A stretch of DNA of 64,000 bases, taken from positions 77,155-141,154 of IMG/VR virus record IMGVR_UViG_3300049573_000247; one strand, 5' to 3'. Position numbers and translations under genes: made by a program. Shown here piece after piece: positions 1 through 64,000 of the stretch. The notes under the pieces are model-generated. The model did not search any database. It saw only the letters and a program-made list of their open reading frames with translations, and was not told the DNA's origin. Positions within the stretch are counted from its first letter, which is position 1. The number at the start of each line of letters is the position of its first letter. The stretch comes from a virus (lineage: Duplodnaviria; Caudoviricetes).

Positions 1-141
1 CGTCGCGTTGAAACGCGCGTTGTCCGCAATGAACACCTCGATCATCGCCCCCAGCAGGTCGTAGAACACCTTGTCAGGCATCTCCACACCCGCGACCAGC
101 TCAGCGAACTGCTCATAGGTCGTCTTGCTCATACGCGGCAT
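1..141 (-). CDS. small phage protein, truncated by the window edge (MPRMSKTTYEQFAELVAG...)
   Basis: ATG at 141 with GAGGAG ribosome-binding site; frame open to the window edge. Confidence 0.6.
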   Translation of the reverse strand, partial: MPRMSKTTYEQFAELVAGVEMPDKVFYDLLGAMIEVFIADNARFNAT

Positions 142-230
142 GACAACTCCTCTCCTCGTGAAAACACTCAGGCCCCACCCGGAAACCCGGATGAGACCTA
201 AGCAGGTTCACGACCTGCGCCGAACGGCCC

Positions 231-407
231 TTACACCTCCTCGCAGACGGCCTCGGACCAACCCGCAGGCGTACCCACCGACGGCCGGAACGGCAGCGTC
301 TCCAACTCCTCAACCTCGCAGTGCAGACAGAACACCCCGAACCGACGCTCGCACGCCTGCACCAGCTCCTCACCCAGAATCGTGACCTTGTGCGTCCTAC
401 CAGCCAT
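231..407 (-). CDS. 58-aa hypothetical protein with CxxC (MAGRTHKVTILGEELVQACERRFGVFCLHC...)
   Basis: Read by hand, below the ORF-track cutoff; AAGGAGG RBS upstream of ATG 407, TAA at 231-233. Confidence 0.65.
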   Translation of the reverse strand: MAGRTHKVTILGEELVQACERRFGVFCLHCEVEELETLPFRPSVGTPAGWSEAVCEEV

Positions 408-462
408 AACCCCTCCTTACTTGAAACTTCAATGACTTATTTCCCGGGGAAACACCCCAGCC

Positions 463-810
463 CTACTCCGCTTCCGCGTACACCCGCATAGCGCCCTGAT
501 GCGTCCGGAACGTCAACCCCTCCGGAGCAACCGAACCCGGCTCCACCAGCGAACCCAGCTCCGTATACACCACCGGGAACGGACCCACCAGACGCAAATC
601 CGGGTGCCCGAACGACTTCAGATCCCGCGCCATACGCGCAGCATCCGCATACGACGCCGCATCCTGGCACCACGGGTCCGCCTCCGCATTCGGAGTGACC
701 CACACCGACCACTGCTCGTACACCACCGAGCCGTCCCAGTCGCGCCCGAAATAGCACCCGACCTCAACCGACTCGATACAGCCACCCATGACCTCAAGCT
801 GCGAAAACAT
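463..810 (-). CDS. hypothetical phage protein
   Basis: AAGGAGG RBS before ATG 810; follows the upstream ORF closely. Confidence 0.65.
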   Translation of the reverse strand: MFSQLEVMGGCIESVEVGCYFGRDWDGSVVYEQWSVWVTPNAEADPWCQDAASYADAARMARDLKSFGHPDLRLVGPFPVVYTELGSLVEPGSVAPEGLTFRTHQGAMRVYAEAE

Positions 811-824
811 TCGAACCTCCTTCA

Positions 825-1067
825 CTAACGGGGCAGGTGGGACAGAAACAGAGAAAGCCCCTTCATGCCGTTACGCGACTCAACCTCGTTGCACGCGCGC
901 TCCAAGGCGGCGCACAACAGACGCCAATGCACCCGGCCCGACGACAACCACCCGGCAACCCGGATGATCTCCTCATCACTCAGCGGCTCTCTCATGACCC
1001 GTCCTCTCACATTTCCCGGGCGCACCAAGGGACCCGCCCACCCGAAGGCAGGCGGGTCCCAACTCAC
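825..1067 (-). CDS. hypothetical protein
   Basis: ORF track; co-oriented with neighbours; start uncertain. Confidence 0.45.
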   Translation of the reverse strand: MSWDPPAFGWAGPLVRPGNVRGRVMREPLSDEEIIRVAGWLSSGRVHWRLLCAALERACNEVESRNGMKGLSLFLSHLPR

Positions 1068-1384
1068 CCGGATTTACCGTATGACCCGCACGTCGACATG
1101 ATTGCCGCTCACCCACATCCCTCCGGTTCGGTGGCCGGAAGCGCGGGGCCGCGCTCGCTCTACTCCGCGTGCCAGGTCTGCCCTCTGGGGACAACTCGCG
1201 CGCACCGACACCCAACCCGCAAGGGAAGGCACCCGATGCGCATGAAAAATACTCAGAGATCCGACCTTATGACTCGTAACCCGCTAGACAGTGTCCAGAT
1301 TGTCCCGAATTTTATATTTCATGTGTGGTCTGTTCATGTTGGGGCCGCACGGGTTGCGTTGGTTTTGTCCGTTTTGGGGACATG

Positions 1385-1409
1385 AAAAAAGGCCGCCCGT
1401 GGGCAGCCT
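1385..1409 (-). terminator. intrinsic terminator
   Basis: Minus strand AGGCTGCCC-AC-GGGCGGCCT followed by a T-tract, just after the stop of 1431-2315. Confidence 0.75.
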
Positions 1410-1430
1410 GATTTCTTTTGCGCGGTTTGT

Positions 1431-2315
1431 TCACTTTTCGACTTTCACGAAGGTTGCGAGGTCCTTCAGGAATTGTCCGAATTCTCCGGACTTGTAGCGT
1501 TTGGGCAACCCTTGGGTCAAGCTGGTCACTTCGCTAGGCGAGTAAAGGTCAATATCGACCATTTCGCCCGGTTCGATGCGTGAGGCCAGTTCCCGTAGCG
1601 TGTCGCTGCGGTTGTCGCCTGCCAGCTTGCCGCGCTTGGCTTGAATGTCGTGCACCCTTGCGAGCATGACGAGCATGTCGCGCGGGATTGCGAGCGTGTA
1701 CCGGTTCGCGACCGGTTCGCCAGCGCTTGCGGGTTCGGTTGCGTCTCGCATGACGTTCGCGAGCGCTTCCCTTGCCGTAGGGTCGCTTTTGTACATAAGG
1801 TGCTTATTGCGTGCCGTGAGTGGTTTATCCACCCCGGCACCGTGCGGCATGACGTACTCGATACCGCCCGTAGACACGTGCCGCTTTTGCGAGCGCGCTT
1901 TACGTGCGATCGGAGAGAGCTTGTCAAGATACGCGTCCGATGAGAACGCGTCGATTGCCGCGTGATAGTAGCCGGTTTTGCGGTAGCGGTCGCGCGCTTC
2001 CGTCGAAATACCCGATTCATCCCTATGCGGGAGGTTGGGGCCTTCCGACAGTTCGCGCACATCCATCACTGCGGGAGCGTGCTTGCGGTACTTACCCGCA
2101 AGCGCCGCCGCGTGATTGGGGCCGCTAACGATACCGTCGGCCGGGAAAGTCGTCTGCGCTGGCGTAAGTTCGCCACGATTGCCCTGATATGAAATTCGGG
2201 CGTCGTAGGCGTGTTGCGCCATCGCTTCCGCGTTTTGGTCCGACCGGATTTGCTTGGCGCGTTCGGGAGTCTCGTAAGCCTCCACATCCGCAGCCGTGAT
2301 GAATGCTCTATGCAT
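1431..2315 (-). CDS. 294-aa orphan protein with atypical, lower-GC codon usage
   Basis: Long ORF, GAGAGG RBS, own terminator. Confidence 0.75.
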   Translation of the reverse strand: MHRAFITAADVEAYETPERAKQIRSDQNAEAMAQHAYDARISYQGNRGELTPAQTTFPADGIVSGPNHAAALAGKYRKHAPAVMDVRELSEGPNLPHRDESGISTEARDRYRKTGYYHAAIDAFSSDAYLDKLSPIARKARSQKRHVSTGGIEYVMPHGAGVDKPLTARNKHLMYKSDPTAREALANVMRDATEPASAGEPVANRYTLAIPRDMLVMLARVHDIQAKRGKLAGDNRSDTLRELASRIEPGEMVDIDLYSPSEVTSLTQGLPKRYKSGEFGQFLKDLATFVKVEK

Positions 2316-2542
2316 GGCAAACCTCTCGGTAGCTAGTCCTCGCGCAACTATCCCCTTCGCATATAGCTAGCCGTGGCACAGTTCACCCCCAAGGGAGCGC
2401 CCAGCGCTGGGCGGGATTCGTCGCGCGTCTGCGCTTCAAACACACTGTTCGGTTAAGGCGGCCGCAATGAGGGCCGCACGGTGACAACATTCGCCTGCCC
2501 GGGTTCTGCGCCCCCTTGCGGGTTCGCGTCGCTCGGAAGCGA

Positions 2543-2558
2543 TGACATAACTATGTCA
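2543..2558. promoter_or_regulatory. palindromic operator candidate TGACATA-AC-TATGTCA
   Basis: Perfect 7-bp inverted repeat about 230 bp upstream of the 2315 start. Confidence 0.5.
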
Positions 2559-2910
2559 GACGCCAGCGCGGGCCGTTTTCACGGGCCTTGAGCTGGGGTT
2601 TCATTTTGTCCGTTTTGCGTTTCGCCTGGTCATGGGCTTATGGGAGGAAATGGGGTCGGCCCTTGGGGGGTCATGAGAGCGCTTGCCAGAAAGGTCACGG
2701 TTTGGTAAAGACTGCGTATGGGCTGGTCATGGGCTCAAGATTCCTGAAATTCGCACGGTATCGACATTGTGGACAGTCGAGCGGTAAGCGCTTGCCTTAC
2801 ACAGTGGACAGTCACAGTAGTCACGCTAGGCAACAGACGTCACAAGCGGCCAGCGCGCGCCCGGATCGCAGGCTGTGACAGAGGGAGGCTAGCGGTGCGA
2901 GACGATACGG

Positions 2911-3114
2911 ATGAGGCATTGACGGCGTGAGCTGGGAGGATACAGCGTTTCGCCTGGTAGATTCGTTGCACTGTCGCAAGTGGAGCCGGGAGCGTCCAGA
3001 GTGGACGGCTTGGGGCTGTAGTGGCGTACGCCTGCCAGCGCGACAGGATTAGTCGAATGAGGCAATGCGGCCGTGAGCTGCGGAGATACGCGTTTCCGCT
3101 GGTAGATTGCTTGC
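2911..3114. repeat. degenerate 58-bp direct repeat, 2 copies (2911-2969, 3057-3114)
   Basis: ATGAGGCA.TG.CGG.CGTGAGCTG..GAGATAC.GCGTTT...CTGGTAGATT..TTGC occurs twice. Confidence 0.75.
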
Positions 3115-3491
3115 GACCGGTTCGCCTAGGCCGCTAGGGCAGGCGTAGCGCGCTCCTGTGGCGCGGCCTAGGCCACGGGTAGGGACGCGCCACGGGAGCG
3201 GCGTAGGGACGCGTACAGCGGCCTAGGCAGGCAGGCGGGTACGCCTGCCCTAGCCCTCTCCGCACGGTGCGCATGTGTGCGCGCGAAATAGCACAGTGCC
3301 GCGCTGGCGTCAAGTCATGGACAGTGATTGTTATCGAGTCGTGATGTCGTGCTGGCACGGAATGGAGCGCTCCCAAAAGTGGAGACGCTGGTCAAGCGCA
3401 CATTGCGTGCATACCGAGTATGAACACATTGTTCACGGAATGCCACACCGCGAGACGCCAGCTACGGAACGCAACCACACAGCTACACAGA

Positions 3492-3705
3492 GACAGTCCA
3501 CATGAGAGGCAGATAACCGCGCGGCAAGTGCCAGCACGCTAAACCGCAGATTCCACAAGAGACGCCCACAGATTCCACACAGGACACGTCCACAAGAGAC
3601 ACGCAAGCCTCCACATCGGACGCCCACACAGGACAGACACGAAACCACACGTCCACACACGACAGTCCACACAGGACAAGTCCAAAATCGACAGTCCACA
3701 CAGGA
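3492..3705 (+). repeat. array of short degenerate TCCACA / CCACACAGGA repeats
   Basis: TCCACA at 3497, 3552, 3574, 3589, 3610, 3652, 3666, 3695; GACAGTCCACACAGGA at 3661 and 3690. Confidence 0.8.
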
Positions 3706-3798
3706 GGGCCGATCCGTCGACAGTGGACGCCACCCCCTTAAAAGATAGGGGGGGTCGTGAAATTTTCCGAGATCATCATGGTAGCACGTGAAGGATGT

Positions 3799-4098
3799 TC
3801 ACGCCTGGGGGTGGCGTTTTCCGGGGGCGGCTGGTCTGCCGATGGTGGGGCTTTGGGCTGCGCGTTGGTGGCTGAGGGTGATGCGTTGTTGGTTCCAGGT
3901 TTTCCAGTCGTGTTCGCGTTCTTGGAGCCAGAGGGGGGTGGGGGTGGTTTTGTTGCCGATGAGGTGTGCGTCGGGTGGTGGGCTGGGGAGGTCGGGGTCG
4001 TTGTGCCATTTGTTGATGAGGTGGTTGATGTTGCTGGGGGCGTATCCGAGGGTTCTGGCGATGTGGCTGGTGGTGATGTAGGTGGGTGGGGTGTTCAT
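3799..4098 (-). CDS. small HTH DNA-binding protein (excisionase/AlpA-like)
   Basis: YITTSHIARTLGYAPSNINHL...P.P.PD...PLW pattern; AAGGA RBS. Confidence 0.6.
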   Translation of the reverse strand: MNTPPTYITTSHIARTLGYAPSNINHLINKWHNDPDLPSPPPDAHLIGNKTTPTPLWLQEREHDWKTWNQQRITLSHQRAAQSPTIGRPAAPGKRHPQA

Positions 4099-4224
4099 TG
4101 GGTGGTCCTTGGTGGTGGGGTGCCGCGCTGCTCGGGGTATGACTGCCGTGCAGCGCGGCGGCTTGGGTGTTCATGGATGTTTGTGGTGTTCACGTTAGCA
4201 GGTTGTGGTGGTGGGGGTAGGGCG

Positions 4225-4803
4225 ATGTCGGGTGAGGTCGCGTCGTGTTCGGGTCTAGACTTCCTGGCCATGCAGGTGAGACGTAATCTGCCTTTCGGCC
4301 ATGTGCCGGAGGAGCATCGGGTGCAGGTGTTCGCGGGTTTGGGCGCGGAGTACGGCTCTGTGGAGGAGCTTGAGAAGGTCGAGTTGTGGTTGTCAGTGGC
4401 GGCGGCTGAGTGCACGTCTTGTTGTCAGCGTCTGGTGTGGCTACTGGCTAAGGATGTGGGGGCGGTGGCGGCGTTGGGGAAGGTCGTGAAGTGGTTGTTC
4501 ACGGCTGCGCCGCCGCCGGAGGGGGCGCATGAGGAGTTGATGGAGTTGTTGCGGTGGAGTTCGGTGGGTGATCGGGCGGATCTGGTGGTGGAGGTTGCGA
4601 ACGATTTTGTTGCGCGGCGGCGTGCGGTGAGTGGGGATGTTGCGGGGTCGTTGGGGGGTGGTGAGTTACTGGTGGGGTTGGAGGAGGGGGGTGATGGGCT
4701 GGGTTTCGCAGGGGAAGACGGCGGTTTTGGGGTGGTCGGGTGTGGCGTGGAGGAGGGTTTCGAGGGGGTTGAGTGGGGTGAGGAAGGCGATGACGTGCCA
4801 TAG
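4225..4803 (+). CDS. hypothetical protein
   Basis: Protein-like C-terminal part of ORF 3757-4803; overlaps the 3' end of the opposite-strand ORF. Confidence 0.45.
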   Translation: MSGEVASCSGLDFLAMQVRRNLPFGHVPEEHRVQVFAGLGAEYGSVEELEKVELWLSVAAAECTSCCQRLVWLLAKDVGAVAALGKVVKWLFTAAPPPEGAHEELMELLRWSSVGDRADLVVEVANDFVARRRAVSGDVAGSLGGGELLVGLEEGGDGLGFAGEDGGFGVVGCGVEEGFEGVEWGEEGDDVP

Positions 4804-5112
4804 GCCGGTGGTGTCGTGGGGTGGGGGGTTTCCCCAGCCGGGGATGACGGTGAGGGTGTTGGTGAGGTGGGGGTAGCGCAGGAGGGCGTTGCGGGTCCAT
4901 TCGGGGACGGCGAGGAAGTAGGGGCTGTCGCGCCATCGGTAGCGGAGTTCGAGTTGTACTGATTCGATGAAGACGCCGAGGAGTCGGGTGGTGTCGGTGG
5001 GTTCTTCGGTGTCGGAGAGTTTCCAGTAGGGGGTGTCTCCTGCTGCTTCGATGATGCGTCGCATGGTCATGTTGATGTGGGCGTGTACGGGTCCGGGGAT
5101 GTCGGTGCGCAT
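4666..5112 (-). CDS. hypothetical protein
   Basis: Directly downstream of the DUF6879-like gene; protein-like composition. Confidence 0.55.
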   Translation of the reverse strand: MRTDIPGPVHAHINMTMRRIIEAAGDTPYWKLSDTEEPTDTTRLLGVFIESVQLELRYRWRDSPYFLAVPEWTRNALLRYPHLTNTLTVIPGWGNPPPHDTTGLWHVIAFLTPLNPLETLLHATPDHPKTAVFPCETQPITPLLQPHQ

Positions 5113-5126
5113 GGGGTGACGCTAGC

Positions 5127-5810
5127 TTAGAGGCGTTTCCCGGGCTGGTATTTCTCTCGTGTTTCGAGGTAGTCGTCGGGTAGCTGTTCGACGGGCCCTG
5201 GGGCGGGGAGGCCTTGCACGTGCCTGGCGAAGTACTGGGCGAGTGGCTGTCCGGCTTGCCAGAGGTGGCGGGTGTAGTTGCGCCACGGGGTGACGACGTC
5301 GGGGTCGGTGAATCGGATGTTGCGGTCTTGGACGCCGTGTTCGTCGTAGGTGTGGAGGTAGAGGACGGTGTCGTCCATGGTGCAGATCTCGGGGAGTTCG
5401 GAGCCGTAGGTGTGTTCGTCGCCGGTGGTGACGGTGGTGGGGAGGACGCGGATGGTGCCTTCGAAGATCTCGTCGCGTAGGCGCAGCAGGTGGAGTTCCC
5501 ATTGGAGGTAGGGGCCGATGGGTTCGTCGACGATGCGGATGCGGCGTGCGGTGATGTCGTGTTCGGTGGTTTCGCCGTAGTGGGCTTTGAGGTCGGCGCG
5601 GCGTCCTTCGATGAGCTGGAGGGCGAGGTTCCAGTTCCCGCGTTGGAATGCCTGCCATGAGGCGTCGTGTGGTTCAGCGAAGTGTGTGGCGCGTTCGAGT
5701 TTCCAGAATTCGGTGGCTTGCCAGAAGCGGGTGTTGAAGTCGGCGAAGAAGGTTTCGTCGGGGAGGTACTCGCCGTCGGTGGGGTCCAGTGGTGGTGGGA
5801 CGGTCGTCAT
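5127..5810 (-). CDS. DUF6879-like protein
   Basis: FWKLER..F.EP...SW.AF..G.W, RRIRIVDEPI.PYLQWE motifs. Confidence 0.75.
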   Translation of the reverse strand: MTTVPPPLDPTDGEYLPDETFFADFNTRFWQATEFWKLERATHFAEPHDASWQAFQRGNWNLALQLIEGRRADLKAHYGETTEHDITARRIRIVDEPIGPYLQWELHLLRLRDEIFEGTIRVLPTTVTTGDEHTYGSELPEICTMDDTVLYLHTYDEHGVQDRNIRFTDPDVVTPWRNYTRHLWQAGQPLAQYFARHVQGLPAPGPVEQLPDDYLETREKYQPGKRL

Positions 5811-6015
5811 CGCGGGTGCCTTCCGGTGGGTATGGGACAGCCCGGGGGACGGAGGTCACCCCGGGCTGTTCGGGTTGGGTGGCCGAGACGGTGGCTGCCC
5901 AACCCTATGTGTCGTCATACTTCGCGTGCGCCAGCGTAGCATCCGCGACCGGCTCGCGTTCGCCCGGTTCACCGCAACACTTCGTGAACATTGTCCGGTT
6001 CTGTACGATTTGTGT

Positions 6016-6657
6016 ATGTCGAATTGGGATGAACCGATCGAACTCGATGAAGACATCGAGTTGTGGGAGCAGCAGCCGGGCGAGACCGACGAGCAGTACA
6101 CCTTGTTCAAGATGTACATGAAGCTGTCGCCGCAAGCCGACACGGACAGCCGTGAAGTGCTGCCCCGTCGGATCTCCGAACTGTTCGGCAAGACCGACTT
6201 CTCCGACCGACACGTCAAGCGCCTCGCACGCCGCTACTGCTGGGAGGTGCGGGCTCGCGCGAACGACCTCGCGAAGGTCCAGTCCGTGCAAGGCCAGCTC
6301 GAACACCACTGGCTCGTCCTGGTCGAGAACCGGTTGAAGCAGCTGTCGAAGGCCGAAGAGATGATCTTCAAAGCCATGGAAGTGATGCTGCAGGAAGCCG
6401 ACACATGGAAGCTTCGCGACCTGGTCTTGCTGTGGGAGACATCGGTGAAGGTCGGCAACGGCATCCTCGGTATGACCCGACTGGGCGGACCCGAGCAGGC
6501 TGCCGTCGCGCATGCCATGGCCACCTCCCGCACCGAAGTCACCGTCGGCGGCGCCGGTGACTCGCTTGACGCCCGCACCATCGAACTTGCCGAGGAACTC
6601 CGGCGCAGGGCCGAACTCGCCACCGCTGCCCCGGCACCGGCGATCGAACAGGACTAG
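6016..6657 (+). CDS. terminase small subunit-like protein
   Basis: WEQQPGET...Y..F..Y and W..RA.A.D motifs typical of actinophage TerS-like proteins; leaderless start TACGAT-N6-ATG. Confidence 0.6.
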   Translation: MSNWDEPIELDEDIELWEQQPGETDEQYTLFKMYMKLSPQADTDSREVLPRRISELFGKTDFSDRHVKRLARRYCWEVRARANDLAKVQSVQGQLEHHWLVLVENRLKQLSKAEEMIFKAMEVMLQEADTWKLRDLVLLWETSVKVGNGILGMTRLGGPEQAAVAHAMATSRTEVTVGGAGDSLDARTIELAEELRRRAELATAAPAPAIEQD

Positions 6658-7031
6658 TCGACGACGCGCTGCTGCTGCTCGATGAGTTCGACCAGCGCGC
6701 GCAGATCATCAGCGACCGCGCTGGCCCGCTCGGTCAACGTCATGATCAGCAGCGCGTTCGGCCGTTTGATGTCAGGGCCGGGAAGGAGCGCCCCGGGTTC
6801 GACCTCCAGCGCTTCGGCTACGAGGACGAGATCGGTGACGCTGATCGGCTGCGAGCCCACTTCCCAGCGGGCGATGCTGACCTGATGGACGCCGACTTCC
6901 TCGCCGAGCCGCTCCTGCGTCCACTCGCGCTCTTTACGGACCTGCGCGATCCGGCGCCCGACCAGCGGCACGATCTGCGTGGCATACCCGGGACGCTTGA
7001 ACTTGCGCGAGGACATCCGTATCTCCTTCAT
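6654..7031 (-). CDS. XRE-family HTH regulator
   Basis: VGRRIAQVRKEREWTQERLGEEVGVHQVSIARWEVG...LVLVAEALEVEPGALL. Confidence 0.85.
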   Translation of the reverse strand: MKEIRMSSRKFKRPGYATQIVPLVGRRIAQVRKEREWTQERLGEEVGVHQVSIARWEVGSQPISVTDLVLVAEALEVEPGALLPGPDIKRPNALLIMTLTERASAVADDLRALVELIEQQQRVVD

Positions 7032-7132
7032 GATGGCGGCGTGGCGTATTGATCATCGCCGACGACGCCCCGCTACCATCAGCGGGTACTTCATGTTCGG
7101 TCTGTCACCCTCACCATGGAACAGGAGCGCCT

Positions 7133-7573
7133 GTGAACCCTTCACGACATGACGTCGACCTCCACCTGGACGAGCGGTTGTCTCACGAGCAGCGGCAGGT
7201 ACTGCGGCGGATGCCGGAAGCGCGGCGGCTGGTGTGGACCGCGCACGAGATCGGTCTCAGCCAGTGCCTGGCGTGTTCGAGGAACATGGCGAACCGGGTA
7301 GCCGCCTCAACCGAGGCGATGATGGAACTGGCGCGCCTCGCGCACGCGACTGATCTCGCCCTGGAGAAACCCAGCGCCTACCATGACGGGCTGCCGCACC
7401 GGCTCGACGAAGCCGCGCTCCGCGACGACCTCTACCAGGCGTCCGCAATGCAGCGACGCGACATGGCCGTGCAGGCCCTCCACATGCTCGCCCACGACCT
7501 CCCCGCCGCCCGACGAAAGGCAACGCAATGGAAAACGGAACTGGACACGGCTACCGATCCCACTACCGGTTGA
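7133..7573 (+). CDS. hypothetical protein
   Basis: AGGAG RBS before GTG 7133; divergent from the XRE gene. Confidence 0.6.
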   Translation: MNPSRHDVDLHLDERLSHEQRQVLRRMPEARRLVWTAHEIGLSQCLACSRNMANRVAASTEAMMELARLAHATDLALEKPSAYHDGLPHRLDEAALRDDLYQASAMQRRDMAVQALHMLAHDLPAARRKATQWKTELDTATDPTTG

Positions 7574-8019
7574 TCGTCGACGGGGACGGCGTCCGCGAAG
7601 CCCTCGGCGAAGACCGGCACGTCGCGCTCGCCGAGAACGCGGTCTGCGCTGAGCTGGACGGGTGCGTGCCCTGCTTCGAAGCGGTCATCGACGACATCGC
7701 GGCCGAGCCGACCGCGCTGCTCACCGCGCGCCGGTTCGGCTCGCTCATCCTCGGATTCGCCGAAGGCATCACGCCCATCGGGTCAGACGAAGAAGCGCAG
7801 GAGCTGCAGATGATCGTGACGCACCTCGCGCAGTCACGTGGCCTCGCGGCCGAGCTGCTGCAGTTCTGCGCCATGAACATGCTCGCCGCCCACCACGGAC
7901 ACGAAGCACACCCCCACCACGGGCGCAGCGGAGGCGGCGCGAAAACGAAGAAGCGGAAAGTCGTGCGCCACCCGAACCCGCGAGTGCGCACGAAAGGCGA
8001 ACGACGCCAGGACGGCTAA
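7528..8019 (+). CDS. hypothetical protein with His- and Lys/Arg-rich tail
   Basis: ORF track; good codon bias; start uncertain. Confidence 0.55.
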   Translation: MENGTGHGYRSHYRLIVDGDGVREALGEDRHVALAENAVCAELDGCVPCFEAVIDDIAAEPTALLTARRFGSLILGFAEGITPIGSDEEAQELQMIVTHLAQSRGLAAELLQFCAMNMLAAHHGHEAHPHHGRSGGGAKTKKRKVVRHPNPRVRTKGERRQDG

Positions 8020-8432
8020 GGCCGTGGCGGCGTCAGCGAACCGAGGAACCTGATCTGGTAGATCCGGCACCCGCACGGCTGGTTGACCTCCTCCAAAGAG
8101 ACCTGGCCGTGGTCGTTAATGTGGTACGCGCCGGTATAGCCGATGATGGCCTCGTCGCAGGACTTGCAGCGCGGCGGTAGCTCACCGGAGGCGTCGTCGA
8201 CACGAGCGCTCCCGAGGCGTTCAGCAACGGCTCGCTGCATCGCATGCGCCTGGCGGAAGATCAGCACGAGCATGCCGGTCTGCGCCATGACGACGACTGA
8301 AGCGACCAGGACGATGATCGCCGTGGCCATGAGCATTGACCCGAACACCTTCGGAGTCCCGGAAGCGAAACCGACAGCCGTCGCCAGCCCCGAGAGCGCC
8401 GCAACGGCGGCGAGGAAACGCACTGATTTCAT
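8016..8432 (-). CDS. membrane protein with C-terminal CxxC/PCGC motif
   Basis: Two hydrophobic N-terminal segments; AAGGA RBS. Confidence 0.6.
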   Translation of the reverse strand: MKSVRFLAAVAALSGLATAVGFASGTPKVFGSMLMATAIIVLVASVVVMAQTGMLVLIFRQAHAMQRAVAERLGSARVDDASGELPPRCKSCDEAIIGYTGAYHINDHGQVSLEEVNQPCGCRIYQIRFLGSLTPPRP

Positions 8433-8488
8433 GAAGGATCATCCTTGCTGTTCATAGATTCGTCGCAGGCCCAGCAGCAGATTCGCCG

Positions 8489-9391
8489 CTAGCTGAGGGT
8501 GTGGAAGACTTTCTCGGCCTTGCGGCAGGACCGCATGAACTCGTTGATGCCCATCGTCGTCATCCTCAGCCTGTGCACCATCACCGAGGGCAGCAGCGTC
8601 GCCACCGACAAGTGGACGGTCTCATCCTTCCAGTGGTCTTCCACCGTGGGATCGGCGAACGCGTCGATAATGTCCTCTAGCGCTTCCACCGGGAACTCGC
8701 CGTGGAGCAGCTCCATGTCCTCCGCGAGCCGGTCGCGTTCCCCACGGTCAGGATTACGGCCTTCGAAGAGCATGTGGAGGGCGCCGCTGGCGGCGTTGTA
8801 GACCATGACCGACCGCTGGTGAGGCGTTTTCGTGTCATCTTTGAAGAGCAGCTTCGCGGCGCCATCGGGGTCGACGCAGACCGTCCTGTAGAACTCGGCG
8901 TAGTCCTCACCGAACGCCTCGATCATCGACTGGCGTCCCCGCGCGAAATGGTCCACGGCGTTGCCCACCCAACGGTCGACGTCGGCGTCGGTGAAGGCGG
9001 CGACAGCGTAGATGCCGTGCGGAAGAAGAAACGCCGTGCGGCGCATGACCGTGGGGTGGATCGAGTCCAGCCGCCGCTGCGCCGCCACCGAATCAGGCGT
9101 GAAGCAGCTCTCGATGATCGTGGCCAGCGCGAACGTGTCGACCGGCTCGTTGAAGATGCGGCGCATGCGGGAGGCGAGGGTCCGGATCTGTGCAGGCTTC
9201 GGCATGTTCGGCATGTTCGGCATGTTCGGCATGTTCGGGAAGCCGGTCATGATGGCCTGCTGGGCGGCGCAGGAGCGGAGCATCGCTTGTTCGTTCGCAG
9301 GCCACTGGTCGAGTTCGGTCTCGGCGGCGGCGGGGTCGGTAAGGATGAGGCGGAAGAAGCGGACCACGTTGGGGTCGGGTGGGTTGGTCAT
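8489..9391 (-). CDS. hypothetical protein made of two tandem homologous domains, with a (PNM)4 insert
   Basis: Start placed at ATG 9391 because the upstream part of the ORF is the tRNA; internal repeat F.R....DP..A..L ... LLP. Confidence 0.7.
   Translation of the reverse strand: MTNPPDPNVVRFFRLILTDPAAAETELDQWPANEQAMLRSCAAQQAIMTGFPNMPNMPNMPNMPKPAQIRTLASRMRRIFNEPVDTFALATIIESCFTPDSVAAQRRLDSIHPTVMRRTAFLLPHGIYAVAAFTDADVDRWVGNAVDHFARGRQSMIEAFGEDYAEFYRTVCVDPDGAAKLLFKDDTKTPHQRSVMVYNAASGALHMLFEGRNPDRGERDRLAEDMELLHGEFPVEALEDIIDAFADPTVEDHWKDETVHLSVATLLPSVMVHRLRMTTMGINEFMRSCRKAEKVFHTLS
9198..9238. repeat. 9-bp tandem repeat (TTCGGCATG) x4.5, in frame
   Basis: Direct reading. Confidence 0.9.
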
Positions 9392-9392
9392 G

Positions 9393-9474
9393 TGGACCGG
9401 GCAGGATTTGAACCTGCGATGCATGACGCAGCTGGTTTACAGCCAGCCCCTTTTGGCCGCTCGGGCACCGATCC
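9393..9474 (-). tRNA. tRNA-Tyr (GTA), no encoded CCA
   Basis: Acceptor GGATCGG/CCGGTCC, anticodon arm GCTGG-CTGTAAA-CCAGC, long variable arm, T arm GCAGG-TTCAAAT-CCTGC. Confidence 0.92.
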
Positions 9475-9584
9475 TTGTCGCCCGGCCTTCCCCCACGGAT
9501 GACCGGGCGCGCCCGCTTTGCGGGGAGTCCTACAGGGGTCGTCGCCTTGCGGCGGGTCCCCACCGGCCTTCCCCGACAAGAAGC
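9475..9584 (-). ncRNA. candidate structured RNA forming the 5' leader of tRNA-Tyr
   Basis: Closing stem TTGTCG/CGACAA, inner GGCCGG/CCGGTC, hairpins CGCC-GCAA-GGCG and CCCGC-AAA-GCGGG; extended -10 TGcTAGACT at 9591-9599. Confidence 0.45.
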
Positions 9585-9621
9585 GACGTGAGTCTAGCAC
9601 GCAGTCGGGTGTTTGTGGTGG

Positions 9622-9668
9622 TCGGCGGCGCCGCGCACAGTGTGTGAAGCAGACTGCGGCGCCGCCGA
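9622..9668. terminator. 13-bp GC hairpin, likely end of the terL transcript
   Basis: TCGGCGGCGCCGC ... GCGGCGCCGCCGA. Confidence 0.55.
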
Positions 9669-9726
9669 AACCGTGTCAGCAGCGTTGCTCGTAACGTGCC
9701 CGCAGTGCGGGTTGCCGACATGGCGG

Positions 9727-9990
9727 TTATTCACCCGGAGGTGAGTATACGTCGGCTGCGTCGTGAGCGCACGACATGTCTGGGACGTCGCCGTTGATGG
9801 CGAAGGTCTCGACCTGGTCGGCGATGCCGCGAATGAACTGGGCGAGTTCGACCGTGACGATGACCTGGTGGTCGTCGCCGTAGTGCGGGAGGATGGATGC
9901 GGGCAGTTGCCCGGCGGCGATGGGGTATTCATCGCCTTCGGGGCCGCGCATGATCATCGTCCATTCGCCGAGGTTCATTGTGCTCGCCAT
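9727..9990 (-). CDS. hypothetical protein
   Basis: AGGAG RBS; starts 8 bp after the terL stop. Confidence 0.65.
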   Translation of the reverse strand: MASTMNLGEWTMIMRGPEGDEYPIAAGQLPASILPHYGDDHQVIVTVELAQFIRGIADQVETFAINGDVPDMSCAHDAADVYSPPGE

Positions 9991-9998
9991 TGCTGCTC

Positions 9999-11513
9999 CT
10001 AGAACAAGTCGGTAGTCGACCAGTCGACGGGGTCGGCGTGGATGCTGATGCCGATGGGGGGTTCGATGATCTCGCCTCGCCCGTATCCCGATCCTTTGAG
10101 GAGTCCCTGGGCGAGGTAGACGGTGGCGTCGATGCGTCCGGGCGACTCTCGCGAGCCGGGTTGCCAGGTGGTCCACTGCTGGATGAGTTTGTCGTGTTCG
10201 CCTACGAGGCGGATGTCGCCTTGTACCCAGTATTGGGCAACGGGGTCCGCGCGAATGCGTTTTCCGTATCGGGCGCGAACTTCATCTATTCGGGGGATGG
10301 GGACATCGGGCGGAATGGTGCCGTCCTCCTCCAGATCGGACCATGCCGACTGGATCTGGAGTTTGCACATCTCGCCGCCGAAGTTCGTCTCCACGAAGAT
10401 GACGTCGGCAGTCAGCTCGTAGGACATGAGAGCGACCTCGCGGGCCCACTCGGTGGGTGAGGCCTGTCGGGATTTGTCGTGGGTGATGTAGCAGCGGTGG
10501 TCGTCGCCGAGGAATCCGGCGACGATTCCGGCTTCGTCGCCGCCTGCGGTGCCGGAGGGGTCGACGGCGACGGCGACACGCAGTTTGTCGGGGAGCGGTT
10601 CCCCGGGGCGGTGCCGGGAGGCTTCGATCTGTTCGAGGTTGAGGAGTGCGCCTTCGGCGGGCTGGGGGTCGCATTGGAAGAGCGCGAACCAGTCGCGTTT
10701 GGACAGCGAGGATTGGAGGCCGCCCCAGTGGGCGAGGAGCGCGTTCGTGTCATCGTGGGGGATTTTGGGGTGGCCGAGGGGTTCGCCGAGGGCGCGGCCG
10801 AGCGGGTCGTTGGATTCGACGGCGATCGCGGGGAGGCGGATGACGTCCCATTCGTCGCCTTCGCGTTTGAGGAGGCGACCGGCTATGTCGTCTTCATGCC
10901 AGCGGGTGAGCACGAGGACGATGGGGGCGCCGGGTGAGCCTCGGGTGAGGAAGGTGGAGGTCCACCAGTGGTCGACGGCGTCGCGGAACAGCTTCGATTC
11001 CGCTTCTTCACGGTCTTTGTGGGGGTCGTCGCAGATGAGGAGATCGCCGTCATGGCCTGTCAGACCCGAACCGACACCGACAGTTTTCATGCCGCCGCCG
11101 GTAGTGAGCTTCCAGGCTTGGGCGGTGCGTGCTTCGGGAGAGATGGTGAGGCCGAGCTTGTGGCCGTGCTCGCGGACGGCCTTGCGGACGTCGCGGCCCC
11201 AGTTTTTGGCGAGGTCGGAGCCGTAGGCGGCGGCGACGACCTGGTGATGGGGGTGGTGGGCGAGCCACCACAGCGGGAATTTCTTGGTGACCAGCTCGCT
11301 TTTGCCGGTGCGCGGCGGCGCGAAGATCATGATCTTGCGTTTGCCGCCGGGTTGGCGCAGCCGTGCGAGGCGCTCGCCGATGAGTCGGTGGTGGGGGCAG
11401 ATCTGGTAGCGGGGTTCGAGCCACGCGCCGAGGCTGGCGGGATCGTGGAGCGCCTGGACGCGCGCGGCGTAGGCGTACAGCTCCGCGTCAGACAGCTTCG
11501 AAAGATCCGGCAT
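9999..11513 (-). CDS. terL: terminase large subunit
   Basis: APPRTGKS Walker A, LLICDDPHKD Walker B, TRWHEDD, VAVDPS and SPGRIDA nuclease motifs. Confidence 0.93.
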   Translation of the reverse strand: MPDLSKLSDAELYAYAARVQALHDPASLGAWLEPRYQICPHHRLIGERLARLRQPGGKRKIMIFAPPRTGKSELVTKKFPLWWLAHHPHHQVVAAAYGSDLAKNWGRDVRKAVREHGHKLGLTISPEARTAQAWKLTTGGGMKTVGVGSGLTGHDGDLLICDDPHKDREEAESKLFRDAVDHWWTSTFLTRGSPGAPIVLVLTRWHEDDIAGRLLKREGDEWDVIRLPAIAVESNDPLGRALGEPLGHPKIPHDDTNALLAHWGGLQSSLSKRDWFALFQCDPQPAEGALLNLEQIEASRHRPGEPLPDKLRVAVAVDPSGTAGGDEAGIVAGFLGDDHRCYITHDKSRQASPTEWAREVALMSYELTADVIFVETNFGGEMCKLQIQSAWSDLEEDGTIPPDVPIPRIDEVRARYGKRIRADPVAQYWVQGDIRLVGEHDKLIQQWTTWQPGSRESPGRIDATVYLAQGLLKGSGYGRGEIIEPPIGISIHADPVDWSTTDLF

Positions 11514-11554
11514 AACCCGAATCTACCTGAATGTCCGTTTCATTCAGCTATGAG

Positions 11555-11610
11555 AGTTCTGCGCCGCGCTGCTATCGCGCTTCGAGCCATGAAGCAGCGC
11601 GGCGCAGAAC
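11555..11610. terminator. 18-bp perfect hairpin
   Basis: GTTCTGCGCCGCGCTGCT ... AGCAGCGCGGCGCAGAAC. Confidence 0.65.
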
Positions 11611-11611
11611 C

Positions 11612-11880
11612 ACACAGGCCCCCCGGGACGACAGACCCCTCCTGTGCGCTGTAGTGCGGCCGTGTCCGATGCACGCCGCACGCGGCAAGTACCCACCTTG
11701 CAGTCTGCGATTGCGCCGGGTCACCCCGTCTGTCCAACGGGGCCTTCGGAACCTCCGATGCTACCTGGAGGTGTGGCCTCACTGGTACGCGCGTCACTTC
11801 GTACCGTACGGAGCGTCTCCGCTAACGTCCGCCTCTCCTGTGGCCCAGGGGGAGGCGACTGGCGGTGAAGCCACATGTGC
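11612..11880 (-). ncRNA. candidate 270-nt multi-branched RNA, strand uncertain
   Basis: Intergenic; at least eight nested or adjacent stems found by eye. Confidence 0.45.
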
Positions 11881-11892
11881 CAGCTGCCTGTT

Positions 11893-12135
11893 TTATAGCA
11901 TCCCGTCGGCGCCGTCGCTCAACCACAGCCCGAACCCGATGGTGCCCTCAGCGTGGCCACTGGAGTGCCTGACCATCCACGCCAGTGCGGCCTCGCGCGT
12001 GGGGGCGGTGGCGCAGGCGCTGCACGATGCGCGTCCCTGGCAGCAGATGACCACCGGGTAGCAGTAGCCGATGTCGTCCAGCAGCCGGTTGAACGACCAC
12101 AGCGGCGTGCCCGCGATCAGCGCATCAGGGTTCAT
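11893..12135 (-). CDS. small Cys-rich hypothetical protein
   Basis: Last gene of an overlapped operon. Confidence 0.55.
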   Translation of the reverse strand: MNPDALIAGTPLWSFNRLLDDIGYCYPVVICCQGRASCSACATAPTREAALAWMVRHSSGHAEGTIGFGLWLSDGADGML

Positions 12136-12484
12136 GGCCTGATGGTAGTGGGGGCGGCGGGGCCGCGAGGTCGTCTTCGCCGATGAAGTACGCGCGCGGC
12201 GCGGTCCACCATGCGATCGGTTGGCCGCTGTCACCGGTGAACGGCGGATCGCCGTAGAGCACGAACACGCCAGGCACCACCGTGATGTACCCCTGCGGTG
12301 CGTCGGAGCCGTAGTCGTCCCTGTCGCGGCGTCCGACGTGGATCTGGATGCCTGCATCGAGCTTGCCTTCGACATCGGTGGCCCAGTCGGCCAGGCGCAG
12401 CATCAGCCGCGACTTCAGATCGGGAGGGCACACCAGCGTGATCGGTGGCTGGGACAGATAGGAGTCGTCGATCTGCTCGCTCAC
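12125..12484 (-). CDS. hypothetical protein
   Basis: GTGA overlap with the upstream stop. Confidence 0.6.
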   Translation of the reverse strand: MSEQIDDSYLSQPPITLVCPPDLKSRLMLRLADWATDVEGKLDAGIQIHVGRRDRDDYGSDAPQGYITVVPGVFVLYGDPPFTGDSGQPIAWWTAPRAYFIGEDDLAAPPPPLPSGHEP

Positions 12485-12828
12485 ACGGTCTCCAGGTCGT
12501 CGGGGAAGTCGGCGGCGGTGATCGTGAACGAGGGACCGCGCAGCAGCTTGTGCCACCAGCGCCACCGGATTGTTCTGCCCCGCGACGTGAACGGCAGCGG
12601 CCCGTACTGGTCGAGCATCGGTGCCTCCACGGTCCAGTAGGCCATGCTGCGGCAGCCGCAGGAGGAGGCGGTGCGCAGGTGCAGGCGCGCATCGGTGCGG
12701 CCCTCGGGCGTAGCGCACCACGAGACCAGCGCCTGCGCGAGGCGCTGCTTCACTGCGTCGTCCTGCGGCAGCAGTTCGATCAGGCGCGGATCGCGGCGCA
12801 CCGGTGCGGGGAGCGCCGGGTCTCTCAT
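12481..12828 (-). CDS. hypothetical protein
   Basis: ATGA overlap with the HIT stop. Confidence 0.6.
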   Translation of the reverse strand: MRDPALPAPVRRDPRLIELLPQDDAVKQRLAQALVSWCATPEGRTDARLHLRTASSCGCRSMAYWTVEAPMLDQYGPLPFTSRGRTIRWRWWHKLLRGPSFTITAADFPDDLETV

Positions 12829-13247
12829 CGCTGCTCCGTGTCGGCAGGGACGGGTGTCCATGGCAGCGCGATATCGTCGCCGTCGCTTCTGGGAAGGTAA
12901 TGCAGATGCAGGTGGTCGACGGTCTGGGTCGCTTCGGCGCCGATGTTGATGATGAGGTTGAACGGCTTGCGCTGGGCCAGGGCGTACTGCCATGCGGCCA
13001 TCCACATGTACGCGGTCGGCGAGTGGCTGACAGCGACCCCGTGGTCTCTGGTGACGTGCAGGCGCGGGATGAACAGCACGTGACCCTCAACCCGGGGGTT
13101 GAGGGGGACGATCGCGATGGCGTTGGTGAACTTCGCGACGACCTGGGCCGGTGCTTGACCGGTGATGATGCGGCAGAACGGGCACGGGCCGTCGACGCGG
13201 GCGTCCACCTCGTTCTTGCTCGCTGCTTGACTGGACGCCCGCGTCAT
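12825..13247 (-). CDS. HIT-family nucleotide hydrolase
   Basis: CPFCRII, GHVLFIPRLH and QTVDHLHLHYLP histidine triad. Confidence 0.9.
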   Translation of the reverse strand: MTRASSQAASKNEVDARVDGPCPFCRIITGQAPAQVVAKFTNAIAIVPLNPRVEGHVLFIPRLHVTRDHGVAVSHSPTAYMWMAAWQYALAQRKPFNLIINIGAEATQTVDHLHLHYLPRSDGDDIALPWTPVPADTEQR

Positions 13248-13696
13248 GCTCCTGCTTCCACAGTGTATCCGATGGATTCTCGTGTCCACATCGAACACGG
13301 GCCGGTGGTGTCGATGAGGTGCTGTTCGCCCGGCGGGACGATGCCGCCGGTGGCCAGCTGATGGCGCTGGCGCCGCGCGCAGGCGGCGATGCCGACCTCG
13401 GGGCGCTCACCGGTGCGACGCTGGCGGGCGAGGTACTGCTTCGCGCGGCGACGCTCAGCTTTGGTCGTGCGCGCCTGGGGCATGAGCCCGGCAGCACGCA
13501 GCTGTGGTTCGAGAACATCGGACAGGCAGGCGGACAACTCGCTGAAGGAGGCCTGCAGGCCCTCGACGGCGTCAGCGAGGGACTGCCCCACGGTGTGCAT
13601 GTACGCCTGCAAGGACGTGAACGGAAGATCGGTATCGGTCACCGACCTATATTCGCGCACAGCGGCACCGAAATCAGGGATAGAACAGCTTCGCAA
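13244..13696 (-). CDS. hypothetical protein
   Basis: ATGA overlap with the HIT start; own start uncertain. Confidence 0.5.
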   Translation of the reverse strand: MRSCSIPDFGAAVREYRSVTDTDLPFTSLQAYMHTVGQSLADAVEGLQASFSELSACLSDVLEPQLRAAGLMPQARTTKAERRRAKQYLARQRRTGERPEVGIAACARRQRHQLATGGIVPPGEQHLIDTTGPCSMWTRESIGYTVEAGA

Positions 13697-14237
13697 CGCG
13701 CAGCGCTGCCCGCTTGCACTTGCGGGCCGCTCGTATCTGGCCGCTGTTACTGGTGACGACCGCTTTTATGAACGCGCCGTCGGGGTCGTAGTGCATCTCC
13801 ATGAGCTTGGCGTGGTCGGTGTCCTCGTCGAACAGCCAGAAGTCATGGCCCATCTTGCGGACGTGCTTGATCCACTGCCCCGGTTCGACCCACGCGATGC
13901 GGATGTTCTCCCCGGCCGCCTTGGTTTCGGCGTAGACGGCCAGCTCGAACCGGAGGTAGTCGTTGAGCGCCAGTCTCCCGGTCTCGTCGGTGGTGCGCTC
14001 GATGACGTGCACGCGTCCGATGTCGCGGCCGTGCTCCACGGCAGGCGCGATGACGTTCTCGATCCACGGCTTGACGTGGCTCATGTCCCTATCGCCTGCG
14101 AGGAATCGTTCGAAGGCGTCCTGTTCGTAGCCGACGTCGTAAGCCTGGAGGGTCTCCAGGCGCCACGCCGAGTCGGTAAAGCCGGTGAAGTACGCCTCGA
14201 ATTCCGGGTCATCGAGGCTCGTGATCGTTGTCGGCAT
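13674..14237 (-). CDS. DUF6879-like protein (second subtype)
   Basis: SAWRLETL..Y, GRVHV, YLRFE, GENIR, DFWLFD motifs. Confidence 0.8.
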   Translation of the reverse strand: MPTTITSLDDPEFEAYFTGFTDSAWRLETLQAYDVGYEQDAFERFLAGDRDMSHVKPWIENVIAPAVEHGRDIGRVHVIERTTDETGRLALNDYLRFELAVYAETKAAGENIRIAWVEPGQWIKHVRKMGHDFWLFDEDTDHAKLMEMHYDPDGAFIKAVVTSNSGQIRAARKCKRAALRVAKLFYP

Positions 14238-14252
14238 CGTGGTGCTTTCTGG

Positions 14253-14582
14253 TTAGGGCCTGCGCCAGCGCTCCCGGATGCGGGCGGCCATGCGCATTCG
14301 CCTGCCTGATCCGCCGCATGCATCGCACATGGTGAACGTTTTCTTCCAGATGTACTTGGCGAAGTGCTTGCCTCGGCCTTTGCAGACTCGGCACGGTTTT
14401 TGGTCGCGGATGAAGGCGCCGTGGACGAACCAGACGATAACAAAGGCAATGGCGGCAATGATGACGGCGGTGCGCAGCTGCGGATAGTCGACCAGGAGTT
14501 CCCAGATGATGAGTCCGATGTCGCGCAGGATGCTCCCGATGGCGAGGGCGAAGGTGCCCAGCGCTGGCCAGAGGTCGCTCAT
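14253..14582 (-). CDS. membrane protein with DnaJ-type CxxCxGxG zinc finger
   Basis: Hydrophobic N-half; CRVCKGRG ... CDACGGSG. Confidence 0.7.
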   Translation of the reverse strand: MSDLWPALGTFALAIGSILRDIGLIIWELLVDYPQLRTAVIIAAIAFVIVWFVHGAFIRDQKPCRVCKGRGKHFAKYIWKKTFTMCDACGGSGRRMRMAARIRERWRRP

Positions 14583-14583
14583 G

Positions 14584-15078
14584 TCACCGTGTGGTCTGGG
14601 CGTTGGTGATCTGCTCAGCTGCTTGTTCGAGCTGGGCGATCACCGCTTTCGTGCCTTCGACGCCGTCGTCGAGCTGCGGCAGCATGGCCATGATCGAGGC
14701 GACGGCGGTGTTCTTGGCCTCTTCGACGGCTCCGGTGAGGGTGGCGAAGAAGTCGTTCGCGGCACCGGCATTGCTGACCGCGTTCTGGCAGGCCTCCTGT
14801 GCGGCCAGCACGAATGGCAGTGTGCCCTGTCCGGCGCTGGTCGTGGCCGAGACGTGCTCTTCGGCGGGGCCGATGGTGGCATCGACTGAACCCTTGGTCG
14901 CGTCGGCCTGCGCTGCAAGCGAGGTGACCAAGCCCTGGAGTTCGCTGAAGGCGGCGATGACGGCTCCGGCGGTGGCCTCGGCGGTGGTTTTGAGGTGCTG
15001 TTCGCTCTGCGTGGCGAGGGCCTGCGCTTCTGCGGTAGCGGCTGTCACGGCGGCGGCGTGGTCTTCGGAGGCGCTCAT
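14584..15078 (-). CDS. Ala-rich helical protein
   Basis: AAAGGA RBS; TATCCT -10 candidate upstream. Confidence 0.7.
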   Translation of the reverse strand: MSASEDHAAAVTAATAEAQALATQSEQHLKTTAEATAGAVIAAFSELQGLVTSLAAQADATKGSVDATIGPAEEHVSATTSAGQGTLPFVLAAQEACQNAVSNAGAANDFFATLTGAVEEAKNTAVASIMAMLPQLDDGVEGTKAVIAQLEQAAEQITNAQTTR

Positions 15079-15218
15079 GAACATCCTTTCGGTGCTGGGT
15101 GATTCGTGAGGATATCCCACGTCCTCATGGGACCGGTTTTCGCCCGATACCAGAGACAAGTACGTTTTTGAACTAGTTCGTCGTGCATTTACACTTTTGT
15201 CCGGTTTATGCTGTTGTG

Positions 15219-15701
15219 GTGGATGACTGGCTGACGATCGCGCTTGCCCTGGCCATGACGGCCAGGATCACGAGGCTGATCACGTTCGACACGATCACCC
15301 AGCCGATCCGCGATCGGCTGCCCGGACTGCTCGGGGCGCTGGTCCAGTGCCCTTGGTGCTCCGGGTTCTGGGTCGCCGTCGCAGTCGGCTTCTCCTGGCA
15401 CTGGTGGGCCGACCAGACCTGGTGGCAGATCAACGCACTGATCTGGGCGCTCTCCTGGTTCGCTGGAGCCGTTTCCAACGCTGCGATGCCCGGTCAGCAT
15501 GAGGTCGCCATGGTCGGACCCGTCGCACTGCTCAACGCCGACGAACCGGTCCGCGAAACCGTCGAACGGGTCGAGACCACCAACGAGATCCACATCGACA
15601 CGCGCGAGGAAGCCGACCCCGAGGAAATCGCCCGGATCGTCGTCGAAGCACTCCAGCGCGCCAAGTGGGGTCCGGCGAACAAGGCGGGCGGGTCTGACTG
15701 A
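15219..15701 (+). CDS. DUF1360-like membrane protein
   Basis: RITRLITFDTI..PIR ... CPWCSGFWV; leaderless TATGCT-N6-GTG; TGATG overlap with portal. Confidence 0.8.
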   Translation: MDDWLTIALALAMTARITRLITFDTITQPIRDRLPGLLGALVQCPWCSGFWVAVAVGFSWHWWADQTWWQINALIWALSWFAGAVSNAAMPGQHEVAMVGPVALLNADEPVRETVERVETTNEIHIDTREEADPEEIARIVVEALQRAKWGPANKAGGSD

Positions 15702-17440
15702 TGGGATTCGGCTCGCAGCTCAAAAGCCTGACGGCCGCCATGTTTCGCGGTCGGCCGGTCGGCGTACCCACCGGCCGCATCGGGATGGGCTCCTATGCGC
15801 TGCAGGGCGCCACCGCCGAATGGCAGGCTGAAGCCGCTGAGCTGTACAACGTCGTCCCCGAGCTGCGCTACGGCATCTACTGGATCGCCTCCTCATCCTC
15901 CCGCGCCACGCTCACCGTCGCCAAGAAGCCCACCGGCGAACAGGCGACGCCCGAGACCGTCTCCCGCGACAACCCCGCGTGGGAGCCACTCAACGAACTC
16001 GCGCCCACCGCCCCCGAGCAGGCGATGCTCATCTACCGCATCGTCACGCTCATGAAGCTGCTCGGGCGATGGCGCCTCGTCGGCTTCGACACCGACGACG
16101 GCAAGCGCCAGTGGGTCGTCACCTCCGAATACGACTACAACGAATCGGGCAACGGCGTCAGCGTCCACGACGCCACCACCGGCGTCAACTACACCCTCGG
16201 CCGCGACCAGGTGTGGTCCATTCCCATGCTCATGCCCCACCCCATCCGCTCCTCCGAACCCGACGCCCCCACCAGAGCGCTCATTCCCACCCTCCACGAA
16301 CTCATCGACCTCTCCGGACACGTCCAGACCGCCGCCAAGTCACGCCTGGCCGGAGCAGGGCTGCTCCTGATTCCCAACCAGGTCTCCACCGTCGCCCCCG
16401 GCCAGTCCAGTGGCGTCAACCCACCCGACGGCGACCCGGCGATGACCGCACTCATGCGCACCGCTCAGGCCAGCCTGCGCTCCCCCACCGACGTCTCCCG
16501 CCACCTCCCGGTCATCTTCAAAGGCCAGCAGGAAGCGCTCAACGCCGTCCGCCACCTCAGCCTGCAAACCCCGTTCGACGAACGAGTCGACTCGCTCAGA
16601 ACATCAGCAGTCCGGCGAATCGCCATCGGATTGGACATTCCACCCGAAGTGCTCACAGGCATGGGCGACCTGAACCACTGGACAGCATGGGCTGTCGAGG
16701 CCTCCGGCCAGCGCGTCAACATCGAGCCCACGTTGAATTTCGTGTGCCGGGAGTTGACCACGAAGTTCCTGCAGCCCGCGCTGAAAGCTATGGGGTTGCC
16801 CGACGCCGACCAGTACATGGTCTCGTTCGACCCGGCCGGGGCGCAGTCCGAGGCCAACAAGGGCGACCTCGCGCTGGCGGCCTACGAGTTGGGCATCATC
16901 TCGGCCGACGCGGCTCGCAGCTCCTTGGGCTATGGCTCGGAGGATGCGCCGGAGCCGGGATCGGTGCCGCCGGGCCAGGCAGTGGTGCCCGGTGGGCGCG
17001 AGGGCGGCCTGGTCCCCAGTGCGATGGACCGCCTTGCCGACCGGCTGCGCGACCAGACCAACCGCGCCGGTCCCGCGTCGGGGACGCAGTCGCAGGTCGG
17101 GCTCGAATCGCTCGCGGCCGACGCCGGATGGGCGGCTTGTGCCGACATCGGGGCGCGCCGCGCGCTGCGCCGGTGCGGGCAGTACCTCCTGGGTTCTTCA
17201 CGGGCGCTGCGCGGCCGGTATCGCGATACGCCTCTTGAGGCGATGCATACCCAGATCCGTGCGGAGCCCGACACGGTTGCCTCCGCGTTGCGGGATGGGT
17301 TTGCCGAATTGGCTGAGGCCGCGCCGCAGTTGGTCGACCCCGTAGCCCGATATGTCCGCTTTAGGATAGAAACAGGTACTAAGCACGATAAGTCAGAAAT
17401 GTGCAGGTATCTTCTAGAAGAGGCGAACACGAGGGGGTAG
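15701..17440 (+). CDS. portal protein
   Basis: Position, size, ELRY..W, RLAGAGLLLIP, RRIAIGLDIPPE.L.G...NHW.AW motifs. Confidence 0.85.
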   Translation: MGFGSQLKSLTAAMFRGRPVGVPTGRIGMGSYALQGATAEWQAEAAELYNVVPELRYGIYWIASSSSRATLTVAKKPTGEQATPETVSRDNPAWEPLNELAPTAPEQAMLIYRIVTLMKLLGRWRLVGFDTDDGKRQWVVTSEYDYNESGNGVSVHDATTGVNYTLGRDQVWSIPMLMPHPIRSSEPDAPTRALIPTLHELIDLSGHVQTAAKSRLAGAGLLLIPNQVSTVAPGQSSGVNPPDGDPAMTALMRTAQASLRSPTDVSRHLPVIFKGQQEALNAVRHLSLQTPFDERVDSLRTSAVRRIAIGLDIPPEVLTGMGDLNHWTAWAVEASGQRVNIEPTLNFVCRELTTKFLQPALKAMGLPDADQYMVSFDPAGAQSEANKGDLALAAYELGIISADAARSSLGYGSEDAPEPGSVPPGQAVVPGGREGGLVPSAMDRLADRLRDQTNRAGPASGTQSQVGLESLAADAGWAACADIGARRALRRCGQYLLGSSRALRGRYRDTPLEAMHTQIRAEPDTVASALRDGFAELAEAAPQLVDPVARYVRFRIETGTKHDKSEMCRYLLEEANTRG

Positions 17441-17446
17441 GGCGCG

Positions 17447-19183
17447 ATGCCGGTAACCGTGAACACTGACCTGCCGCTGCACCCGGAGCGCGACACCGCC
17501 TGGGACGGCGACGCCGCCCGTGCCGCGATGGCCCGCCGCTGCTCCTCCGAAGACGGCGTCATGGCCGACTGCATGGGAGCCGGGTTCGTGTGGCGTGACG
17601 GCGACGCCAACGCCTCCACCATCGGCGCCTATTCGCTTCCAGTCGCCGACGTCTTCTCCGGCGATCTCCATCTGGTCCTGTCGGGCGTGCAGGCGGCGGC
17701 CAACGCCGTCTCCCCGGCTCGTGAGCCCGGTGGCCCCCGCGCCATGGGCGGCACTGAGGACGAGCTGAACCAGATGCGCTCGGCGATCGAGCGCATCCTC
17801 GCTCGCTTCGCCCGCGAATTCGACGACGACACCATCCGCGCCCCCTGGGAAGCAGAGCCCGAATCCGAACGCGCCTCGGGCGCCGCACCGGTAGCCGTTG
17901 CCGGATGCTGCGGCGGCTGCGGGTGCGCAGGCACCAAGACCACTGACAACACCGAGGCCCAGCGGCCCGAACCGAAGCAGGAGGGGGAGGCTGCTATGCC
18001 CGACATCGCCAGCGCCCAGAACATCGAACTGGGCCGTCCCCGAAGCCGCGTCATCCGCGCCTCGGCCACCGGCGGGGAATGGCGCCCGCCGGTCGACCAC
18101 TTCGCCAACCCGCACCTGAATGAGCCGACCAAGCTGACCGTCACCGCTGACGGCAGGGTCTACGGCCACCTCGCGACCTGGGACCAGCCGCATATCGGCT
18201 ATGACGGCAAGCTCGTCTACCCGCCGCGCAACCGCGATGGTGCCTACGGCTACTTCCGGCAGTCGCAGGTCGTCACCGCCGACGGCTCGGTCGTCCCGGT
18301 CGGGATTCTCACCATGAACACCGGTCACGCCGACGAGTCGCTCTCGGCCGACGCCGCCGCCGCGCACTACGACAACACCGGCACGATGATGGCCGCCGTC
18401 AACGTCGGCGAAGACTCGATCGGCATCTGGCTGGCCGGTTCGATGCTGCCCGATGTGTCTCCAGAACTGCGCAACCGCTTCTCGCTGGCGCGCGTCTCCG
18501 GCGACTGGCGCCAGCCCAAGCCCGGCGCGCCGCTCGAACTCATCGCCGCGCTCAGCGTGCCCAACCCGGGTTTCCCCGTCCGGCAAAGCGCTGAGTTGCT
18601 GGCGTCCGACCGCCTGACGCTCGCTGCTTCCGGACTGGTCAAGGCCGAGGCTGGGGAGATCCGCACCTTCATCTGCGCCGGTGCGACCGTCGTCGATGAA
18701 GCCCAGCAGGCCGCGCTCACTGACGCCGTCCGCACCGCGATCGGCCCCGACTTCATCAACCAGGTAAAAGACGCCGTCATCGAAGCGATCAAGTCGCAGG
18801 CTGACCTCGCTCCGAAGGAAGCCGAACCGGTTCCTCCCGTGGCTCCTGCTGCTCCGGCCGCTCCAGAAGCGCCAGCGACGGACGCCCCGGTCGAGCCTGC
18901 GGCCGAAACGGCCACCGAGGCCCCGGCCGAGGAGGAGCTGCCAGGACAGGACCCGCTGCCGATGCCCGAACCAGCTCCCGCTGACGCCGCCGCAGCGGCC
19001 ACCGACGCGGGGGGTGCCGGTGTGCTTCCTGCCGTGGACTCTGCCGCCGCACCGGCACCGCCCGTTCCCGCTGAAGCCGCGCAGGTCGCCGCCAGCGCCC
19101 TGGCGAAGCACCTGCTCAAGCATCGGTCCATCACGGCCCGGCAGAAGCTGCTCGCTGCTGCAGGGCGAGGAAAAAAAGCCTGA
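17447..19183 (+). CDS. capsid maturation protease / scaffold-type protein
   Basis: Between portal and capsid; WDG..A..Y.LP.ADV N-domain, GRVYGHLA.W, GED..GIW.AG, SGDWR, V.NPGFP; Pro/Ala/Glu-rich tail. Confidence 0.75.
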   Translation: MPVTVNTDLPLHPERDTAWDGDAARAAMARRCSSEDGVMADCMGAGFVWRDGDANASTIGAYSLPVADVFSGDLHLVLSGVQAAANAVSPAREPGGPRAMGGTEDELNQMRSAIERILARFAREFDDDTIRAPWEAEPESERASGAAPVAVAGCCGGCGCAGTKTTDNTEAQRPEPKQEGEAAMPDIASAQNIELGRPRSRVIRASATGGEWRPPVDHFANPHLNEPTKLTVTADGRVYGHLATWDQPHIGYDGKLVYPPRNRDGAYGYFRQSQVVTADGSVVPVGILTMNTGHADESLSADAAAAHYDNTGTMMAAVNVGEDSIGIWLAGSMLPDVSPELRNRFSLARVSGDWRQPKPGAPLELIAALSVPNPGFPVRQSAELLASDRLTLAASGLVKAEAGEIRTFICAGATVVDEAQQAALTDAVRTAIGPDFINQVKDAVIEAIKSQADLAPKEAEPVPPVAPAAPAAPEAPATDAPVEPAAETATEAPAEEELPGQDPLPMPEPAPADAAAAATDAGGAGVLPAVDSAAAPAPPVPAEAAQVAASALAKHLLKHRSITARQKLLAAAGRGKKA

Positions 19184-19218
19184 CCGCCGCCCCGCCGCCC
19201 AGCGCGGTGGGGTGGGTC
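19171..19218 (+). promoter_or_regulatory. putative -1 ribosomal frameshift signal (A AAA AAA plus hairpin)
   Basis: In-frame GGA AAA AAA GCC TGA; stem 19189-19198/19204-19213; -1 frame joins ORF 19207-19512. Confidence 0.65.
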
Positions 19219-19512
19219 GACCTTCCCGGTGAACGGAACTGGGTAGATCGGTCGGGCGGTACCCAATCGGATCTCAAAGACGTCGCCTTGCACCTCATGG
19301 CGAAGGGCATGACGCAGTCGCATGCGATCGCGGTGGCCACGAACGTCATCCGGCGCTGGTGCCGGGGCGGCGCTTCCGGCAATCCCGGCGACAACCTCAA
19401 CTGGCCTGGCAGGCAGCAGGCCACGTTGAAAACGCGGATCAAAGGCTGCAAAGCGGTTCTGGAATACAACGCGAAACGGGCGTTGGCGAAGGCACGTTCG
19501 GCCGCGCGGTAG
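19207..19512 (+). CDS. phage head-associated domain, probably made as a frameshift extension
   Basis: NWV...GG...L..KGM..S.AIA.A.N...WC motif; no RBS before its GTG. Confidence 0.7.
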   Translation: MGWVDLPGERNWVDRSGGTQSDLKDVALHLMAKGMTQSHAIAVATNVIRRWCRGGASGNPGDNLNWPGRQQATLKTRIKGCKAVLEYNAKRALAKARSAAR

Positions 19513-19535
19513 CGGCAGGCAGGAAGGACAGATCG

Positions 19536-19727
19536 ATGTGCGGTTGCTCCAAGAACGCCGCTGGTGGCGGCAGTGTCTGGTCGTCGAATCGGACGCGGTG
19601 GCAGGTGGTGACGCCTTCGGGTGCTCGGGTGACGTACGGGCGTCGTGAAGACGCGGTGCGGCATGCGGAGATCCACAATGGCACCGTTGAAGAGATTCGC
19701 CCCGGTATGACCCTTAAGAAAGCTTAG
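19536..19727 (+). CDS. small MCGC-start head-region protein
   Basis: AGGAAGGA RBS; typical small gene before the capsid gene in this phage type. Confidence 0.7.
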   Translation: MCGCSKNAAGGGSVWSSNRTRWQVVTPSGARVTYGRREDAVRHAEIHNGTVEEIRPGMTLKKA

Positions 19728-19883
19728 TACACTTTCGAGAGCTAAATGTCTGATTTACCGTTTGCTGTGGTAATGTCCGTTTTATCCAGTGTCTGGGGCG
19801 TGGGTGACCAGGCACTGAGCGGACCGCTGGCGTGAGGGCCGGGGACGACAGCGACGCGCCCACTCCACATCCGGAGATACGAC

Positions 19884-21635
19884 ATGACGCTCGACGAACT
19901 CATCGAGGCGCTCGCCGGTCTCGATGCCGAGGAGCGGCTCGCGCGAATCGAGCAGCTCGTCGGCGAAGTCTCTGAAGACGACCTGGCCACCATCCGCGAC
20001 GCCGCCATCGAAGCCGCGCAGGCCTACATCGACGAAGTCCCCAGCGACGAGGCGTCCATCGCCCGCGCTGAGGCGCTGACGGTGATCCTCGACGCGATCG
20101 ACCGGCGCACTGGCGACGCGGAGACCGAGACCGAAGCCACCGAAGCCGAGGAAGCCGACCTCGAAGCCACTGCTGCCCGTGCGGCTTCGGCTGAAGAGGT
20201 GGCCGAGCCCGCCCGCGAAGGCGAACTCGTCGCCGCTGATGGAGCTCCGCAGACCCAGAAGGCGAGTAATCAGATGCCGATCCCGCTGGCCCAGGCCGCC
20301 TCCGTCGCTCCGACGCAGGCGAGCGCAGCCGATCGCACCGACCGTGTGAAGCACACCGTCGTGGCCGCAGGCGACCTTCCCGACTATCGCGGGGGCACCG
20401 AGCTGCCGGACACCAAGGCCATCGCCGCCGCCGTCCAGGCCGGTATGACCGTCGTCTCCCGGTCGCAGGCCCCGGGCGTGCGACAGGGCCTGTGCTCCAT
20501 CAAGCGCGAGGCGCCCGATCACCTCAACTACACCGGTGCCTCGGACTGGCTCAAAGTCGACGAGGTCACCAACCAGAAGAACCTCCCGGGGAAGTCGCTC
20601 GTCGCCGCTGGCGGATGGTGCGCCCCTTCCGAGGTGCTTTATGACGTTTGTCCCATTCCGGTGTCGCGTGACGGCATGGTCGACCTGCCGACCATCACCG
20701 CCACGCGCGGCGGTGTCAAGTACTCGCGTCGGCCCGACTTCGCCCCGTTCTGGTCCCTCGTGGGCTTTGAACAGACGGAAACGGACGCTATCGCTGGAGT
20801 TGAGAAGCCTTGCTTCGAAATTCCGTGTCCTGATGATTTGTCCGAATGCCGGATGGACATCGAGGGCATCTGCCTCGTGCAGCCGCTGCTCACCGAGCGC
20901 GGTTGGCCAGAGAAGGTCGAGGAGTTCGTCGAGTACGCGATGCTCGCGCACGCCCACCGCATCAACGCCCGGCGCATCGAGCGCATGGTCGACATGGCCA
21001 CCTGGGCCATCACCGTCCCGGGCCCGACCCGCAGCCCCGCTGACAACACACTGCCCTCCACGGGCATTACCGTCGACGACCACGGCCCGGGCGCATTCGA
21101 GTCGCTCCTGAGCGTCCTCGAACTGCAGGTCGAGTTCTTCCGCTACTCCATGCGCCTTTCCCGCAGCGCGCTGCTGGAAGGCATGGCGCCGTACTGGCTG
21201 CGCGGCCTGCTCCGCGCTGACATCTCGAAGAAGCTCGGGATCGACAACCGCTGGGGCATCGCCACCGACGAGATCCTCGACCGGTGGTTCGCCGACCGTG
21301 GTGTCCGAATTCAGTGGGTTTATGACTGGCAGGACAGTATGTCCGAGCAGGACCCCGCTGCGTTCGGCGGCACGCCGCCCACCGCATGGCCTGACGAGGT
21401 CTCGATCCTCCTGTGGGAGCCGGGCACCTACTTCGCGCTCCAGCAGGACGTCATCAACCTCACCGGGGTGTACGACCGCATCGACCTGCAGCGCAACGTC
21501 TACACGCGCCTTTTCACCGAAGAGGGATTCGCGGTGTGCGCCCGTTGCGGTCGCAGCATGCTCATCACCATCCCACTGTGCCCGAACGGCCTGTCCGGCT
21601 CTCAGGAGCTGACCGTCTGCTCGACGACCGCGTAA
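19884..21635 (+). CDS. major capsid protein (hexamer type) with N-terminal scaffold-like region
   Basis: SLVAAGGWCAPSE..YD, RGGVKY, K.C.EIPCP, QWVYDWQ, Y..LFTEEG motifs recalled from cluster B-type capsids. Confidence 0.88.
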   Translation: MTLDELIEALAGLDAEERLARIEQLVGEVSEDDLATIRDAAIEAAQAYIDEVPSDEASIARAEALTVILDAIDRRTGDAETETEATEAEEADLEATAARAASAEEVAEPAREGELVAADGAPQTQKASNQMPIPLAQAASVAPTQASAADRTDRVKHTVVAAGDLPDYRGGTELPDTKAIAAAVQAGMTVVSRSQAPGVRQGLCSIKREAPDHLNYTGASDWLKVDEVTNQKNLPGKSLVAAGGWCAPSEVLYDVCPIPVSRDGMVDLPTITATRGGVKYSRRPDFAPFWSLVGFEQTETDAIAGVEKPCFEIPCPDDLSECRMDIEGICLVQPLLTERGWPEKVEEFVEYAMLAHAHRINARRIERMVDMATWAITVPGPTRSPADNTLPSTGITVDDHGPGAFESLLSVLELQVEFFRYSMRLSRSALLEGMAPYWLRGLLRADISKKLGIDNRWGIATDEILDRWFADRGVRIQWVYDWQDSMSEQDPAAFGGTPPTAWPDEVSILLWEPGTYFALQQDVINLTGVYDRIDLQRNVYTRLFTEEGFAVCARCGRSMLITIPLCPNGLSGSQELTVCSTTA

Positions 21636-21650
21636 GGAAGCCGTAACTCG

Positions 21651-23078
21651 ATGCTCAGGTTCCGAGTCGATCCGCCAACCGTGCAGCCAGTGCCGCACGG
21701 GCTGCTCGACGTGGCCGAGGTCGTCACCCGTGACGACCCGCACTGGCGCACGGGCATCGAATACGACAGCTACGCCTGCACGCAGGCGAAACTGTGGGGG
21801 CGCTGGTGTACCGCCATCGGTACGCCAGCGACCCTCCCGGACGCGCGGACCATCGCGATCGCACTGACGGGGCAACTGACAGCGGGCACCTATTCGATGT
21901 TGGGGGCCGCCGGGGACAACGACGGTCCACGGCAGCTGCTGTTCACCTACTACGACGAGGGCGTCCCCACCGAAACGGCCTACGTGACTGGCACCGCGCC
22001 GGTCACCGTCGCATCGGATGACGAGCCGCTCAACGGGCACTTGGTGATCACCGACGTGCTCACCGGGCTGCACGTGGACTGGAACATCGTCCAAGACGCC
22101 ACTACCGGGGAGATCACCCACCCCGGTGAAGAGGCGATCCTGTGGCAGGTGCCCCAGCCCGCGATCCCCGAGGGCTGCGAGTCGATCACCACCACCATCA
22201 CCGCCCAGGACGCCACGCCCGCCGAAGGAGTGGCCTTCGCCATCACCTCGGCGGGTGTCGTCACCAGCGAGCGAGCCGTCACCATCGCCGGACACCGCGT
22301 CGTACTCGACGCCGGTGACACCGAGGGCGCACTGGTCATCGCCAGCGGCGTCGGCGAAGGCGTATGGCCGATCTCCGTCCACGACATCGACTCCGGTTCG
22401 TTCGTCTCCGGGTGGATCTACATCGACGACACGCTTGCCGGGACCGCTGTGCTCCTGCAAGCAACCTGCCCCGTCAAAGAAATCCGGTCGGCGCCGTGGA
22501 CGACGCTGTTCGCCCCGGCCTGGACCGTCTATGCCGAGGTCCAGTGCCAATCGATGGCGTTCGACGACGCGGCGGCCTCGGCCTCCGACGTCTTCGCGCT
22601 GGCTGAGGCGAAGGTCGTGGAGGCCTCCTGGTGGGACCTTGCTTTCGACCGGGCCCGCACGATTGGCACTGGGCTCTCGATTCCGGCCGCTATCGCCGAG
22701 TTGGAGCACTACCTCGCTGTCAACTACAACGGGCTCGGGATTATCCACGTGCCTGTCTACATGGCGGCGTGGCTGGGCAGCGTGTGGGGGACGTTCACGC
22801 GCGGCCAGAGCCTTACCGAGCACGGTGTCCTGCACACCTTGCGCGGCACGCCCGTCGTCGTCGGCTCGGGCTACCCGCGTCAAGGCGACCCCGCCGGAGC
22901 AGGCGTCGCCATCATGGCCACCGGCGCTGTGCGCCTCTACCGGTCCGGCGTCGAGGTCATCTCGACGATCGACCGCCGCACCAACCTCCGATCCGCTGTC
23001 GCCGAGCGGACCTATGCCGCCGCTGACGACTGCGTGCAACCGGCAGTCGCTTTCGTGGATGTGGAGGCCACCACGTGA
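21651..23078 (+). CDS. second capsid protein (pentamer type) with a large internal insertion
   Basis: P..HGLL.VA....D.HW..G..Y...C, VY....C, E...VE...W, GTPVVVGSGY, N....AERTY....DC. Confidence 0.7.
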   Translation: MLRFRVDPPTVQPVPHGLLDVAEVVTRDDPHWRTGIEYDSYACTQAKLWGRWCTAIGTPATLPDARTIAIALTGQLTAGTYSMLGAAGDNDGPRQLLFTYYDEGVPTETAYVTGTAPVTVASDDEPLNGHLVITDVLTGLHVDWNIVQDATTGEITHPGEEAILWQVPQPAIPEGCESITTTITAQDATPAEGVAFAITSAGVVTSERAVTIAGHRVVLDAGDTEGALVIASGVGEGVWPISVHDIDSGSFVSGWIYIDDTLAGTAVLLQATCPVKEIRSAPWTTLFAPAWTVYAEVQCQSMAFDDAAASASDVFALAEAKVVEASWWDLAFDRARTIGTGLSIPAAIAELEHYLAVNYNGLGIIHVPVYMAAWLGSVWGTFTRGQSLTEHGVLHTLRGTPVVVGSGYPRQGDPAGAGVAIMATGAVRLYRSGVEVISTIDRRTNLRSAVAERTYAAADDCVQPAVAFVDVEATT

Positions 23079-23141
23079 TCATCGATGTCCGATTTATCCA
23101 TACAACTACCGCTCTGTCGGTGTTGAGCGGGGAGGGCCGTC

Positions 23142-24671
23142 ATGGCTGAGACTTCTACCGTCCGAGGCAGGATGGCGCGGTTCACGCGCCTCGACGAGCT
23201 GGGACGCCCGCTGTACGGCATGGGCAACCAGGCCGTCACCAAAGGCATCATTTCGGTCACCTATACCCCCAACGTCACCGAGGGTGAAGCCACCTCGGTC
23301 ACCAACTTCGCCGGTGAGCAGTGCATCTCGGCGCCAGCGCCGTGCGCGACCATCGACAACTGGACCGTGGCTGTCGAATTCTGCGCAGTCGACCCATGTG
23401 TCGTGTTGATGATCTACCCATCCTGGATTCCGATTTACGACGATTTCGGGTCGATCAAGGGTTTCCAGATCGTCGGCGGTTTGAGCTGCGACGTTGGCTT
23501 CGCCCTGGAGATCTGGGGCCAGATCGGTTCGGCCGGGTCCTCGATCCAGTGCGGCCCAGGCGCCGTCTCGGGCTCCACCTACTGGCTCGCACCCCGCCTG
23601 GTCGGCGCCGCCCCAGGCGAAATCACGATCAGTAACGAGGCCACGTCGTTCACGTTCAACGGCACCACGACCTCGCCGGTCGGCTGGCGTCGCGGTCCCT
23701 ACTTGGTCGACATCGTCGACGGCGTTCCGTCGGTCCTGCGCGACCCGGTCGACAGCGCTGCACAGCTGGTCGAGTTCACCACGCAGGTGCGTCCGCCCGA
23801 GCCCACCAACGGATGCGTGGAGCTGCCACGCCCGGTCCCGGAGGAGGCCAGCGTCATCATCGACCGCGTCCCCACGGACGCGACCGGCATGTGCGCGCGT
23901 CTCATCATCGACAACCACGGATTCGGGCCCGTCACAGTCAACTGGGGCGACGGCACCGACCCCGAGACCAGCGGCGACTGCTCGACCATCACTCACTGCT
24001 ACACGACGCCAGGCACCTACACGGTGTGCGTCGCTGACCAGCAGACCCCGGCGATCTCGACCTGCCGCGAGATCGTCGTGCCGATGCCATCCGATCAGCC
24101 GACCATGACCGTGGCAGTCGATCCGACCGACGACATGTGCGTCATCGCGACCATCGACATGCCACCGCAGTCGGATGGGCGCGTGGAGATCACCTGGGGC
24201 GACGACACCGCTGCTTCGACCGTCGAAGTCACGCCCGGAACACCGGTCGAGGTGTCGCACTGCTACTCGACGCCGGGCGTCTACACCATCCGGGCCGTCC
24301 GCGTGGAGCAGCCGGACTACTACGCCACCGCAACCGTCGTGGTGCCGGTCATTCCGAACCCAATGGTGTCCGCCGCCGTCGACGGCCAGATGGTCACGCT
24401 GACCGTCGACAACAACGGCAACGGTCTCACCACTGTGGAGTGGGGCGACGGCGCCACGACCTCCGGCCCGAACACGGACGGAGGAACCGTCCAGCACACC
24501 TACGCGGCAGACGGCGTCTATTCGATCACGGTCACCTCGGTGTCCAACCCACTCTCGACCACCACGGTGCAGGTCACCGTCGGCGCCGCTCCAGGCCTGC
24601 AGGCCGGAGTCGACGCCGATGGAGGCGATGTGTCGGGCATGACGGTCGACGTCACCTGGAACAACGCTTAG
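23142..24671 (+). CDS. major tail protein with three C-terminal PKD/Ig domains plus a half domain
   Basis: VRG...R.TRLD..G.P, N..GE.C, FC.VDP, FALE.W; three W-G-D...H.Y...G.Y repeats. Confidence 0.85.
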   Translation: MAETSTVRGRMARFTRLDELGRPLYGMGNQAVTKGIISVTYTPNVTEGEATSVTNFAGEQCISAPAPCATIDNWTVAVEFCAVDPCVVLMIYPSWIPIYDDFGSIKGFQIVGGLSCDVGFALEIWGQIGSAGSSIQCGPGAVSGSTYWLAPRLVGAAPGEITISNEATSFTFNGTTTSPVGWRRGPYLVDIVDGVPSVLRDPVDSAAQLVEFTTQVRPPEPTNGCVELPRPVPEEASVIIDRVPTDATGMCARLIIDNHGFGPVTVNWGDGTDPETSGDCSTITHCYTTPGTYTVCVADQQTPAISTCREIVVPMPSDQPTMTVAVDPTDDMCVIATIDMPPQSDGRVEITWGDDTAASTVEVTPGTPVEVSHCYSTPGVYTIRAVRVEQPDYYATATVVVPVIPNPMVSAAVDGQMVTLTVDNNGNGLTTVEWGDGATTSGPNTDGGTVQHTYAADGVYSITVTSVSNPLSTTTVQVTVGAAPGLQAGVDADGGDVSGMTVDVTWNNA

Positions 24672-24680
24672 GAGGCTGCC

Positions 24681-25982
24681 ATGACCGTCCAGATTCAATG
24701 GGACGCTGACGCACCGCTGACGGGGCAGCCCGATGCGGGCACGGCGACGAAGGTCTACACGACCGCTGGCCCTGGGACGGTGACGATCACCGACGAGGCC
24801 ATCGGCGGTGACAGCGTCACTCTCGAATACACGGTGCCGCTCGACCTCACCACGGTCGTAGCGACGCCTGATGCTGTCGACTCGGCTGGGAACCTCGCGG
24901 CGCGCACGATCTCCGTCGCGGGCCAGGGCTTCCCGGCCAACACGGCGGGCACTGTCGCCATCGCCACCGGTGTTCCTGGTGCGTTCGGGACGACCCTGGT
25001 GTCCACCTCAGCCGCCACCAACGCCTCGGGGATCTTCACCGATGTGGACGTGGTGGTCCCCAGCGACTCTGCCGCTGGTGATTACCACCTGGAAGTCAGC
25101 TTCGGTGCCATCGTGGACCTGTCGGAAGCGATCACGCTGACCAACACCGAGCTGACCGCACCGACTGGGCTCGCGTCGCCATCGCAGACACCAACCACCG
25201 TCACGCTTACGTGGACGGCAGTCCCCGAGGCGGAAACGTACGTGGTGCGTCGTTCGCCTGCAGGCGTTGGCACGTGGACGGAGCGGCCTCCTGTTGCGGC
25301 GCTCACGGATACCGTCACCGGCCTGACGGCGTCGACGAACTACGACTTCCAGGTCAAAGCGCAGGCGGTCGGTTCGACCGACTCTCCGTGGTCGACGACG
25401 TTCACGCAGGCCACGCCAGCGCAGCCGGTCCTGGATGCCCCGTTGAACCCGGCGACCGGAACGCCGACGACAACGGAGATCCCGTTCTCGTGGGATGCGG
25501 TCACCGACGCCGAGACGTACACCGTGGAGTACCGGATCAGTCCGGCTGGGGCGTGGACGTCCATCTCCGGCATTGCCACGACCAGTACCACCGTTACCGG
25601 ACTCGACCCGAACACCACATACGACCTGCACGTCAAGGCCGTTGCCAGCGGGTTCACCGATTCTCCGTTCTCGGCGACGGTCACCGAATCGACCGACGCG
25701 CTCGGGACGCTGACGACTCCGGCCACGCCGACGTCGTCGGGGCAGACGGCGACCACGGTCACCGTCAACTGGACGTCGGTCGCCAACGCCGAGCAGTACC
25801 TCGTTCGCTGGTCGCCCGCCGGTGCGGGCACCTGGACCGAACGGCCAGCGGTCGCAACGCTGACAGACACGGTCACCGGTCTGGCGGCATCGACCAGCTA
25901 CGACTTCCAAGTCAAGGCCATGGCCGCCGGATGGGTTGACAGTTCCTTCTCCGCATCGCTGACCCAGTCCACTACCGCTTAA
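24681..25982 (+). CDS. virion accessory protein: N-terminal half-PKD, Ig-like domain, 3 FN3 domains
   Basis: Three L.W..V..A..Y.V...GL...T.YDFQVKA repeats; AGGAGG RBS. Confidence 0.85.
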   Translation: MTVQIQWDADAPLTGQPDAGTATKVYTTAGPGTVTITDEAIGGDSVTLEYTVPLDLTTVVATPDAVDSAGNLAARTISVAGQGFPANTAGTVAIATGVPGAFGTTLVSTSAATNASGIFTDVDVVVPSDSAAGDYHLEVSFGAIVDLSEAITLTNTELTAPTGLASPSQTPTTVTLTWTAVPEAETYVVRRSPAGVGTWTERPPVAALTDTVTGLTASTNYDFQVKAQAVGSTDSPWSTTFTQATPAQPVLDAPLNPATGTPTTTEIPFSWDAVTDAETYTVEYRISPAGAWTSISGIATTSTTVTGLDPNTTYDLHVKAVASGFTDSPFSATVTESTDALGTLTTPATPTSSGQTATTVTVNWTSVANAEQYLVRWSPAGAGTWTERPAVATLTDTVTGLAASTSYDFQVKAMAAGWVDSSFSASLTQSTTA

Positions 25983-25997
25983 GAGAGGAGAGCCGCT

Positions 25998-27953
25998 GTG
26001 CCTATCGTGTTGCAGCCTGTCGACCAAGTCGCGCACAACCAACTGGCGCAGCGGCTCGCCTGCTGGGCCCAAACGCCTGACGGCCTGACCGACATGGCGC
26101 TCATCTACCAGTCGTGTTGCGTCTCGCCGACCGGTCAGACCATCGGCCGATGGGTCGTACCCGAAGATCTCTGCGACGTCTACGGACCGTTCAACTTCAC
26201 CGCCAACGAAGGCGACGTCATCCCGTGCCCGCCCACGGGATCAGCGGAGTACGTCAACTACTACATCTACGACGACGACGTCCACGACATCGACCCCAAC
26301 ACGTGCATCGAGGTCGTCCTCGCCGCGCCGACCAGTCTCGCGTCGCCAACCCAAGGCCCGGACACCGTTGACCTCACCTGGAATGCGGTCGCTGGAGCTG
26401 ACACGTACGTCGTGCGGTGGTCGATAGCCGGTGCAGGCGAATGGACCGAATCTGCGCCCACGGCATCGACGAGCATCGAGATCGGTGGACTCACCGACGA
26501 GACCTCCTACGACTTCCAGGTGCAGGCACTGGCAGTAGGAGCGGTGGATTCTCCATGGTCAGCGACGTTCACGCAAGAGACCACGTCGCTTGGCGAACTC
26601 GTAGCGCCCACCGGTGTCGCAGCACCATCGTCTACCGGCACCACTATCGATGTCACCTGGAACGAGGTCGAGAACGCGACCTCGTACACCGTGGAGTGGT
26701 CACCGACTGGCGCGGGCACGTGGACGCCCGCGACCAGCGCTGACACGACGTACACGATCACGGGACTGGACCTCGGTACCTCATATGACATCCGGGTCAA
26801 GGCGACCGCTCCCGGCTGGACTGATTCGCCCTATTCGACGCCGATCGTCGGCTCGACCGAAGAGCAGCTCGCGACCGTGACTGGGCTCGCGTCGCCTTCG
26901 CAGACCGGTACCACGGTGGTGCTCACCTGGGATGACTTGCCCGAGGCCACCACCTACGTGGTGCGTCATTCGCCTGCAGGTGCGGGCACGTGGACGGAAT
27001 TGGCGCCCGTGGGCACCGATGGCGCGACAGTCACCGGGCTGAGCGCGGGAACCAGCTATGACTTCCAGGTCAAAGCACAGGCCGAGGACTTCGTCGACTC
27101 TGAGTGGACAGCGTCGCTCACGCAGTCGACTGCTGCCGCGCTGGGCACGCCCGTGGTCACCAGTCCAGCTCAGACCGATACCAGCGTGAGCCTGTCGTGG
27201 GCCGCGATTCCGAACGCCACCTCCTACACCGTGCAGTCGGCGCCGACCGCTGGCGGCCAGTGGGAAGCTCTCGTGCCCGACCCGACCGGGACGACCGCAA
27301 CGGTGACGGGCTTGACGGCTGGCACCTCTTACAAGTTCCGCGTCATCGCGCACGCGAGCGGATGGGCCGACTCCGCTTGGTCAGCCGAGTTGACTCAGGC
27401 CACCGAAGCGGCGCTGCTCGCCCCGGCGAACCTGGCGGCGGGTACTCCGACGACCACGACGGTGCCCCTGTCATGGGACGCAGCCGTGAACGCCGACACC
27501 TACACCGTGGCCTGGTCGCCTGCCGGAGCGGGAGTCTGGACCGAGATCCCGATGATCGCGGGCACGAGCACGACCGTTACCGGCTTGACCGTTGGCACGC
27601 TCTACGACTTCCGGATCAAGTCCGTGGCGACCGGATTCGCCGATTCCGGATGGTCGGCCACGATCACCGACAGCACCGCCATCGACGCTCCCACCGGACT
27701 CGCTGCTGGGACGGTCACCTCGACCAGTGTCGCCCTGAGCTGGAACGCCGTCACTAACGCCGATTCCTATCGCGTCCGGTGGTCACCTGCGGGGGCAGGA
27801 ACGTGGACGCAGCTGCCGACGACGACCAACCTCACCGACACGGTCACGGGGTTGACGCCCAGCACTTCATATGACTTCCAGGTGAAGGCGATCAGCAACA
27901 CGCTGACCGACTCGGCCTGGTCCGCCACGCTCACGCAGGCCACTACCGCCTAG
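25998..27953 (+). CDS. Cys-rich N-domain plus 6 FN3 domains
   Basis: Six FN3 repeats; N-terminal 105 aa paralogous to the next gene. Confidence 0.85.
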   Translation: MPIVLQPVDQVAHNQLAQRLACWAQTPDGLTDMALIYQSCCVSPTGQTIGRWVVPEDLCDVYGPFNFTANEGDVIPCPPTGSAEYVNYYIYDDDVHDIDPNTCIEVVLAAPTSLASPTQGPDTVDLTWNAVAGADTYVVRWSIAGAGEWTESAPTASTSIEIGGLTDETSYDFQVQALAVGAVDSPWSATFTQETTSLGELVAPTGVAAPSSTGTTIDVTWNEVENATSYTVEWSPTGAGTWTPATSADTTYTITGLDLGTSYDIRVKATAPGWTDSPYSTPIVGSTEEQLATVTGLASPSQTGTTVVLTWDDLPEATTYVVRHSPAGAGTWTELAPVGTDGATVTGLSAGTSYDFQVKAQAEDFVDSEWTASLTQSTAAALGTPVVTSPAQTDTSVSLSWAAIPNATSYTVQSAPTAGGQWEALVPDPTGTTATVTGLTAGTSYKFRVIAHASGWADSAWSAELTQATEAALLAPANLAAGTPTTTTVPLSWDAAVNADTYTVAWSPAGAGVWTEIPMIAGTSTTVTGLTVGTLYDFRIKSVATGFADSGWSATITDSTAIDAPTGLAAGTVTSTSVALSWNAVTNADSYRVRWSPAGAGTWTQLPTTTNLTDTVTGLTPSTSYDFQVKAISNTLTDSAWSATLTQATTA

Positions 27954-27967
27954 ACAGGAGAAACGCC

Positions 27968-28855
27968 ATGCCTATCGTGCTACAGCCGATCGACCAGACG
28001 GCCAAAGCGGAACTCGCGCAGCAGCTCGCCTGCTGGGCGCGTGCCGCCAACGGCCTGACCGACGTCGCGGTCCAGTACGGCACCTGCTGTGTCTCGCCGA
28101 CCGGCGAAACGCTGGGTCGTTGGACTATTCCCAACGACCTGTGCACCACGTACGGGCCGTTGCCATTCACGGGCAACAACGGCGAGGAAATCGTTTGCCC
28201 GCCTGTCGGTTCCGCCGAGTACGTGTCGTACTACATCTACGACGAAGACGTCGACCCGATCGACGTGGACACCTGCACGCCGTTGGTCGCGCTCGCCGCG
28301 CCGACCGCGCTCGCGGCCGGAACGCCGACCGACACCACCATTCCGCTGACGTGGACCGGGTCGGCCAACGCCAACGCCTACCTGGTGTCGTACTCGTCGG
28401 ACTCGGGCACCACGTGGCTGGAGGTGCAGGCGAGCGGATCGCCATTCACCCTGACCGGGTTGACGCCCGAGACGGACTACACCATCCGCATCCGTGCGCT
28501 CGACACCACGAATTCGTTCGCGAAGTCCCCGTGGACGACCACGGTCACCGCGACCACCGAATCGTCGCTGCCTGAGCTTGCCGTCCCAGCGAACCTCGCG
28601 ACCGGCACCATGACTGCGACGACGGCGCCGCTCACGTGGGACGCGGTCACGAACGCGGTGGACTACCACGTCCAGTACAAGGCGACAGCGTCGCCGACGT
28701 GGCTGGACTGGACGCCTGACCCGGCCACGCCGTCGACCACGGTCACCGGCCTGGTCACCGCCACCTCGTACGACTTCCGCGTGCGGGCCAACGCCGACAA
28801 CATCTCGTTCTCCGACTCCGACTACAGCGCTGTGGTCACTGACACCACCGCGTAA
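27968..28855 (+). CDS. Cys-rich N-domain plus 2 FN3 domains
   Basis: Shares MPIVLQP.DQ...LACWA...CCVSPTG with the previous gene. Confidence 0.85.
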   Translation: MPIVLQPIDQTAKAELAQQLACWARAANGLTDVAVQYGTCCVSPTGETLGRWTIPNDLCTTYGPLPFTGNNGEEIVCPPVGSAEYVSYYIYDEDVDPIDVDTCTPLVALAAPTALAAGTPTDTTIPLTWTGSANANAYLVSYSSDSGTTWLEVQASGSPFTLTGLTPETDYTIRIRALDTTNSFAKSPWTTTVTATTESSLPELAVPANLATGTMTATTAPLTWDAVTNAVDYHVQYKATASPTWLDWTPDPATPSTTVTGLVTATSYDFRVRANADNISFSDSDYSAVVTDTTA

Positions 28856-28861
28856 GCAACT

Positions 28862-28905
28862 AGAAGATGCCCGGTCTCACTCCATGAGGGGAACCGGGCA
28901 TCTTC
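28862..28905. terminator. 14-bp hairpin
   Basis: AGAAGATGCCCGGT ... ACCGGGCATCTTCT. Confidence 0.65.
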
Positions 28906-28938
28906 TGATTCCACACTTACATCCCTTTGGAGGGTTCC

Positions 28939-29691
28939 ATGCCCAGCATCAAGTGGTATCCGGACCGGACAGTCCCACGCAAGGGCAAAGCGCGCGTTCT
29001 CGACGTTCCGCAAGCGTATGTGTTGGCGCTCGGCGACGGCACCACGTTCCCCAAAGACCTCGATGACGTCTACCCACACACTTACGCGGCGGCAGGCCCG
29101 TACGCACTGTCGGTCGTTCGCATCGGCGAAACCGAACCGGCAGCGACGCTGCTGCTGAACGTCCTCGACGCCGTCGTACCGAACGTGTCCATCACGTCGC
29201 CGCCGAACTCCCAGACCATCCGGGTGACGTTCCTCGACCCGGAGATGCCAGTAGTCGGCCGGTACACGGTCGACTGGACGCCAACGGAGAGCCAGGACGT
29301 GCTCGCCGAACCCGACAAGTATGTCGAGCGGCTGTTCACGCCGGGCACCTATCCGATCCGCGTGACCGACCACTGGTCGGCACTATCGGTGGTGCAGGAC
29401 GTCGTGGTGGCACCGGTGACTGCCGATCCGGGTTTTAGCCTCGCCGAGGACACCTCCGATCCCGGCCGCATGACGGTGCAGCTGGAAGTCGTGACGGTGG
29501 CTTCGGCGCAGCCCGGAGACACACTGCTCGTCGACTGGGGTGACGGCAACACTGACACCATCGACGCCACGGTCAGCACGATGATTTCGCACGCGTACGC
29601 CTACGACGACGAGTACATGGTCGAGTTGTCGTACACCGACGCCCCCGAGATGAGCACCGTCGAGTTCGTTTGGCTGCCGTTCGACGCCTAG
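28939..29691 (+). CDS. protein of three PKD-like domains
   Basis: LGDG...HTYAAAGPY, VDW...PGTYPIRV, VDWGDG...HAY..D.EY; GGAGG RBS. Confidence 0.8.
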   Translation: MPSIKWYPDRTVPRKGKARVLDVPQAYVLALGDGTTFPKDLDDVYPHTYAAAGPYALSVVRIGETEPAATLLLNVLDAVVPNVSITSPPNSQTIRVTFLDPEMPVVGRYTVDWTPTESQDVLAEPDKYVERLFTPGTYPIRVTDHWSALSVVQDVVVAPVTADPGFSLAEDTSDPGRMTVQLEVVTVASAQPGDTLLVDWGDGNTDTIDATVSTMISHAYAYDDEYMVELSYTDAPEMSTVEFVWLPFDA

Positions 29692-29705
29692 CGTTTGAGA
29701 TGAGG

Positions 29706-29736
29706 GAGCGGCCCTGCCTGTTCGTCAGGGCCGCTT
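29706..29736. terminator. hairpin between convergent PKD gene and tRNA-Met
   Basis: GAGCGGCCCTG ... CAGGGCCGCTT. Confidence 0.6.
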
Positions 29737-29738
29737 CG

Positions 29739-29812
29739 TCGCGGAGGCGGGATTTGAACCCGCGACCTTCAGGTTATGAGCCTGTTGAGCTACCGAACTG
29801 CTCTACTCCGCA
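29739..29812 (-). tRNA. tRNA-Met (CAT), initiator-like, no encoded CCA
   Basis: TGCGGAG/CTCCGCG acceptor, GAGC/GCTC D stem with A11-T24, CAGG-CTCATAA-CCTG, GCGGG-TTCAAAT-CCCGC. Confidence 0.9.
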
Positions 29813-29982
29813 TTGGTGTCGCTTCTCCTACCGATGGCGCAGACGCGGCATTGTCTTGGTCGGGCTCGCTCAGCGCATCCATGGCGCCCGTTGGCGTCGA
29901 GCGGAACGAGTGCACTCCCATCAGACCATGTATACCAGTTTCATGATCTATAGTCTATATGTCTGGTTTGGGGGGGTGTCCT

Positions 29983-32052
29983 GTGGCTATCGTCGAGTAC
30001 AGCGACCTGTTCTGGTTCCCCTCAGGCGCCATCGCCGCCGACGTCCCTGCCCGGGTCTTCCTCATCGACGACAACGTCTTCGCTGACCTCTACACCGACG
30101 CCACCGGCACGACCCCGTTGCCGAACCCGCTCAACACCGCCGCAGACGGGACCTTGACGTTCTGGGCCGAAGAAGGCCCCTACTGGCTCCACATCGACGA
30201 CGAGACCTTCCGCATCCACGTCGGCCCCGACCCCGCAGGACCGTTCCTGCCGCTGACCGGTGGCACGCTCACCGGCGATCTCACCCTCGCCGCCAACCCC
30301 GACCAACCGCTCGAAGCCGCCACCAAACAATACGTCGACGCTGGCGACGCCACCACCCTCGCCAGCGCGGAAACGTACGCGGACAGCGGGGACGCGTTGA
30401 AGGTGTCGAAGGCCGGGGACACCATGACCGGTGATCTCGTGCTGGCCGGGAACCCTGACCAGCCCCTGGAGGCGACGCCGAAGCAGTACGTCGATGCCGG
30501 GGACAGTGCGACGTTGACGGCGGCGCAGACCTACGCGGACACGCAGGACAACGCGCGGGTCGCGGTCGCGGGCGACACGATGACCGGTGATCTGATCCTT
30601 GCCGGTGATCCGACGCAGCCGCTGGAAGCGGCCACGAAGCAGTACGTTGACGCTGGTGATGCGGCGACGCTGACCGCTGCCGATGCTGCTGCTGACGCGG
30701 GTGATGCGGCGACGTTGGCGTCGGCGCAGTCGTTCGCGACGGCCGGGGACGCGACTCGGGTGTCGAAGGCCGGGGACACCATGACCGGTGATCTCGTGCT
30801 GGCCGGGAACCCTGACCAGCCCCTGGAGGCGACGCCGAAGCAGTACGTCGATGCCGGAGATGCTTCGACGTTGACGGCCGCACAGACCTACGCGGACACG
30901 CAGGACAACGCCAGGGTTGCGGTCGCGGGCGACACAATGACCGGTGACCTGGTCCTCGTCGGCGATCCAACGCAGCCGCTGGAAGCGGCCACGAAGCAGT
31001 ACGTCGACGCCGCCGACGCCGCGACGCTGGCGAGCGCGGAAACGTACGCGGACGCCGGGGACTCGACGCGGGTGGCGAAGGCCGGTGACACGATGACGGG
31101 CCCGCTCACGATCACCTATGGCGATTTCAGCATGAGTGTCGCCCACGACCTGTCGGTGGCGTCTTCCACCGGCATTGTGCACCCGTCGGCTCCGATTACC
31201 CAAGCTGGTCCCACCTCGGTGAACATTCCTGCTGGGGTGGCGCAGTTCGTCGACCACACGCCGATCACCGATTACTTCACAAGTGTGGAATATGGTCCTG
31301 TCACCGTCTCGCTGGATGATCCCACTGACCCGGTCACCTATTTCATGGTGGACTCTACCGGCGCCATCGTGCAGAACGCGGGCGTTCCGACCCGAACTCA
31401 GCGCCGTCAGTTCGCGATCCTGGGGCGTGCCGTCGTGATCGGCGGCGTCATCGTGAGCGTCCAGGACTCCCCGATCCTTGCCGCACATCCCATGGCGTTC
31501 GCGTACGACATGCTCAACGCGCTCGGTGACATTCGTGTCGACGGTATCCGCGCCAGCCCGATCGCCGCGAGCATGACGTTCAGTTTGACCGGTGGCAACA
31601 TTTTCAACCCGGGCGCGAACTACACGGTCGATCCCGATGACCCGAACGTGTCGCCGTTCAATGCCGTCTCACCGGCCGCGTTCCGGTACGTCACGCAGTC
31701 GGGCGTGGTCGGGACGTTCCGTACCACCATCGACCCGACCATCTACGACGTCGGGGGCACTGTGACCGCTGTCGGTGGCGGCTCGGGTACCGCCACTATC
31801 CAACGCGTCCACTGCTTCCCCACCCAGAATGTGTTCATCCAGCTGGGCCAGTCCACGTACTCCAGCCTCGCTGCTGCCGTTGACGCGCTCGCGGTCGGAG
31901 ACGCCCCCAGCTTCGTGACCCACCCCGACCTGCGCGGCGGCGGTGTCCGGACCGCGTTCATCGTCACCACTCGGACCGCCACCAACCTGGCTGACACCAC
32001 AAGCTGCCGTGTACTGCGCGCGACCCGGCTCGGCGATCCCGGCGGGATATAG
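29983..32052 (+). CDS. virion fibre protein with GDTMTGDL.L...P.QPLEA..KQYVD repeats
   Basis: Five repeat units; N-terminal NPL.T...G...FWA domain; probable start GTG 29983. Confidence 0.8.
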   Translation: MAIVEYSDLFWFPSGAIAADVPARVFLIDDNVFADLYTDATGTTPLPNPLNTAADGTLTFWAEEGPYWLHIDDETFRIHVGPDPAGPFLPLTGGTLTGDLTLAANPDQPLEAATKQYVDAGDATTLASAETYADSGDALKVSKAGDTMTGDLVLAGNPDQPLEATPKQYVDAGDSATLTAAQTYADTQDNARVAVAGDTMTGDLILAGDPTQPLEAATKQYVDAGDAATLTAADAAADAGDAATLASAQSFATAGDATRVSKAGDTMTGDLVLAGNPDQPLEATPKQYVDAGDASTLTAAQTYADTQDNARVAVAGDTMTGDLVLVGDPTQPLEAATKQYVDAADAATLASAETYADAGDSTRVAKAGDTMTGPLTITYGDFSMSVAHDLSVASSTGIVHPSAPITQAGPTSVNIPAGVAQFVDHTPITDYFTSVEYGPVTVSLDDPTDPVTYFMVDSTGAIVQNAGVPTRTQRRQFAILGRAVVIGGVIVSVQDSPILAAHPMAFAYDMLNALGDIRVDGIRASPIAASMTFSLTGGNIFNPGANYTVDPDDPNVSPFNAVSPAAFRYVTQSGVVGTFRTTIDPTIYDVGGTVTAVGGGSGTATIQRVHCFPTQNVFIQLGQSTYSSLAAAVDALAVGDAPSFVTHPDLRGGGVRTAFIVTTRTATNLADTTSCRVLRATRLGDPGGI
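30403..31020 (+). repeat. near-identical 357-bp-period duplication in the fibre gene
   Basis: GTGTCGAAGGCCGGGGACACCATGACCGGTGATCTCGTGCTGGCCGGGAACCCTGACCAGCCCCTGGAGG at about 30403 and 30760. Confidence 0.85.
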
Positions 32053-32060
32053 GAGGCACC

Positions 32061-32900
32061 ATGCCAGTCATCAACCCACAGGCTCAGGTCCCTGAGAGTG
32101 AGGCGGGCGCCCTGTATCCGTGCGAGCCGTGGCCGATCGACCCGGTGTGCTGTCCTGGGTGGCCTGCAGACCAAGCGGACTGGGATGAAGCGCACTTCGA
32201 GGCGCAGTGGCTCGCTACCGTCGAGCTGTGGCGTGCCGTGGCCGGAGTGATCGGTCTGTGCCGCACCACCGAGCTGCCTTGCCTTGACCGATGCGTGGCC
32301 CGCCCATTGGAATCGGCGTGGATGTACCCCTACCGAGATGTCAACGGCGCCTGGTTCAACTCCAAATGCGGATGCCGCGACACCTGCTCGTGCACGCAGC
32401 TGTGCACCGTCACACTCCAGGGACCGGTCTACCAGATCGAATCAGTTACCGTCGATGGCGTCACGCTGGAGTCGGATCAGTGGAAGCTCCTGACCGGCAA
32501 CCGGCTCGCCCGCTGTGGTGGCTGCTGGCCCAAATGCCAGGATTTCTGCGCCGAGGACGGCCTGGTCGTCACTTACCTGCGGGGCACGCCACCGGGCCTC
32601 GACGCTATCCGAGCCGCCAGCATTCTCGCTTGCCGCAGGCTCCAGGAATGCCCTCCAGGCGGTGGCGACTGCGGAACGTTGCCCTCTGGTGTCACTAGCA
32701 TCAGTCGTGAAGGATTGAATATGCAGCTGGATTCGACTATCGGCGCGGGCGAAGACGGCGTCATTCATTTCACCGGCATCGCGCGGGTTGATCGATGGAT
32801 CGCTTCGATCAACCCGTATGGCGTCACCTCCAACCCGTCGGTGTGGTCGCCTGACGTCGACACGCCGCAGGTCTGGCGTAGTGGATCGGTGAACCCATGA
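32061..32900 (+). CDS. head-to-tail adaptor (Cys-rich)
   Basis: PC.WP.D..CC, L.GPV..I..V.VDG, WP.CQD, LP..VTSISREG, TGI..VD.WI...NP. Confidence 0.75.
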   Translation: MPVINPQAQVPESEAGALYPCEPWPIDPVCCPGWPADQADWDEAHFEAQWLATVELWRAVAGVIGLCRTTELPCLDRCVARPLESAWMYPYRDVNGAWFNSKCGCRDTCSCTQLCTVTLQGPVYQIESVTVDGVTLESDQWKLLTGNRLARCGGCWPKCQDFCAEDGLVVTYLRGTPPGLDAIRAASILACRRLQECPPGGGDCGTLPSGVTSISREGLNMQLDSTIGAGEDGVIHFTGIARVDRWIASINPYGVTSNPSVWSPDVDTPQVWRSGSVNP

Positions 32901-33121
32901 TCCCCTTGATCGTCAGCCTGGTCTATGTCGTGGCCATGTTGTTCACCGCTCGCATGCTCTACCGCAACGCCGTCACCAGCGGATTCGATGTCACTACCTC
33001 CTCGCGCCTGCTCATGGGCGTCGGCTTCGCATTGATTTACGCGCTGGCGTGGCCGCTGCTCCTGCTGGGTTTGGGGGCGGTGCGCTTCATCGTGCATCGG
33101 GCCAAGGGGGACATCGCGTGA
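32897..33121 (+). CDS. small two-TM membrane protein (holin-like size)
   Basis: ATGA and GTGA overlaps on both sides; hydrophobic. Confidence 0.65.
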   Translation: MIPLIVSLVYVVAMLFTARMLYRNAVTSGFDVTTSSRLLMGVGFALIYALAWPLLLLGLGAVRFIVHRAKGDIA

Positions 33122-33783
33122 ACGTCCTGGATTACCTCGAAAACGAGCTGCTGTCGTGCCTGTGCTCGATGCTGCGCACCGAGGGACGTCCAGCCTGCGA
33201 ATGTCACCACTTTGGGGGCGATGTGCCGCCAGTCGGGGACCGCTGCCAGGCCAACACCGCCGGAGAGAACGGGCAGGTGTGGATCAGGCGCGTCTCGCAG
33301 GCGATCGAGTCCGATCCTGAGGAGATCACGTTCGGTGGCTTCGCATGCGACTCGTCGTGGCAGTCGCAGATCGAACTGGGCATCTATCGGTGTATCACGG
33401 CGATCCCCGACGACAACGGGAACGCCCCGTCCCCGGCATCCTACGACGCCGACCGAGACCTGCTCGCCGCCGACCGGGCGACGCTGGCACGTGTGCTGTG
33501 CTGCTGGCCGCTGGCCGGTGAGGCTCCGGCTCCGGTGGCTTTTGATCTGCCCATTGCCGTTATTGCGGCGCAGATTCTGCCGTTGGGGCCCACGGGGGGA
33601 TGCGCCGGGTCGGTGCTGACGCTGGTCGTCAACGCCGCACTCACCGTCGAAGAGCCAGTGGCGCAGCTGGTTGCCGGTGTCGATGCCGATCCAGGCGATC
33701 CAACGGGCCAGACGGCTGTGGTGACATGGCGAAACGAACTTGCGGAGGAGGTTTTCGTTTCCCGTCCAGCCGGAGGTGGCTGA
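33118..33783 (+). CDS. tail terminator-like protein with C-terminal half-PKD peptide
   Basis: LL.CLC, GQVW.R, ELGIYRC, GP.GGCAG motifs. Confidence 0.7.
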   Translation: MNVLDYLENELLSCLCSMLRTEGRPACECHHFGGDVPPVGDRCQANTAGENGQVWIRRVSQAIESDPEEITFGGFACDSSWQSQIELGIYRCITAIPDDNGNAPSPASYDADRDLLAADRATLARVLCCWPLAGEAPAPVAFDLPIAVIAAQILPLGPTGGCAGSVLTLVVNAALTVEEPVAQLVAGVDADPGDPTGQTAVVTWRNELAEEVFVSRPAGGG

Positions 33784-34289
33784 TGGTCATCCGGATGCGC
33801 GTGACCCGCGTTGACATCAACATGGCTGAAGCCAACCGGTTGCTTAACTCGCCGCAAGGCGAGGTGGCGTCGCTGGTGGTGTTGACCTCGCAGCGGGTGC
33901 GGGCGATGTGCGTTCAGCAGACCCCGGTGCAGGACGGGAACATGAAGGCGAGCTATGGGTTCGCTCTGCGAGTGCGGCCGTTCCGGCACGTCATGGGCCG
34001 GGTCATGAACTTCGATGAGGCGGCGCTGTGGGTGCAGACCGGTACAGGCATCTACGGTAGGCGCGGTCGGCCGATCACCTCGTCTCGTCCTGGGGGTGTG
34101 CTTCGCTGGCCTAACCGGAATCCTGGTCGCGGTAACGTCGGGGACGGGGCGTTCGTGTATCGGCGCAGTGTGCGTGGTCAGCCTGCGAATCCGTTCATGT
34201 TGCGTGGTCTTATTCGGGGGACGTCGGGGCGGCAGCGGTGGGTCATCACGCCGGGTCCGGGGGTGCGGAACATCGGTCCGGGGCCGTGA
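33783..34289 (+). CDS. neck / HK97 gp10-like protein
   Basis: PV..G.M.AS, A..V..GTG.YG...I, V.GQPANPFM.R.L. Confidence 0.7.
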   Translation: MVIRMRVTRVDINMAEANRLLNSPQGEVASLVVLTSQRVRAMCVQQTPVQDGNMKASYGFALRVRPFRHVMGRVMNFDEAALWVQTGTGIYGRRGRPITSSRPGGVLRWPNRNPGRGNVGDGAFVYRRSVRGQPANPFMLRGLIRGTSGRQRWVITPGPGVRNIGPGP

Positions 34290-34344
34290 CACACCGAAAC
34301 GCAAATGTCTGGTTTTGTCGCATTCGTAGGGTTAGATCCTTTAT

Positions 34345-34857
34345 GTGACCGATGATCTGTTTACCTCACGTCCGCTGGCCGATGCCCAGAAGCAGTACGC
34401 CAAGACGAGCCCCACCGCGCAGCCGCAGGCCGGGGTGCAGCCCCAGCGAGCCATCCGGCCCCAGCCGATCCTCGATATGAACCTCGACGATGTCCCCGAG
34501 ACGTCCTACGCCGAGTTCGTGTTCCAGCTCAAGGGGAACATCTACACGCTCGGCATCGAAGACGACAGCGTGCTGTTCGACATTGCCGAGATGAGCATGG
34601 ACGAGGTCAGCCCCACCGAGCTTTTCGAGTACTTCTTCGAGCGCACCTTCCGACGCGCCGTCGACGAGAACGGCGACCCGATCGAGGACGGCCTCGGCGC
34701 GCTCCTTCGCGCCACTGCCGCCCGACCCCGCGACAACTCGCGGCCCGTGCCGCGCCAGCAGCTGCTGCGCATCATGAACACCGCCGTCGAGGACTGGATG
34801 GGTGAACTCACCGACACGAACATGCGGCCCAAGCGCCGCTCCGGACGCCGTCGTTGA
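34345..34857 (+). CDS. tail assembly chaperone, by position
   Basis: First of two genes before the tape measure. Confidence 0.6.
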   Translation: MTDDLFTSRPLADAQKQYAKTSPTAQPQAGVQPQRAIRPQPILDMNLDDVPETSYAEFVFQLKGNIYTLGIEDDSVLFDIAEMSMDEVSPTELFEYFFERTFRRAVDENGDPIEDGLGALLRATAARPRDNSRPVPRQQLLRIMNTAVEDWMGELTDTNMRPKRRSGRRR

Positions 34858-35384
34858 TCTTCTCGTTCGCCACTACCGTCCACATGCCCGGCATCTCGCC
34901 CGACCGCGTGCTGCTGCGCATCGATGATGAGGACTTCGAGCTGCCAGTACCGGGGGTGCAGCGCCTGCTGGACATCGGTGCTTCGTACGGCTGGCGCCAC
35001 CTCATGCCCGACGGACTGGTCACGGCGGACAAGGAGCGCATGTACGAGCGCCTGAAGGACCCTGAGGACTTGATGAGCTGGAAGCGGCTGCACGTCATCG
35101 CGCAGACGCTAGGTCTGTATCTCTACGGTTTCCCCTTCTTCGTGGCCTCCCGTGCGTTGGGCACGCTGCGGCATTACCTCACGTCGTTTCGCATGTGGGC
35201 TGTGTGCAACCTGCGAATCGACCTGTCGACGGCGAGCGCGGCCGATTGGTGTGCAGCGGCGGTGACGTGGCTGGTGCAGACGGGCGACAAGGAGGAGAAG
35301 CGGTTGGAGATGTGGGCGCAGTTGACGACGCCGGGGGTGCTGCCGATGGAAGCGCCTGGGGTGAGTCCGGATTGGATGGCTTAG
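34854..35384 (+). CDS. second tail assembly chaperone-like gene
   Basis: Overlaps the first gene in the -1 frame; precedes the tape measure; start uncertain. Confidence 0.55.
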   Translation: MIFSFATTVHMPGISPDRVLLRIDDEDFELPVPGVQRLLDIGASYGWRHLMPDGLVTADKERMYERLKDPEDLMSWKRLHVIAQTLGLYLYGFPFFVASRALGTLRHYLTSFRMWAVCNLRIDLSTASAADWCAAAVTWLVQTGDKEEKRLEMWAQLTTPGVLPMEAPGVSPDWMA

Positions 35385-35451
35385 CCAAGCCCAAGACGTA
35401 CCATAATACCCGTATGCCCGATTTGTGATCTAATGAGAGCTTGGGGGGGTT

Positions 35452-38400
35452 ATGGCAGTAATCGCGACTGCGGAAGTTCGTGTTGTCGCCGACACCAGCC
35501 GCTTCCTCTCCAACCTCCGTCGACAACTGCGTGGTGCTTTCAGCCAGATCGGCGCTCAGGCGGCGCAGCAATTCACCAACGCGTTCAACCAAAACGTCGG
35601 TAACCAGTTCACCGGCGGCCTCCGTCGCGCCGGACAGCAGGGCGGCGTCTCTTTCACCGACGGCCTGCGTACCGCGCTGCGCCGGGGCCTGCGCGGCATT
35701 CAGATCCTCGGCTTCCTTAACCTCGCCATCGCCCAAGGCCTCCAAGGCGCTGCACAGCTCGTTGCCCGAGGACTGCGTGTCGCCTTCGTCGAAGGCGGCC
35801 GGGGCATCGTCACCGCCTTCCAGAACGCCGTGGTCAACCCACTGCGCACCCTCATCGGCAACCTCTTCGGCAGGGCACTCAACGCCACACTCTCACGCCT
35901 TGCGCCCCTCTTCGCAGCTGCCGGAGCCGCAGCCCGCAACGCATTCTTCAGCCAGATGGCCGGTATCGGTGCGGCCATCACCAACTTCATCAACAGCCCC
36001 GTAGGACAAGCCCTCGGCCGACTCCCAGCGCTCTTCCGGGCCGCCGGTGACCTGGCCCGTGAAGCGTTCTTCCAGCGCATGGCAGGCATCGGCGCCGGAA
36101 TCATGAACATCATCGAAGGGCCCATCGGCCGCGCCGCTGCGCGCATCAGCCAGCTCTTCGGCGCTGCCGGTGTCCTCGCTCGCGAATCCTTCTTCCGCAG
36201 CATGGCCGGTATCGGCGCGGGCATCATGAACTTCATCGAGAGCCCCATCGGCCGGGCCCTCGGCAGGCTGCCAGCGCTCTTCCGGGCTGCTGGCGATCTG
36301 GCCCGTGAAGCGTTCTTCCAGCGCATGGCAGGCATCGGCGCGCTGATCACCAACGTCCTCGAAAGCCCCATCGGCCGGGCCCTCGGCAGGCTGCCTGCGC
36401 TGTTCCAAGCGTTCGGCACCCGCGCCAGTAACGCCTTCGGCCAAGGGCTGGCACGACTGCGACTTGCCGGAACCACGGCGATGAACAACATCACGGCCGC
36501 CATCAACCGTGCTGGACCTCGCATCCAGGCCGCTGCTACCAGGGCATTCGGGCCCGCCGCCCAAAGTGTCCAGCGCGCTTTCAACCTCGTCCCGTGGGCG
36601 CGCATCGGTCAGGGCATCGGCCGACTCTTCGGTCGGGGCCTGGGCGACGGCGCTGAAGAGGAAACTCAGCAGCGCGGCCAGAGCATTGGCGCGCGTTTCG
36701 GCGCCGCTATGACGCGGGGCCTGACCACCGGGCTGCGAGGTCTGGGCACTGCTTTGGCTTCCATCTCGCTTCGTCCACTACAAGGCCTCGCGGGGATCTT
36801 GAGCAATGCCACGAGCGAGATGATCTCGATGGCGGCACAGGCCCTGGTCGTTGTCGGCCTTCTGGAGTCTCTCTCGGGCGCCCTATTCGCGCTCCCAGCC
36901 GCCCTGAACGTCGTCGGCGCCGGTTTCGCCACTGTCGCCCTCGGCTTCAGTGGATTCTCCACTGCCATCAACACCGCGTTCGAAGACCTGTCGAATGTCG
37001 AGGCGGCCATCGCCGACCTCGCCCCGGCCGCTCAAGCAGTTGTCCGCGAGATCGTCGCCCTCGGCCCGGCTCTGACCAACCTGCGGCTGGACACACAGCA
37101 AGCACTGTTCTCCCAGCTCGCAGGCACCTTTACCGCCGTCGCCAACAACCTGCTGCCTGCTCTGAACGAAGGCCTCACCCGCTCCGGTGCTGCCTTCGGC
37201 AGCATCGTCGCCGGGATCGGCGAGTTCCTCGCCCAGGCCGCCACAGCCGATACCGTCACGGCGACCTTCGACACCCTTGTCGCGATCTTCGACGCACTCG
37301 CCGTGTCGACGGTGCCCTTCCTGGAGGCGATGCGCCTCCTGGCCGACACGTTCCTGCCCCGGATCGCGGAAGCGGCGGGCCCCATTGCCGGGCTCGGTGC
37401 TCAGTTCCAGGCCTGGACCGAGCAGGTCGTCGCCTCGGGCGACGCCATGGCAGCGTTCGATTTCGCCATCCAGGTATTCCAGCAGCTTGCGGGGATAGTC
37501 GGCGATCTCGCCGGGATCTTCCAGGCGACGTTCTCCGCCGCCGAGCTCGCCGGAGTCGACGCGCTCGGCGCGATCGGTGAAGCGCTCGAAGTCGTGCGCA
37601 CTACCTTCGAATCGTTCGAAGGACAGGCCGCCCTAGCGAACGTCTTCACTGCCATCGGCGACACCGTCAACGCCCTTGCGCCGGTCTTCGCCACCCTGAT
37701 TACCCAGCTTGGCCTCGTCTTCCCGATCATCGGGCAGCTTGCCGAGGCTCTCGGCCCTAGCCTGTCGGTCGTCCTTGAAGGGCTGGGCCAGGCTCTCCTC
37801 GCACTCGGGCCCGGTGTCATCGCCGTTTTCGACGGCATCGCCGCCGCCGCCGAGGCCATCGCGCCCGCCCTGCAGCCCTTGGGTGAGGCCATCGGAGCAG
37901 TACTAACTGCAATCGCACCGATACTCCCTGTAATCGGGGAGCTGATCGGCATCGTCATCACACTCGGTGCACAGATCCTGTCCGTGCTCGCCAGCGCGAT
38001 CATGCCGATCGTGCAGGCGCTCGCGGGCGCCCTCGCACCAGTGCTGCCCCTTATCGCCGACCTGTTCACCAGGCTCGTCGAGGCGCTTGCGCCCGTGATC
38101 GAGGCCCTCGGCGCTGGGCTGGCAAGCGTTATCGCGACGCTCCTGCCGCCGATCCTGCAGCTCGTCGTCGCCCTGGCCGATGCCTTGATGCCCGTGATCG
38201 AGGCGCTTTTGCCGGTTTTGACACCAATTATTGAGATTTTCTTCCAATTGGTGAATGTGATCGGTTCACTGCTCGTACCTGTCATTTCGCTCCTTTTGCC
38301 CATCATTGAGGCGCTTAGTCCGGTTTTGCAGCTCGTCGGGCTCGTCCTCGCCCCCCAGCTGGAGCTGTTCTCGGCGATCCTGCAGCCGATCACCACGCTG

Positions 38401-39234
38401 ATCACCCTGATCGCGAGCCTGCTCACGCCCGTGATCGAGTTCCTCGCCGAGATCATCGGCACGATCATCGGCATCGCGCTCGTCCCGCTGACCGCTGCCT
38501 TCGAATTCCTGGCAGATGTACTGGCCGACCACGTGATTCCATGGTTCGAGGCGAGCGCCCTGGTACTGAGGATGTTCTGGGAGAACGCGATCGAGCCGCT
38601 GATCCAGTGGATCGGCCGACTGAGCAGCGGCGTCAACGAGCGATTCGGCACTATCCGTGACGCAGTGAGCACTCTCTGGAATCTCTGGAAGAACCGCTTC
38701 GATCTCATGGAGAGCCTGATTGAGACCGTGGTCGACGTGGTCTCCGACGCTGCGAGCAGCATCGCTGACTTCTTCAGCGACATGGGCGACACAATCAGTG
38801 ACGTCTTTGACAACATGCTCGACGGCCTGCGCAGTGCCCGCGACACCATTTCTGGCATCGTGGACTCGATCGTCGGTTTCGTCCAAGACGCCATCAACAC
38901 CGCCCAGAACCTCGGCAATATCGATCTCAGCCCGTTCGCCAACGGCGGGATCGTGAACGGCCCCACTGCCGCACTCATCGGCGAGGCGGGCCGCGAGGTC
39001 GTCATCCCGCTCACCCGTCCGCAGCGTGCCGCTGAACTCGCCCAGCAGTCCGGCCTCATCGACTTGCTCGCTTCGCAGGGCGCCTTGGGCGCCGCCCAGG
39101 CCACCACCTCCGGACCACCAGTCGAAATGCATGTCCATTCGGGCATTGCCGACCCCGAGCAGATCGCCCGGCGCGCCATCCGGATCATCGAGCGGCGCAT
39201 GGGCGGTCGCGGATTGGAGCGACTGGGCACATGA
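35452..39234 (+). CDS. tape measure protein
   Basis: 1260 aa, Ala/Leu/Gly-rich, 41-aa and short Pro-spaced repeats, C-terminal FANGGIV.GPT.ALIGEAG.E.VIPL. Confidence 0.92.
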   Translation: MAVIATAEVRVVADTSRFLSNLRRQLRGAFSQIGAQAAQQFTNAFNQNVGNQFTGGLRRAGQQGGVSFTDGLRTALRRGLRGIQILGFLNLAIAQGLQGAAQLVARGLRVAFVEGGRGIVTAFQNAVVNPLRTLIGNLFGRALNATLSRLAPLFAAAGAAARNAFFSQMAGIGAAITNFINSPVGQALGRLPALFRAAGDLAREAFFQRMAGIGAGIMNIIEGPIGRAAARISQLFGAAGVLARESFFRSMAGIGAGIMNFIESPIGRALGRLPALFRAAGDLAREAFFQRMAGIGALITNVLESPIGRALGRLPALFQAFGTRASNAFGQGLARLRLAGTTAMNNITAAINRAGPRIQAAATRAFGPAAQSVQRAFNLVPWARIGQGIGRLFGRGLGDGAEEETQQRGQSIGARFGAAMTRGLTTGLRGLGTALASISLRPLQGLAGILSNATSEMISMAAQALVVVGLLESLSGALFALPAALNVVGAGFATVALGFSGFSTAINTAFEDLSNVEAAIADLAPAAQAVVREIVALGPALTNLRLDTQQALFSQLAGTFTAVANNLLPALNEGLTRSGAAFGSIVAGIGEFLAQAATADTVTATFDTLVAIFDALAVSTVPFLEAMRLLADTFLPRIAEAAGPIAGLGAQFQAWTEQVVASGDAMAAFDFAIQVFQQLAGIVGDLAGIFQATFSAAELAGVDALGAIGEALEVVRTTFESFEGQAALANVFTAIGDTVNALAPVFATLITQLGLVFPIIGQLAEALGPSLSVVLEGLGQALLALGPGVIAVFDGIAAAAEAIAPALQPLGEAIGAVLTAIAPILPVIGELIGIVITLGAQILSVLASAIMPIVQALAGALAPVLPLIADLFTRLVEALAPVIEALGAGLASVIATLLPPILQLVVALADALMPVIEALLPVLTPIIEIFFQLVNVIGSLLVPVISLLLPIIEALSPVLQLVGLVLAPQLELFSAILQPITTLITLIASLLTPVIEFLAEIIGTIIGIALVPLTAAFEFLADVLADHVIPWFEASALVLRMFWENAIEPLIQWIGRLSSGVNERFGTIRDAVSTLWNLWKNRFDLMESLIETVVDVVSDAASSIADFFSDMGDTISDVFDNMLDGLRSARDTISGIVDSIVGFVQDAINTAQNLGNIDLSPFANGGIVNGPTAALIGEAGREVVIPLTRPQRAAELAQQSGLIDLLASQGALGAAQATTSGPPVEMHVHSGIADPEQIARRAIRIIERRMGGRGLERLGT

Positions 39235-40445
39235 TCACCGACCGCGCTGGATGGCTCGCTTTCGACGGTACCGAGATCATCAACTCCGCACGCCTCGCCG
39301 CATACCTCGCGCACAACCCCTGCACGCCCGGCGCCACCACCATCTGCGTCCCATGTCCCGAGCTGATCGCGGAGGTATCGGACCCTCCGTTCATCTCGCC
39401 GCAGGACGACAGCGCGCCCTGGTACGACCCTGCGCTTCCGGTGTCCGCTGACTTCCTCGGCGTCGGCGGCATCGACATCGAGGGCCTGTGGATGCAGCCG
39501 TCCGAGGTCGTCGACGGCGTCATCGTCCGCGACATGAGCGTTCGCGTCGTTCTCGCGGGACGGTCCGAGGCCGCTGTTTCCTACGGCCTCGCATGGCTAG
39601 CGCAGGCGCTGAACGGATCGTTCTGCCCCACGGGATCGTGCGTCGGCGGTCAGATGTGTGTGGCAGTCGCGTGCCCCACGGAGAACGCACCCGATCCAGT
39701 GCGCACCCTCGTCGACGTCATTGCCTTGGAGAAGCCGCAGGTCGTGCAGGTCTGGTCCTCCAGTGGCATCACCTGGTGGGAAGTCGAATTCGTGATGCGC
39801 GCTCGCAACTCGGGTCTCTACCAGGAGTCGGGCATCTCCCTGACGTTCAACGCCCAGACCGGTGCCGTCGAAACTGTCAACCTCCTCGAAGCCTACGAGG
39901 GATGCAACGACGTCCAGCCGTGCGCTACTGACCCCGAATGCCCACGCCCGCTGATTCCCGAGATCCCGCAACCACCCATCGACGCCTGCTACCCCACCGA
40001 AGACTTCGAGGCGCACCGGTCGATCGCTTCCATCGACGGGTTCGTCGTTCCCTCGTGGCTGGAACTGGTGCCCGTCATTACTATCCGCGCCGGATCGACC
40101 GTTCCCTTGCGAAACGTGGTGTTCCGGTTCTACCAGAATCCCCTCGGACTCGATTGCACCGATCTCATCACCGTCGACCCCTGCGCTGCCTGCACTGACA
40201 TCACCGTGCTCTACGTCCCACCCGGCGGTGTCACCGTCATCGACGGACGCACCTCACGCGCACAGACCAACTGCCTCGGTGGCGACGTGGATGTCCCAGC
40301 TCTCTACGGGCCCGGAGGCAGAACCTTCAACTGGCCCACCTTCTCCTGCGGGTACGGCCTGTGCGTTGAAGTGCTCGCTGCCGCCGGAGACAACCCCGAG
40401 GCCGAGGCAACTGTCGAGTTCTACACCCGATGGGAAGCAGCCTGA
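39231..40445 (+). CDS. minor tail protein (distal tail-like)
   Basis: ATGA overlap with tape measure; GWL.F.G.EIIN..R..AY, APWYDP..P.S..F.G. Confidence 0.8.
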   Translation: MITDRAGWLAFDGTEIINSARLAAYLAHNPCTPGATTICVPCPELIAEVSDPPFISPQDDSAPWYDPALPVSADFLGVGGIDIEGLWMQPSEVVDGVIVRDMSVRVVLAGRSEAAVSYGLAWLAQALNGSFCPTGSCVGGQMCVAVACPTENAPDPVRTLVDVIALEKPQVVQVWSSSGITWWEVEFVMRARNSGLYQESGISLTFNAQTGAVETVNLLEAYEGCNDVQPCATDPECPRPLIPEIPQPPIDACYPTEDFEAHRSIASIDGFVVPSWLELVPVITIRAGSTVPLRNVVFRFYQNPLGLDCTDLITVDPCAACTDITVLYVPPGGVTVIDGRTSRAQTNCLGGDVDVPALYGPGGRTFNWPTFSCGYGLCVEVLAAAGDNPEAEATVEFYTRWEAA

Positions 40446-41671
40446 TGAGCGACCTCACCGCATCATCACCGATCCTCGGCTGCGCCAGCAGCTACCGTGT
40501 CGAGGTGTTCCTCCTCGAACGCACCGACAACAACGACGTACCGCTGCCCGCCGCACGCATGCGGTATATCGGTGTACTCGAAGGCATCACCCAGATCGTC
40601 TGGGGGCGCAGGCTCCGGGACTTCTCCGAAGCGGAGATCACGCTGGACTTCAACGCCTCTGACTCCGAGTGCTGCCGCATGTTCAACATCTTGGCCAACT
40701 CAGTCCGCGTAGCGCAGCTCCGCATCTGGAGAGATGAAACGCAGGTTTGGGAAGGCGAGGTCATGCAGGCCTCAGAAGTGACCGGCTCTACGGTGAAAAC
40801 CATCGTTGCCCGCGACATGGTGCAGCGCCTCGACGACACCGTCAACGACTTCTCCCTCGACTACGTCGAAACGTCCGTCACCGAGATCGCCTACGACATC
40901 ATCGAACGGAATCTGAACGATGCCGCCTTCGCCAACCCCCTCGACGACACACTGATCCTTTCGCAGATCGTCGTCGAAGCCGTCACTGACCCCGACGACG
41001 TCATCAACTACCGGCCCGGCCCAAAGGTCGCCACCGTCGGCGAACTCCTACGGACCCTCGGACAGTCCTACGGGCTCGACTTCACCACGATCAACCGATC
41101 TATCCGGTTGCAACGACGGCGCACCACGCAGGACCAGACCTACGCCCGTCTCAACACACAGCACCTCATCGGCGAGGCCGAAGCCCGCTCTAACGGTCTC
41201 GCTGCTGCAACGCGAGGTTGGGCCACCACGCAGAAGGAAGACGACACTGAACCTCGTGGCACCGAGACGAATGAGTACTGGCCTGGAATCACTCAGAACT
41301 TCGGGACCACCGGAACCAGGTACGGTCGCATCGACGTGCTCAACCGCGTACAAGACAACAACGCCGATGAATCTGACGTGCTGTCCTCAGCTAAACGCGC
41401 AGCATGGGGAAGGAACCCACCGCCATCGGAGATCCTTCTGCCGACATCAGCGCAGTTGTCACCTTCAGCGCCTCTTACGATGCCTGAACTGGTGCCAGGG
41501 ATGAGAATCGACTTCTTCGCTGAGGAAGGGCTGTGCCGACCGATCCGGCAGGGTATGCGTCTGCTCGCCGTGGAAGTCACATGGACTCCATCCGGAGCGA
41601 ACACCTCCGACGGCGAAGAGGTAGCAGTAGAACTCTCCACCCTCTCGGATGTCACCGGTGTAGAACCTTAA
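40445..41671 (+). CDS. minor tail protein (hub / Gp37-like)
   Basis: W.R.L.D.SEA, L.IWRD...VWEG.V, LSP.AP....LVPG. Confidence 0.78.
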   Translation: MSDLTASSPILGCASSYRVEVFLLERTDNNDVPLPAARMRYIGVLEGITQIVWGRRLRDFSEAEITLDFNASDSECCRMFNILANSVRVAQLRIWRDETQVWEGEVMQASEVTGSTVKTIVARDMVQRLDDTVNDFSLDYVETSVTEIAYDIIERNLNDAAFANPLDDTLILSQIVVEAVTDPDDVINYRPGPKVATVGELLRTLGQSYGLDFTTINRSIRLQRRRTTQDQTYARLNTQHLIGEAEARSNGLAAATRGWATTQKEDDTEPRGTETNEYWPGITQNFGTTGTRYGRIDVLNRVQDNNADESDVLSSAKRAAWGRNPPPSEILLPTSAQLSPSAPLTMPELVPGMRIDFFAEEGLCRPIRQGMRLLAVEVTWTPSGANTSDGEEVAVELSTLSDVTGVEP

Positions 41672-41682
41672 ACGGCATGAAA

Positions 41683-41718
41683 AACGTCCCCCGCGCTGAT
41701 GATCGCGCGGGGGACGTT
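41683..41718. terminator. 14-bp hairpin between convergent tail and par operons
   Basis: AACGTCCCCCGCGC ... GCGCGGGGGACGTT. Confidence 0.75.
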
Positions 41719-41734
41719 CGGTGTATCGCTGTGC

Positions 41735-41944
41735 TTACGTCTCGATGCGGTACTTCTCGAAGAGCCGCTTCCAGTCTGCCTCGTTCTCGAAGTATGAAAT
41801 GTCGATGTATCGAAGCAAAGCACGCTCTAGGTGGGATCGCTTGGTTCCCACACCGTCTTCGCACATGTCGTCTAGAGCGTTCCAGATCGACTCGTCGATT
41901 TGGAATGAGAGCATTCTCCTCGGTGGCTCACTGGGCTTCCCCAC
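41735..41944 (-). CDS. small ribbon-helix-helix protein
   Basis: RMLSFQIDESIWNALDDMC...KRSHLERALLRYI; AGGAGAGG RBS before GTG 41944. Confidence 0.7.
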   Translation of the reverse strand: MGKPSEPPRRMLSFQIDESIWNALDDMCEDGVGTKRSHLERALLRYIDISYFENEADWKRLFEKYRIET

Positions 41945-42416
41945 TGGCGTACCTCTCCTTGGCGGTGATGTGGTCCGAGTAGAAACCCGTCTCCACACAA
42001 CGGTCCGCGTAGGCGTCAGGGACCACCTCAGGGTCATGCGCGTTGACGCCGGTTTCGATGAGTATGGTCATCCCCTCGCCGATCTCGGTGATGCCCTGCT
42101 TGTCGCACCAGTCGCGGACCGCGTCGATCAGGAAGATCGGGACTCGACCATTGAGCTGGTCCTTGTCCTGACGCGGGGCCTTGACTCGCTTTCGCAGACG
42201 CTGCTTCCTCGCCTGCTCCGGAGAAACGGAGCCGATGTTATCGCTGGTAGGCGTCCTAGCTAGCATCCTAGGAGTCGTCCTAGGACTCTCACCAGCGGTT
42301 TCTTCTCTGGCGTTGCTAGCTGCTGGCCCGGTAGGCTCGTCGTTGTTCTCGGCAGGAGACGGCGACGCGAACTCGTCGTCGATCTCGGGGTCGTCTTTCG
42401 GTTTCGCCCTAGGCAC
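41928..42416 (-). CDS. ParA partner (type Ib centromere-binding protein, C-terminal RHH)
   Basis: Overlaps the parA stop; disordered N-terminus, QLNGRVPIFLIDAVRDWC. Confidence 0.7.
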   Translation of the reverse strand: MPRAKPKDDPEIDDEFASPSPAENNDEPTGPAASNAREETAGESPRTTPRMLARTPTSDNIGSVSPEQARKQRLRKRVKAPRQDKDQLNGRVPIFLIDAVRDWCDKQGITEIGEGMTILIETGVNAHDPEVVPDAYADRCVETGFYSDHITAKERYASGEAQ

Positions 42417-43125
42417 GGATCACTCCCTCTTCCTTCATCTCGGTGACGATCTTGCGGACGGGGCTCATGTCGAGGCCCTTGTCCTGGGGGTGGAACTTGA
42501 AGACTTCTTCGAAGATCTTGCGGTCAGGCAGCCAGCTGGAAAAGACGTTGAGGTCATTTTTGAGGTAGTTGTCGACGTACCCCTCGAACTCCTCGGAAGG
42601 TTCATGGCCTCCGCTGAACTGGCGCAGGGCGCGCTGGGTCTTGACGCGTCCGAAGAGCACCCAAGGGGTGAGCTTCTCGTGTTCGCGGCCGTGGTCCATC
42701 AAGCCTGAACGGATGCTGTTGCGAGCGGTCACGACCTTCACGCGGTCGAACTTCGACATGGTGGTGCAGATGATCATGTCGGTCGCGTCTTCGGTGACGG
42801 CGCGCGTCATGACGTCGTCGCCGCCCTGGAGGTCGTAGATCCGGATGTCGTGCTCGGGCAGTTCGTTGTTGGCGGCGTCGACGATCTGCTCGTGACCGGC
42901 GGTGATGTAGTGGAAGGGCAGTGGGGTACCGCTGCCCTTCTCGCTGCGCTGCTTCACGGCAGCGAGCCATTCGCGCGTGGTGGCCGATCGTCGGTCGCCA
43001 TCGACGAAGCCGACGCGGTAGCCCTCAAGGGCCAGCTGGAAGGCCTTGAGGACGGCGGCTGTGGTCTTACCGACGCCGGGCTTCATCGAGCTGTAGCCGA
43101 GGACGGTGTGGGGGAGGGTGGACAT
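42409..43125 (-). CDS. parA: ParA-family partition ATPase
   Basis: Deviant Walker A KPGVGKTT, VGFVDGD, IRIYD; AAAGGAG RBS. Confidence 0.88.
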   Translation of the reverse strand: MSTLPHTVLGYSSMKPGVGKTTAAVLKAFQLALEGYRVGFVDGDRRSATTREWLAAVKQRSEKGSGTPLPFHYITAGHEQIVDAANNELPEHDIRIYDLQGGDDVMTRAVTEDATDMIICTTMSKFDRVKVVTARNSIRSGLMDHGREHEKLTPWVLFGRVKTQRALRQFSGGHEPSEEFEGYVDNYLKNDLNVFSSWLPDRKIFEEVFKFHPQDKGLDMSPVRKIVTEMKEEGVIRA

Positions 43126-43140
43126 GGAACTCCTTTCAAA

Positions 43141-43168
43141 CAAGAAAGATCAAGCTTGATCTTTCTTG
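43141..43168. promoter_or_regulatory. perfect 28-bp AT-rich palindrome upstream of parA
   Basis: CAAGAAAGATCAAGCTTGATCTTTCTTG equals its own reverse complement. Confidence 0.75.
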
Positions 43169-43292
43169 ACAGTTGATGAGGCTAGCACATGTTCCAACCG
43201 GATTTTTCGTGCCGGTTTGGCGCATAAGTGCTGTCTGCTCCCTAACGTGCGATGATGGTGTTAGTGCACCAATGACCGTTTCGGGAGAGTTC

Positions 43293-45161
43293 ATGGTGAG
43301 ATGTGGGTGTAACGCGGCCTCTGCCACCACATGTGACGCGATCGTGCTGTGCGTGGCGCAGAACCTGGGGCCCGGCTTGCGCTACGACACGGCTAGCGGC
43401 CTCATCGGCGTCCAGATCTCGGGGAATGCGGGGAACGCCACGATCATCGGTACCGATGGCGGTGTCTATACCCCCGGAACTGGTGCATCTCCCGACCCGG
43501 CCTCCGGGCGCCGTACAGTCGCTGGTCTCGGCGAACAGATCATCTGCGCCCCTACGGGCGGTGGCGGCGGCATGGCGCCATTCTCCAGCCCATATGGCAT
43601 GGAGTATGCCGTTGCCAACCGCATGGACATGATCTCCCTGCATACGTTCGCGTTGGCCGACGGCGTCGCCGTCAACCGCATCACTGGCCCCCGCGATGAC
43701 ATCGCCAGCCATACCGACAACCCATCCAGCATCGAGTGGGAGAACATTTCAAGCCTCGCGTTGGAATCGCTTTTGGTCGATGCTGGATCGCGGGTCTCAC
43801 CGACAGGGCGTGAATCCGGTGCCCCGGCGGCTCTGCTCAGCCCCGACGGCGGCTGGTGGGGGTTCTATGCCAACAACTGGGTACCGCAGACCTTGGCCCA
43901 GGCACTGTGGCAGCTTGCTGCTCGCTCAGTCGCACATCTAGTGGCGTACGGCGCTGATGTCCAGTCAGCTGTCGACAGAAACATCACTGCCACGATCAAC
44001 GCGGTGATCCAAACCGGTGCGCAGGCCTGGACCATCACGGGTGCTCCCGCCTACGTTCAGGACAGCGGCGGCGATGTCATCCGAGGAACACTCGCAGCCA
44101 ACGTCGCTTCGATTACCGGCGCGGGCCTGGTGGCGCTCGCTGATTTGTTCGATGAGCAGGACCTCATCGGGACCGAAACTCCATTCACCGCCGCCGAGAT
44201 CGTCGCAACCGGAGCTACGTGGGTGCGCGTTGTCTCTCCTCGCCGCAGTCAGGACGTCATCACCTCCGCGCGGATCACCGAGCTTGTTGATGCCGGACTC
44301 AATGTTCTGGTAGCTACGACCGGTCGCCACGCTGACACAACTGACATGTTCGCCCTAGGGGTGCGCGGCATCGTGTCCGACTCGCCCGTGTACTCCCGTG
44401 GCGTCCGGGGCCAGACCGGTGACCTCGACTACCGCAAGGAAATTGTCATTCCCGGCCTGCAAAGCCGGGGGCCTATGGAAGGCGATCTGACCCTTCGCAC
44501 CGATGACGGCCATGGCGTCGGCGATATCGGTTACGCACGTCAGGCTAGCGTCGGCCGCTACTTCCAGCCCGGTTTTGGTTGGACCGGAGGGATCGGCAAC
44601 CACTTCATGTCGCAGCTTTTGGGCGAATTGTGCCCAATCCCGGTGGCCAGCGGTTACCGTCTGCGCATCCGGTTCCGTATCGCGCCCGAACAGGTCACCA
44701 CGATCACCGGCACAATCCCGAAAATGGGCGTCTTCTTCGCTGCTCCGACCGATCTACCGATCGAATGGGCGACCGCCGATGGCGCACCGAGCTACCAGAA
44801 CGGTTACTGGTTCACCGTCTCGGTGGGTTCAGGGAACGCCGGAGACATCGTGCTCGGAAAGGTGAACGACGGCGACTTCTCCGTCGTCGACGACTCGCTG
44901 TCGTTTCCGGCGGTCGACTACACCGCCTGGTTCAACTTCAACATCCACGTCATCGATTCCGACACCATCTCTTTCGGCGCCGGTCATGACGGCGTCGAGG
45001 TAGGAACCACCATCACCGACGCCGACCACCGGGGACCGTATCTGTTCTACGGGTGGGAAGACGACTACACGCTCCCGGCAGCCACGTCGCAGCAGTTCGG
45101 ACACGGATATGCACCGTACGAGCTGTTCGATGACGGCTCGCCGATGATCGAGTTTGACTAG
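43293..45161 (+). CDS. tail/receptor-binding protein with degenerate GDPD barrel and beta-sandwich C-domain
   Basis: RCGC N-motif; GDPD-like ADGV.V and GL.V....LGVRGIVSDSP; catalytic HRG absent. Confidence 0.7.
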   Translation: MVRCGCNAASATTCDAIVLCVAQNLGPGLRYDTASGLIGVQISGNAGNATIIGTDGGVYTPGTGASPDPASGRRTVAGLGEQIICAPTGGGGGMAPFSSPYGMEYAVANRMDMISLHTFALADGVAVNRITGPRDDIASHTDNPSSIEWENISSLALESLLVDAGSRVSPTGRESGAPAALLSPDGGWWGFYANNWVPQTLAQALWQLAARSVAHLVAYGADVQSAVDRNITATINAVIQTGAQAWTITGAPAYVQDSGGDVIRGTLAANVASITGAGLVALADLFDEQDLIGTETPFTAAEIVATGATWVRVVSPRRSQDVITSARITELVDAGLNVLVATTGRHADTTDMFALGVRGIVSDSPVYSRGVRGQTGDLDYRKEIVIPGLQSRGPMEGDLTLRTDDGHGVGDIGYARQASVGRYFQPGFGWTGGIGNHFMSQLLGELCPIPVASGYRLRIRFRIAPEQVTTITGTIPKMGVFFAAPTDLPIEWATADGAPSYQNGYWFTVSVGSGNAGDIVLGKVNDGDFSVVDDSLSFPAVDYTAWFNFNIHVIDSDTISFGAGHDGVEVGTTITDADHRGPYLFYGWEDDYTLPAATSQQFGHGYAPYELFDDGSPMIEFD

Positions 45162-45170
45162 GGAGCATTC

Positions 45171-46994
45171 ATGGCACGGTGCGGATGCGCCTCAACGAAC
45201 GCGACGACCTGCGCGGCAATCGTCGCCTGCATCGCCTCGAACTTGGGTCCTGGCCTGGAGTTCAGCAACAACCTCATCGGTGTACACATCTCCGGGGATG
45301 CGGACAACGTCACGGAAATCGGCACCGATAACGGCTTGTTCACGCCGACCGGAAGCGTTGGCCCAGGTGAACAGACGTGGCTTCGGACGGTAGCGACACT
45401 GCCTGCACAAGCGATCAGCGCTACAGGGGCTGGTATCGGCGTCGGGCCGTCCACGTCGCCGCACCTCATTGAGTACTGCATCAACAACGAGATCGACATG
45501 TACTCCACGACCGTCCTCATGGGCGCCGACGGTGTTGCTCTGGAAACTGTGCAGGGCCCTGGAAGCTCGGTCACCGTCTTTACCGACAACCCGGGGCCGC
45601 TCGACTGGGGCGATGGGTCGGCACTGACTATGAGCACCATCAACTACGACGCAGGTACCAGGGTAAATCCGACCAGCAACAACTCCAACGCCCCGGCGCA
45701 GTTTTTGACTCCGGACGGCGGATGGGCCGGATTCTACCTCAACCAGTACACCGGTCGTTCGGTCGCCGAGACGTTGCGGATGGTGCGTGGCCGAATCATC
45801 ATCGATCTTCGCGTCTCCCGCAACGGTGTCACGGAAGACGAGATTGAGGCATCGATTCGGGCTTGTGTCCAGGCGGTAGTGGATGCGGGTGCGCAGGACT
45901 GGTGCATTGTCAACGTCCCCGGCTACCTCGATGATGACTCGCTTGCGCCCATCCTGGATTGGGTGCCGCTGGTGACCAGCCAAGGCATCACCGCAGCGGT
46001 GAATTTGATCGTAGAGTCGGAAGCACCGGTCATCCAGCCCGTTGCCGATATCGTTGCCTCGGGTGCAACATGGGTTGCTGCGGTCCGTGACGACCATATG
46101 CCGGACACCGTCAGCGATACTCGCATCACCGAGCTGGTCACGGCCGGTCTGCAAGTCATGGCCCGCACCACCTCCAGGCAATACTGGACCACCTATAACT
46201 TCACCACCCTCGGGGTTCGCGTCGTCGAAGGACCAGACCCGGTCTACGCACGGGGAGTGCGTGGCGTCGCCGGTGACCTTGACTACCGGCAGACGTTCAT
46301 CCCCGGTCTCGATACCCGCACGCCCATCAGTGGAGCGCTGACGAGGGTCACCGACATCGAACGGGGGGTGTGGAACGGCGGATTCCCGCGCCTGGACCTG
46401 CCGGGCCGGTGGTTCGAGAAACGGTACGGATGGGACGGCACCATCCTGGTCAACGAGGTGAACCAGATCCTGGGCACCATTTGCCCGATCCCCAACACCA
46501 CCGACTACGAGATTCGGCTGCGTGTACGACGCGAAGCGGACGCCACAATGACTTCCAACCAGGAAGTCAGCATCTTCTTCGCTATCCCCGACGACCGCGA
46601 CATCTCCACGCCCACGGGCGAGAGCAACGTCTTCAAGGATGGCTACTCGGCGCGGATCACATCGCAGAGCACCTCTTCGTCGTTTCGACAGATCTCAATA
46701 CGACGCTGGACCAACGGCGGTTTCACGACGTTGGTGAGCGAGAGCAACACGGTGGCGTTGCCGACGAACTCGTGGGCGGACCTGACCGTTCGCGTCCAGG
46801 GTTCCCAGCTGACGTTCATCGCGACAGTGGCGGGAACGACCCGGACGTTGACGATCGCCGACAGCACTTGGCGAGGTCCCTATGTCGCCTACTCGTGGCG
46901 CGACGAGTTCAACACCGGAAATGCCGCTTACCCGGGTTTTATTCACGGTTACACGAACCCGGTGGATTTGGTGATGTATGCACCGCTCTCTTAA
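45171..46994 (+). CDS. paralog of the preceding GDPD-like tail protein
   Basis: Colinear similarity: NLGPGL, ISG.A.N.T.IGTD, RITELV.AGL, RGVRG..GDLDYR, LG..CPIP. Confidence 0.7.
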   Translation: MARCGCASTNATTCAAIVACIASNLGPGLEFSNNLIGVHISGDADNVTEIGTDNGLFTPTGSVGPGEQTWLRTVATLPAQAISATGAGIGVGPSTSPHLIEYCINNEIDMYSTTVLMGADGVALETVQGPGSSVTVFTDNPGPLDWGDGSALTMSTINYDAGTRVNPTSNNSNAPAQFLTPDGGWAGFYLNQYTGRSVAETLRMVRGRIIIDLRVSRNGVTEDEIEASIRACVQAVVDAGAQDWCIVNVPGYLDDDSLAPILDWVPLVTSQGITAAVNLIVESEAPVIQPVADIVASGATWVAAVRDDHMPDTVSDTRITELVTAGLQVMARTTSRQYWTTYNFTTLGVRVVEGPDPVYARGVRGVAGDLDYRQTFIPGLDTRTPISGALTRVTDIERGVWNGGFPRLDLPGRWFEKRYGWDGTILVNEVNQILGTICPIPNTTDYEIRLRVRREADATMTSNQEVSIFFAIPDDRDISTPTGESNVFKDGYSARITSQSTSSSFRQISIRRWTNGGFTTLVSESNTVALPTNSWADLTVRVQGSQLTFIATVAGTTRTLTIADSTWRGPYVAYSWRDEFNTGNAAYPGFIHGYTNPVDLVMYAPLS

Positions 46995-47112
46995 AGCACC
47001 GGATGTCCTCGACCGCCGATGCGCGCGTTGCCGGAAGGATGTCGGGGATGCCAGCGAGTGGTGGTGCTCAGAAGAGTGCTTCAGCGAGTGGCAGCGCGAA
47101 CAATGCACCTAG
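46978..47112 (+). CDS. 44-aa zinc-finger microprotein
   Basis: Hand-read MHRSLKAPDVLDRRCARCRKDVGDASEWWCSEECFSEWQREQCT; CxxC...WCSxxC. Confidence 0.5.
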   Translation: MHRSLKAPDVLDRRCARCRKDVGDASEWWCSEECFSEWQREQCT

Positions 47113-47172
47113 GTGCAAGGGGGAGGGGCTCGGCACCTGCCGTCGGGAGTAGTCGGCCGCCCAGCCCCTCGG

Positions 47173-47439
47173 TCACGCGAGGTCGTTGTGGATGATGCCG
47201 TATCGGGTGATTCCGAACTTCGTGCCTTCGATGGTGATGTTCTCGCCGATGTCAGCTCCAACCGCGTCGTAAAACTCAGCGGTGTCGCATTCGGTCAGCT
47301 CACCCGTCACATTGTTGTAGATACCAACCGATGACACGGTGTAGTTGGAGGGGATGACGACACCGCCACCGAGAGCGGCAGCGAGAAAGTCCCTGATGAA
47401 GCTCGCGCGGATCAGGGCCGGGGTGGTAGTCGGCATCAT
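47173..47439 (-). CDS. hypothetical protein
   Basis: Leaderless-type CACAAT-N6-ATG. Confidence 0.6.
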   Translation of the reverse strand: MMPTTTPALIRASFIRDFLAAALGGGVVIPSNYTVSSVGIYNNVTGELTECDTAEFYDAVGADIGENITIEGTKFGITRYGIIHNDLA

Positions 47440-47506
47440 GGCCCTATTGTGACTGATGATCACAGTTGGCGCAATCCGCAATCGTGTCACATTTCCGCGT
47501 CGAGAA

Positions 47507-48046
47507 TCAACCCACCTGCGGGAGTCGATCGCGGCGCACGATCGCATGCCGGGGCCACTCGTCGTCCTGGTCGTGCCACGTCCACAGGATGCCCTGGTAG
47601 TCGTTGCCAGCGAACCAGTTCCGGACCAGCGCCCACAGGCTCGTGGTAGGCACATACTCGAAGTCGGCACGCTCGGCAGCGCGAACGAGCCCATGACGGA
47701 CGATAGTAGGGTGCTCCAGGCCATGAGGGTTCTTGGCGATCTTGGGGCCGATGAGTTCATAGTAGGCCGCGCGATCGGGCTCGAAACCCTCACCCATCGT
47801 GGCGAGATCATCAAGACTGCCCATCGCGGACCGCAGGGTCTTCGGCGCGTCATCGACCGGCTTCCAGACCTCCTTGGCCTCGGCGCTGGCAGGCCCGAAC
47901 TCCCATCCGCGTTGCGGGGAGAAGCGGAGTGTGCGGCCGAGGTAGAGGGGGCTGGGTGTGCCGTGTCGACCGACCCAGTCGACGGCAACGTCCAAGGTAT
48001 AGGTGCCCTCGGTGTCAGTGGCGAAAACGTCAGGCGCAGTAATCAT
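47507..48046 (-). CDS. RNA ligase-like (DUF5565-like) protein, degenerate
   Basis: YELIGPKI..NP......VRHG, QGIL; TATAGT-N6-ATG. Confidence 0.55.
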   Translation of the reverse strand: MITAPDVFATDTEGTYTLDVAVDWVGRHGTPSPLYLGRTLRFSPQRGWEFGPASAEAKEVWKPVDDAPKTLRSAMGSLDDLATMGEGFEPDRAAYYELIGPKIAKNPHGLEHPTIVRHGLVRAAERADFEYVPTTSLWALVRNWFAGNDYQGILWTWHDQDDEWPRHAIVRRDRLPQVG

Positions 48047-48099
48047 GCCCTCACTATATCGCTTTGTCGCGTTTTCGCCGTGACGGTGCGGCACCGAAC

Positions 48100-48546
48100 C
48101 TATTGGGGAGGCAGTCCCGCACCGTCTCTTTCACCGTATATCGGTTCGCCGAGGAGGTGGGCATCGTGTGCGGTGATCGCTTCCATCTGCTCGGCCATGG
48201 AGGCGCGTGCGCCTTCGGAGATCCATCCGACCGTAGAGCACAGGTCGAACCAGGTGGTCATGAGCAGGCTCGGCGGCGGCGGTAGCGTGGCCGGATTGGT
48301 GCCGCGCATGTCTCTGAAAATGAAGGCGTTCATGGCGATGTAACCGGTCTCCAGGTGCGTGATCGTGAGGCGGCTGAATCCTTCGCGTGCTCGCCAGTCA
48401 TAGGAGAACTCGTCGTTCTCGACATGGCTGCGGTGCAGGTGCGGGGGATAGTGGACGTGAATGTCGCTGAGGTACCACTTGAAGAACGCGATGGTCTTGG
48501 AGCGGATCTCGTCGGGAATCCGCAAGTGCTCGGCGGGATTGTCCAT
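48100..48546 (-). CDS. hypothetical protein
   Basis: TAGAAT-N6-ATG leaderless start. Confidence 0.65.
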   Translation of the reverse strand: MDNPAEHLRIPDEIRSKTIAFFKWYLSDIHVHYPPHLHRSHVENDEFSYDWRAREGFSRLTITHLETGYIAMNAFIFRDMRGTNPATLPPPPSLLMTTWFDLCSTVGWISEGARASMAEQMEAITAHDAHLLGEPIYGERDGAGLPPQ

Positions 48547-48584
48547 CCGCGCATTCTATTACCGGTTTGCGTATATTCGTCGGA

Positions 48585-48944
48585 TTACCCGCCGTTGATG
48601 GCCGATTCGCGGGCCGTGCGGATCTGGTCGCGCATGCTCGTGAGCCGCTCGATTTCGGTGTTGAGGTCGACCAGGAGGTCGTCGAGGACAGCAGCGCGGT
48701 AGGTCAGCAGCCACACGGCGACGTCGCCGATGACGTAGTAGCGGGTAGGACCGGGGCCGGTGATGACCTCTTTGACCGGCGCCGGGAAGTGGGGGTGACG
48801 TCGAGCCCAGACGTTGACGGTGCTGGTGTCGCGGTGCGCCATCTTGGCGATTTCGGGAACCGAGACGAGTTCGTCCTCGCGTCCCCGGTAAGTCTCGTCG
48901 AGCCAGCGCGTTTCGTAGCTCTTGGAGGGACTGGGGCGGCGCAT
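48585..48944 (-). CDS. HTH DNA-binding protein (AlpA/excisionase-like) with coiled-coil tail
   Basis: LVSVPEIAKMA...STVNVWARRHPHFPAP; AAGGAG RBS. Confidence 0.75.
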   Translation of the reverse strand: MRRPSPSKSYETRWLDETYRGREDELVSVPEIAKMAHRDTSTVNVWARRHPHFPAPVKEVITGPGPTRYYVIGDVAVWLLTYRAAVLDDLLVDLNTEIERLTSMRDQIRTARESAINGG

Positions 48945-48957
48945 GGTGCTCCTTCGG

Positions 48958-50028
48958 TCATTCGATGCGGTAGTGCCCGGCGACGTGTGTCTGCGGGACG
49001 TCTTTTCCGAGTGATCGTAGTATTTTTGCCGATGCGGTGCCGTCGTCTTTGTCGTACCCCGGTCGGTACTTGAGGTGGTGGACGGCACCGTTGGCGTCGT
49101 AGGTTCCTTCTTCGAGGCCGAGGTGGCTGATGACGTCCATGACGTGGGCTTTGCCTCGTTTGGGTTTGTCGATGTTCGCGCGTAGGCGTAGGAACTCCAT
49201 GAGGTCGTTCTCAGCGGTGCGCAGCTGTTTACCGAATTGTGCTCCGGCTTCGACCAGTTCGGTTGCCGCCTCGTCCCGGAGGGGGTCGGCGTTGTCTTTT
49301 CCCAGGCAGCCCGATTTGAATTCGCAGGAGATGCACGGGGAGTAGGGCGCGAACGCGTCGGAGGTGTGCTTGCCGAACCAGCGCGGGGCGACCTCGTCCC
49401 CGGCGAGGGACAGTCCGTGCTCGAAACGGGCGGTGGCCGCTTGGACTTCGGCGTCGGTCCAGGCGCGGGTGGTCATCTCCCAGTTTCGTTCGGGGTCTTC
49501 GATGTCGATGTAGTAGATCCAGTAGCCGCGCATGGGAGCGCCGGTTTGGTGCTCAGTGATCAGGCCTCCAACGCGGCACTGGTCGAGGTGGGAGCGTTTG
49601 GGCTCGCCGCCTTGGGCGGCTTTCACGAGGTACTTCGCACCGGTTTTGAGTTCGACGATGGCGAAGGAGCCATCGGTGAAGAAGACGACCAGGTCGGGAT
49701 GGGCGACCAATGGCCCGAGACTCGCTTCGGTGCTGTGGGCAGCGTCATCGATGAGGACTTCCTCGACCTGCGGGTCGGCCGCCCACTGCTCGGCGAGCAG
49801 TGGCAGGTAGTAGTCGTGGATGGCCGTGCCGATCTGGGCGCGGAGGTTCAGGCGTACGGCGACTTCGTCGGTCGCCGAGGTACGCCGGTACCGCAGCTGG
49901 ACTTGGCGGGGGCATTCGTGGAGCGCTGAGACGTGGATCTTGCCGTCGTTGAAGTGTTCGCGGTTGCGGCGCGAGGCGGTGCGCCACGCTTCCGTGGCGT
50001 GGCGCACCGCTTGTTCTCTGCTGATCAT
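48958..50028 (-). CDS. Cas4-like PD-(D/E)xK exonuclease
   Basis: S.L..CPR, GTAIH, PDL...ELKT, Q...G, CISCEFKSGC. Confidence 0.8.
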   Translation of the reverse strand: MISREQAVRHATEAWRTASRRNREHFNDGKIHVSALHECPRQVQLRYRRTSATDEVAVRLNLRAQIGTAIHDYYLPLLAEQWAADPQVEEVLIDDAAHSTEASLGPLVAHPDLVVFFTDGSFAIVELKTGAKYLVKAAQGGEPKRSHLDQCRVGGLITEHQTGAPMRGYWIYYIDIEDPERNWEMTTRAWTDAEVQAATARFEHGLSLAGDEVAPRWFGKHTSDAFAPYSPCISCEFKSGCLGKDNADPLRDEAATELVEAGAQFGKQLRTAENDLMEFLRLRANIDKPKRGKAHVMDVISHLGLEEGTYDANGAVHHLKYRPGYDKDDGTASAKILRSLGKDVPQTHVAGHYRIE

Positions 50029-51299
50029 GCAGGGTCCTTGTACAGTTGGTCGTTACCGGTGATGCCCTCCATGGCGTTGAGTTCTTCGGTGCGGTTGTGA
50101 AGGTGACCGGCTACGTCGTCGAGGCGTTCGCAGGCGGTGGCGTGGGCTTTGAACTTCTCCACTTCGTCGCGTTCAGCGTCGAGGATCTTGTCGGCCGCGT
50201 CCATCCACTCGGGGATCGGCGAGTTGATGGTGAGCGCCTCCCACGCATACTGCGTCTGCGGAGCAGCGGGAGCAGCCTGGGTGGGCGTGGTGGAGGAGCC
50301 GGTGGCGAGTTCGTTGATAGCGCCCTTCACGTTCTCCTTGACCTCTTCGGGCCACCAGGCGCCGTCGCGAACCCACTGCCACGCTTCACGCAGCACATGC
50401 CGGTCGGCGGTCTGCAGCTGCTTTAGGTAAGCGCTGGCTTCGGCGGCAACGGTGTTGTCGATGCCGTCGAGTTCGGCGAGCATGAGGTCGGCGATCTCAG
50501 GTCCCGGGTCGGCGAACACGGTGCCGGTGGGCATTGCGTACCTGAAGTCGACGGTGCCGTCGTCCTTGGGCCGCAGCTTGACCAGCGCGGTTTTTTCGAC
50601 GATGGCGCGGTGGACGTCGGTTGCGCCTTTGCGCAGGTTGGTGTCGTGCGCTGTGGTTTCCTGCTTGAGCGCGCGTTCCATGCGGAAGATGAAGTCGGCC
50701 TCGTGGGTGATGCCCTTGCGGGCGTCGAGCTTGACGCCGACCGGTTCTTGCTTGACGAACTCGTTGGCCTGCTCGAAGCACATGATGATGTGCGCGTGCA
50801 TTTTCAAGCGGTTGAGGTTGTTGTACAGGGCTTTCTCTTCGGCCTTGACCGGTCCCCAGCCTTTGAGGTTGGCCTGTCCTTTGGAGTTGGTACCTCCGTA
50901 TTCTTCGGCGCGGTCTTTGAAGCCGTGTGGGTCGTTCCAGAAGCGGCTTGCGCCGTCGACGATGACGACGATGGGGACCTGGGAGGCGGCGGCGGCGTCG
51001 GCCAGCTCGCCGATGACCTTGGTGAGCCGGTCGGGGTTGGCGGTGGGGAACACGATCGGGCGCCAGGTGAAGCCGGTGCCGTCGGGGCGCAGGGCGTGGT
51101 GTCGCATGCGCAGGCCGTCGGCTTCGAGGGCGACGATGTGGCCGCCGTGGGGTGCGGTGAGGCGGTGGGCGATGCGCAACGCGAGCTGGCCTTTGCCGGT
51201 GCCGCCTTCGCCGTAGATGAGAGCGAAGATGTTCTGGCGGGGGCACTGCTGGATCGGCAGTGCGGTCAAGTCCATGGGGACTTCGCGGTTGGTGGCCAC
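50025..51299 (-). CDS. AAA ATPase, Sak4-like recombinase
   Basis: IYGEGGTGKG Walker A, VVIVDG Walker B, between SSB and exonuclease. Confidence 0.75.
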   Translation of the reverse strand: MATNREVPMDLTALPIQQCPRQNIFALIYGEGGTGKGQLALRIAHRLTAPHGGHIVALEADGLRMRHHALRPDGTGFTWRPIVFPTANPDRLTKVIGELADAAAASQVPIVVIVDGASRFWNDPHGFKDRAEEYGGTNSKGQANLKGWGPVKAEEKALYNNLNRLKMHAHIIMCFEQANEFVKQEPVGVKLDARKGITHEADFIFRMERALKQETTAHDTNLRKGATDVHRAIVEKTALVKLRPKDDGTVDFRYAMPTGTVFADPGPEIADLMLAELDGIDNTVAAEASAYLKQLQTADRHVLREAWQWVRDGAWWPEEVKENVKGAINELATGSSTTPTQAAPAAPQTQYAWEALTINSPIPEWMDAADKILDAERDEVEKFKAHATACERLDDVAGHLHNRTEELNAMEGITGNDQLYKDPA

Positions 51300-51310
51300 G
51301 GGGGCTCCTT

Positions 51311-51571
51311 TCAGAAGGTGAGTGGTGCGACGGTGACGGTGGTGCCATCGGCGCAGTGACTGACGAGGGCGTGGCCGCCGATTAGGCGGGCGAGGGCGTT
51401 CTCGTCGTTCACGTCATCGGGGTGGGCCGGGCCGTGCTCGGCGAGCTTCCAGCGGGCTTCGCGGAGGGCTCGGTCGGGTTCGGCGTGGCGACCGTAGTGG
51501 GTGCGTTCGTTGGTCAGGACGATCACTTCGAAGGATCGCCAGCGGGTGGTGCGGTGGTGGTAGGCGTCCAT
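51311..51571 (-). CDS. hypothetical protein
   Basis: Starts 2 bp after the ssb stop. Confidence 0.6.
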   Translation of the reverse strand: MDAYHHRTTRWRSFEVIVLTNERTHYGRHAEPDRALREARWKLAEHGPAHPDDVNDENALARLIGGHALVSHCADGTTVTVAPLTF

Positions 51572-51573
51572 GG

Positions 51574-52023
51574 CTAGAAGGGGGCGCCGAAGTTGTCGCC
51601 CGCGCCGGGGACGGGGGGTGGTGCGGGGAGGTAGGTGGATCGGGTGTCGCCGTTGCCGGTGCGGGGGGTGTCGGTGATGGTCGCGGTGGCGTAGCGCAGG
51701 GTCGGTCCGGTTTCGTCGATGTCGACTTTCCAGCGGCGGATGGTCTGGCCGTCGCGTTCGTAGGAGTCGTCGACCAGTCGGCCTCGGACCCATACGTGCA
51801 TGCCTTTGGTGAAGGTGCGGGCGACGTTTTCGGCGTAGGAGCGCCAGGCGGCGCAGTCGAAGAAGAGGGTGGTGCCGTCCTCCCAGGTGTCGGTGTGCTG
51901 GTTTTTCAGTCGTGGGGTCACGGCGACGGAGAAGTTGACGACGGGTGTGCCGGAGGGGATGTGGGCCAGTTCTGGGTCGCGGACGACGCGTCCGACGAAT
52001 TCGACGATAGGTTCGCCAGCCAT
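51574..52023 (-). CDS. ssb: single-stranded DNA-binding protein
   Basis: GR...DPEL...SG..V.NF.VA.TPR, WR..AENV, C-terminal APF. Confidence 0.93.
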   Translation of the reverse strand: MAGEPIVEFVGRVVRDPELAHIPSGTPVVNFSVAVTPRLKNQHTDTWEDGTTLFFDCAAWRSYAENVARTFTKGMHVWVRGRLVDDSYERDGQTIRRWKVDIDETGPTLRYATATITDTPRTGNGDTRSTYLPAPPPVPGAGDNFGAPF

Positions 52024-52130
52024 GTGACTTCCTCAGGTAGTTTCGGACATGCGTGACGCGCATGTCCGATGAGACTACCTTTGGGAGCCGACATCGTTTT
52101 TGTCCGAGTTTTGCTCGGCGTGGTGTGCGG

Positions 52131-52424
52131 TTACGGCAGCAGCGCGGCGAAGAACAGCCTTCGGCACGCCGCCAGTGGTCCCTCCTCGACGGTGTCGACG
52201 GGCTGGCGCAGGTCGGCCGTGCGGAAGATGCTGGCGTTGGTGGGGATGAGGTACCCCTGCACGCGGGTGCCGATGGTGTGCAGCGGCGACGGCACCCCCG
52301 AGGCGTAAGCGTCCGATACGGCGATGTGCACGGCGATGACATAACCGGGCACCACCTCGCGAGAGATGACGGCAACGAAGGCCCCTGGCCGGTCAGCGCG
52401 CTCGGCAATGTCCCCGGGCCTCAT
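52131..52424 (-). CDS. PemK/MazF-like toxin, divergent
   Basis: MRPGDI...RP...AVIS pattern, 97 aa, ATGA overlap with the upstream RHH gene. Confidence 0.6.
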   Translation of the reverse strand: MRPGDIAERADRPGAFVAVISREVVPGYVIAVHIAVSDAYASGVPSPLHTIGTRVQGYLIPTNASIFRTADLRQPVDTVEEGPLAACRRLFFAALLP

Positions 52425-52633
52425 GCAGCGTCCTGTTCGCGCAGGAGCGCATCGGATCGCCACTGTGGGCCGTCACCTGTGGTTTCGCTGATGTCAGCCA
52501 GTCGCGCCGCTTCCACGCGGAGCTGAGCTAGATCATGCGTGAGGACGGCTTCGCTGATGTACTTGGAGGCGTTCCCTGAGGCCATGGCGATAGCCCACAC
52601 GTCATCATCAATACTGATCGTACGTCGCTTCAT
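52421..52633 (-). CDS. RHH/CcdA-like antitoxin
   Basis: MKRRTISIDDDVW....GNASKYISEAV; acidic tail; TACAAT-N6-ATG. Confidence 0.7.
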   Translation of the reverse strand: MKRRTISIDDDVWAIAMASGNASKYISEAVLTHDLAQLRVEAARLADISETTGDGPQWRSDALLREQDAA

Positions 52634-52642
52634 GCCATGATT

Positions 52643-52662
52643 GTACATCAAGTCTGATGTAC
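52643..52662. promoter_or_regulatory. TA operator GTACATCA-N4-TGATGTAC
   Basis: Perfect 8-bp inverted repeat overlapping the -10 element. Confidence 0.75.
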
Positions 52663-52690
52663 CATGCTGTGGGGGGTGATCCCGGGCAGC

Positions 52691-52726
52691 AAAAAGGGGG
52701 CTGGGGCGATCCATTCCCCAGCCCCC
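52691..52726 (-). terminator. intrinsic terminator
   Basis: GGGGGCTGGGG/CCCCAGCCCCC stem followed by T5 on the minus strand. Confidence 0.8.
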
Positions 52727-52736
52727 AACCCCAGAG

Positions 52737-53219
52737 TTAAGTTGTTGTGGCCTCGACGTTCGTCCAGACCGGCACCGGGTTGGCAATGATGCCGTCCTCC
52801 GGATTGAGTTCGTACCCCTTGTGCAGGTGGTAGTAGGCGGCGAAGCCTTTCGCGGCCACGTCTTCGACGTTCTCGAAGGAGGGGATGACGCCCTGGTCCC
52901 AGGCGAATGCGGGCATGGCCCACCGGTGGGAGAGGTAGCCTACCTCACGCCAGCTGCGGTTCAGACATTCCATGAAGGAGAAGGGCATGGGCCCGTCGGC
53001 GACGGCGACGTCGAGGAGGACGTCGGCAGACACGTTGGTCTCGGCTCCTGCGCTGATCCGGATGATCCGGTCCCCATGGGGGAAGTAGGCGATGATGCAT
53101 CCGGCGGCGAGAATCGTGTGCTCGCGCCGTTGGCGCCTGCGTCGCAGTTCGATGATGTCCTCGTCGAGGACGCCAGGGCCTTTACTGCGGTGTCGGCCTT
53201 GCGTAGGGTAGTGGGACAT
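52737..53219 (-). CDS. hypothetical protein
   Basis: TGATG overlap with the upstream gene. Confidence 0.65.
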   Translation of the reverse strand: MSHYPTQGRHRSKGPGVLDEDIIELRRRRQRREHTILAAGCIIAYFPHGDRIIRISAGAETNVSADVLLDVAVADGPMPFSFMECLNRSWREVGYLSHRWAMPAFAWDQGVIPSFENVEDVAAKGFAAYYHLHKGYELNPEDGIIANPVPVWTNVEATTT

Positions 53220-53641
53220 CAGAACCTGAGCCTTTCGCGTAGAGGTGGTTCTGGTGAGTCGCTGCCGGAGGTCACATCCGGCAGCGGCGTCAGATGTGAT
53301 TGTCGCTCATGGAGCAACGGTAACGACTCCAAGCGCACTGCCAAGTCAGGTAGATCACCTGACGCTAGCCAGCGGTTCATCTCCCCTTCGACTTCGCGCA
53401 CATCGAGGCCGGTGTGCATCCAGAAGTCGAAGTTGGCGATGTGGAACTTCGCGAGGAAGTGGCCCTCACCGAAGCTGATAGGGGCGTGCCTGCCGTCGCA
53501 TTCGCAGCAGTGCGGCCAGTGAAGACCGTAGATCCACATCGTCTGCAGGCCGCTGTGCGGCCGGACGGTGGTCATGGCCTCGAACTGGCCGCCGCCGATG
53601 CTGAATATACCGCCGGGTCCCCGGCGTGGTTCGTCGAACAT
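53219..53641 (-). CDS. hypothetical protein
   Basis: GGGAG RBS before ATG 53641. Confidence 0.55.
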   Translation of the reverse strand: MFDEPRRGPGGIFSIGGGQFEAMTTVRPHSGLQTMWIYGLHWPHCCECDGRHAPISFGEGHFLAKFHIANFDFWMHTGLDVREVEGEMNRWLASGDLPDLAVRLESLPLLHERQSHLTPLPDVTSGSDSPEPPLRERLRF

Positions 53642-53746
53642 GTCTGCTCCCACTCGGCGCCGTAGGCGTCTGGGCACCGACGGTCATCGTACGACAGTGG
53701 GCGGCAGACATGTACCTCGTTCACCATTGCGGGTGCACGCTATCGG

Positions 53747-54007
53747 TCAACCATAGTGGTAACGGGCCTGCACCACGATCAGCTCGTCGTCGGTGGCGGT
53801 GTACACCAGGCGGTGCTCGTCATCGATACGCCGAGACCAGAAACCGGTGAGATCGCGCTTCAACCGCTCGGGTTTGCCAATGCCTTCGAACGGTGTTCGC
53901 CGAGCCTGCTCGATCAGGCGCATGAGGCGCTGCAGCATCTTCTTGTCCGCCTGCGCCCAGTAGGAGAAGTCCTCCCAACCCTGGGCTTCGAACACGACCG
54001 CTCTCAC
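53747..54007 (-). CDS. yoeB: Txe/YoeB toxin
   Basis: WEDFSYW...RTPFEGIGKPERLK.DL.GFWSRRIDDEHRLVY...ARYHY. Confidence 0.95.
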   Translation of the reverse strand: MRAVVFEAQGWEDFSYWAQADKKMLQRLMRLIEQARRTPFEGIGKPERLKRDLTGFWSRRIDDEHRLVYTATDDELIVVQARYHYG

Positions 54008-54291
54008 GCAGCAGCCGATGCATCATCCAGGAGCGCGTGCATCTCCCCTGGCGATGGACGGTACAGGCGGTGCCTGTTGCGCACGTTCTCGACAGCATCG
54101 AGCAGACGGTCGGCATTGGCAGGAGACTGCAGCAGGTAGTCGGTCTCGGCCATCGCCTCGAAATCGTCGGCAGCGACGATGTATGCCCGGTCGCCGCCGC
54201 GAGTGATCACCTCGACCGGCACACGGTCGTCGTTGACCTGCTGAATGATCGGGAATAGACGCTTGCGGGCGTCGCTAGCAGTAATGGCCAT
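54004..54291 (-). CDS. yefM: Phd/YefM antitoxin
   Basis: ITASDARKRLFPIIQQVNDDR.PVE...ETDYLLQSPANADRL. Confidence 0.95.
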   Translation of the reverse strand: MAITASDARKRLFPIIQQVNDDRVPVEVITRGGDRAYIVAADDFEAMAETDYLLQSPANADRLLDAVENVRNRHRLYRPSPGEMHALLDDASAAA

Positions 54292-54312
54292 GGGGGAGGG
54301 CCTTTCATCAGA

Positions 54313-54331
54313 GGTACCGTATCACGGTACC
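54313..54331. promoter_or_regulatory. yefM operator GGTACCGT-ATC-ACGGTACC
   Basis: Perfect inverted repeat upstream of yefM. Confidence 0.8.
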
Positions 54332-54332
54332 A

Positions 54333-55061
54333 CTAATTCGGGTTTCGTGGCGAGAGATCGATAATGCGCATCCATACGATGCCATCGAGCGGGCCTCGGT
54401 ATTCCTCATCGAACCAGTCCAGGAACGCACCGCCTGCAGCCATGTGGCTGGGGTCGTCCCCCACATAGACCCCCAGGCCCGGCTCATGCACCAGCTTGTT
54501 CTTCGCCCGATAGGTCCGAGAGGGGCCGAAGGCATCGACGATGGGTTTCGCGGTCGGATGCAAGTTCGCGTTGTCGCGCAGCCCGTACGTCTTGACCTGG
54601 AACTGCAGGTCGACCTTCACGTACTCCAACCCCTGCGGCAGCTGCTTCCGCTGGCCCAGTGCGATGAGGTAAACGTGGTGGCGCCATTGGGACCGGAGCC
54701 GGGAGGCGACGTTGCGGTCGAGACTCGCATTGGCGTTCAGCCAACCGCACGGGGCAGCAGGGATCTTGATCTGCCACTCACCCGGTTGCAGCCTCCCCGC
54801 GACCTCCCGAGGGCTCCCTCGGGTGACCAGAGCCGCCAGCCGCGTCTTGATCTTCGCCCACAGCCACTTGCGGTGGTTGGGGGTCATCTTGCGGCAGAGC
54901 CTGCGGACGGGCACCTCCAGGCGCTGGTCACGGATGATCTCGTAGAACGGCTCGGCTCGCATGGCGGCATCCAGCTCCGTGTCGGGTCGCCCAGTAGGGG
55001 CCCACGTGTCCTCCCACGTTTCGATCTGGGCGACCAGGTCGAGGAACGCATCCGCGTTCAC
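54333..55061 (-). CDS. RusA-like Holliday junction resolvase with N-terminal extension
   Basis: WLNAN, RDNANL.PTAKPIVDA, GDD. Confidence 0.65.
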   Translation of the reverse strand: MNADAFLDLVAQIETWEDTWAPTGRPDTELDAAMRAEPFYEIIRDQRLEVPVRRLCRKMTPNHRKWLWAKIKTRLAALVTRGSPREVAGRLQPGEWQIKIPAAPCGWLNANASLDRNVASRLRSQWRHHVYLIALGQRKQLPQGLEYVKVDLQFQVKTYGLRDNANLHPTAKPIVDAFGPSRTYRAKNKLVHEPGLGVYVGDDPSHMAAGGAFLDWFDEEYRGPLDGIVWMRIIDLSPRNPN

Positions 55062-55432
55062 GAGGCCGGGACCGTGAAGGTCAGCTCGGACACGGCCGAG
55101 AACGAATCATCAGCGGCGGTGACCTCGGTGCGACGTCCCATGATGGTGCGGGGCAGGTCGCACTCGTAGATGAGGCCACCGGCGAACTTGAACATGAGAT
55201 CGCACGCGGTGGCCACGTAGAAGCGGGGCCAGTCGTCCTCGCGCCGGTCGATGAACCCGTGGAATGACAGCTGCCGTTTTCCCAGGTTGGCCCCCATATC
55301 GAGGTCGCCGATCTGGTCGGCCAGCGTGGCGTACGTCCCGATGGCGTCCTCGAAGGCGTCGAAGCCGCGCTGGATGTCCTCCCTGGTGGCCTCGGGGAAG
55401 GTGTAGCAGTCGTCGATGTACAGGCGAAGCAT
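55058..55432 (-). CDS. hypothetical protein
   Basis: GTGA overlap with the downstream gene. Confidence 0.6.
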   Translation of the reverse strand: MLRLYIDDCYTFPEATREDIQRGFDAFEDAIGTYATLADQIGDLDMGANLGKRQLSFHGFIDRREDDWPRFYVATACDLMFKFAGGLIYECDLPRTIMGRRTEVTAADDSFSAVSELTFTVPAS

Positions 55433-55448
55433 CGTCTCTCGCTTTCGG

Positions 55449-55868
55449 TCAGGCCCCGGCCGTAGCCGGGTGTTCGGGGGAGGAAGGGGCGACGGCAACC
55501 CGCACCTTGAGCGCCCGGTGGTTGGTGGCCACCACCTCGCCTCGGTCGTCGCGGAACTCGGTGACGACCTTCATCGCCAGCGCCGCCAGATCGGTGCCGT
55601 GAAAGAGCGTCATTCCCAGCAGCTGCAGGCGGGCGTGCGCGGAGTCGATGCAGGTAGTGAGCGATCCGTAGGGAAACGTCTCCACCCGCACCCGAAACGA
55701 CAATGCGCATCGAGCTGGGTCGGGTTCGATCACCAGGCCGTGCAGGCCGCCGCGTTCCAGCGACGGCCCGCGCAGGGCCGTGATGTCGTCCATGGCGGCG
55801 ATGAACGCCTCAAGGGCTCGGCGTCCCTCGGGAACGAACAGGTAGGTGTGACTGATGTGCAGTTCCAT
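55449..55868 (-). CDS. hypothetical protein
   Basis: AAAGG RBS; operon context. Confidence 0.6.
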   Translation of the reverse strand: MELHISHTYLFVPEGRRALEAFIAAMDDITALRGPSLERGGLHGLVIEPDPARCALSFRVRVETFPYGSLTTCIDSAHARLQLLGMTLFHGTDLAALAMKVVTEFRDDRGEVVATNHRALKVRVAVAPSSPEHPATAGA

Positions 55869-56143
55869 GGGCGTGCCTTTCGATCAGGGCAGCGTCGATC
55901 TCGCGCCGGACGGCACGGGCCTCGACGCGCTTCGTACGTCGCTTGCGGGTGGTCCGTCGGCTAGGGCTGTCACCTTCGCAGCAGATGCCCGCACACAAGC
56001 GCCACCAGGCGCGCTTTCCGGGCAATGGCGCATGGTCGGTCATGGTGTTTATGATGCTGCGACCGGAGGGCGCCGGGCGTTAGGCTGCTGCGCGTATCGG
56101 TCGTCGGCCGGGTCGCAGCAGCCACACGGGCTGCCCCGGCCGA

Positions 56144-56611
56144 TCAACCCTGCAGCCACCCCAGATGACGCGCCGTGTTCTCCAAGACCCCCATCAGCTC
56201 GTCGCCAATGGTGAACCGGTCCTGCTGAATGACCAGGCTCTTGCCCAGGTCGCCGTCGTCGTGGCGCTGGCTGGCGGCGTACCAGTCGGCGAGCATCTCG
56301 CACAGGTCGAGCAGGGTCATGTCACGCACACCGCGTTCGTGGAACTCGGGGTGGTGGCGGTTGTGGGCGTAGTGGTGTTCGAGGGCCGGTCCGAGTTCGG
56401 CGAGGCTGGCCTTGTATTCCTCGCTGCCGTAGGTGATGCCGCTGAGACGGTCGCTGCAGCGGTCGAATGCGGCCTTCTCAGGCTCGGACAGCTTCGAGGC
56501 GTCGTGCTCGTAGGAGCGTTGCAGCAGTTCGGCGATCATGGCCCCCATGTAGGCGCCCACCTTTTGGCTGTGGGCGAGGGTGTCGGCGGCGCTGTCGTAG
56601 TCCTCAGGCAT
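56144..56611 (-). CDS. DUF5662-like HD-domain protein
   Basis: HDASKL...E, HHY..NRHHPE, M.L.D..EM..DW.A. Confidence 0.8.
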   Translation of the reverse strand: MPEDYDSAADTLAHSQKVGAYMGAMIAELLQRSYEHDASKLSEPEKAAFDRCSDRLSGITYGSEEYKASLAELGPALEHHYAHNRHHPEFHERGVRDMTLLDLCEMLADWYAASQRHDDGDLGKSLVIQQDRFTIGDELMGVLENTARHLGWLQG

Positions 56612-56810
56612 CAGCTGCTGCTTCCAGCCGGGTGCAGGCTTCGCGGGCCTGCTGCACCAGCTCGGTGACCGGCGAGTAGCGCACCGGCGCCAAGTGCAGC
56701 GTGGCGTTCATCCGGTCGCGCTCCACGAAGTACTGCTCTGAGACTGCCAGCGCACGCGCGATGGCCTCTCGGTCCTGGCTGGGTCCGGAGGGCTGGGCTG
56801 GTGGGTTCAC
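56604..56810 (-). CDS. hypothetical protein
   Basis: Overlaps both neighbours. Confidence 0.55.
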   Translation of the reverse strand: MNPPAQPSGPSQDREAIARALAVSEQYFVERDRMNATLHLAPVRYSPVTELVQQAREACTRLEAAADA

Positions 56811-57094
56811 GTGAGGTCCCTTTCCCCGTCGAGGTAGTAACCGGGGAAGTATAGGACTGATTCGACGGTGTTTCGGTCAGGCTTGGCGAGGAGCGCTCGC
56901 ACATTGCCGTCGGTGCCGATGCGCGCGGCCACGAACTGGTCGAGGAAGGCCTCCAGGCGGTCGTAGTCGCCGACGACAGCGGTTCCGGAGGCGGCTTCGC
57001 GTCCGGGAAGGTCGTTCTCGATCCACTCGAACGGGCTGAGCCGCAGGCCTTCGGCGGCGGCCGAGGCGGCCAGGTGCGGCGGGAAGAGGGCCAT
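56807..57094 (-). CDS. hypothetical protein
   Basis: AAAGGA RBS. Confidence 0.6.
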   Translation of the reverse strand: MALFPPHLAASAAAEGLRLSPFEWIENDLPGREAASGTAVVGDYDRLEAFLDQFVAARIGTDGNVRALLAKPDRNTVESVLYFPGYYLDGERDLT

Positions 57095-57106
57095 GGCGGC
57101 TTCCTT

Positions 57107-57415
57107 TCAGGACTGCAGCATCTCCAGGTGGAGCTGTTCGACTTCGGCTTCGGTGTAGCCGGTGCAGGCCAGGTGCACGGCGACGCAGCCCGCGTTCGTC
57201 CATCCTCGGTTCTCACGGTTTTCGCGATCGCGGTGGTCGATGCCGACCGGGACGAGCAGGATGCGGCCGTCCTCGACGAGGGGATCGCCGCAGGCCGGGC
57301 AGTAGTGCTCGGCGAGCGGATGCATCTTTCCAGTGTCAGGATCTGGTTCGGCGATGTCGAACAGGCGCGGGGAGATCTGGGGCCGGAAGTCGGCCTTGAT
57401 GCGGACGTAGAGCAT
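57107..57415 (-). CDS. small zinc-binding protein
   Basis: CPACG ... HLAC; GGAG RBS. Confidence 0.6.
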   Translation of the reverse strand: MLYVRIKADFRPQISPRLFDIAEPDPDTGKMHPLAEHYCPACGDPLVEDGRILLVPVGIDHRDRENRENRGWTNAGCVAVHLACTGYTEAEVEQLHLEMLQS

Positions 57416-57467
57416 GTTTCTCCGTTCGGGCCGGGCCCCCTTTCTCGGGGGCCCGGCGTCTGAGTCC

Positions 57468-57854
57468 TCAGTATTCGAGGCAGGTCAGGTCGACCTGCAG
57501 CCGCTCGGCGGCATCGGTGGCGAGGCTTTCGAGGGCCATCACCTTGCTGTCACGGTCGGTCTTGCCGTTCGACCATGCCTTCGCGCCGAGCCGGGCGGCG
57601 TGCAGCGCTCGCTCGAACGCGATCAGCGCCACCGCCGAGGAGCTCGCCGCAGCGAGCTTGAGGATCTCATCGGCGATCTCGCCGCCGCGTTCGTCGCTGA
57701 GCGTACCTGTCCGGGCCGCTTCCGCCAGCGCCGCACGGTATCGCTCGACCTGCGCGGCAGTGCCGTGCGCGATCGATGCCATCATGGCCTCCCGCTCGGC
57801 GTCTATCGCCAGCGGCAGACCGGTGTAAGCCTGAGCATCCGTCTCCATGCTCAT
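57468..57854 (-). CDS. hypothetical Ala-rich protein
   Basis: GAGGAGGGAG RBS; hairpin at about 57430-57457 follows. Confidence 0.65.
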   Translation of the reverse strand: MSMETDAQAYTGLPLAIDAEREAMMASIAHGTAAQVERYRAALAEAARTGTLSDERGGEIADEILKLAAASSSAVALIAFERALHAARLGAKAWSNGKTDRDSKVMALESLATDAAERLQVDLTCLEY

Positions 57855-57990
57855 GCTCCCTCCTCTGTTGTGTTGTTTTACCTGGACAAGCGGGTCTTCC
57901 CCCACTTGTCGCTCATGAAGATCCTACACATGCCGATCGGGCCCGTCGCCGTAGCAACGGGCCCGATCCGTGCCGGGAGCATTCCCTTCG

Positions 57991-58521
57991 CTACTTCACG
58001 TTTCGTGGGGCTTGGCGGTTGATCCAGCGCTGGGCTGATTCGGCGTTGAGGAAAAGGATGCGGTCCTCTGTGGGGTGCAGGACCGCTTCGAGATCGCCTT
58101 CGGTGACGTGGTGGAGGACTTGCCTGGCGTTCATGCCGGTCATGGCGGCGAGTTGGTCGGCGATGGGGTCACCGACGAAGCGGATCTCTCGGCGCGCTCG
58201 CCGCCTGGGCCCTGGCGGCGAGCCGTCGATCCCGTGTTTCAGGAACCGCTTGATCCGCCATTTCGGGTACTCCCAGATGATCTGCTCGCGACCCGCGACG
58301 ACTTTGCGGGTACGTTCGCGTCGGGCGTCTTTGAGGCCGCAGGTGTTGGCCGTGGCCGCTTTCTGCAGGAGGTCGCGGCTGTACCAGCCGAGGCTGCGGT
58401 CGGCGGCGAACTCCTGGGGTGTCAGCCACTCTTCTTCGAGGAGGTCGCGCGCGGCAGCGACCTCGGGTGGAATCTCGATGCGGGTCTCCGGTCGGTGGGA
58501 AGCGGTAACAGTGCTGCTCAT
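57991..58521 (-). CDS. putative DNA-binding protein with two HTH-like segments
   Basis: WLTPQEFAA, QLAAMTGMNARQVL..V.EG.L; TAGACT-N7-ATG. Confidence 0.6.
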   Translation of the reverse strand: MSSTVTASHRPETRIEIPPEVAAARDLLEEEWLTPQEFAADRSLGWYSRDLLQKAATANTCGLKDARRERTRKVVAGREQIIWEYPKWRIKRFLKHGIDGSPPGPRRRARREIRFVGDPIADQLAAMTGMNARQVLHHVTEGDLEAVLHPTEDRILFLNAESAQRWINRQAPRNVK

Positions 58522-58829
58522 ACCGGCGAGTCTAGCCCGCTCTGATGGCAACGGCCCCTTCGCAAAAGGCGACAAACCACGCACAGATTTTGTGACGTGA
58601 TGGCATCTATGAACCGTATTGGGGCGTTTTGCAGGATAGCCTGGTTGGTCATCAGCGCAATGATCGGCATCCTTGCCACCGCCACGTCATCGGGCTCGCT
58701 GTGGCGTTCGCAACGTCCGCTGTAACGAGGATGTTTGGTTAAACTCCGCGCGTGGGACAACACAGCGAGAAACCGTCACCGTACCCGATCAGTGATCGGC
58801 TTCGCCTACGCCAGCGTCTGCGTTCGCGC

Positions 58830-58861
58830 ATTCCCAGCGGCACCGAAGTGCCGCTGGGAAT
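58830..58861 (-). terminator. 14-bp hairpin with C(TTCG)G loop on the minus strand
   Basis: ATTCCCAGCGGCAC-CGAA-GTGCCGCTGGGAAT after the sulfotransferase operon. Confidence 0.7.
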
Positions 58862-58886
58862 CATGCTGCTGACCTCGCTCATCGGT

Positions 58887-59294
58887 CTACTGCTGGGCTT
58901 TTTGCTGGGACTGCTGGTATGACCACCGCTGCGCCCACCTGTCAACGGCCACGCCCACGCCCAGCAGGGCCGCAACGTAGGTGGCGCCGACGGCGCCCAC
59001 CCCCCACCAGAACGGCAGCAGCGGCACCGCGACCACATCGACCAGCAGCACGGGGGGCATGACGATCATGGCCCCCCAGATGCCCACGCGCCACTGCAGC
59101 CACCCGTCCACGACCGGGTCCGGTTCCCGCAGCGCCAGCGGCGCGCACGCCATGGCTATGAGCACCGAAGCCGACCATGACGGGAACCCTCCTGCCGTCA
59201 GCAGCTGAGTAGCACCGAACGTGCCCACGTTGATGGCCGACACTGCCCACAGCATGATCGGCAGCCAGTTGTGGGGATGGTTCTCCTTGGCCAC
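58887..59294 (-). CDS. multi-pass membrane protein
   Basis: About four hydrophobic segments; AGGAAGGG RBS. Confidence 0.7.
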   Translation of the reverse strand: MAKENHPHNWLPIMLWAVSAINVGTFGATQLLTAGGFPSWSASVLIAMACAPLALREPDPVVDGWLQWRVGIWGAMIVMPPVLLVDVVAVPLLPFWWGVGAVGATYVAALLGVGVAVDRWAQRWSYQQSQQKAQQ

Positions 59295-59310
59295 GCGGTT
59301 CCCCTTCCTC

Positions 59311-60564
59311 TCAGGCATTGAACGTTCGCACCATGCCCATATAGTCACCGAACGCGCGGTCGATCTGATAGTTGTCGACCCCGTAGCGGGTATGCCCGTA
59401 CTCGTGGCGGCGTCCCTTGCCGTCCCGAGGGCGACGCAGGGCCGTATTCAACCGGTCGACCTCGGCATCGCCCCAGTCAAGGCCGAGCCGCTGGTACAGC
59501 GTGGCCACCTCTACCTGCGGGTCGGCCATCAGACGGGCATACGGCAGGTCGATGAACGCCGCCGCTCCGCGCTTCGCGCGGGGCCGCTCACCGCCGGTCA
59601 GCGCCGCACGGTCGTTGCGTGCCTTCTCGATGCCGTGCGACAGCACCTGCAGCCACGACCGGCCGATGTTGCGGGGCTCGACCTTGTGGGCGAACATGTG
59701 CAGGTGGTGCAGGCTCTCGGCCATTGAGCACATCGACCCGAACACGGTTACCGGGTCCCGGTGGGTCCACACCACCTGCGCGTCGGGGAAGACCTCGAAG
59801 ATCTCCGGCAAGTGGTAGAGGTTCCCGGGGTGCTTGAGCACCCACCGCCGCTGGGGCTGACCGTGCGAGAGCACCTGCAGCGCCTGCTTCACGAATCGCC
59901 AGTCGGCTCCGGCATCGTAGTCGCCGGTGAGGTAGCGCCAGTAACCCGGCATCGGCGCTGTCGCCAGGTCCATGATCGAGTGGTCAAGAAGGAACGCGTT
60001 CTCCTCCACTGCCCGGGGGTCCCCGATGCGGTGGATGAGATCCCAGTCGGGTGAGAACTTCAGATGCGCCCGCAGCGTGTGCCGCACCCGTCGCTGCACC
60101 TTCGCCTCTTCCTTCGCCGTGCGCGAACCGGGCAGCGCCATGTCGAACATCTCCCACAGCTCCGGCCCTCGACAGCCCGGTGCCCGGGACAGGACGTTGT
60201 GCGACAGGGTCGTCCCCGTTCGCGGCAGCCCCACGACGATGACCGGCGCGACAACGGGCACGTCGACGAGTTCGGGATGAGCGGCGTGGAGCTTGGCCAC
60301 ACGCTTGCGGTTGCCCATCCGATGCGCCGTGGTCTCCAGCGCAATGCGCCAGCCCAGCCCCGACAGCCCGTCAGTGGCCGCGTAGGCCCGCAGGCGACGC
60401 CGGTAGCCTTCCGCCACGGCCTCCTCCAGGAAGGCGAAACCGTCCATCTCCCGGCGCATCCTCGCGTACATGCGCTCAAAGGCACGGTCGGGGTCGCCGC
60501 GCTGCACCAGGAGGGGGGCGGTGGCGAGCTGGCCTGCGTAGAGCAGGGCAGAGGTACGTTGCAT
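59311..60564 (-). CDS. PAPS-dependent sulfotransferase family protein
   Basis: PVIVVGLPRTGTTL (5'-PSB loop), WVLKHP, WTHRDP..V..S (3'-PB). Confidence 0.88.
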   Translation of the reverse strand: MQRTSALLYAGQLATAPLLVQRGDPDRAFERMYARMRREMDGFAFLEEAVAEGYRRRLRAYAATDGLSGLGWRIALETTAHRMGNRKRVAKLHAAHPELVDVPVVAPVIVVGLPRTGTTLSHNVLSRAPGCRGPELWEMFDMALPGSRTAKEEAKVQRRVRHTLRAHLKFSPDWDLIHRIGDPRAVEENAFLLDHSIMDLATAPMPGYWRYLTGDYDAGADWRFVKQALQVLSHGQPQRRWVLKHPGNLYHLPEIFEVFPDAQVVWTHRDPVTVFGSMCSMAESLHHLHMFAHKVEPRNIGRSWLQVLSHGIEKARNDRAALTGGERPRAKRGAAAFIDLPYARLMADPQVEVATLYQRLGLDWGDAEVDRLNTALRRPRDGKGRRHEYGHTRYGVDNYQIDRAFGDYMGMVRTFNA

Positions 60565-60722
60565 CACAGGGGGTCTCCTTCGGGTGTTGGGCCGCGAAAG
60601 CGGCCGGTGAGGCGGGGAAACGACAGTGGCCGGAGGTTCCCCTCCGGCCACTTATCCCCCATCTGACACCAGGCCAGATCCTTCCTCCTCGCGAACTCAG
60701 CGTAGCAGAGCGCGTGAAGCAT

Positions 60723-61256
60723 TCACTTTGTGTACCAATACCGCAGCTGCCCGCACCAGCACGGGCGCGCCTGCCCGACGAAGTCGGCGGCATCGCGGCG
60801 GCGAATGTCAGCGGCGACATGGCGGGTGTGCTCGTCGATGACCGCCGACGCCAGATGCTCCACACCCACCGCCGACTCGGCGGCATACGACCGCAAGACC
60901 TGCATGGGGCTCTCGTCGAGCGTCACCATGACCGCCACCGGCTGGTGTGCGTAAGCGTCCGGGTGATGGGAGGAAGCAAGACCCTTTATTCGAGGCGCCG
61001 TATCCCCCTCGGACGGTGGCCACGACACCGGATTATGGCTCCACCGCTCGATCCAGATGGCCGCCATCCCCGCACGGGTATTGGCGTAGCCCAGCGCGCA
61101 CATCTCATCGAGCGCCAAGGCGGCGTCTTCACCCACCCGCAGCGGCACAGCGAAGGGAGGCCCATCACCCTCTATGCGTTCCACAGCGCCTCTCCCTTCC
61201 ACGACACCGTTGGCAACGATGGCTCCCATTGCCGGGCAATGCATGTCGCATGGCAA
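60723..61256 (-). CDS. hypothetical protein
   Basis: ORF track; true start probably further in (GTG 61183 has a GGGAGAGG RBS). Confidence 0.55.
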   Translation of the reverse strand: MPCDMHCPAMGAIVANGVVEGRGAVERIEGDGPPFAVPLRVGEDAALALDEMCALGYANTRAGMAAIWIERWSHNPVSWPPSEGDTAPRIKGLASSHHPDAYAHQPVAVMVTLDESPMQVLRSYAAESAVGVEHLASAVIDEHTRHVAADIRRRDAADFVGQARPCWCGQLRYWYTK

Positions 61257-61334
61257 TCCGTTCTCATGGCACGACGGACACGTTGCGAGTCGGACTCGGA
61301 TTCCCGCCGCTGAGCGTGTAGGCTGATCGCAAGC

Positions 61335-61366
61335 AAAAAGAAAGCCGGGGACGGTACTCCCCGGCT
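61335..61366 (-). terminator. intrinsic terminator
   Basis: AGCCGGGG/CCCCGGCT followed by TTCTTTTT. Confidence 0.8.
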
Positions 61367-61465
61367 GGTTGGTTGTAGCAAACCGGAGCCGACTCTACCG
61401 GAGACGAGAGTACCTCGTCAAATCCGTAGGGCGTGTCCGGTGTCACCGAAAGGACATCGATGTCG

Positions 61466-61951
61466 TCACGTCGCCCCCGAGTCGTCGATCCCCATCGCCG
61501 CACACCACTCGCGCTGGCGCTCCACGACCGTGAAGTCGAGGACGTACCAGCCCTTCGCCGCGCGGGCCGCCATCTCCTCTGGAGGCACTACCTCGGTGCC
61601 GCCGCACAGGGCTTTGAACAGGATCGGGTCCCAGGTGCCCTCGGGGCCGACGGCACTGGGATCGTGGGCCGCGTCGCAGCCGGGAATGGTGTTGATGACC
61701 GGATGGAAGCACGAGGCCTCGATCTTGATGACCGCCCAGCCGCGCAGGCGTCCGTTGAACGTCAGTCGCAGGTGCGCTCCGGGTTCCAACTTCGGCAGCC
61801 AGTTGCGCAGCACTCCGGGGACGACCATCGAGGTCTTCTCGCCTTTGCAGACTGCGATGCCCGACCGTCGCCCCATGGCCATGCCCCGCAGCTGCGGGCC
61901 GTCCCATGTCTGCCGCGCGCGCTGAACGGTACCCATGTGTCGCATGCTCAC
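61466..61951 (-). CDS. ASCH/PUA-like domain protein
   Basis: V..GEKT..V pattern then PG..L.L; TACTAT-N6-GTG. Confidence 0.45.
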   Translation of the reverse strand: MSMRHMGTVQRARQTWDGPQLRGMAMGRRSGIAVCKGEKTSMVVPGVLRNWLPKLEPGAHLRLTFNGRLRGWAVIKIEASCFHPVINTIPGCDAAHDPSAVGPEGTWDPILFKALCGGTEVVPPEEMAARAAKGWYVLDFTVVERQREWCAAMGIDDSGAT

Positions 61952-62218
61952 TTTCCCATAGTAGCGTCTGGTTACTGCGGTACTACTGACCGAAACAGAC
62001 GAGGGTTCGTAATGTCCACATAACGTGTAACATGTCCGTATTAGACTGATTTCAGACAAAACTAAAGGCCGGGGACGCCACATCCCCGGCCCTGAAACTC
62101 ACCGCGCGAACGACCAAGAACACGCGTGAAGCTGTCGAATACAGCTTCGAGAGTACCGGAGGCGAGCAATGCTCGTCAACCGCACTCGGTCGTTGGCACG
62201 GTGGAAAGGACCACACTC

Positions 62219-63454
62219 GTGACCACCAACGGCTTCACCGTCGGCCTCCACGACTCCTGGAGCGCCTTCGCCAAACTCTTCGTCCGCTACCCGCGCCCCT
62301 TCGCGCGCATGAAGCTCACCGCCGACGAAACCGCCATCATCATCCAGATGCTCTCGCACAAACCGGGCCACCGCGTCAACATCGCCTTCCTGCGCGAGAA
62401 CATCGAAGGCCTCTCCCGCGACAAGTGCTACGCCGCCATCAAACGCCTCGACGAACGCGGCATCCTCAACCGCCGCCGCCTCCAAGACGGCGACGGCAAG
62501 TTCACCGGCATGCACTACGAACTCCTGCCACCCCCCGAGTACCTGGTCATCGCCAAAGCCCTCGCCGACGCCGACGACGACGACCACGGCCCCACCGACA
62601 CGACCCCACTTCCTGGTATCCAGGAAATGGACGAACCTCGCATATCACCTCCACTTCCTGAACCCCAGGAAATGGACCCCACCAGCGAAAACACTCCCGA
62701 AACCAAGCAAAACCCCAGGTCGGAACCACTTCCTGACCAGCCGTATACGGCTGAGCCGTATACGGCTGGCGCGACACAAAGAGAGAGTATTAAGAAAGAA
62801 GAAAAAAAGCAGAAAGAAGATCTCTCTCTCCAGGCCCCGACCCCAGCCCCCGCACCGCCCGCCGAACCGAGAGAGAGCATCGAACCCGAGAACAACACCG
62901 CCCACGGCGGCCACGTCCTCGCCGCCCAGCGCATCCTCCGCGACACCGTCCCCGCACCCGTCGCCGCCAAACTCTCCGACAGCCAGCGCAACCACGTCGT
63001 CAGCCTCGTCGCCGACCTCCTTGCCACCGGCTGGGCCGGAGCACACCTGCGCGCCCGCCTCGACGGGAAAGTCACTGCCGCCGCCCACACCCCCTACGTC
63101 ATCCTCCGCGACTACCTCCAGGGCATGGCCGCTGAAACCCCCCAGGAGAGCCAACAGGGCCACGGAGACCCCTGGGGTACCAACACGGCCTCCCCGGGCG
63201 TCCACGACGACGACGAAGCCGCTCCCGGGGTACGCCTGCTAGCCAACGGCGAACGACAGATCCGCTACTCCTCCTGCGGCGCCCGCGACTGCACCGGCGG
63301 CTCCGGCGCAGGCCGAGGCATCGGCACCTACCGCCGCCGCATCGACCCCGAAACCGGCAGCGCCGATGAACGCTGCAGCAACCCCGTCACCCTCAGCGAC
63401 GGACGAATCACCACGTGCCACCCCGACGCCCGAAGGGACATCCCCACGAGCTGA
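62219..63454 (+). CDS. replication initiator-like protein (N-terminal winged HTH)
   Basis: LT.....I...LS...G..V....L.....SRD....AI..L...G.L.R...D..GKF; GAAAGGA RBS; iteron-bearing linker. Confidence 0.7.
   Translation: MTTNGFTVGLHDSWSAFAKLFVRYPRPFARMKLTADETAIIIQMLSHKPGHRVNIAFLRENIEGLSRDKCYAAIKRLDERGILNRRRLQDGDGKFTGMHYELLPPPEYLVIAKALADADDDDHGPTDTTPLPGIQEMDEPRISPPLPEPQEMDPTSENTPETKQNPRSEPLPDQPYTAEPYTAGATQRESIKKEEKKQKEDLSLQAPTPAPAPPAEPRESIEPENNTAHGGHVLAAQRILRDTVPAPVAAKLSDSQRNHVVSLVADLLATGWAGAHLRARLDGKVTAAAHTPYVILRDYLQGMAAETPQESQQGHGDPWGTNTASPGVHDDDEAAPGVRLLANGERQIRYSSCGARDCTGGSGAGRGIGTYRRRIDPETGSADERCSNPVTLSDGRITTCHPDARRDIPTS
62606..62830. other. putative replication origin inside rep
   Basis: CCACTTCCTG-N5-CAGGAAATGG twice (62606, 62651) plus a half site (62726); palindromes AGCCGTATACGGCT twice; then an A-rich tract. 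Confidence 0.65.
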
Positions 63455-63580
63455 CCCACGTCGTCACCGCTGCTCGCCGCCGGTGCCTTCACGGCCCGGG
63501 GCTTACATGAACATGCTTATAGTTCATATGCTGTACCCTCACAAAGAGGCATTCATGTTTTCGAGGGAAGAGGTGTTGAG

Positions 63581-63832
63581 GTGCGGTTCTACCTCTGCGA
63601 CCACAGCAATGGGAAGTACCGGTCGCATGTGGCGGTGGGTCCTGATCCGCATGGTCAGTGGTGGCCGGTGTGCTCGGTGGAGCGGCCGTTGGATCGGGTG
63701 TTGGGTGAGGGGAAGTTTCGGGAGGTGCGTGAGGGGGCTGGGTGCAATCAGTGCCGGACGGTGATGAAGGAGTACGGGAACTGGCGGTGGCGGTGGGAGT
63801 CGAACATGCGCAAGTGGGGGCATTGGTCGTAG
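63581..63832 (+). CDS. small Cys/Trp-rich protein
   Basis: GAGG RBS; followed by a terminator. Confidence 0.55.
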   Translation: MRFYLCDHSNGKYRSHVAVGPDPHGQWWPVCSVERPLDRVLGEGKFREVREGAGCNQCRTVMKEYGNWRWRWESNMRKWGHWS

Positions 63833-63875
63833 GCTGTTTGGGCATCTGTCTGATGCCACACGGTCCCCTGTGTGG

Positions 63876-63910
63876 AAGGCCCGGCGCTCTGGGGTGGGCG
63901 CCGGGCCTTT
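63876..63910 (+). terminator. intrinsic terminator
   Basis: AAGGCCCGGCGC ... GCGCCGGGCCTTT. Confidence 0.75.
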
Positions 63911-64000
63911 GTCGTGTCAGGTGGTTTGGGCGATGTGGGTGTTGGCGGTGGCTTTGAGTTTGGCGATGCGGTGGGAGTTGATGCCTTCGAGGTGGGGGAG

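Follow-up and report, generated by a model that had tools for sequence, protein, structure and literature searches.

A tRNA-Tyr gene as the probable punctuation mark before a start codon in an uncultured phage

How can a gene be translated if its start codon directly follows a tRNA gene and no room is left for a ribosome-binding site? This question is raised by a locus in an uncultured 141-kb phage (IMGVR_UViG_3300049573_000247), of which positions 77,155 to 141,154 were analysed; this whole stretch of 64,000 nt is called the window, and all coordinates refer to it (Table 1). A first-pass annotation had described a structured RNA, a tRNA-Tyr and a 300-aa gene following each other on the minus strand, and had read the tRNA as a processing linker from which both a discrete non-coding RNA and a near-leaderless mRNA are released. 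Our comparison with related loci supports the near-leaderless mRNA well, by the conservation of the junction and by its replacement with Shine-Dalgarno (SD) motifs, whereas the discrete non-coding RNA is no more than plausible.

Table 1. Positions of the features at and around the tRNA-Tyr locus
Feature	Coordinates	Strand	Basis
Terminase large subunit gene, 504 aa, upstream operon	9999..11513	-	Pfam Terminase_6N, E = 1.1e-9
Small SD-led ORF, 87 aa, after the terminase gene	9727..9990	-	GGAG 6 nt 5' of ATG
GC-rich hairpin between upstream operon and tRNA promoter	9617..9674	-	sequence and conservation
Extended -10, TGCTAGACT	9591..9599	-	sequence; motif conserved
Structured 5' leader, ~110 nt	9475..9584	-	folds, consensus, covariance model
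Leader domain 1, long bent hairpin, variable tip with GCAA tetraloop	9584-9511	-	predicted fold
Leader domain 2, GC-rich hairpin, G-rich loop and 3' arm	9509-9479	-	predicted fold
tRNA-Tyr (anticodon GUA), class II	9393..9474	-	ARAGORN and Rfam
C74, sole base between discriminator A73 and start codon	9392..9392	-	sequence
CDS, 300 aa, no SD	8489..9391 (stop included)	-	ORF list and homologues
Next gene, 138 aa, hydrophobic N terminus	8016..8432	-	AAGGATGA 7 nt 5' of ATG

The presumed host of the phage is likely actinobacterial. The closest cultured terminase matches (approximately 40% identity) belong to phages of Saccharomonospora, Gordonia, Mycobacterium and Microbacterium. Among cultured-phage records, neither the locus (blastn) nor the 300-aa protein (tblastn) has a match, and only the terminase finds cultured relatives; the nearest of them, Saccharomonospora phage PIS 136, has no tRNA adjoining its terminase gene, going by annotation alone. 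Furthermore, the ATG of the terminase gene in the window is preceded by a TAGATT -10 box 6 nt upstream and lacks an SD motif, a layout that, judged from its sequence, is the design of a leaderless transcript. Given this leaderless-type start in the phage itself and the actinophage relatives of its terminase, the host setting fits a leaderless reading of the tRNA-Tyr locus.

Both ARAGORN and Rfam recognise the tRNA (RF00005 with 49.9 bits against a gathering score of 29, E = 4e-9, model positions 1-71), which is conserved among the relatives. Tyrosine identity in bacteria is set by the GUA anticodon, a long variable arm, the pair G1-C72 and A73, and all of these are present here (anticodon gta at position 35, A73 at A9393), together with the acceptor GGATCGG/CCGGTCC. 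CCA is not encoded. The discriminator is followed by C and then by the ATG at 9391-9389, i.e. the start codon occupies tRNA position 75. This order had already been read in the first-pass annotation and was confirmed by ARAGORN, Rfam and the sequence; likewise, its statement that no room is left for a ribosome-binding site agrees with the lack of any SD-like motif in the 20 nt 5' of the ATG, which form the T arm and the acceptor strand of the tRNA. A distance of 0-2 nt between tRNA and CDS without ribosome-binding site, as expected for punctuation, is found here and in 10 related loci. C74 is a candidate for the last base of the processed tRNA; it is present in all eight tRNAs of the genome, and the following CA is missing in seven of them. 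It counts against a punctuation reading that a real flush gene exists behind only one of the eight. The tRNA-Pro is also followed by C-ATG, but the frame has 29 codons and runs through a terminator-like hairpin.

The start codon of the 300-aa gene, which had been proposed in the first-pass annotation together with the ORF end at 8489, is confirmed by the relatives. All homologues (41-94% identity) begin at the same Met. In seven close relatives, the variable sites in codons 1-40 are distributed as 10/4/22 over the three codon positions, and from codon 7 to codon 36 the variation is found chiefly at third positions. Codon 1 is the only start codon conserved upstream of codon 37, no downstream start being kept; it is GTG in one close relative (L007) and ATG in the others. 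This codon-level pattern shows that translation must begin at codon 1. AUG or GUG without SD, the signature of leaderless starts, is thus seen as ATG in the window and as GTG in L007 and L022. The CDS has GC1/2/3 values of 0.63/0.43/0.88. Its product is modelled as all-alpha (AlphaFold2 pLDDT 85) and has no Pfam or PHROG family and no Foldseek match at E <= 0.001; in a comparison with the PDB, the best VIA-align Z was 5.5 over ~100 residues, which is in the noise range for helical models.

The exact arrangement A73-C74-ATG/GTG occurs in 10 related loci from four lineages (P0001 and P0013 were left out of the comparison). Seven of these loci form the clade of the window. In L048, an unrelated 92-aa ORF lies flush behind the tRNA, and the 296-aa homologue of our gene is displaced downstream behind an AAAGGAA motif; this flush ORF was judged to be different by inspecting its translation. 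The remaining lineages, L021 and L022, have differing tRNA-Tyr sequences and terminases of only 73% and 71% identity, and they carry a flush ORF of 161 aa behind the tRNA-Tyr (L021) and one of 136 aa with a GTG start (L022). These two ORFs gave no BLASTP alignment with each other; compared with the 290-aa family by hhalign, the former reached E = 0.36 and the latter a weak partial match with E = 0.011. Hence, four unrelated ORFs are found at identical spacing behind three differing tRNA-Tyr sequences, and the flush ORFs show a coding-type GC3 of 0.82-0.88. Because it is kept exactly in 10 loci from four lineages, the flush junction is, by this comparison, more than chance. One further locus found via the junction pattern (L003) was rejected as a chance match inside an unrelated gene.

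An SD-like purine motif is present in every non-flush relative examined. CCA is encoded in L016, L049 and L050, where the motif (GGAGAG, AAGGAAA or GGAGAA) is part of a 22-nt spacer; in L006 it is GAGGGA, within a spacer of 89 nt. In L052 and L053, which are without the tRNA, the ATG is preceded by AAGGAA or GGAG. The locus therefore represents a clean test case, in which the orthologous states flush without SD, spacer with SD, and SD without tRNA exist side by side. When mapped on the terminase tree, the flush arrangement has a basal position (L021, L022) and is seen again in L048 and the window clade. Several forks of this tree are unsupported, which, together with the mosaicism of phages, weakens arguments from parsimony.

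The extended -10 of the first-pass annotation was found exactly at its position, and its motif TGNTANNCT is retained in every lineage despite diverged flanks. The transcription start is predicted at G9584, the 7th nt past the -10 hexamer; a 6-nt spacing from the -10 places the start on the ATG of the terminase gene and, in L016, L049 and L050, on tRNA base 1. Co-transcription of leader, tRNA and gene is presumed from the conserved upstream -10 and from the lack of a promoter-like hexamer inside the tRNA.

The most probable answer to our question is that 3' maturation of the tRNA creates a leaderless mRNA or one with a one-base leader, so that the tRNA is the punctuation mark which makes the translation start; we give this reading a probability of about 0.6. 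The extended -10 promoter would initiate one precursor near G9584, comprising the 110-nt leader, the tRNA-Tyr, and the mRNA of the 300-aa protein and of the next genes. Cleavage is expected at both tRNA ends, by analogy with tRNA maturation elsewhere: the host RNase P would cut at G9474 and free the leader, and the host tRNA 3' endonuclease would cut behind A73, where RNase Z canonically acts, or else behind C74. This single 3' cut would yield a tRNA ready for CCA completion as well as an mRNA that starts with the start codon or with C and the start codon. Since actinobacterial ribosomes are expected to translate leaderless AUG/GUG mRNAs efficiently, a ribosome-binding site would not be needed, and the 300-aa gene would be translated in leaderless mode.

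Some properties of the enzymes involved may limit such a message. Cytosines 74 and 75 are anti-determinants for RNase Z of B. subtilis, hence the lone C74 might slow cleavage. RNA ends with 5'-monophosphate are good substrates of RNase J and RNase E, and an mRNA with such a processed end might be short-lived. Mapping of RNA ends in P. acnes and S. coelicolor revealed that tRNA precursors are cut between C74 and C75 (PMC3848588, PMC4681348), which means that the mRNA may start exactly at A9391 and not at C9392. Moreover, GUG is about as efficient as AUG in mycobacterial leaderless mRNAs, and in Caulobacter every extra 5' base about halves initiation (PMC8459731); the latter would be a reason for keeping the spacing at 0-1 nt. 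Taken together with the C74/C75 maps, the evidence from the start codon, the junction and the SD replacements makes a leaderless mRNA generated by tRNA maturation the best reading, i.e. by excision of the tRNA, the gene probably obtains, as in mitochondria, an mRNA headed by its own start codon.

The leader is the second product to be considered. The predicted 110-mer has a folding energy of -59.2 kcal/mol and a paired 5' G, and its 4-nt tail ACAA adjoins tRNA base 1; compared with shuffled sequence, the gain in stability is modest (z = -2.5). Sequence and structure are kept in nine relatives, down to 83% terminase identity (family R1), and six pairs of the consensus fold show compensatory changes. 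In an Infernal-type check of the kind suggested earlier, the covariance model R1 recovered the L048 leader, which was not in the training set, with 51 bits. No Rfam 15 family matched at threshold, the sole overlap being Scr2736 with 19.1 bits against a gathering score of 43 (E = 5.3), which extends into the tRNA. The leader had been described as a 105-nt element closed by the arms TTGTCG and CGACAA into a three-way junction with a GCAA tetraloop. A structured and conserved leader with this tetraloop does exist, and the arms are present at 9579-9574 and 9480-9475, whereas the closed three-way junction has to be rejected: with -48.8 kcal/mol it is 14 kcal/mol worse than the two-domain minimum (-62.7 kcal/mol), and L006 and L048 do not retain its closing helix. 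Similarly, both copies of the 12-mer GGGGAAGGCCGG occur where they had been noticed (9574-9563 and 9493-9482). These are the two exact copies in the window and also in the 141-kb genome, and the second is conserved in no relative, so that a binding site was rejected. A coding leader was rejected as well, since relatives have a 10-nt indel that disrupts the 70-codon frame 9388-9600.

Release of a stable, discrete RNA from the leader is plausible in view of this conservation, and the freed leader may have a life as an RNA of its own. The chances are about even that it acts in cis, as a 5' stabiliser of the precursor or as a guide for its folding or processing, and is broken down once RNase P has cut. 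L016, L049 and L050 do without the leader, their -10 being located 6 nt before tRNA base 1. The structured leaders of L021 and L022 are similar in length yet unrelated, which suggests a generic structural rather than a sequence-specific role. A hairpin immediately 5' of the tRNA is also found in the tRNA-Lys and tRNA-Val units of the genome. A purely cis-acting role is at odds with the retention of sequence and structure across the R1 family, including the compensatory pairs, and the 110-mer, with its paired 5' base, terminal GC hairpin and 4-nt tail, is built like a stable small RNA. In L006, the leader is retained though there is no flush gene.

Regarding the gene itself, the arrangement could reflect tight packing only, which we consider improbable. 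In this case, the precursor would be translated unprocessed or partly processed and independently of an SD, owing to an A/C-rich unstructured start, S1 or 70S scanning; maturation and translation would then compete for each transcript without any cooperation. The first 30 nt are indeed weakly structured, making the start region accessible with or without processing. Since SD-led orthologues show the same weak folding as the flush ORFs, 5' accessibility is uninformative as a discriminator. Moreover, CCA-less tRNAs of S. coelicolor were reported to be cut a few nt downstream and then trimmed, which would turn tRNA and mRNA into mutually exclusive products; at our locus, the start codon would be lost in this way. 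However, tight packing explains neither the exact one-base (C) spacing across four lineages, four ORFs, and ATG as well as GTG starts, nor the SD-like motif in every relative with a longer spacer. In addition, the start codon is located 2 nt from the stable 7-bp acceptor helix, which, judged by the ribosome footprint, would leave no single-stranded mRNA for the 30S subunit.

Far less probable is a bridged ribosome-binding site, in which the folded tRNA would unite its flanks and the G-rich run GGGGGAAGG of leader domain 2 (9494-9486) would serve as SD of the unprocessed precursor, comparable to phage T4 genes 25 and 38, whose sites are bridged by a hairpin. It predicts the observed pattern that the leader is combined with a flush SD-less gene and the lack of a leader with spacer and SD, and a purine run 12-17 nt before tRNA base 1 is present in the window clade and in L048, being GGAGG in L002, L011 and L013. 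However, SD and ATG would effectively be separated by no less than 14 nt and the helix end, with roughly half of this distance falling within the stable GC helix of domain 2; L007 and L048 carry a G run only, and the precursor would need to escape RNase P. At the flush loci L021 and L022, the unrelated leaders lack an SD-like run in this place, and the L006 leader is without G run and without flush gene. Least credible is a promoter within the tRNA gene from which a primary leaderless transcript would start at A9391 independently of tRNA processing: the phage does use a -10 box 6 nt before the terminase start codon, but the hexamer at -12 to -7 relative to the ATG is TGCCCG and not TANNNT, the corresponding hexamers of L021 and L022 do not match either, the sole string resembling TANNNT, TCAAAT of the T loop, stops 14 nt short of the ATG, and the constraints on the tRNA leave no room for the evolution of a promoter.

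Processing of the message at the tRNA has its closest counterpart in animal mitochondria, for which tRNA punctuation was reportedly proposed by Ojala, Montoya and Attardi in 1981. In both systems, a tRNA is located 0-2 nt before the start codon and an SD is lacking; in mitochondria, tRNA excision sets the mRNA 5' end and no leader remains, and we propose the same for the phage locus. The mitochondrial RNase P and RNase Z/ELAC2 process the tRNAs, and the mRNAs are leaderless (PMC5716156, PMC6924987). In contrast to the genome-wide mitochondrial system, the phage locus comprises one tRNA in an operon with its own promoter, the actinobacterial host would supply the enzymes, the cut may follow C74 instead of the discriminator, and processing is predicted. 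In E. coli, tRNA and protein genes also share a promoter in thrU-tyrU-glyT-thrT-tufB and tyrT-tpr, and tRNA processing splits the precursor. These operons have a spacer and a normal SD, matching L016, L049 and L050, whereas the start codon in the window is at position 75.

Leaderless mRNAs are common in Actinobacteria (PMC4633059, Shell et al. 2015; PMC3848588, Lin et al. 2013). The 300-aa gene resembles them by an AUG/GUG expected at the 5' end and the lack of an SD, and the terminase gene would be the primary-transcript version. Unlike those primary mRNAs, which have a 5' triphosphate and a promoter 6-7 nt upstream, the phage mRNA is proposed to carry a monophosphate made by cleavage. Structured by-products of tRNA precursors are known as well, namely the species 1 and 2 RNAs from the tRNA cluster precursor of phage T4 and the 3' external transcribed spacer of E. 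coli leuZ, which acts as a sponge RNA. As would hold for our leader, these are structured RNAs other than tRNA that share a transcript with a tRNA and are set free by RNase P or RNase E. Neither sequence nor Rfam links them to our leader, which is placed 5' of the tRNA, right after the predicted transcription start. A literature search, which was not exhaustive, found no paper on tRNA-punctuated leaderless mRNAs in phages or bacteria.

If the proposed mechanism is true, it would add, for bacteria and their viruses, a third route to a translatable start beside SD-led and promoter-made leaderless starts, in which an RNA-processing enzyme makes the 5' end of the start codon and the amount of a phage protein is tied to tRNA maturation. 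It would also explain the trouble that gene callers and annotators have with genes overlapping or abutting tRNAs, and it would provide a compact natural layout to co-express an RNA and a protein in Actinobacteria. A further-reaching and rather doubtful extension is that position 75 serves as a portable expression dock used by four unrelated ORFs, with the same precursor also yielding a stable small RNA of ~110 nt. Any ORF placed there would be expressed without promoter or ribosome-binding site of its own, via the host tRNA 3' endonuclease. One promoter would then give three functional products through host tRNA maturation alone, which would place a counterpart of mitochondrial punctuation, not described in the literature, in a bacterial virus.

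The neighbouring features are also shared with the relatives. The hairpin upstream of the tRNA promoter is present in L002-L013, L006, L016, L048, L049 and L050, with altered arms in L016. Its GC-rich stem is followed by GACCACCACAAAC and not by the U run of an intrinsic terminator; because the T run is missing, the terminator scan skips it. It may be terminator-like or may protect an RNA 3' end. The 87-aa ORF is syntenic in all relatives (81-92 aa there), and Pfam and PHROG searches gave no match for it. Finally, the 138-aa gene has a syntenic counterpart of 138-142 aa in the relatives, and it provides an internal SD-led control on the same strand as the 300-aa gene.

The window is the terminal 64 kb of an IMG/VR virus record of 141,154 bp (G000, the whole phage genome), which has a G+C content of approximately 65%, a CheckV completeness of 99% and eight tRNA genes. 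The ends of the record overlap, i.e. about 50 bases at the end (genome 141100-141154) repeat the start (genome 1-60), which indicates a complete, permuted/circular or terminally redundant assembly, though it is labelled linear. The nearest cultured relatives of the large terminase (approximately 40% identity) belong to phages of Saccharomonospora, Gordonia, Mycobacterium and Microbacterium; hence, the host is most likely an actinobacterium. The terminase gene has TAGATT exactly 6 nt before its ATG, without a Shine-Dalgarno (SD) sequence (11513-11540, minus strand), which looks like a promoter-made leaderless design.

All elements that the first-pass annotation had listed for the tRNA-gene unit, from the -10 box to the C-ATG, were recovered at their positions, including two copies of GGGGAAGGCCGG and a GCAA tetraloop seen in the leader by sequence inspection. 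The tRNA-Tyr has a long variable arm, a G1-C72 pair and A73 as discriminator, and CCA is not encoded. No SD-like motif was found in the 20 nt upstream of the ATG, a stretch consisting of the T arm and acceptor strand of the tRNA. A GC-rich hairpin (9617-9674, minus strand), whose arms are based on GGCGGCGCCGC, separates the terminase operon from the tRNA promoter; it is conserved at the equivalent place in relatives, with altered arms and retained pairing in L016, and has no U run downstream.

Coordinates of the tRNA-gene unit, the terminase gene and the phage tRNA genes
Feature	Window	Genome	Strand	Detail
Large terminase gene	9999-11513		minus	Pfam Terminase_6N
Extended -10	9599-9591		minus	TGCTAGACT
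Helix arm	9579-9574		minus	TTGTCG, read from sequence
Helix arm	9480-9475		minus	CGACAA, read from sequence
tRNA-Tyr(GUA)	9474-9393		minus	ARAGORN; Rfam tRNA 49.9 bits
Junction	9392, 9391		minus	C9392 directly 3' of tRNA, then ATG at 9391; ORF end 8489
tRNA genes of G000	9392-9474, 29738-29812	6341-6868, 46376-46451, 86546-86628, 106892-106966

The proposed start of the 300-aa protein, one nucleotide past the discriminator, held up well, and codon 1 is the only possible conserved start. Eight homologues in a large protein collection (41-94% identity) and ten more distant ones in a representative library all start at the same Met, the codon being GTG in locus L007 and ATG in the other family members. 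Within codons 1-40 of seven close relatives, 10, 4 and 22 variable sites fall on the first, second and third codon positions, and codons 7, 10, 11, 14, 15, 17, 18 and 20 show synonymous changes only, as expected of a region that is translated. In relatives, GTC or ATT replaces the GTG that the window has at codon 9; in frame, no further conserved start occurs before codon 37, and an upstream ATG in the variable arm of the tRNA is likewise not conserved. The protein matches no Pfam or PHROG family. Its AlphaFold2 model (pLDDT 85) is all-alpha with two lobes and gave no Foldseek match at E <= 0.001; the best VIA-align Z of 5.5 falls within the noise for helical folds. Codons 52-64 contain four tandem copies of the 9-nt repeat CCGAACATG (9199-9237, minus strand), encoding Pro-Asn-Met x4. 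All homologues have a single Pro-Asn-Met copy, which makes the window protein 9 residues longer; the array is a recent repeat expansion.

Related loci were gathered via homologues of the 300-aa protein (the 290-aa family) and via the terminase. In each of them the terminase is followed by a small ORF, then a GC-rich hairpin and the TGNTANNCT box. In the flush state (A), which is devoid of an SD, the window, L002, L004, L007, L011, L012 and L013 show the leader, a CCA-less tRNA-Tyr, C and the start codon (ATG or GTG) of the 290-aa family gene. L048 has the same leader family and junction with an unrelated flush ORF of 92 aa, and its 296-aa homologue is displaced downstream, preceded by AAAGGAA. 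L021 (terminase 73% identical) has C-ATG of a 161-aa ORF and L022 (71%) C-GTG of a 136-aa ORF; their tRNA-Tyr sequences are different and their leaders unrelated. In state B (L016, L049, L050/L051), CCA is encoded, the leader is absent and a 22-nt spacer carries GGAGAG, AAGGAAA or GGAGAA upstream of ATG. These loci lack the leader because exactly 6 nt separate the end of an extended -10 (TGTTAGGCT or TGCTACGCT) from base 1 of tRNA-Tyr (L016:4433-4460, L049:2192-2220, L050:557-585), which is the spacing used before leaderless start codons in this phage family. Transcription would thus begin at the first base of the tRNA itself, making an RNase P cut unnecessary. L006 (state C) keeps the leader, with CCC and an 89-nt spacer containing GAGGGA behind the tRNA, and L052 and L053 (state D) have no tRNA and carry AAGGAA or GGAG upstream of ATG. 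The rule that emerges from these sequences is that a start codon at tRNA position 75 goes without an SD, while every other arrangement has an SD-like motif.

The flush ORFs of the four types share no significant mutual similarity: the 161-aa ORF reached only hhalign E = 0.36 against the 290-aa family, those of L021 and L022 gave no BLASTP alignment and the 92-aa ORF looked unrelated on inspection of its translation. All four show the GC3 excess of real genes (0.82-0.88 versus a GC2 of 0.40-0.46). The one weak, partial match (hhalign E = 0.011) is that of the L022 ORF (L022:4609-5019) to residues 197-276 of the 290-aa family, the C-terminal lobe; a unit of this kind may have been duplicated internally to give the 290-aa protein. 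In a tree of terminases with a 47%-identical outgroup as root and with several forks unsupported, L021 and L022 are basal, followed by L006 and L048, L053, L016 and L049, and the window clade; this placement points to an old and widespread flush state with SD-led states interspersed. ARAGORN also called a 90-nt tRNA-Asp within the L049 terminase CDS, on the opposite strand (L049:923-1012, minus), in all likelihood falsely.

On the unprocessed precursor, the start codon lies 2 nt from the 7-bp acceptor helix, so that a 30S subunit would find no single-stranded RNA to bind. The simplest route to an mRNA 5' end would be tRNA 3' maturation. RNase Z canonically cuts 3' of the discriminator, and such a cut would give an mRNA beginning with C-AUG. 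In P. acnes, a differential RNA-end map placed the cut in encoded CCA "always between the Cs" (PMC3848588), and a map of the same kind for S. coelicolor found the same in most CCA-encoding tRNAs (PMC4681348). A cut between the Cs, i.e. after C74, would put AUG first. C74 is present in 8/8 tRNAs of G000, in 7/8 without a following CA, the full CCA being encoded only by tRNA-Lys; this fits a cut between C74 and C75, and C74, being uniform, may indicate where the host cleaves tRNA 3' ends. Actinobacterial hosts commonly have leaderless mRNAs (PMC3848588), GUG is approximately as good as AUG in those of mycobacteria, and in Caulobacter initiation is roughly halved per added 5' base (PMC8459731). 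Such GUG tolerance and per-base loss would explain why the start toggles between ATG and GTG and why the spacing is held rigidly at 0-1 nt. We give a probability of about 0.6 to the view that tRNA 3' maturation creates the translatable mRNA. The earlier proposal of the tRNA as processing linker is partly supported: its leaderless-mRNA half by the comparative series, with the discrete-ncRNA half being plausible. A C-ATG also follows tRNA-Pro (genome 6250-6341, minus strand, outside the window), probably by chance and not as a gene, the frame having only 29 codons and crossing a terminator-like hairpin.

The leader's G-rich, partly GGAGG-like run could act as a bridged ribosome-binding site for the flush ATG, but its spacing is unfavourable, the run itself is paired and it is absent from L021 and L022, which makes this improbable. 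A promoter inside the tRNA was rejected on its sequence, which is TGCCCG at -12 to -7 relative to the ATG, in contrast to TAGATT of the terminase gene.

The closest known system to leaderless mRNA production by tRNA maturation is mitochondrial tRNA punctuation. Bacterial tRNA-mRNA operons such as tufB resemble state B, unlike the flush state, and actinobacterial leaderless mRNAs are primary transcripts, whereas the flush gene's mRNA would be processed. Our literature search found no paper, on phages or on bacteria, in which a leaderless mRNA is made by processing behind a tRNA. The contribution of this locus is that orthologous positions show the alternative states side by side and that four unrelated genes have used one flush site.

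The 110-nt leader, from the predicted start G9584, folds at -59.2 kcal/mol with its first base paired and ends in a GC hairpin and a 4-nt tail; as modelled, its architecture is that of a stable small RNA. The first-pass annotation had drawn a self-closed three-way junction, which we abandoned: forcing the closing helix costs 14 kcal/mol, the helix is absent in L006 and L048, and minimum-energy and consensus folds both give two domains. Likewise, the repeat of GGGGAAGGCCGG is no family feature, its second copy occurring in the window only. Conservation of the leader itself was borne out in nine loci. In the eight-sequence alignment, 93% of cells are paired, 6/37 pairs show compensatory changes and the covariation score is higher than in any of 500 shuffles or any slid control; the covariance model from these loci detects the ninth, L048, at 51 bits. 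It found no match in L016, L021, L022, L049 and L050, and no Rfam family fits. Two forms of the domain 1 tip occur: the window, L007 and L048 have a long hairpin capped by GCAA, and the other loci a short one. The L021 and L022 leaders are structured and of similar length (z = -1.7 and -3.9). Taken together, the leader is genuinely conserved as a structured RNA in part of the family, yet the tRNA-gene module can do without it; it is a candidate discrete ncRNA that may survive RNase P cleavage. At tRNA-Lys and tRNA-Val, a GC hairpin downstream of a -10-like box (genome ~46452-46500 and 6869-6900, minus strand, outside the window) also abuts or nearly abuts tRNA base 1, and structured 5' leaders may be a general feature of the tRNA units of this phage.

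Follow-up and report, generated by a model that had tools for sequence, protein, structure and literature searches.

Ig-like arms on phage tails are usually regarded as being fused to structural proteins, either directly or by frameshifting. Outside phages, the chaperone-usher pili (Fim, Pap, Caf1) provide a case of an Ig-like fold whose incomplete sheet receives a strand donated by another polypeptide, and SpyTag/SpyCatcher and relatives are man-made CnaB-type pairs, locked by an isopeptide bond, whose peptide functions at the ends or in the loops of carrier proteins. In phage SPP1 (gp17.1/gp17.1*), an Ig-like/FN3 extension of the tail tube is added in cis via a +1 shift at CCC-UAA (PMC6316719). 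By analogy, the closest solved case to the locus described here is that of the Lactococcus phage Tuc2009, where a 25-residue C-terminal hairpin of BppU completes the sheet of BppA domain 2 to form a titin-like composite (PDB 5E7T; PMC4742702); the paper on the Brochothrix phage NF5 describes no similar joint (PMC12917162).

At the present locus, the arm seems to be attached by means of a domain that is divided into two halves. The window analysed, a stretch of 64,000 nucleotides (positions 77,155 to 141,154 of IMG/VR record IMGVR_UViG_3300049573_000247), comes from an uncultured 141-kb soil phage, whose lineage is known from metagenomes only. The three protein-coding genes considered below, and all features within and between them, lie on the plus strand. 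The first (23142..24671) encodes a major tail (tube) protein of 509 residues and is laid out as tube core, three whole PKD repeats, a linker, a tag and a TAG stop. The phrog_792 major tail protein profile covered residues 1–367 (E 8e-55, PHROGs), and tblastn retrieved proteins annotated as major tail protein in Arthrobacter and Microbacterium phages, at 31–36% identity; matches to the tail protein came from 793 phage records, and among the best hits listed nearly all were labelled major tail protein. A profile search of PDB sequences with this protein gave no meaningful match. With regard to the repeats, which occupy residues of about 236–314, 315–402 and 403–480 in cis (23847..24581), Pfam profiles PF00801 and PF18911 scored 48.7 bits (cut-off 23.5) and 41.7 bits (cut-off 27), respectively, and repeat 3 matched repeats 1 and 2 at E 4e-10 and 7e-7. 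The last 24 residues of the protein (24597..24668), hereafter tag 1, represent strands A and B of a fourth PKD domain; they were alignable to strands A–B of repeat 3 and of the single-chain domains of relatives, and scored 43 bits with the tag HMM.

The next gene (24681..25982) encodes a protein of 433 residues, which we refer to as the decoration protein and which would be a virion component. Its first 54 residues (24681..24842), the catcher, correspond to the remaining strands, C to G, of that fourth domain, and are followed by one Ig-like domain (about residues 55–150), visible as the second beta-sandwich in a model of the first 150 residues, and by three FN3 domains (Pfam fn3, three hits). 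The alignment with repeat 3 ran across the TAG, from tag 1 into the start of this protein (E 0.004, 70 columns). The initial annotation had read from the letters a tail protein with three complete PKD repeats and the first strands of a fourth, and a following gene that opens with the missing part and continues with an Ig-like and three FN3 domains; all of this was confirmed at the positions given. No match was obtained in the cultured phage collection, either by megablast of both genes or by tblastn of the first 150 residues of the catcher protein.

That the two pieces make up one domain was apparent in comparison with relatives that carry the domain in a single chain. When the composite of tag 1 and catcher (the window read through the stop) was compared with the single-chain domain in a 185-residue protein of locus L016, an end-to-end match was obtained (39% identity over 84 residues, E 5e-13), with no more than a 2-residue gap at the junction, and the cut between tag and catcher fell in one loop. 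L016 is a distant relative of this phage. Similarly, the tail protein of P0101 has four whole PKD repeats in cis, and the composite matched the fourth of these in pattern. All 40 catcher homologues with this N-terminal region started at exactly the same residue, and 12 of 19 representative hits started at residue 1. As read from the sequences, the tail-tube protein has its fourth PKD domain split at the B–C loop into two separately translated pieces. An invariant catcher lysine, Lys24, sits where PKD repeats carry His and was considered as the mark of a covalent or otherwise special lock, but it marks nothing special because the same Lys is also present in a cis domain of L021. The label "tag/catcher" is not to be taken as covalent, and nothing points to a covalent bond.

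A second copy of the tag (tag 2, 33667..33735) was found in another gene, in line with the initial annotation, which had placed the recurring half-domain peptide at these positions. Tag 2 is 15/23 identical to tag 1, scores 52 bits with the tag HMM and lies before the conserved C-terminal tail of its carrier. When all six frames of the 141-kb genome were searched over its full length, it was the sole other tag hit (E 5e-6), and for this reason it is not a chance match. Its carrier is a protein of 221 residues (33118..33783), for which the GTG at 33118 was chosen as the start from homologues, the longest open reading frame beginning at 33049. The gene is placed between that of a head-tail adaptor (phrog_783) and the tape measure gene. 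At the sequence level this protein belongs to phrog_810 only, a family of unknown function; there was no Pfam hit, no match in the PDB profile search and no tblastn match in the cultured phage collection. Its AlphaFold2 model (pLDDT 82) gave as best Foldseek matches lambda gpU (3fzb, 8iyd), T5 p142, the Mu terminator and the P74-26 neck, with probability 1.00, E 5e-5 to 5e-4 and a modest TM by target of 0.47–0.57. The predicted fold is hence that of a tail terminator of the lambda gpU type, and the earlier label "tail terminator-like" was borne out by the fold search; support from sequence was absent. In this model, tag 2 is predicted as a beta-hairpin spanning residues 183–207.

In the homologues, the tag proved to be movable. 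Among 44 terminator homologues, about 22 had the tag near the C-terminus and about 20 had none, and in two, from one lineage (L014/L015 and P0080), it was found in an internal loop instead; the terminator thus offers two insertion points at which the tag may be present or absent, and tandem copies also occur. Two tandem tags were observed at the end of the tail protein in L005, L007 and L020, and at the end of an adaptor protein in L016, L019 and L021. The intact cis domains, the tandem tags and the relocated tags all occur within one family of GC-rich soil phages. In each of the 13 related loci read, the catcher gene directly followed a protein ending in one or two tags. L022, on the other hand, has a tail protein with an intact fourth repeat and no catcher gene after it. 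The genome studied here holds two tags and one catcher, and no further half-domain was found when it was searched.

Based on this gene arrangement, we consider it likely that the split PKD domain is rejoined in trans and thereby holds the Ig/FN3 protein on both the tube and the terminator. Strands A–B would form a C-terminal hairpin of 24 residues left behind on the tail-tube protein, with a second copy on the terminator, and strands C to G would form the N-terminus of the product of the next gene, a catcher with one Ig-like and three FN3 domains. As the catcher strands open an Ig/FN3 protein in its own right, that protein is probably clipped to the tail and not fused to it. During or after tail assembly, the tag hairpin would complete the incomplete sandwich of the catcher by two-strand beta complementation, so that one accessory protein could be bound non-covalently by the terminator ring as well as by every tube subunit, and each arm of three PKD repeats would be lengthened by five more Ig-type domains. 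By reference to known phage Ig-like domains, the arm may serve in weak adhesion to carbohydrates of the host or of the environment. Physical binding, its stoichiometry and the role of the arms are inferred. For the docking tag that the initial annotation had proposed, portable and acting by strand complementation at two virion sites, comparative genomics provided good support, and binding is predicted.

The modelling of the tag–catcher complex, which had been suggested at the outset, gave a score of 0.39, compared with 0.02 for the best control, which lends weak support to the pairing, and no confident interface was obtained. Of 80 solved complexes, 58 reached the mark used for such predictions, as did 2 of 110 mismatched pairs; at scores of 0.60 or below, it was reached by just 7 of the 80 solved complexes together with both of the passing mismatches; these counts hold roughly for the tag–catcher score, for which the alignments were supplied by the analysis itself. 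The runs agreed in at least 97% of contacts, and the partner had a pLDDT of 60 or more. For a read-through construct, AlphaFold2 predicted, at a mean pLDDT of 80 for the model, a seven-strand sandwich at residues 10–88 (pLDDT 65–92) followed by a second sandwich, using a shallow and partly misaligned alignment (A4) that places the first ten catcher residues on the second strand of the tag. A MAFFT alignment that included repeat 3 (A3) was dropped, the catcher halves having been aligned onto repeat 3. Foldseek with the composite model returned only generic tandem Ig/FN3-like matches.

A neutral gene fission would also leave two half-domains in adjacent genes. Here the halves would no longer meet, the tag would be a remnant, and the Ig/FN3 protein would bind in some other way or not belong to the virion at all. 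The weakness of the complex prediction and the inferred nature of the binding would be compatible with such a history, as would the many terminator homologues that do without a tag. A remnant, however, would not be expected to be duplicated and transplanted as the tag has been, nor would idle halves be kept across lineages down to 65% tail-protein identity and beyond. In terms of selection, pN/pS was 0.36 in the tag and 0.21 in the half-domain of the catcher, no worse than the 0.42 of the intact repeat 3; constraint on the tag is a little weaker than on the tube core (0.16), and the sequences indicate that both tag and catcher half are under purifying selection. Furthermore, the catcher protein has no other anchoring domain, unlike the two neighbouring FN3 proteins, each of which has its own Cys-rich N-domain. 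We therefore regard neutral fission as unlikely.

It is likewise improbable, in our view, that the tag has a different partner, such as a PKD repeat of a neighbouring subunit, in which case it would brace the tail, or a host structure, with the catcher half being completed otherwise. Strand swapping between adjacent Ig-like domains is common, and the position of the tag at the tip of a three-repeat arm would permit contacts between subunits. Such partners would nevertheless leave unaccounted for the constant adjacency and co-occurrence of tag and catcher genes, their joint loss in L022, and the fact that the two halves sum exactly to one domain cut in one loop, in a genome that has no other half-domain for either of them to pair with.

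With respect to the joining of the two genes at translation, the junction (24669..24680) comprises the TAG stop, an AGGAGG ribosome-binding site that overlaps it (24670–24675; the initial annotation had noted it before 24681) and a 9-nt spacer, and the in-frame ATG that opens 24681–25982 lies nine bases past the TAG. Contigs assembled from three further public runs, of soil and rhizosphere and belonging to two other studies, showed the same TAG and spacer, and the TAG is therefore not a sequencing error, a possibility that the initial annotation had raised. A look at relatives, where conservation of the stop and of the frame had been at issue, revealed that the stop after the tag was kept in 13 out of 13 related loci and that the frame relation was not conserved. 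The gap to the next start was 9, 10, 11, 13, 14, 15 or 16 nt, the 15-nt gap carrying a second stop, or else the two genes shared a 4-nt GTGA overlap (L016 and L019). Frame offsets of 0, 1 and 2 were thus represented, and only this strain and one double-stop relative were in frame. An ATG or GTG start was present at all of the junctions read, and Shine-Dalgarno-like motifs (GGAGG, GGGGG or AAGGAG) occur in the spacers.

Programmed recoding, whether by read-through of the amber codon, by frameshifting or by a short hop of the ribosome, would join the genes such that a fraction of the tail subunits carried the whole Ig/FN3 arm in cis, like SPP1 gp17.1*. Ig-like/FN3 extensions of the tail tube by frameshifting are indeed known from that phage (PMC6316719); in the present strain the genes are in frame and 9 nt apart, with a boundary in mid-domain as a recoding site would give, and relatives with a spacer have GCC before the start codon and Ala as the last sense codon. 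The idea of a hop that takes off from this Ala codon and lands on the GCC ahead of the start was rejected because L005 and L007 have GCG as their last codon and L016 and L019 have overlapping genes. More generally, the varying offsets among close relatives, one in-frame relative having two consecutive stops, do not fit a conserved recoding event, and the junctions have no slippery site in common and, with GCT, GCC or GCG as last codon, no common take-off/landing pair. All downstream genes come with a Shine-Dalgarno sequence and a start of their own, and the tandem and terminator tags have no downstream half to join. A tRNA-Tyr (GTA), to which the initial annotation had appealed, is present at 9392–9474, yet no suppressor tRNA was found among the 8 tRNAs of the genome. 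No fused tail–catcher form was found in a search among longer proteins, which is weak evidence, and rare natural read-through of the TAG in this strain could add traces of the fusion. The amber read-through alternative put forward in the initial annotation was consequently not supported, and we judge recoding of any kind very improbable.

If docking in trans does take place, a broader scheme may be envisaged, to which we give an even chance. A natural, portable two-strand tag, placed at a C-terminus, in an internal loop or in tandem, would recruit one catcher to a number of places on the virion. Some lineages would have a small adaptor that presents two tags and is in turn docked through a second split (in L016 and L021, where the tail protein ends after a WGD motif), and arms would be built stepwise from such split-domain joints. 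A clip-on joint of this kind would let a single accessory protein serve two sites, and clipped-on arms would explain "truncated" domains at gene ends, which are often dismissed as errors or pseudogenes. The family displays an unusually complete series of intact domain, split domain, doubled tags and relocated tags, so that short peptides and a 150-residue fragment could be used to test the hypothesis directly. If it is true, split Ig-type domains would represent a general assembly grammar for phage appendages and, provided that binding is tight, the pair could be used as a small natural non-covalent docking module in phage display or protein assembly.

Compared with the systems outlined at the beginning, the proposed joint resembles SpyTag/SpyCatcher in that a short peptide and what remains of a small beta-sandwich would reconstitute one fold, but it is PKD-like and natural, and a covalent bond is not indicated. 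In chaperone-usher pili, the pilins are without one C-terminal strand (G), which a chaperone fills first, whereas here two N-terminal strands (A and B) would be missing, no chaperone is evident, and the outcome would be virion decoration and not polymerisation. SPP1 resembles the arrangement proposed here in its outcome, a non-essential Ig-type arm on some or all tube subunits, encoded right after the tube gene; its downstream part, however, has no separate start, while the downstream gene of the present phage starts at a codon of its own, in a frame relation that varies among relatives. The likeness to Tuc2009 is one of architecture. In Tuc2009, a two-strand C-terminal extension of about 25 residues on a virion scaffold meets an accessory protein with binding modules in a composite Ig-like domain, as it would here, the partner sandwich being without exactly the strands supplied (here the catcher starts from strand C), and the short extension is dispensable for the fold of its carrier, as suggested here by terminator homologues with and without the tag. 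The two differ in site, which is the baseplate in Tuc2009 and would be the tail tube and terminator here, and in the position of the incomplete domain, at the C-terminus of the Tuc2009 accessory protein and at the N-terminus in the present one. Moreover, the complex solved in Tuc2009 is a predicted one in this phage, in which the halves are demonstrably those of a PKD repeat that has been split and that relatives have intact in cis, and the tag is mobile and can be doubled.

The split domain lies in a single contig of 141,154 bp with 65.6% G+C, of which the window is the final 64 kb. By PHROGs profile comparison, its structural genes resembled those of actinobacterial siphophages, with a major head protein of 583 aa (phrog_777), a head-tail adaptor (phrog_783) and a tape measure protein of 1260 aa. 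The major tail protein (23142-24671) matched phrog_792 ('major tail protein') over residues 1-367 with an E-value of 8e-55, and homologues of its tube core were detected by tblastn in 793 phage records, nearly all of the best matches listed being annotated as major tail protein (31-36% identity). No close cultured phage was found, and near-identical DNA is held in soil and rhizosphere metagenomes. The whole genome encodes eight ordinary tRNAs, two of which, tRNA-Met (29738-29812, minus strand) and tRNA-Tyr (9392-9474, minus strand), lie within the structural gene region on the opposite strand.

In the tail protein, three whole PKD repeats (recognized by Pfam; internal matches with E-values of 4e-10 and 7e-7) are followed by a short linker and by 24 last residues, here called the tag (24597-24668), which align to strands A and B of a repeat and are directly followed by TAG. 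This stop overlaps an AGGAGG motif, and nine bases downstream is the ATG of a 433-aa protein (24681-25982), hereafter the decoration protein, whose first 54 residues (the catcher) align to strands C to G and precede one further beta-sandwich and three fn3 domains. The alignment of repeat 3 ran through the stop without a break, from the tag into the next protein (E 0.004). The junction was identical to the letter in contigs from three other runs and two other studies and, therefore, the stop is not a sequencing error, a possibility that had been raised in the initial annotation. Its description of a fourth PKD repeat begun in the tail protein and continued in the next gene was thus confirmed by Pfam and by the repeat 3 alignment, as was that of an Ig-like domain and three FN3 domains behind the half-domain, the former appearing as a second beta-sandwich in a structural model and the latter by Pfam. 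The same domain occurs in a single chain in a 185-aa protein of a distant relative (L016 and L019), to which the window, read through the stop, aligned over 84 residues with 39% identity (E 5e-13) and a 2-residue gap at the junction. P0101, a tail protein from a representative search, carries four whole repeats in cis and ends at the domain boundary. The model of the read-through construct, built from a shallow and partly misaligned input alignment, showed a 7-strand sandwich plus the second sandwich (mean pLDDT 80), and a fold search with it returned generic Ig/FN3-like matches only. Tag and catcher are halves of one domain.

A second type of split was observed in a related lineage (L016:8371-10004, L019:3-1528 and L021:2367-3989), in which the tail protein (351-358 aa) breaks off partway through a PKD repeat, immediately past a WGD motif. 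The small protein encoded next (185-187 aa) opens with the remainder of the repeat and continues with a complete tag-plus-catcher domain and two free tags; it has the look of an adaptor docked in its turn through a split domain. The two genes meet in a TGATG overlap in L016 and L019 and are separated by an in-frame spacer of 3 nt in L021. Lys24 of the decoration protein (24750-24752), at the position of the usual PKD His of the H-x-Y motif, is Lys in every split catcher; its equivalent in cis domains is Gln in L016 and L019, His in P0101 and Lys in the L021 adaptor. P0104, a metagenomic protein of 391 aa with several PKD repeats, starts mid-repeat at the H-x-Y region and represents either the partner in another split or a gene call that was truncated.

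The recurrence of the peptide near the end of a tail terminator-like protein (33118-33783), reported in the initial annotation, was also confirmed: the copy at 33667-33735 is identical in 15 of 23 positions and is the sole other match genome-wide (E 5e-6). Across the genome, an HMM built from all tags matched these two copies and no other, and one for the catcher matched a single catcher. The label of the second carrier was upheld by its fold and gene position, since its model (pLDDT 82) resembled tail terminators in Foldseek, with P74-26 neck, lambda gpU, Mu terminator and T5 p142 as best matches (probability 1.00, E 5e-5 to 5e-4), and its gene sits between adaptor and tape measure, consistent with the fold call; no sequence-level support for this identity was found in Pfam, PHROGs or a PDB profile search. 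Between the head-tail adaptor and this gene lies a hydrophobic 74-aa ORF (32897-33121), which overlaps the GTG start by 4 nt and has no family match; such a membrane-like protein in a connector gene block is unusual.

About 22 of 44 terminator homologues carry a tag just before the conserved C-terminal tail, and in about 20 an acidic linker takes its place; the tag of L014, L015 and P0080 is found in an internal loop, about 40 residues closer to the N-terminus. Two tandem tags end the tail protein in three lineages (L005, L007 and L020) and the small adaptor protein in the L016/L019/L021 lineage, the first tag of such pairs having no partner in cis. Gained, lost, doubled and moved with its sequence retained, the tag behaves as a functional module in its own right.

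In each of the 13 related loci read, the gene immediately ahead of the catcher gene encodes a protein with one or two tags at its end. In L022, which has an intact fourth repeat, the tail protein gene is followed by that of the head-tail adaptor, and a catcher is absent. Among five close relatives, pN/pS was 0.36 for the tag, 0.21 for the catcher half, 0.42 for intact repeat 3 and 0.16 for the tube core; neither tag nor catcher half is decaying. No anchoring domain besides the half-domain was found in the catcher protein. The next two FN3 proteins (25998-27953 and 27968-28855) share a Cys-rich N-terminal domain of their own (25998-26330 and 27968-28300; about 110 residues, 63% identical), possibly another virion anchor, with a weaker third copy far upstream (about 12583-12780, minus strand; 36% over 67 residues, E 2e-8). 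A 254-aa ORF at 28927-29691, with no PHROG match, encodes a further pair of PKD-like repeats, which matched repeat 3 with E-values of 6e-5 and 0.005.

The initial annotation had considered amber read-through, by which the two genes, in frame in this phage, would yield an intact fusion. Among the 13 loci, whose tail proteins ranged from 95% identity down to 65% and beyond, the stop after the tag was always kept, but the in-frame relation was not: stop and start are separated by 9 nt (this phage), 10, 11, 13, 14, 15 or 16 nt, or share a GTGA overlap, so that all three frame relations are present, even where tail proteins are 95% identical, and the 15-nt spacer begins with a second stop. Every spacer contains a Shine-Dalgarno sequence, and every downstream gene opens with ATG or GTG. 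These features show that recoding does not maintain the arrangement. No suppressor tRNA was found among the eight, and all 40 catcher homologues with this N-terminal region begin at the same residue, one further match lacking the region; that the search found no longer, fused protein is weak evidence. We therefore reject read-through as a conserved mechanism on these comparisons, and stray read-through in this one strain would be incidental if present. A conserved hop between matching Ala codons is ruled out, since the codon is GCG in L005 and L007 and the genes overlap in L016 and L019.

The complex prediction envisaged as a check was performed with the tag of the tail protein, pairing decoration protein residues 1-150 with the 32 C-terminal residues of the tail protein and supplying a separate alignment for each. 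The score was 0.39, compared with 0.02 for the best control, with at least 97% contact agreement between runs and a partner pLDDT of at least 60. Among solved complexes, 58 of 80 attained the mark, compared with 2 of 110 mismatched pairs, and at scores of 0.60 or less it was attained by only 7 of the 80 plus both mismatches, counts that are only rough for this pair given its author-built alignments. The predicted complex lends weak support, a small push toward docking. Considering the conserved split, the variable frame, the mobile tag and the co-occurrence, the strand-complementation model of the initial annotation is retained as the best explanation, and docking in trans is probable. The tag hairpin would give the catcher sheet its absent strands A and B, and through the reconstituted PKD domain every tube subunit would bear an Ig/FN3 protein, as would the terminator ring in about half of the lineages, lengthening each three-repeat arm by five domains. 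A split rather than a fusion might allow decoration once the tube has polymerised, tunable occupancy, the use of one accessory gene for several sites and easy cargo exchange; catcher proteins are found in lengths of 188 to 668 residues, with differing C-terminal parts. Weak adhesion has been proposed as a role for other phage Ig-like domains, among them the FN3 extension of SPP1, and, by analogy, is presumed for these arms. Docking is directly testable using short peptides.

The literature search yielded no paper that describes a joint of this kind, made from a split PKD domain, on a tail tube or on a terminator. Donor-strand complementation in pili is an analogue in mechanism only. In SPP1 gp17.1*, an FN3 domain is added by frameshift, an equal end reached by other means (PMC6316719), and the defining features of such an extension, tested for here, were absent. 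The nearest solved case is that of Tuc2009, in which the 25-residue C-terminal hairpin of BppU completes a sheet of BppA domain 2, giving a composite that resembles a titin Ig domain (PMC4742702). The two systems differ in site (the baseplate in Tuc2009, tube and terminator here), in domain family and in which end of the accessory protein takes part, and only here is an evolutionary series from intact to split visible.
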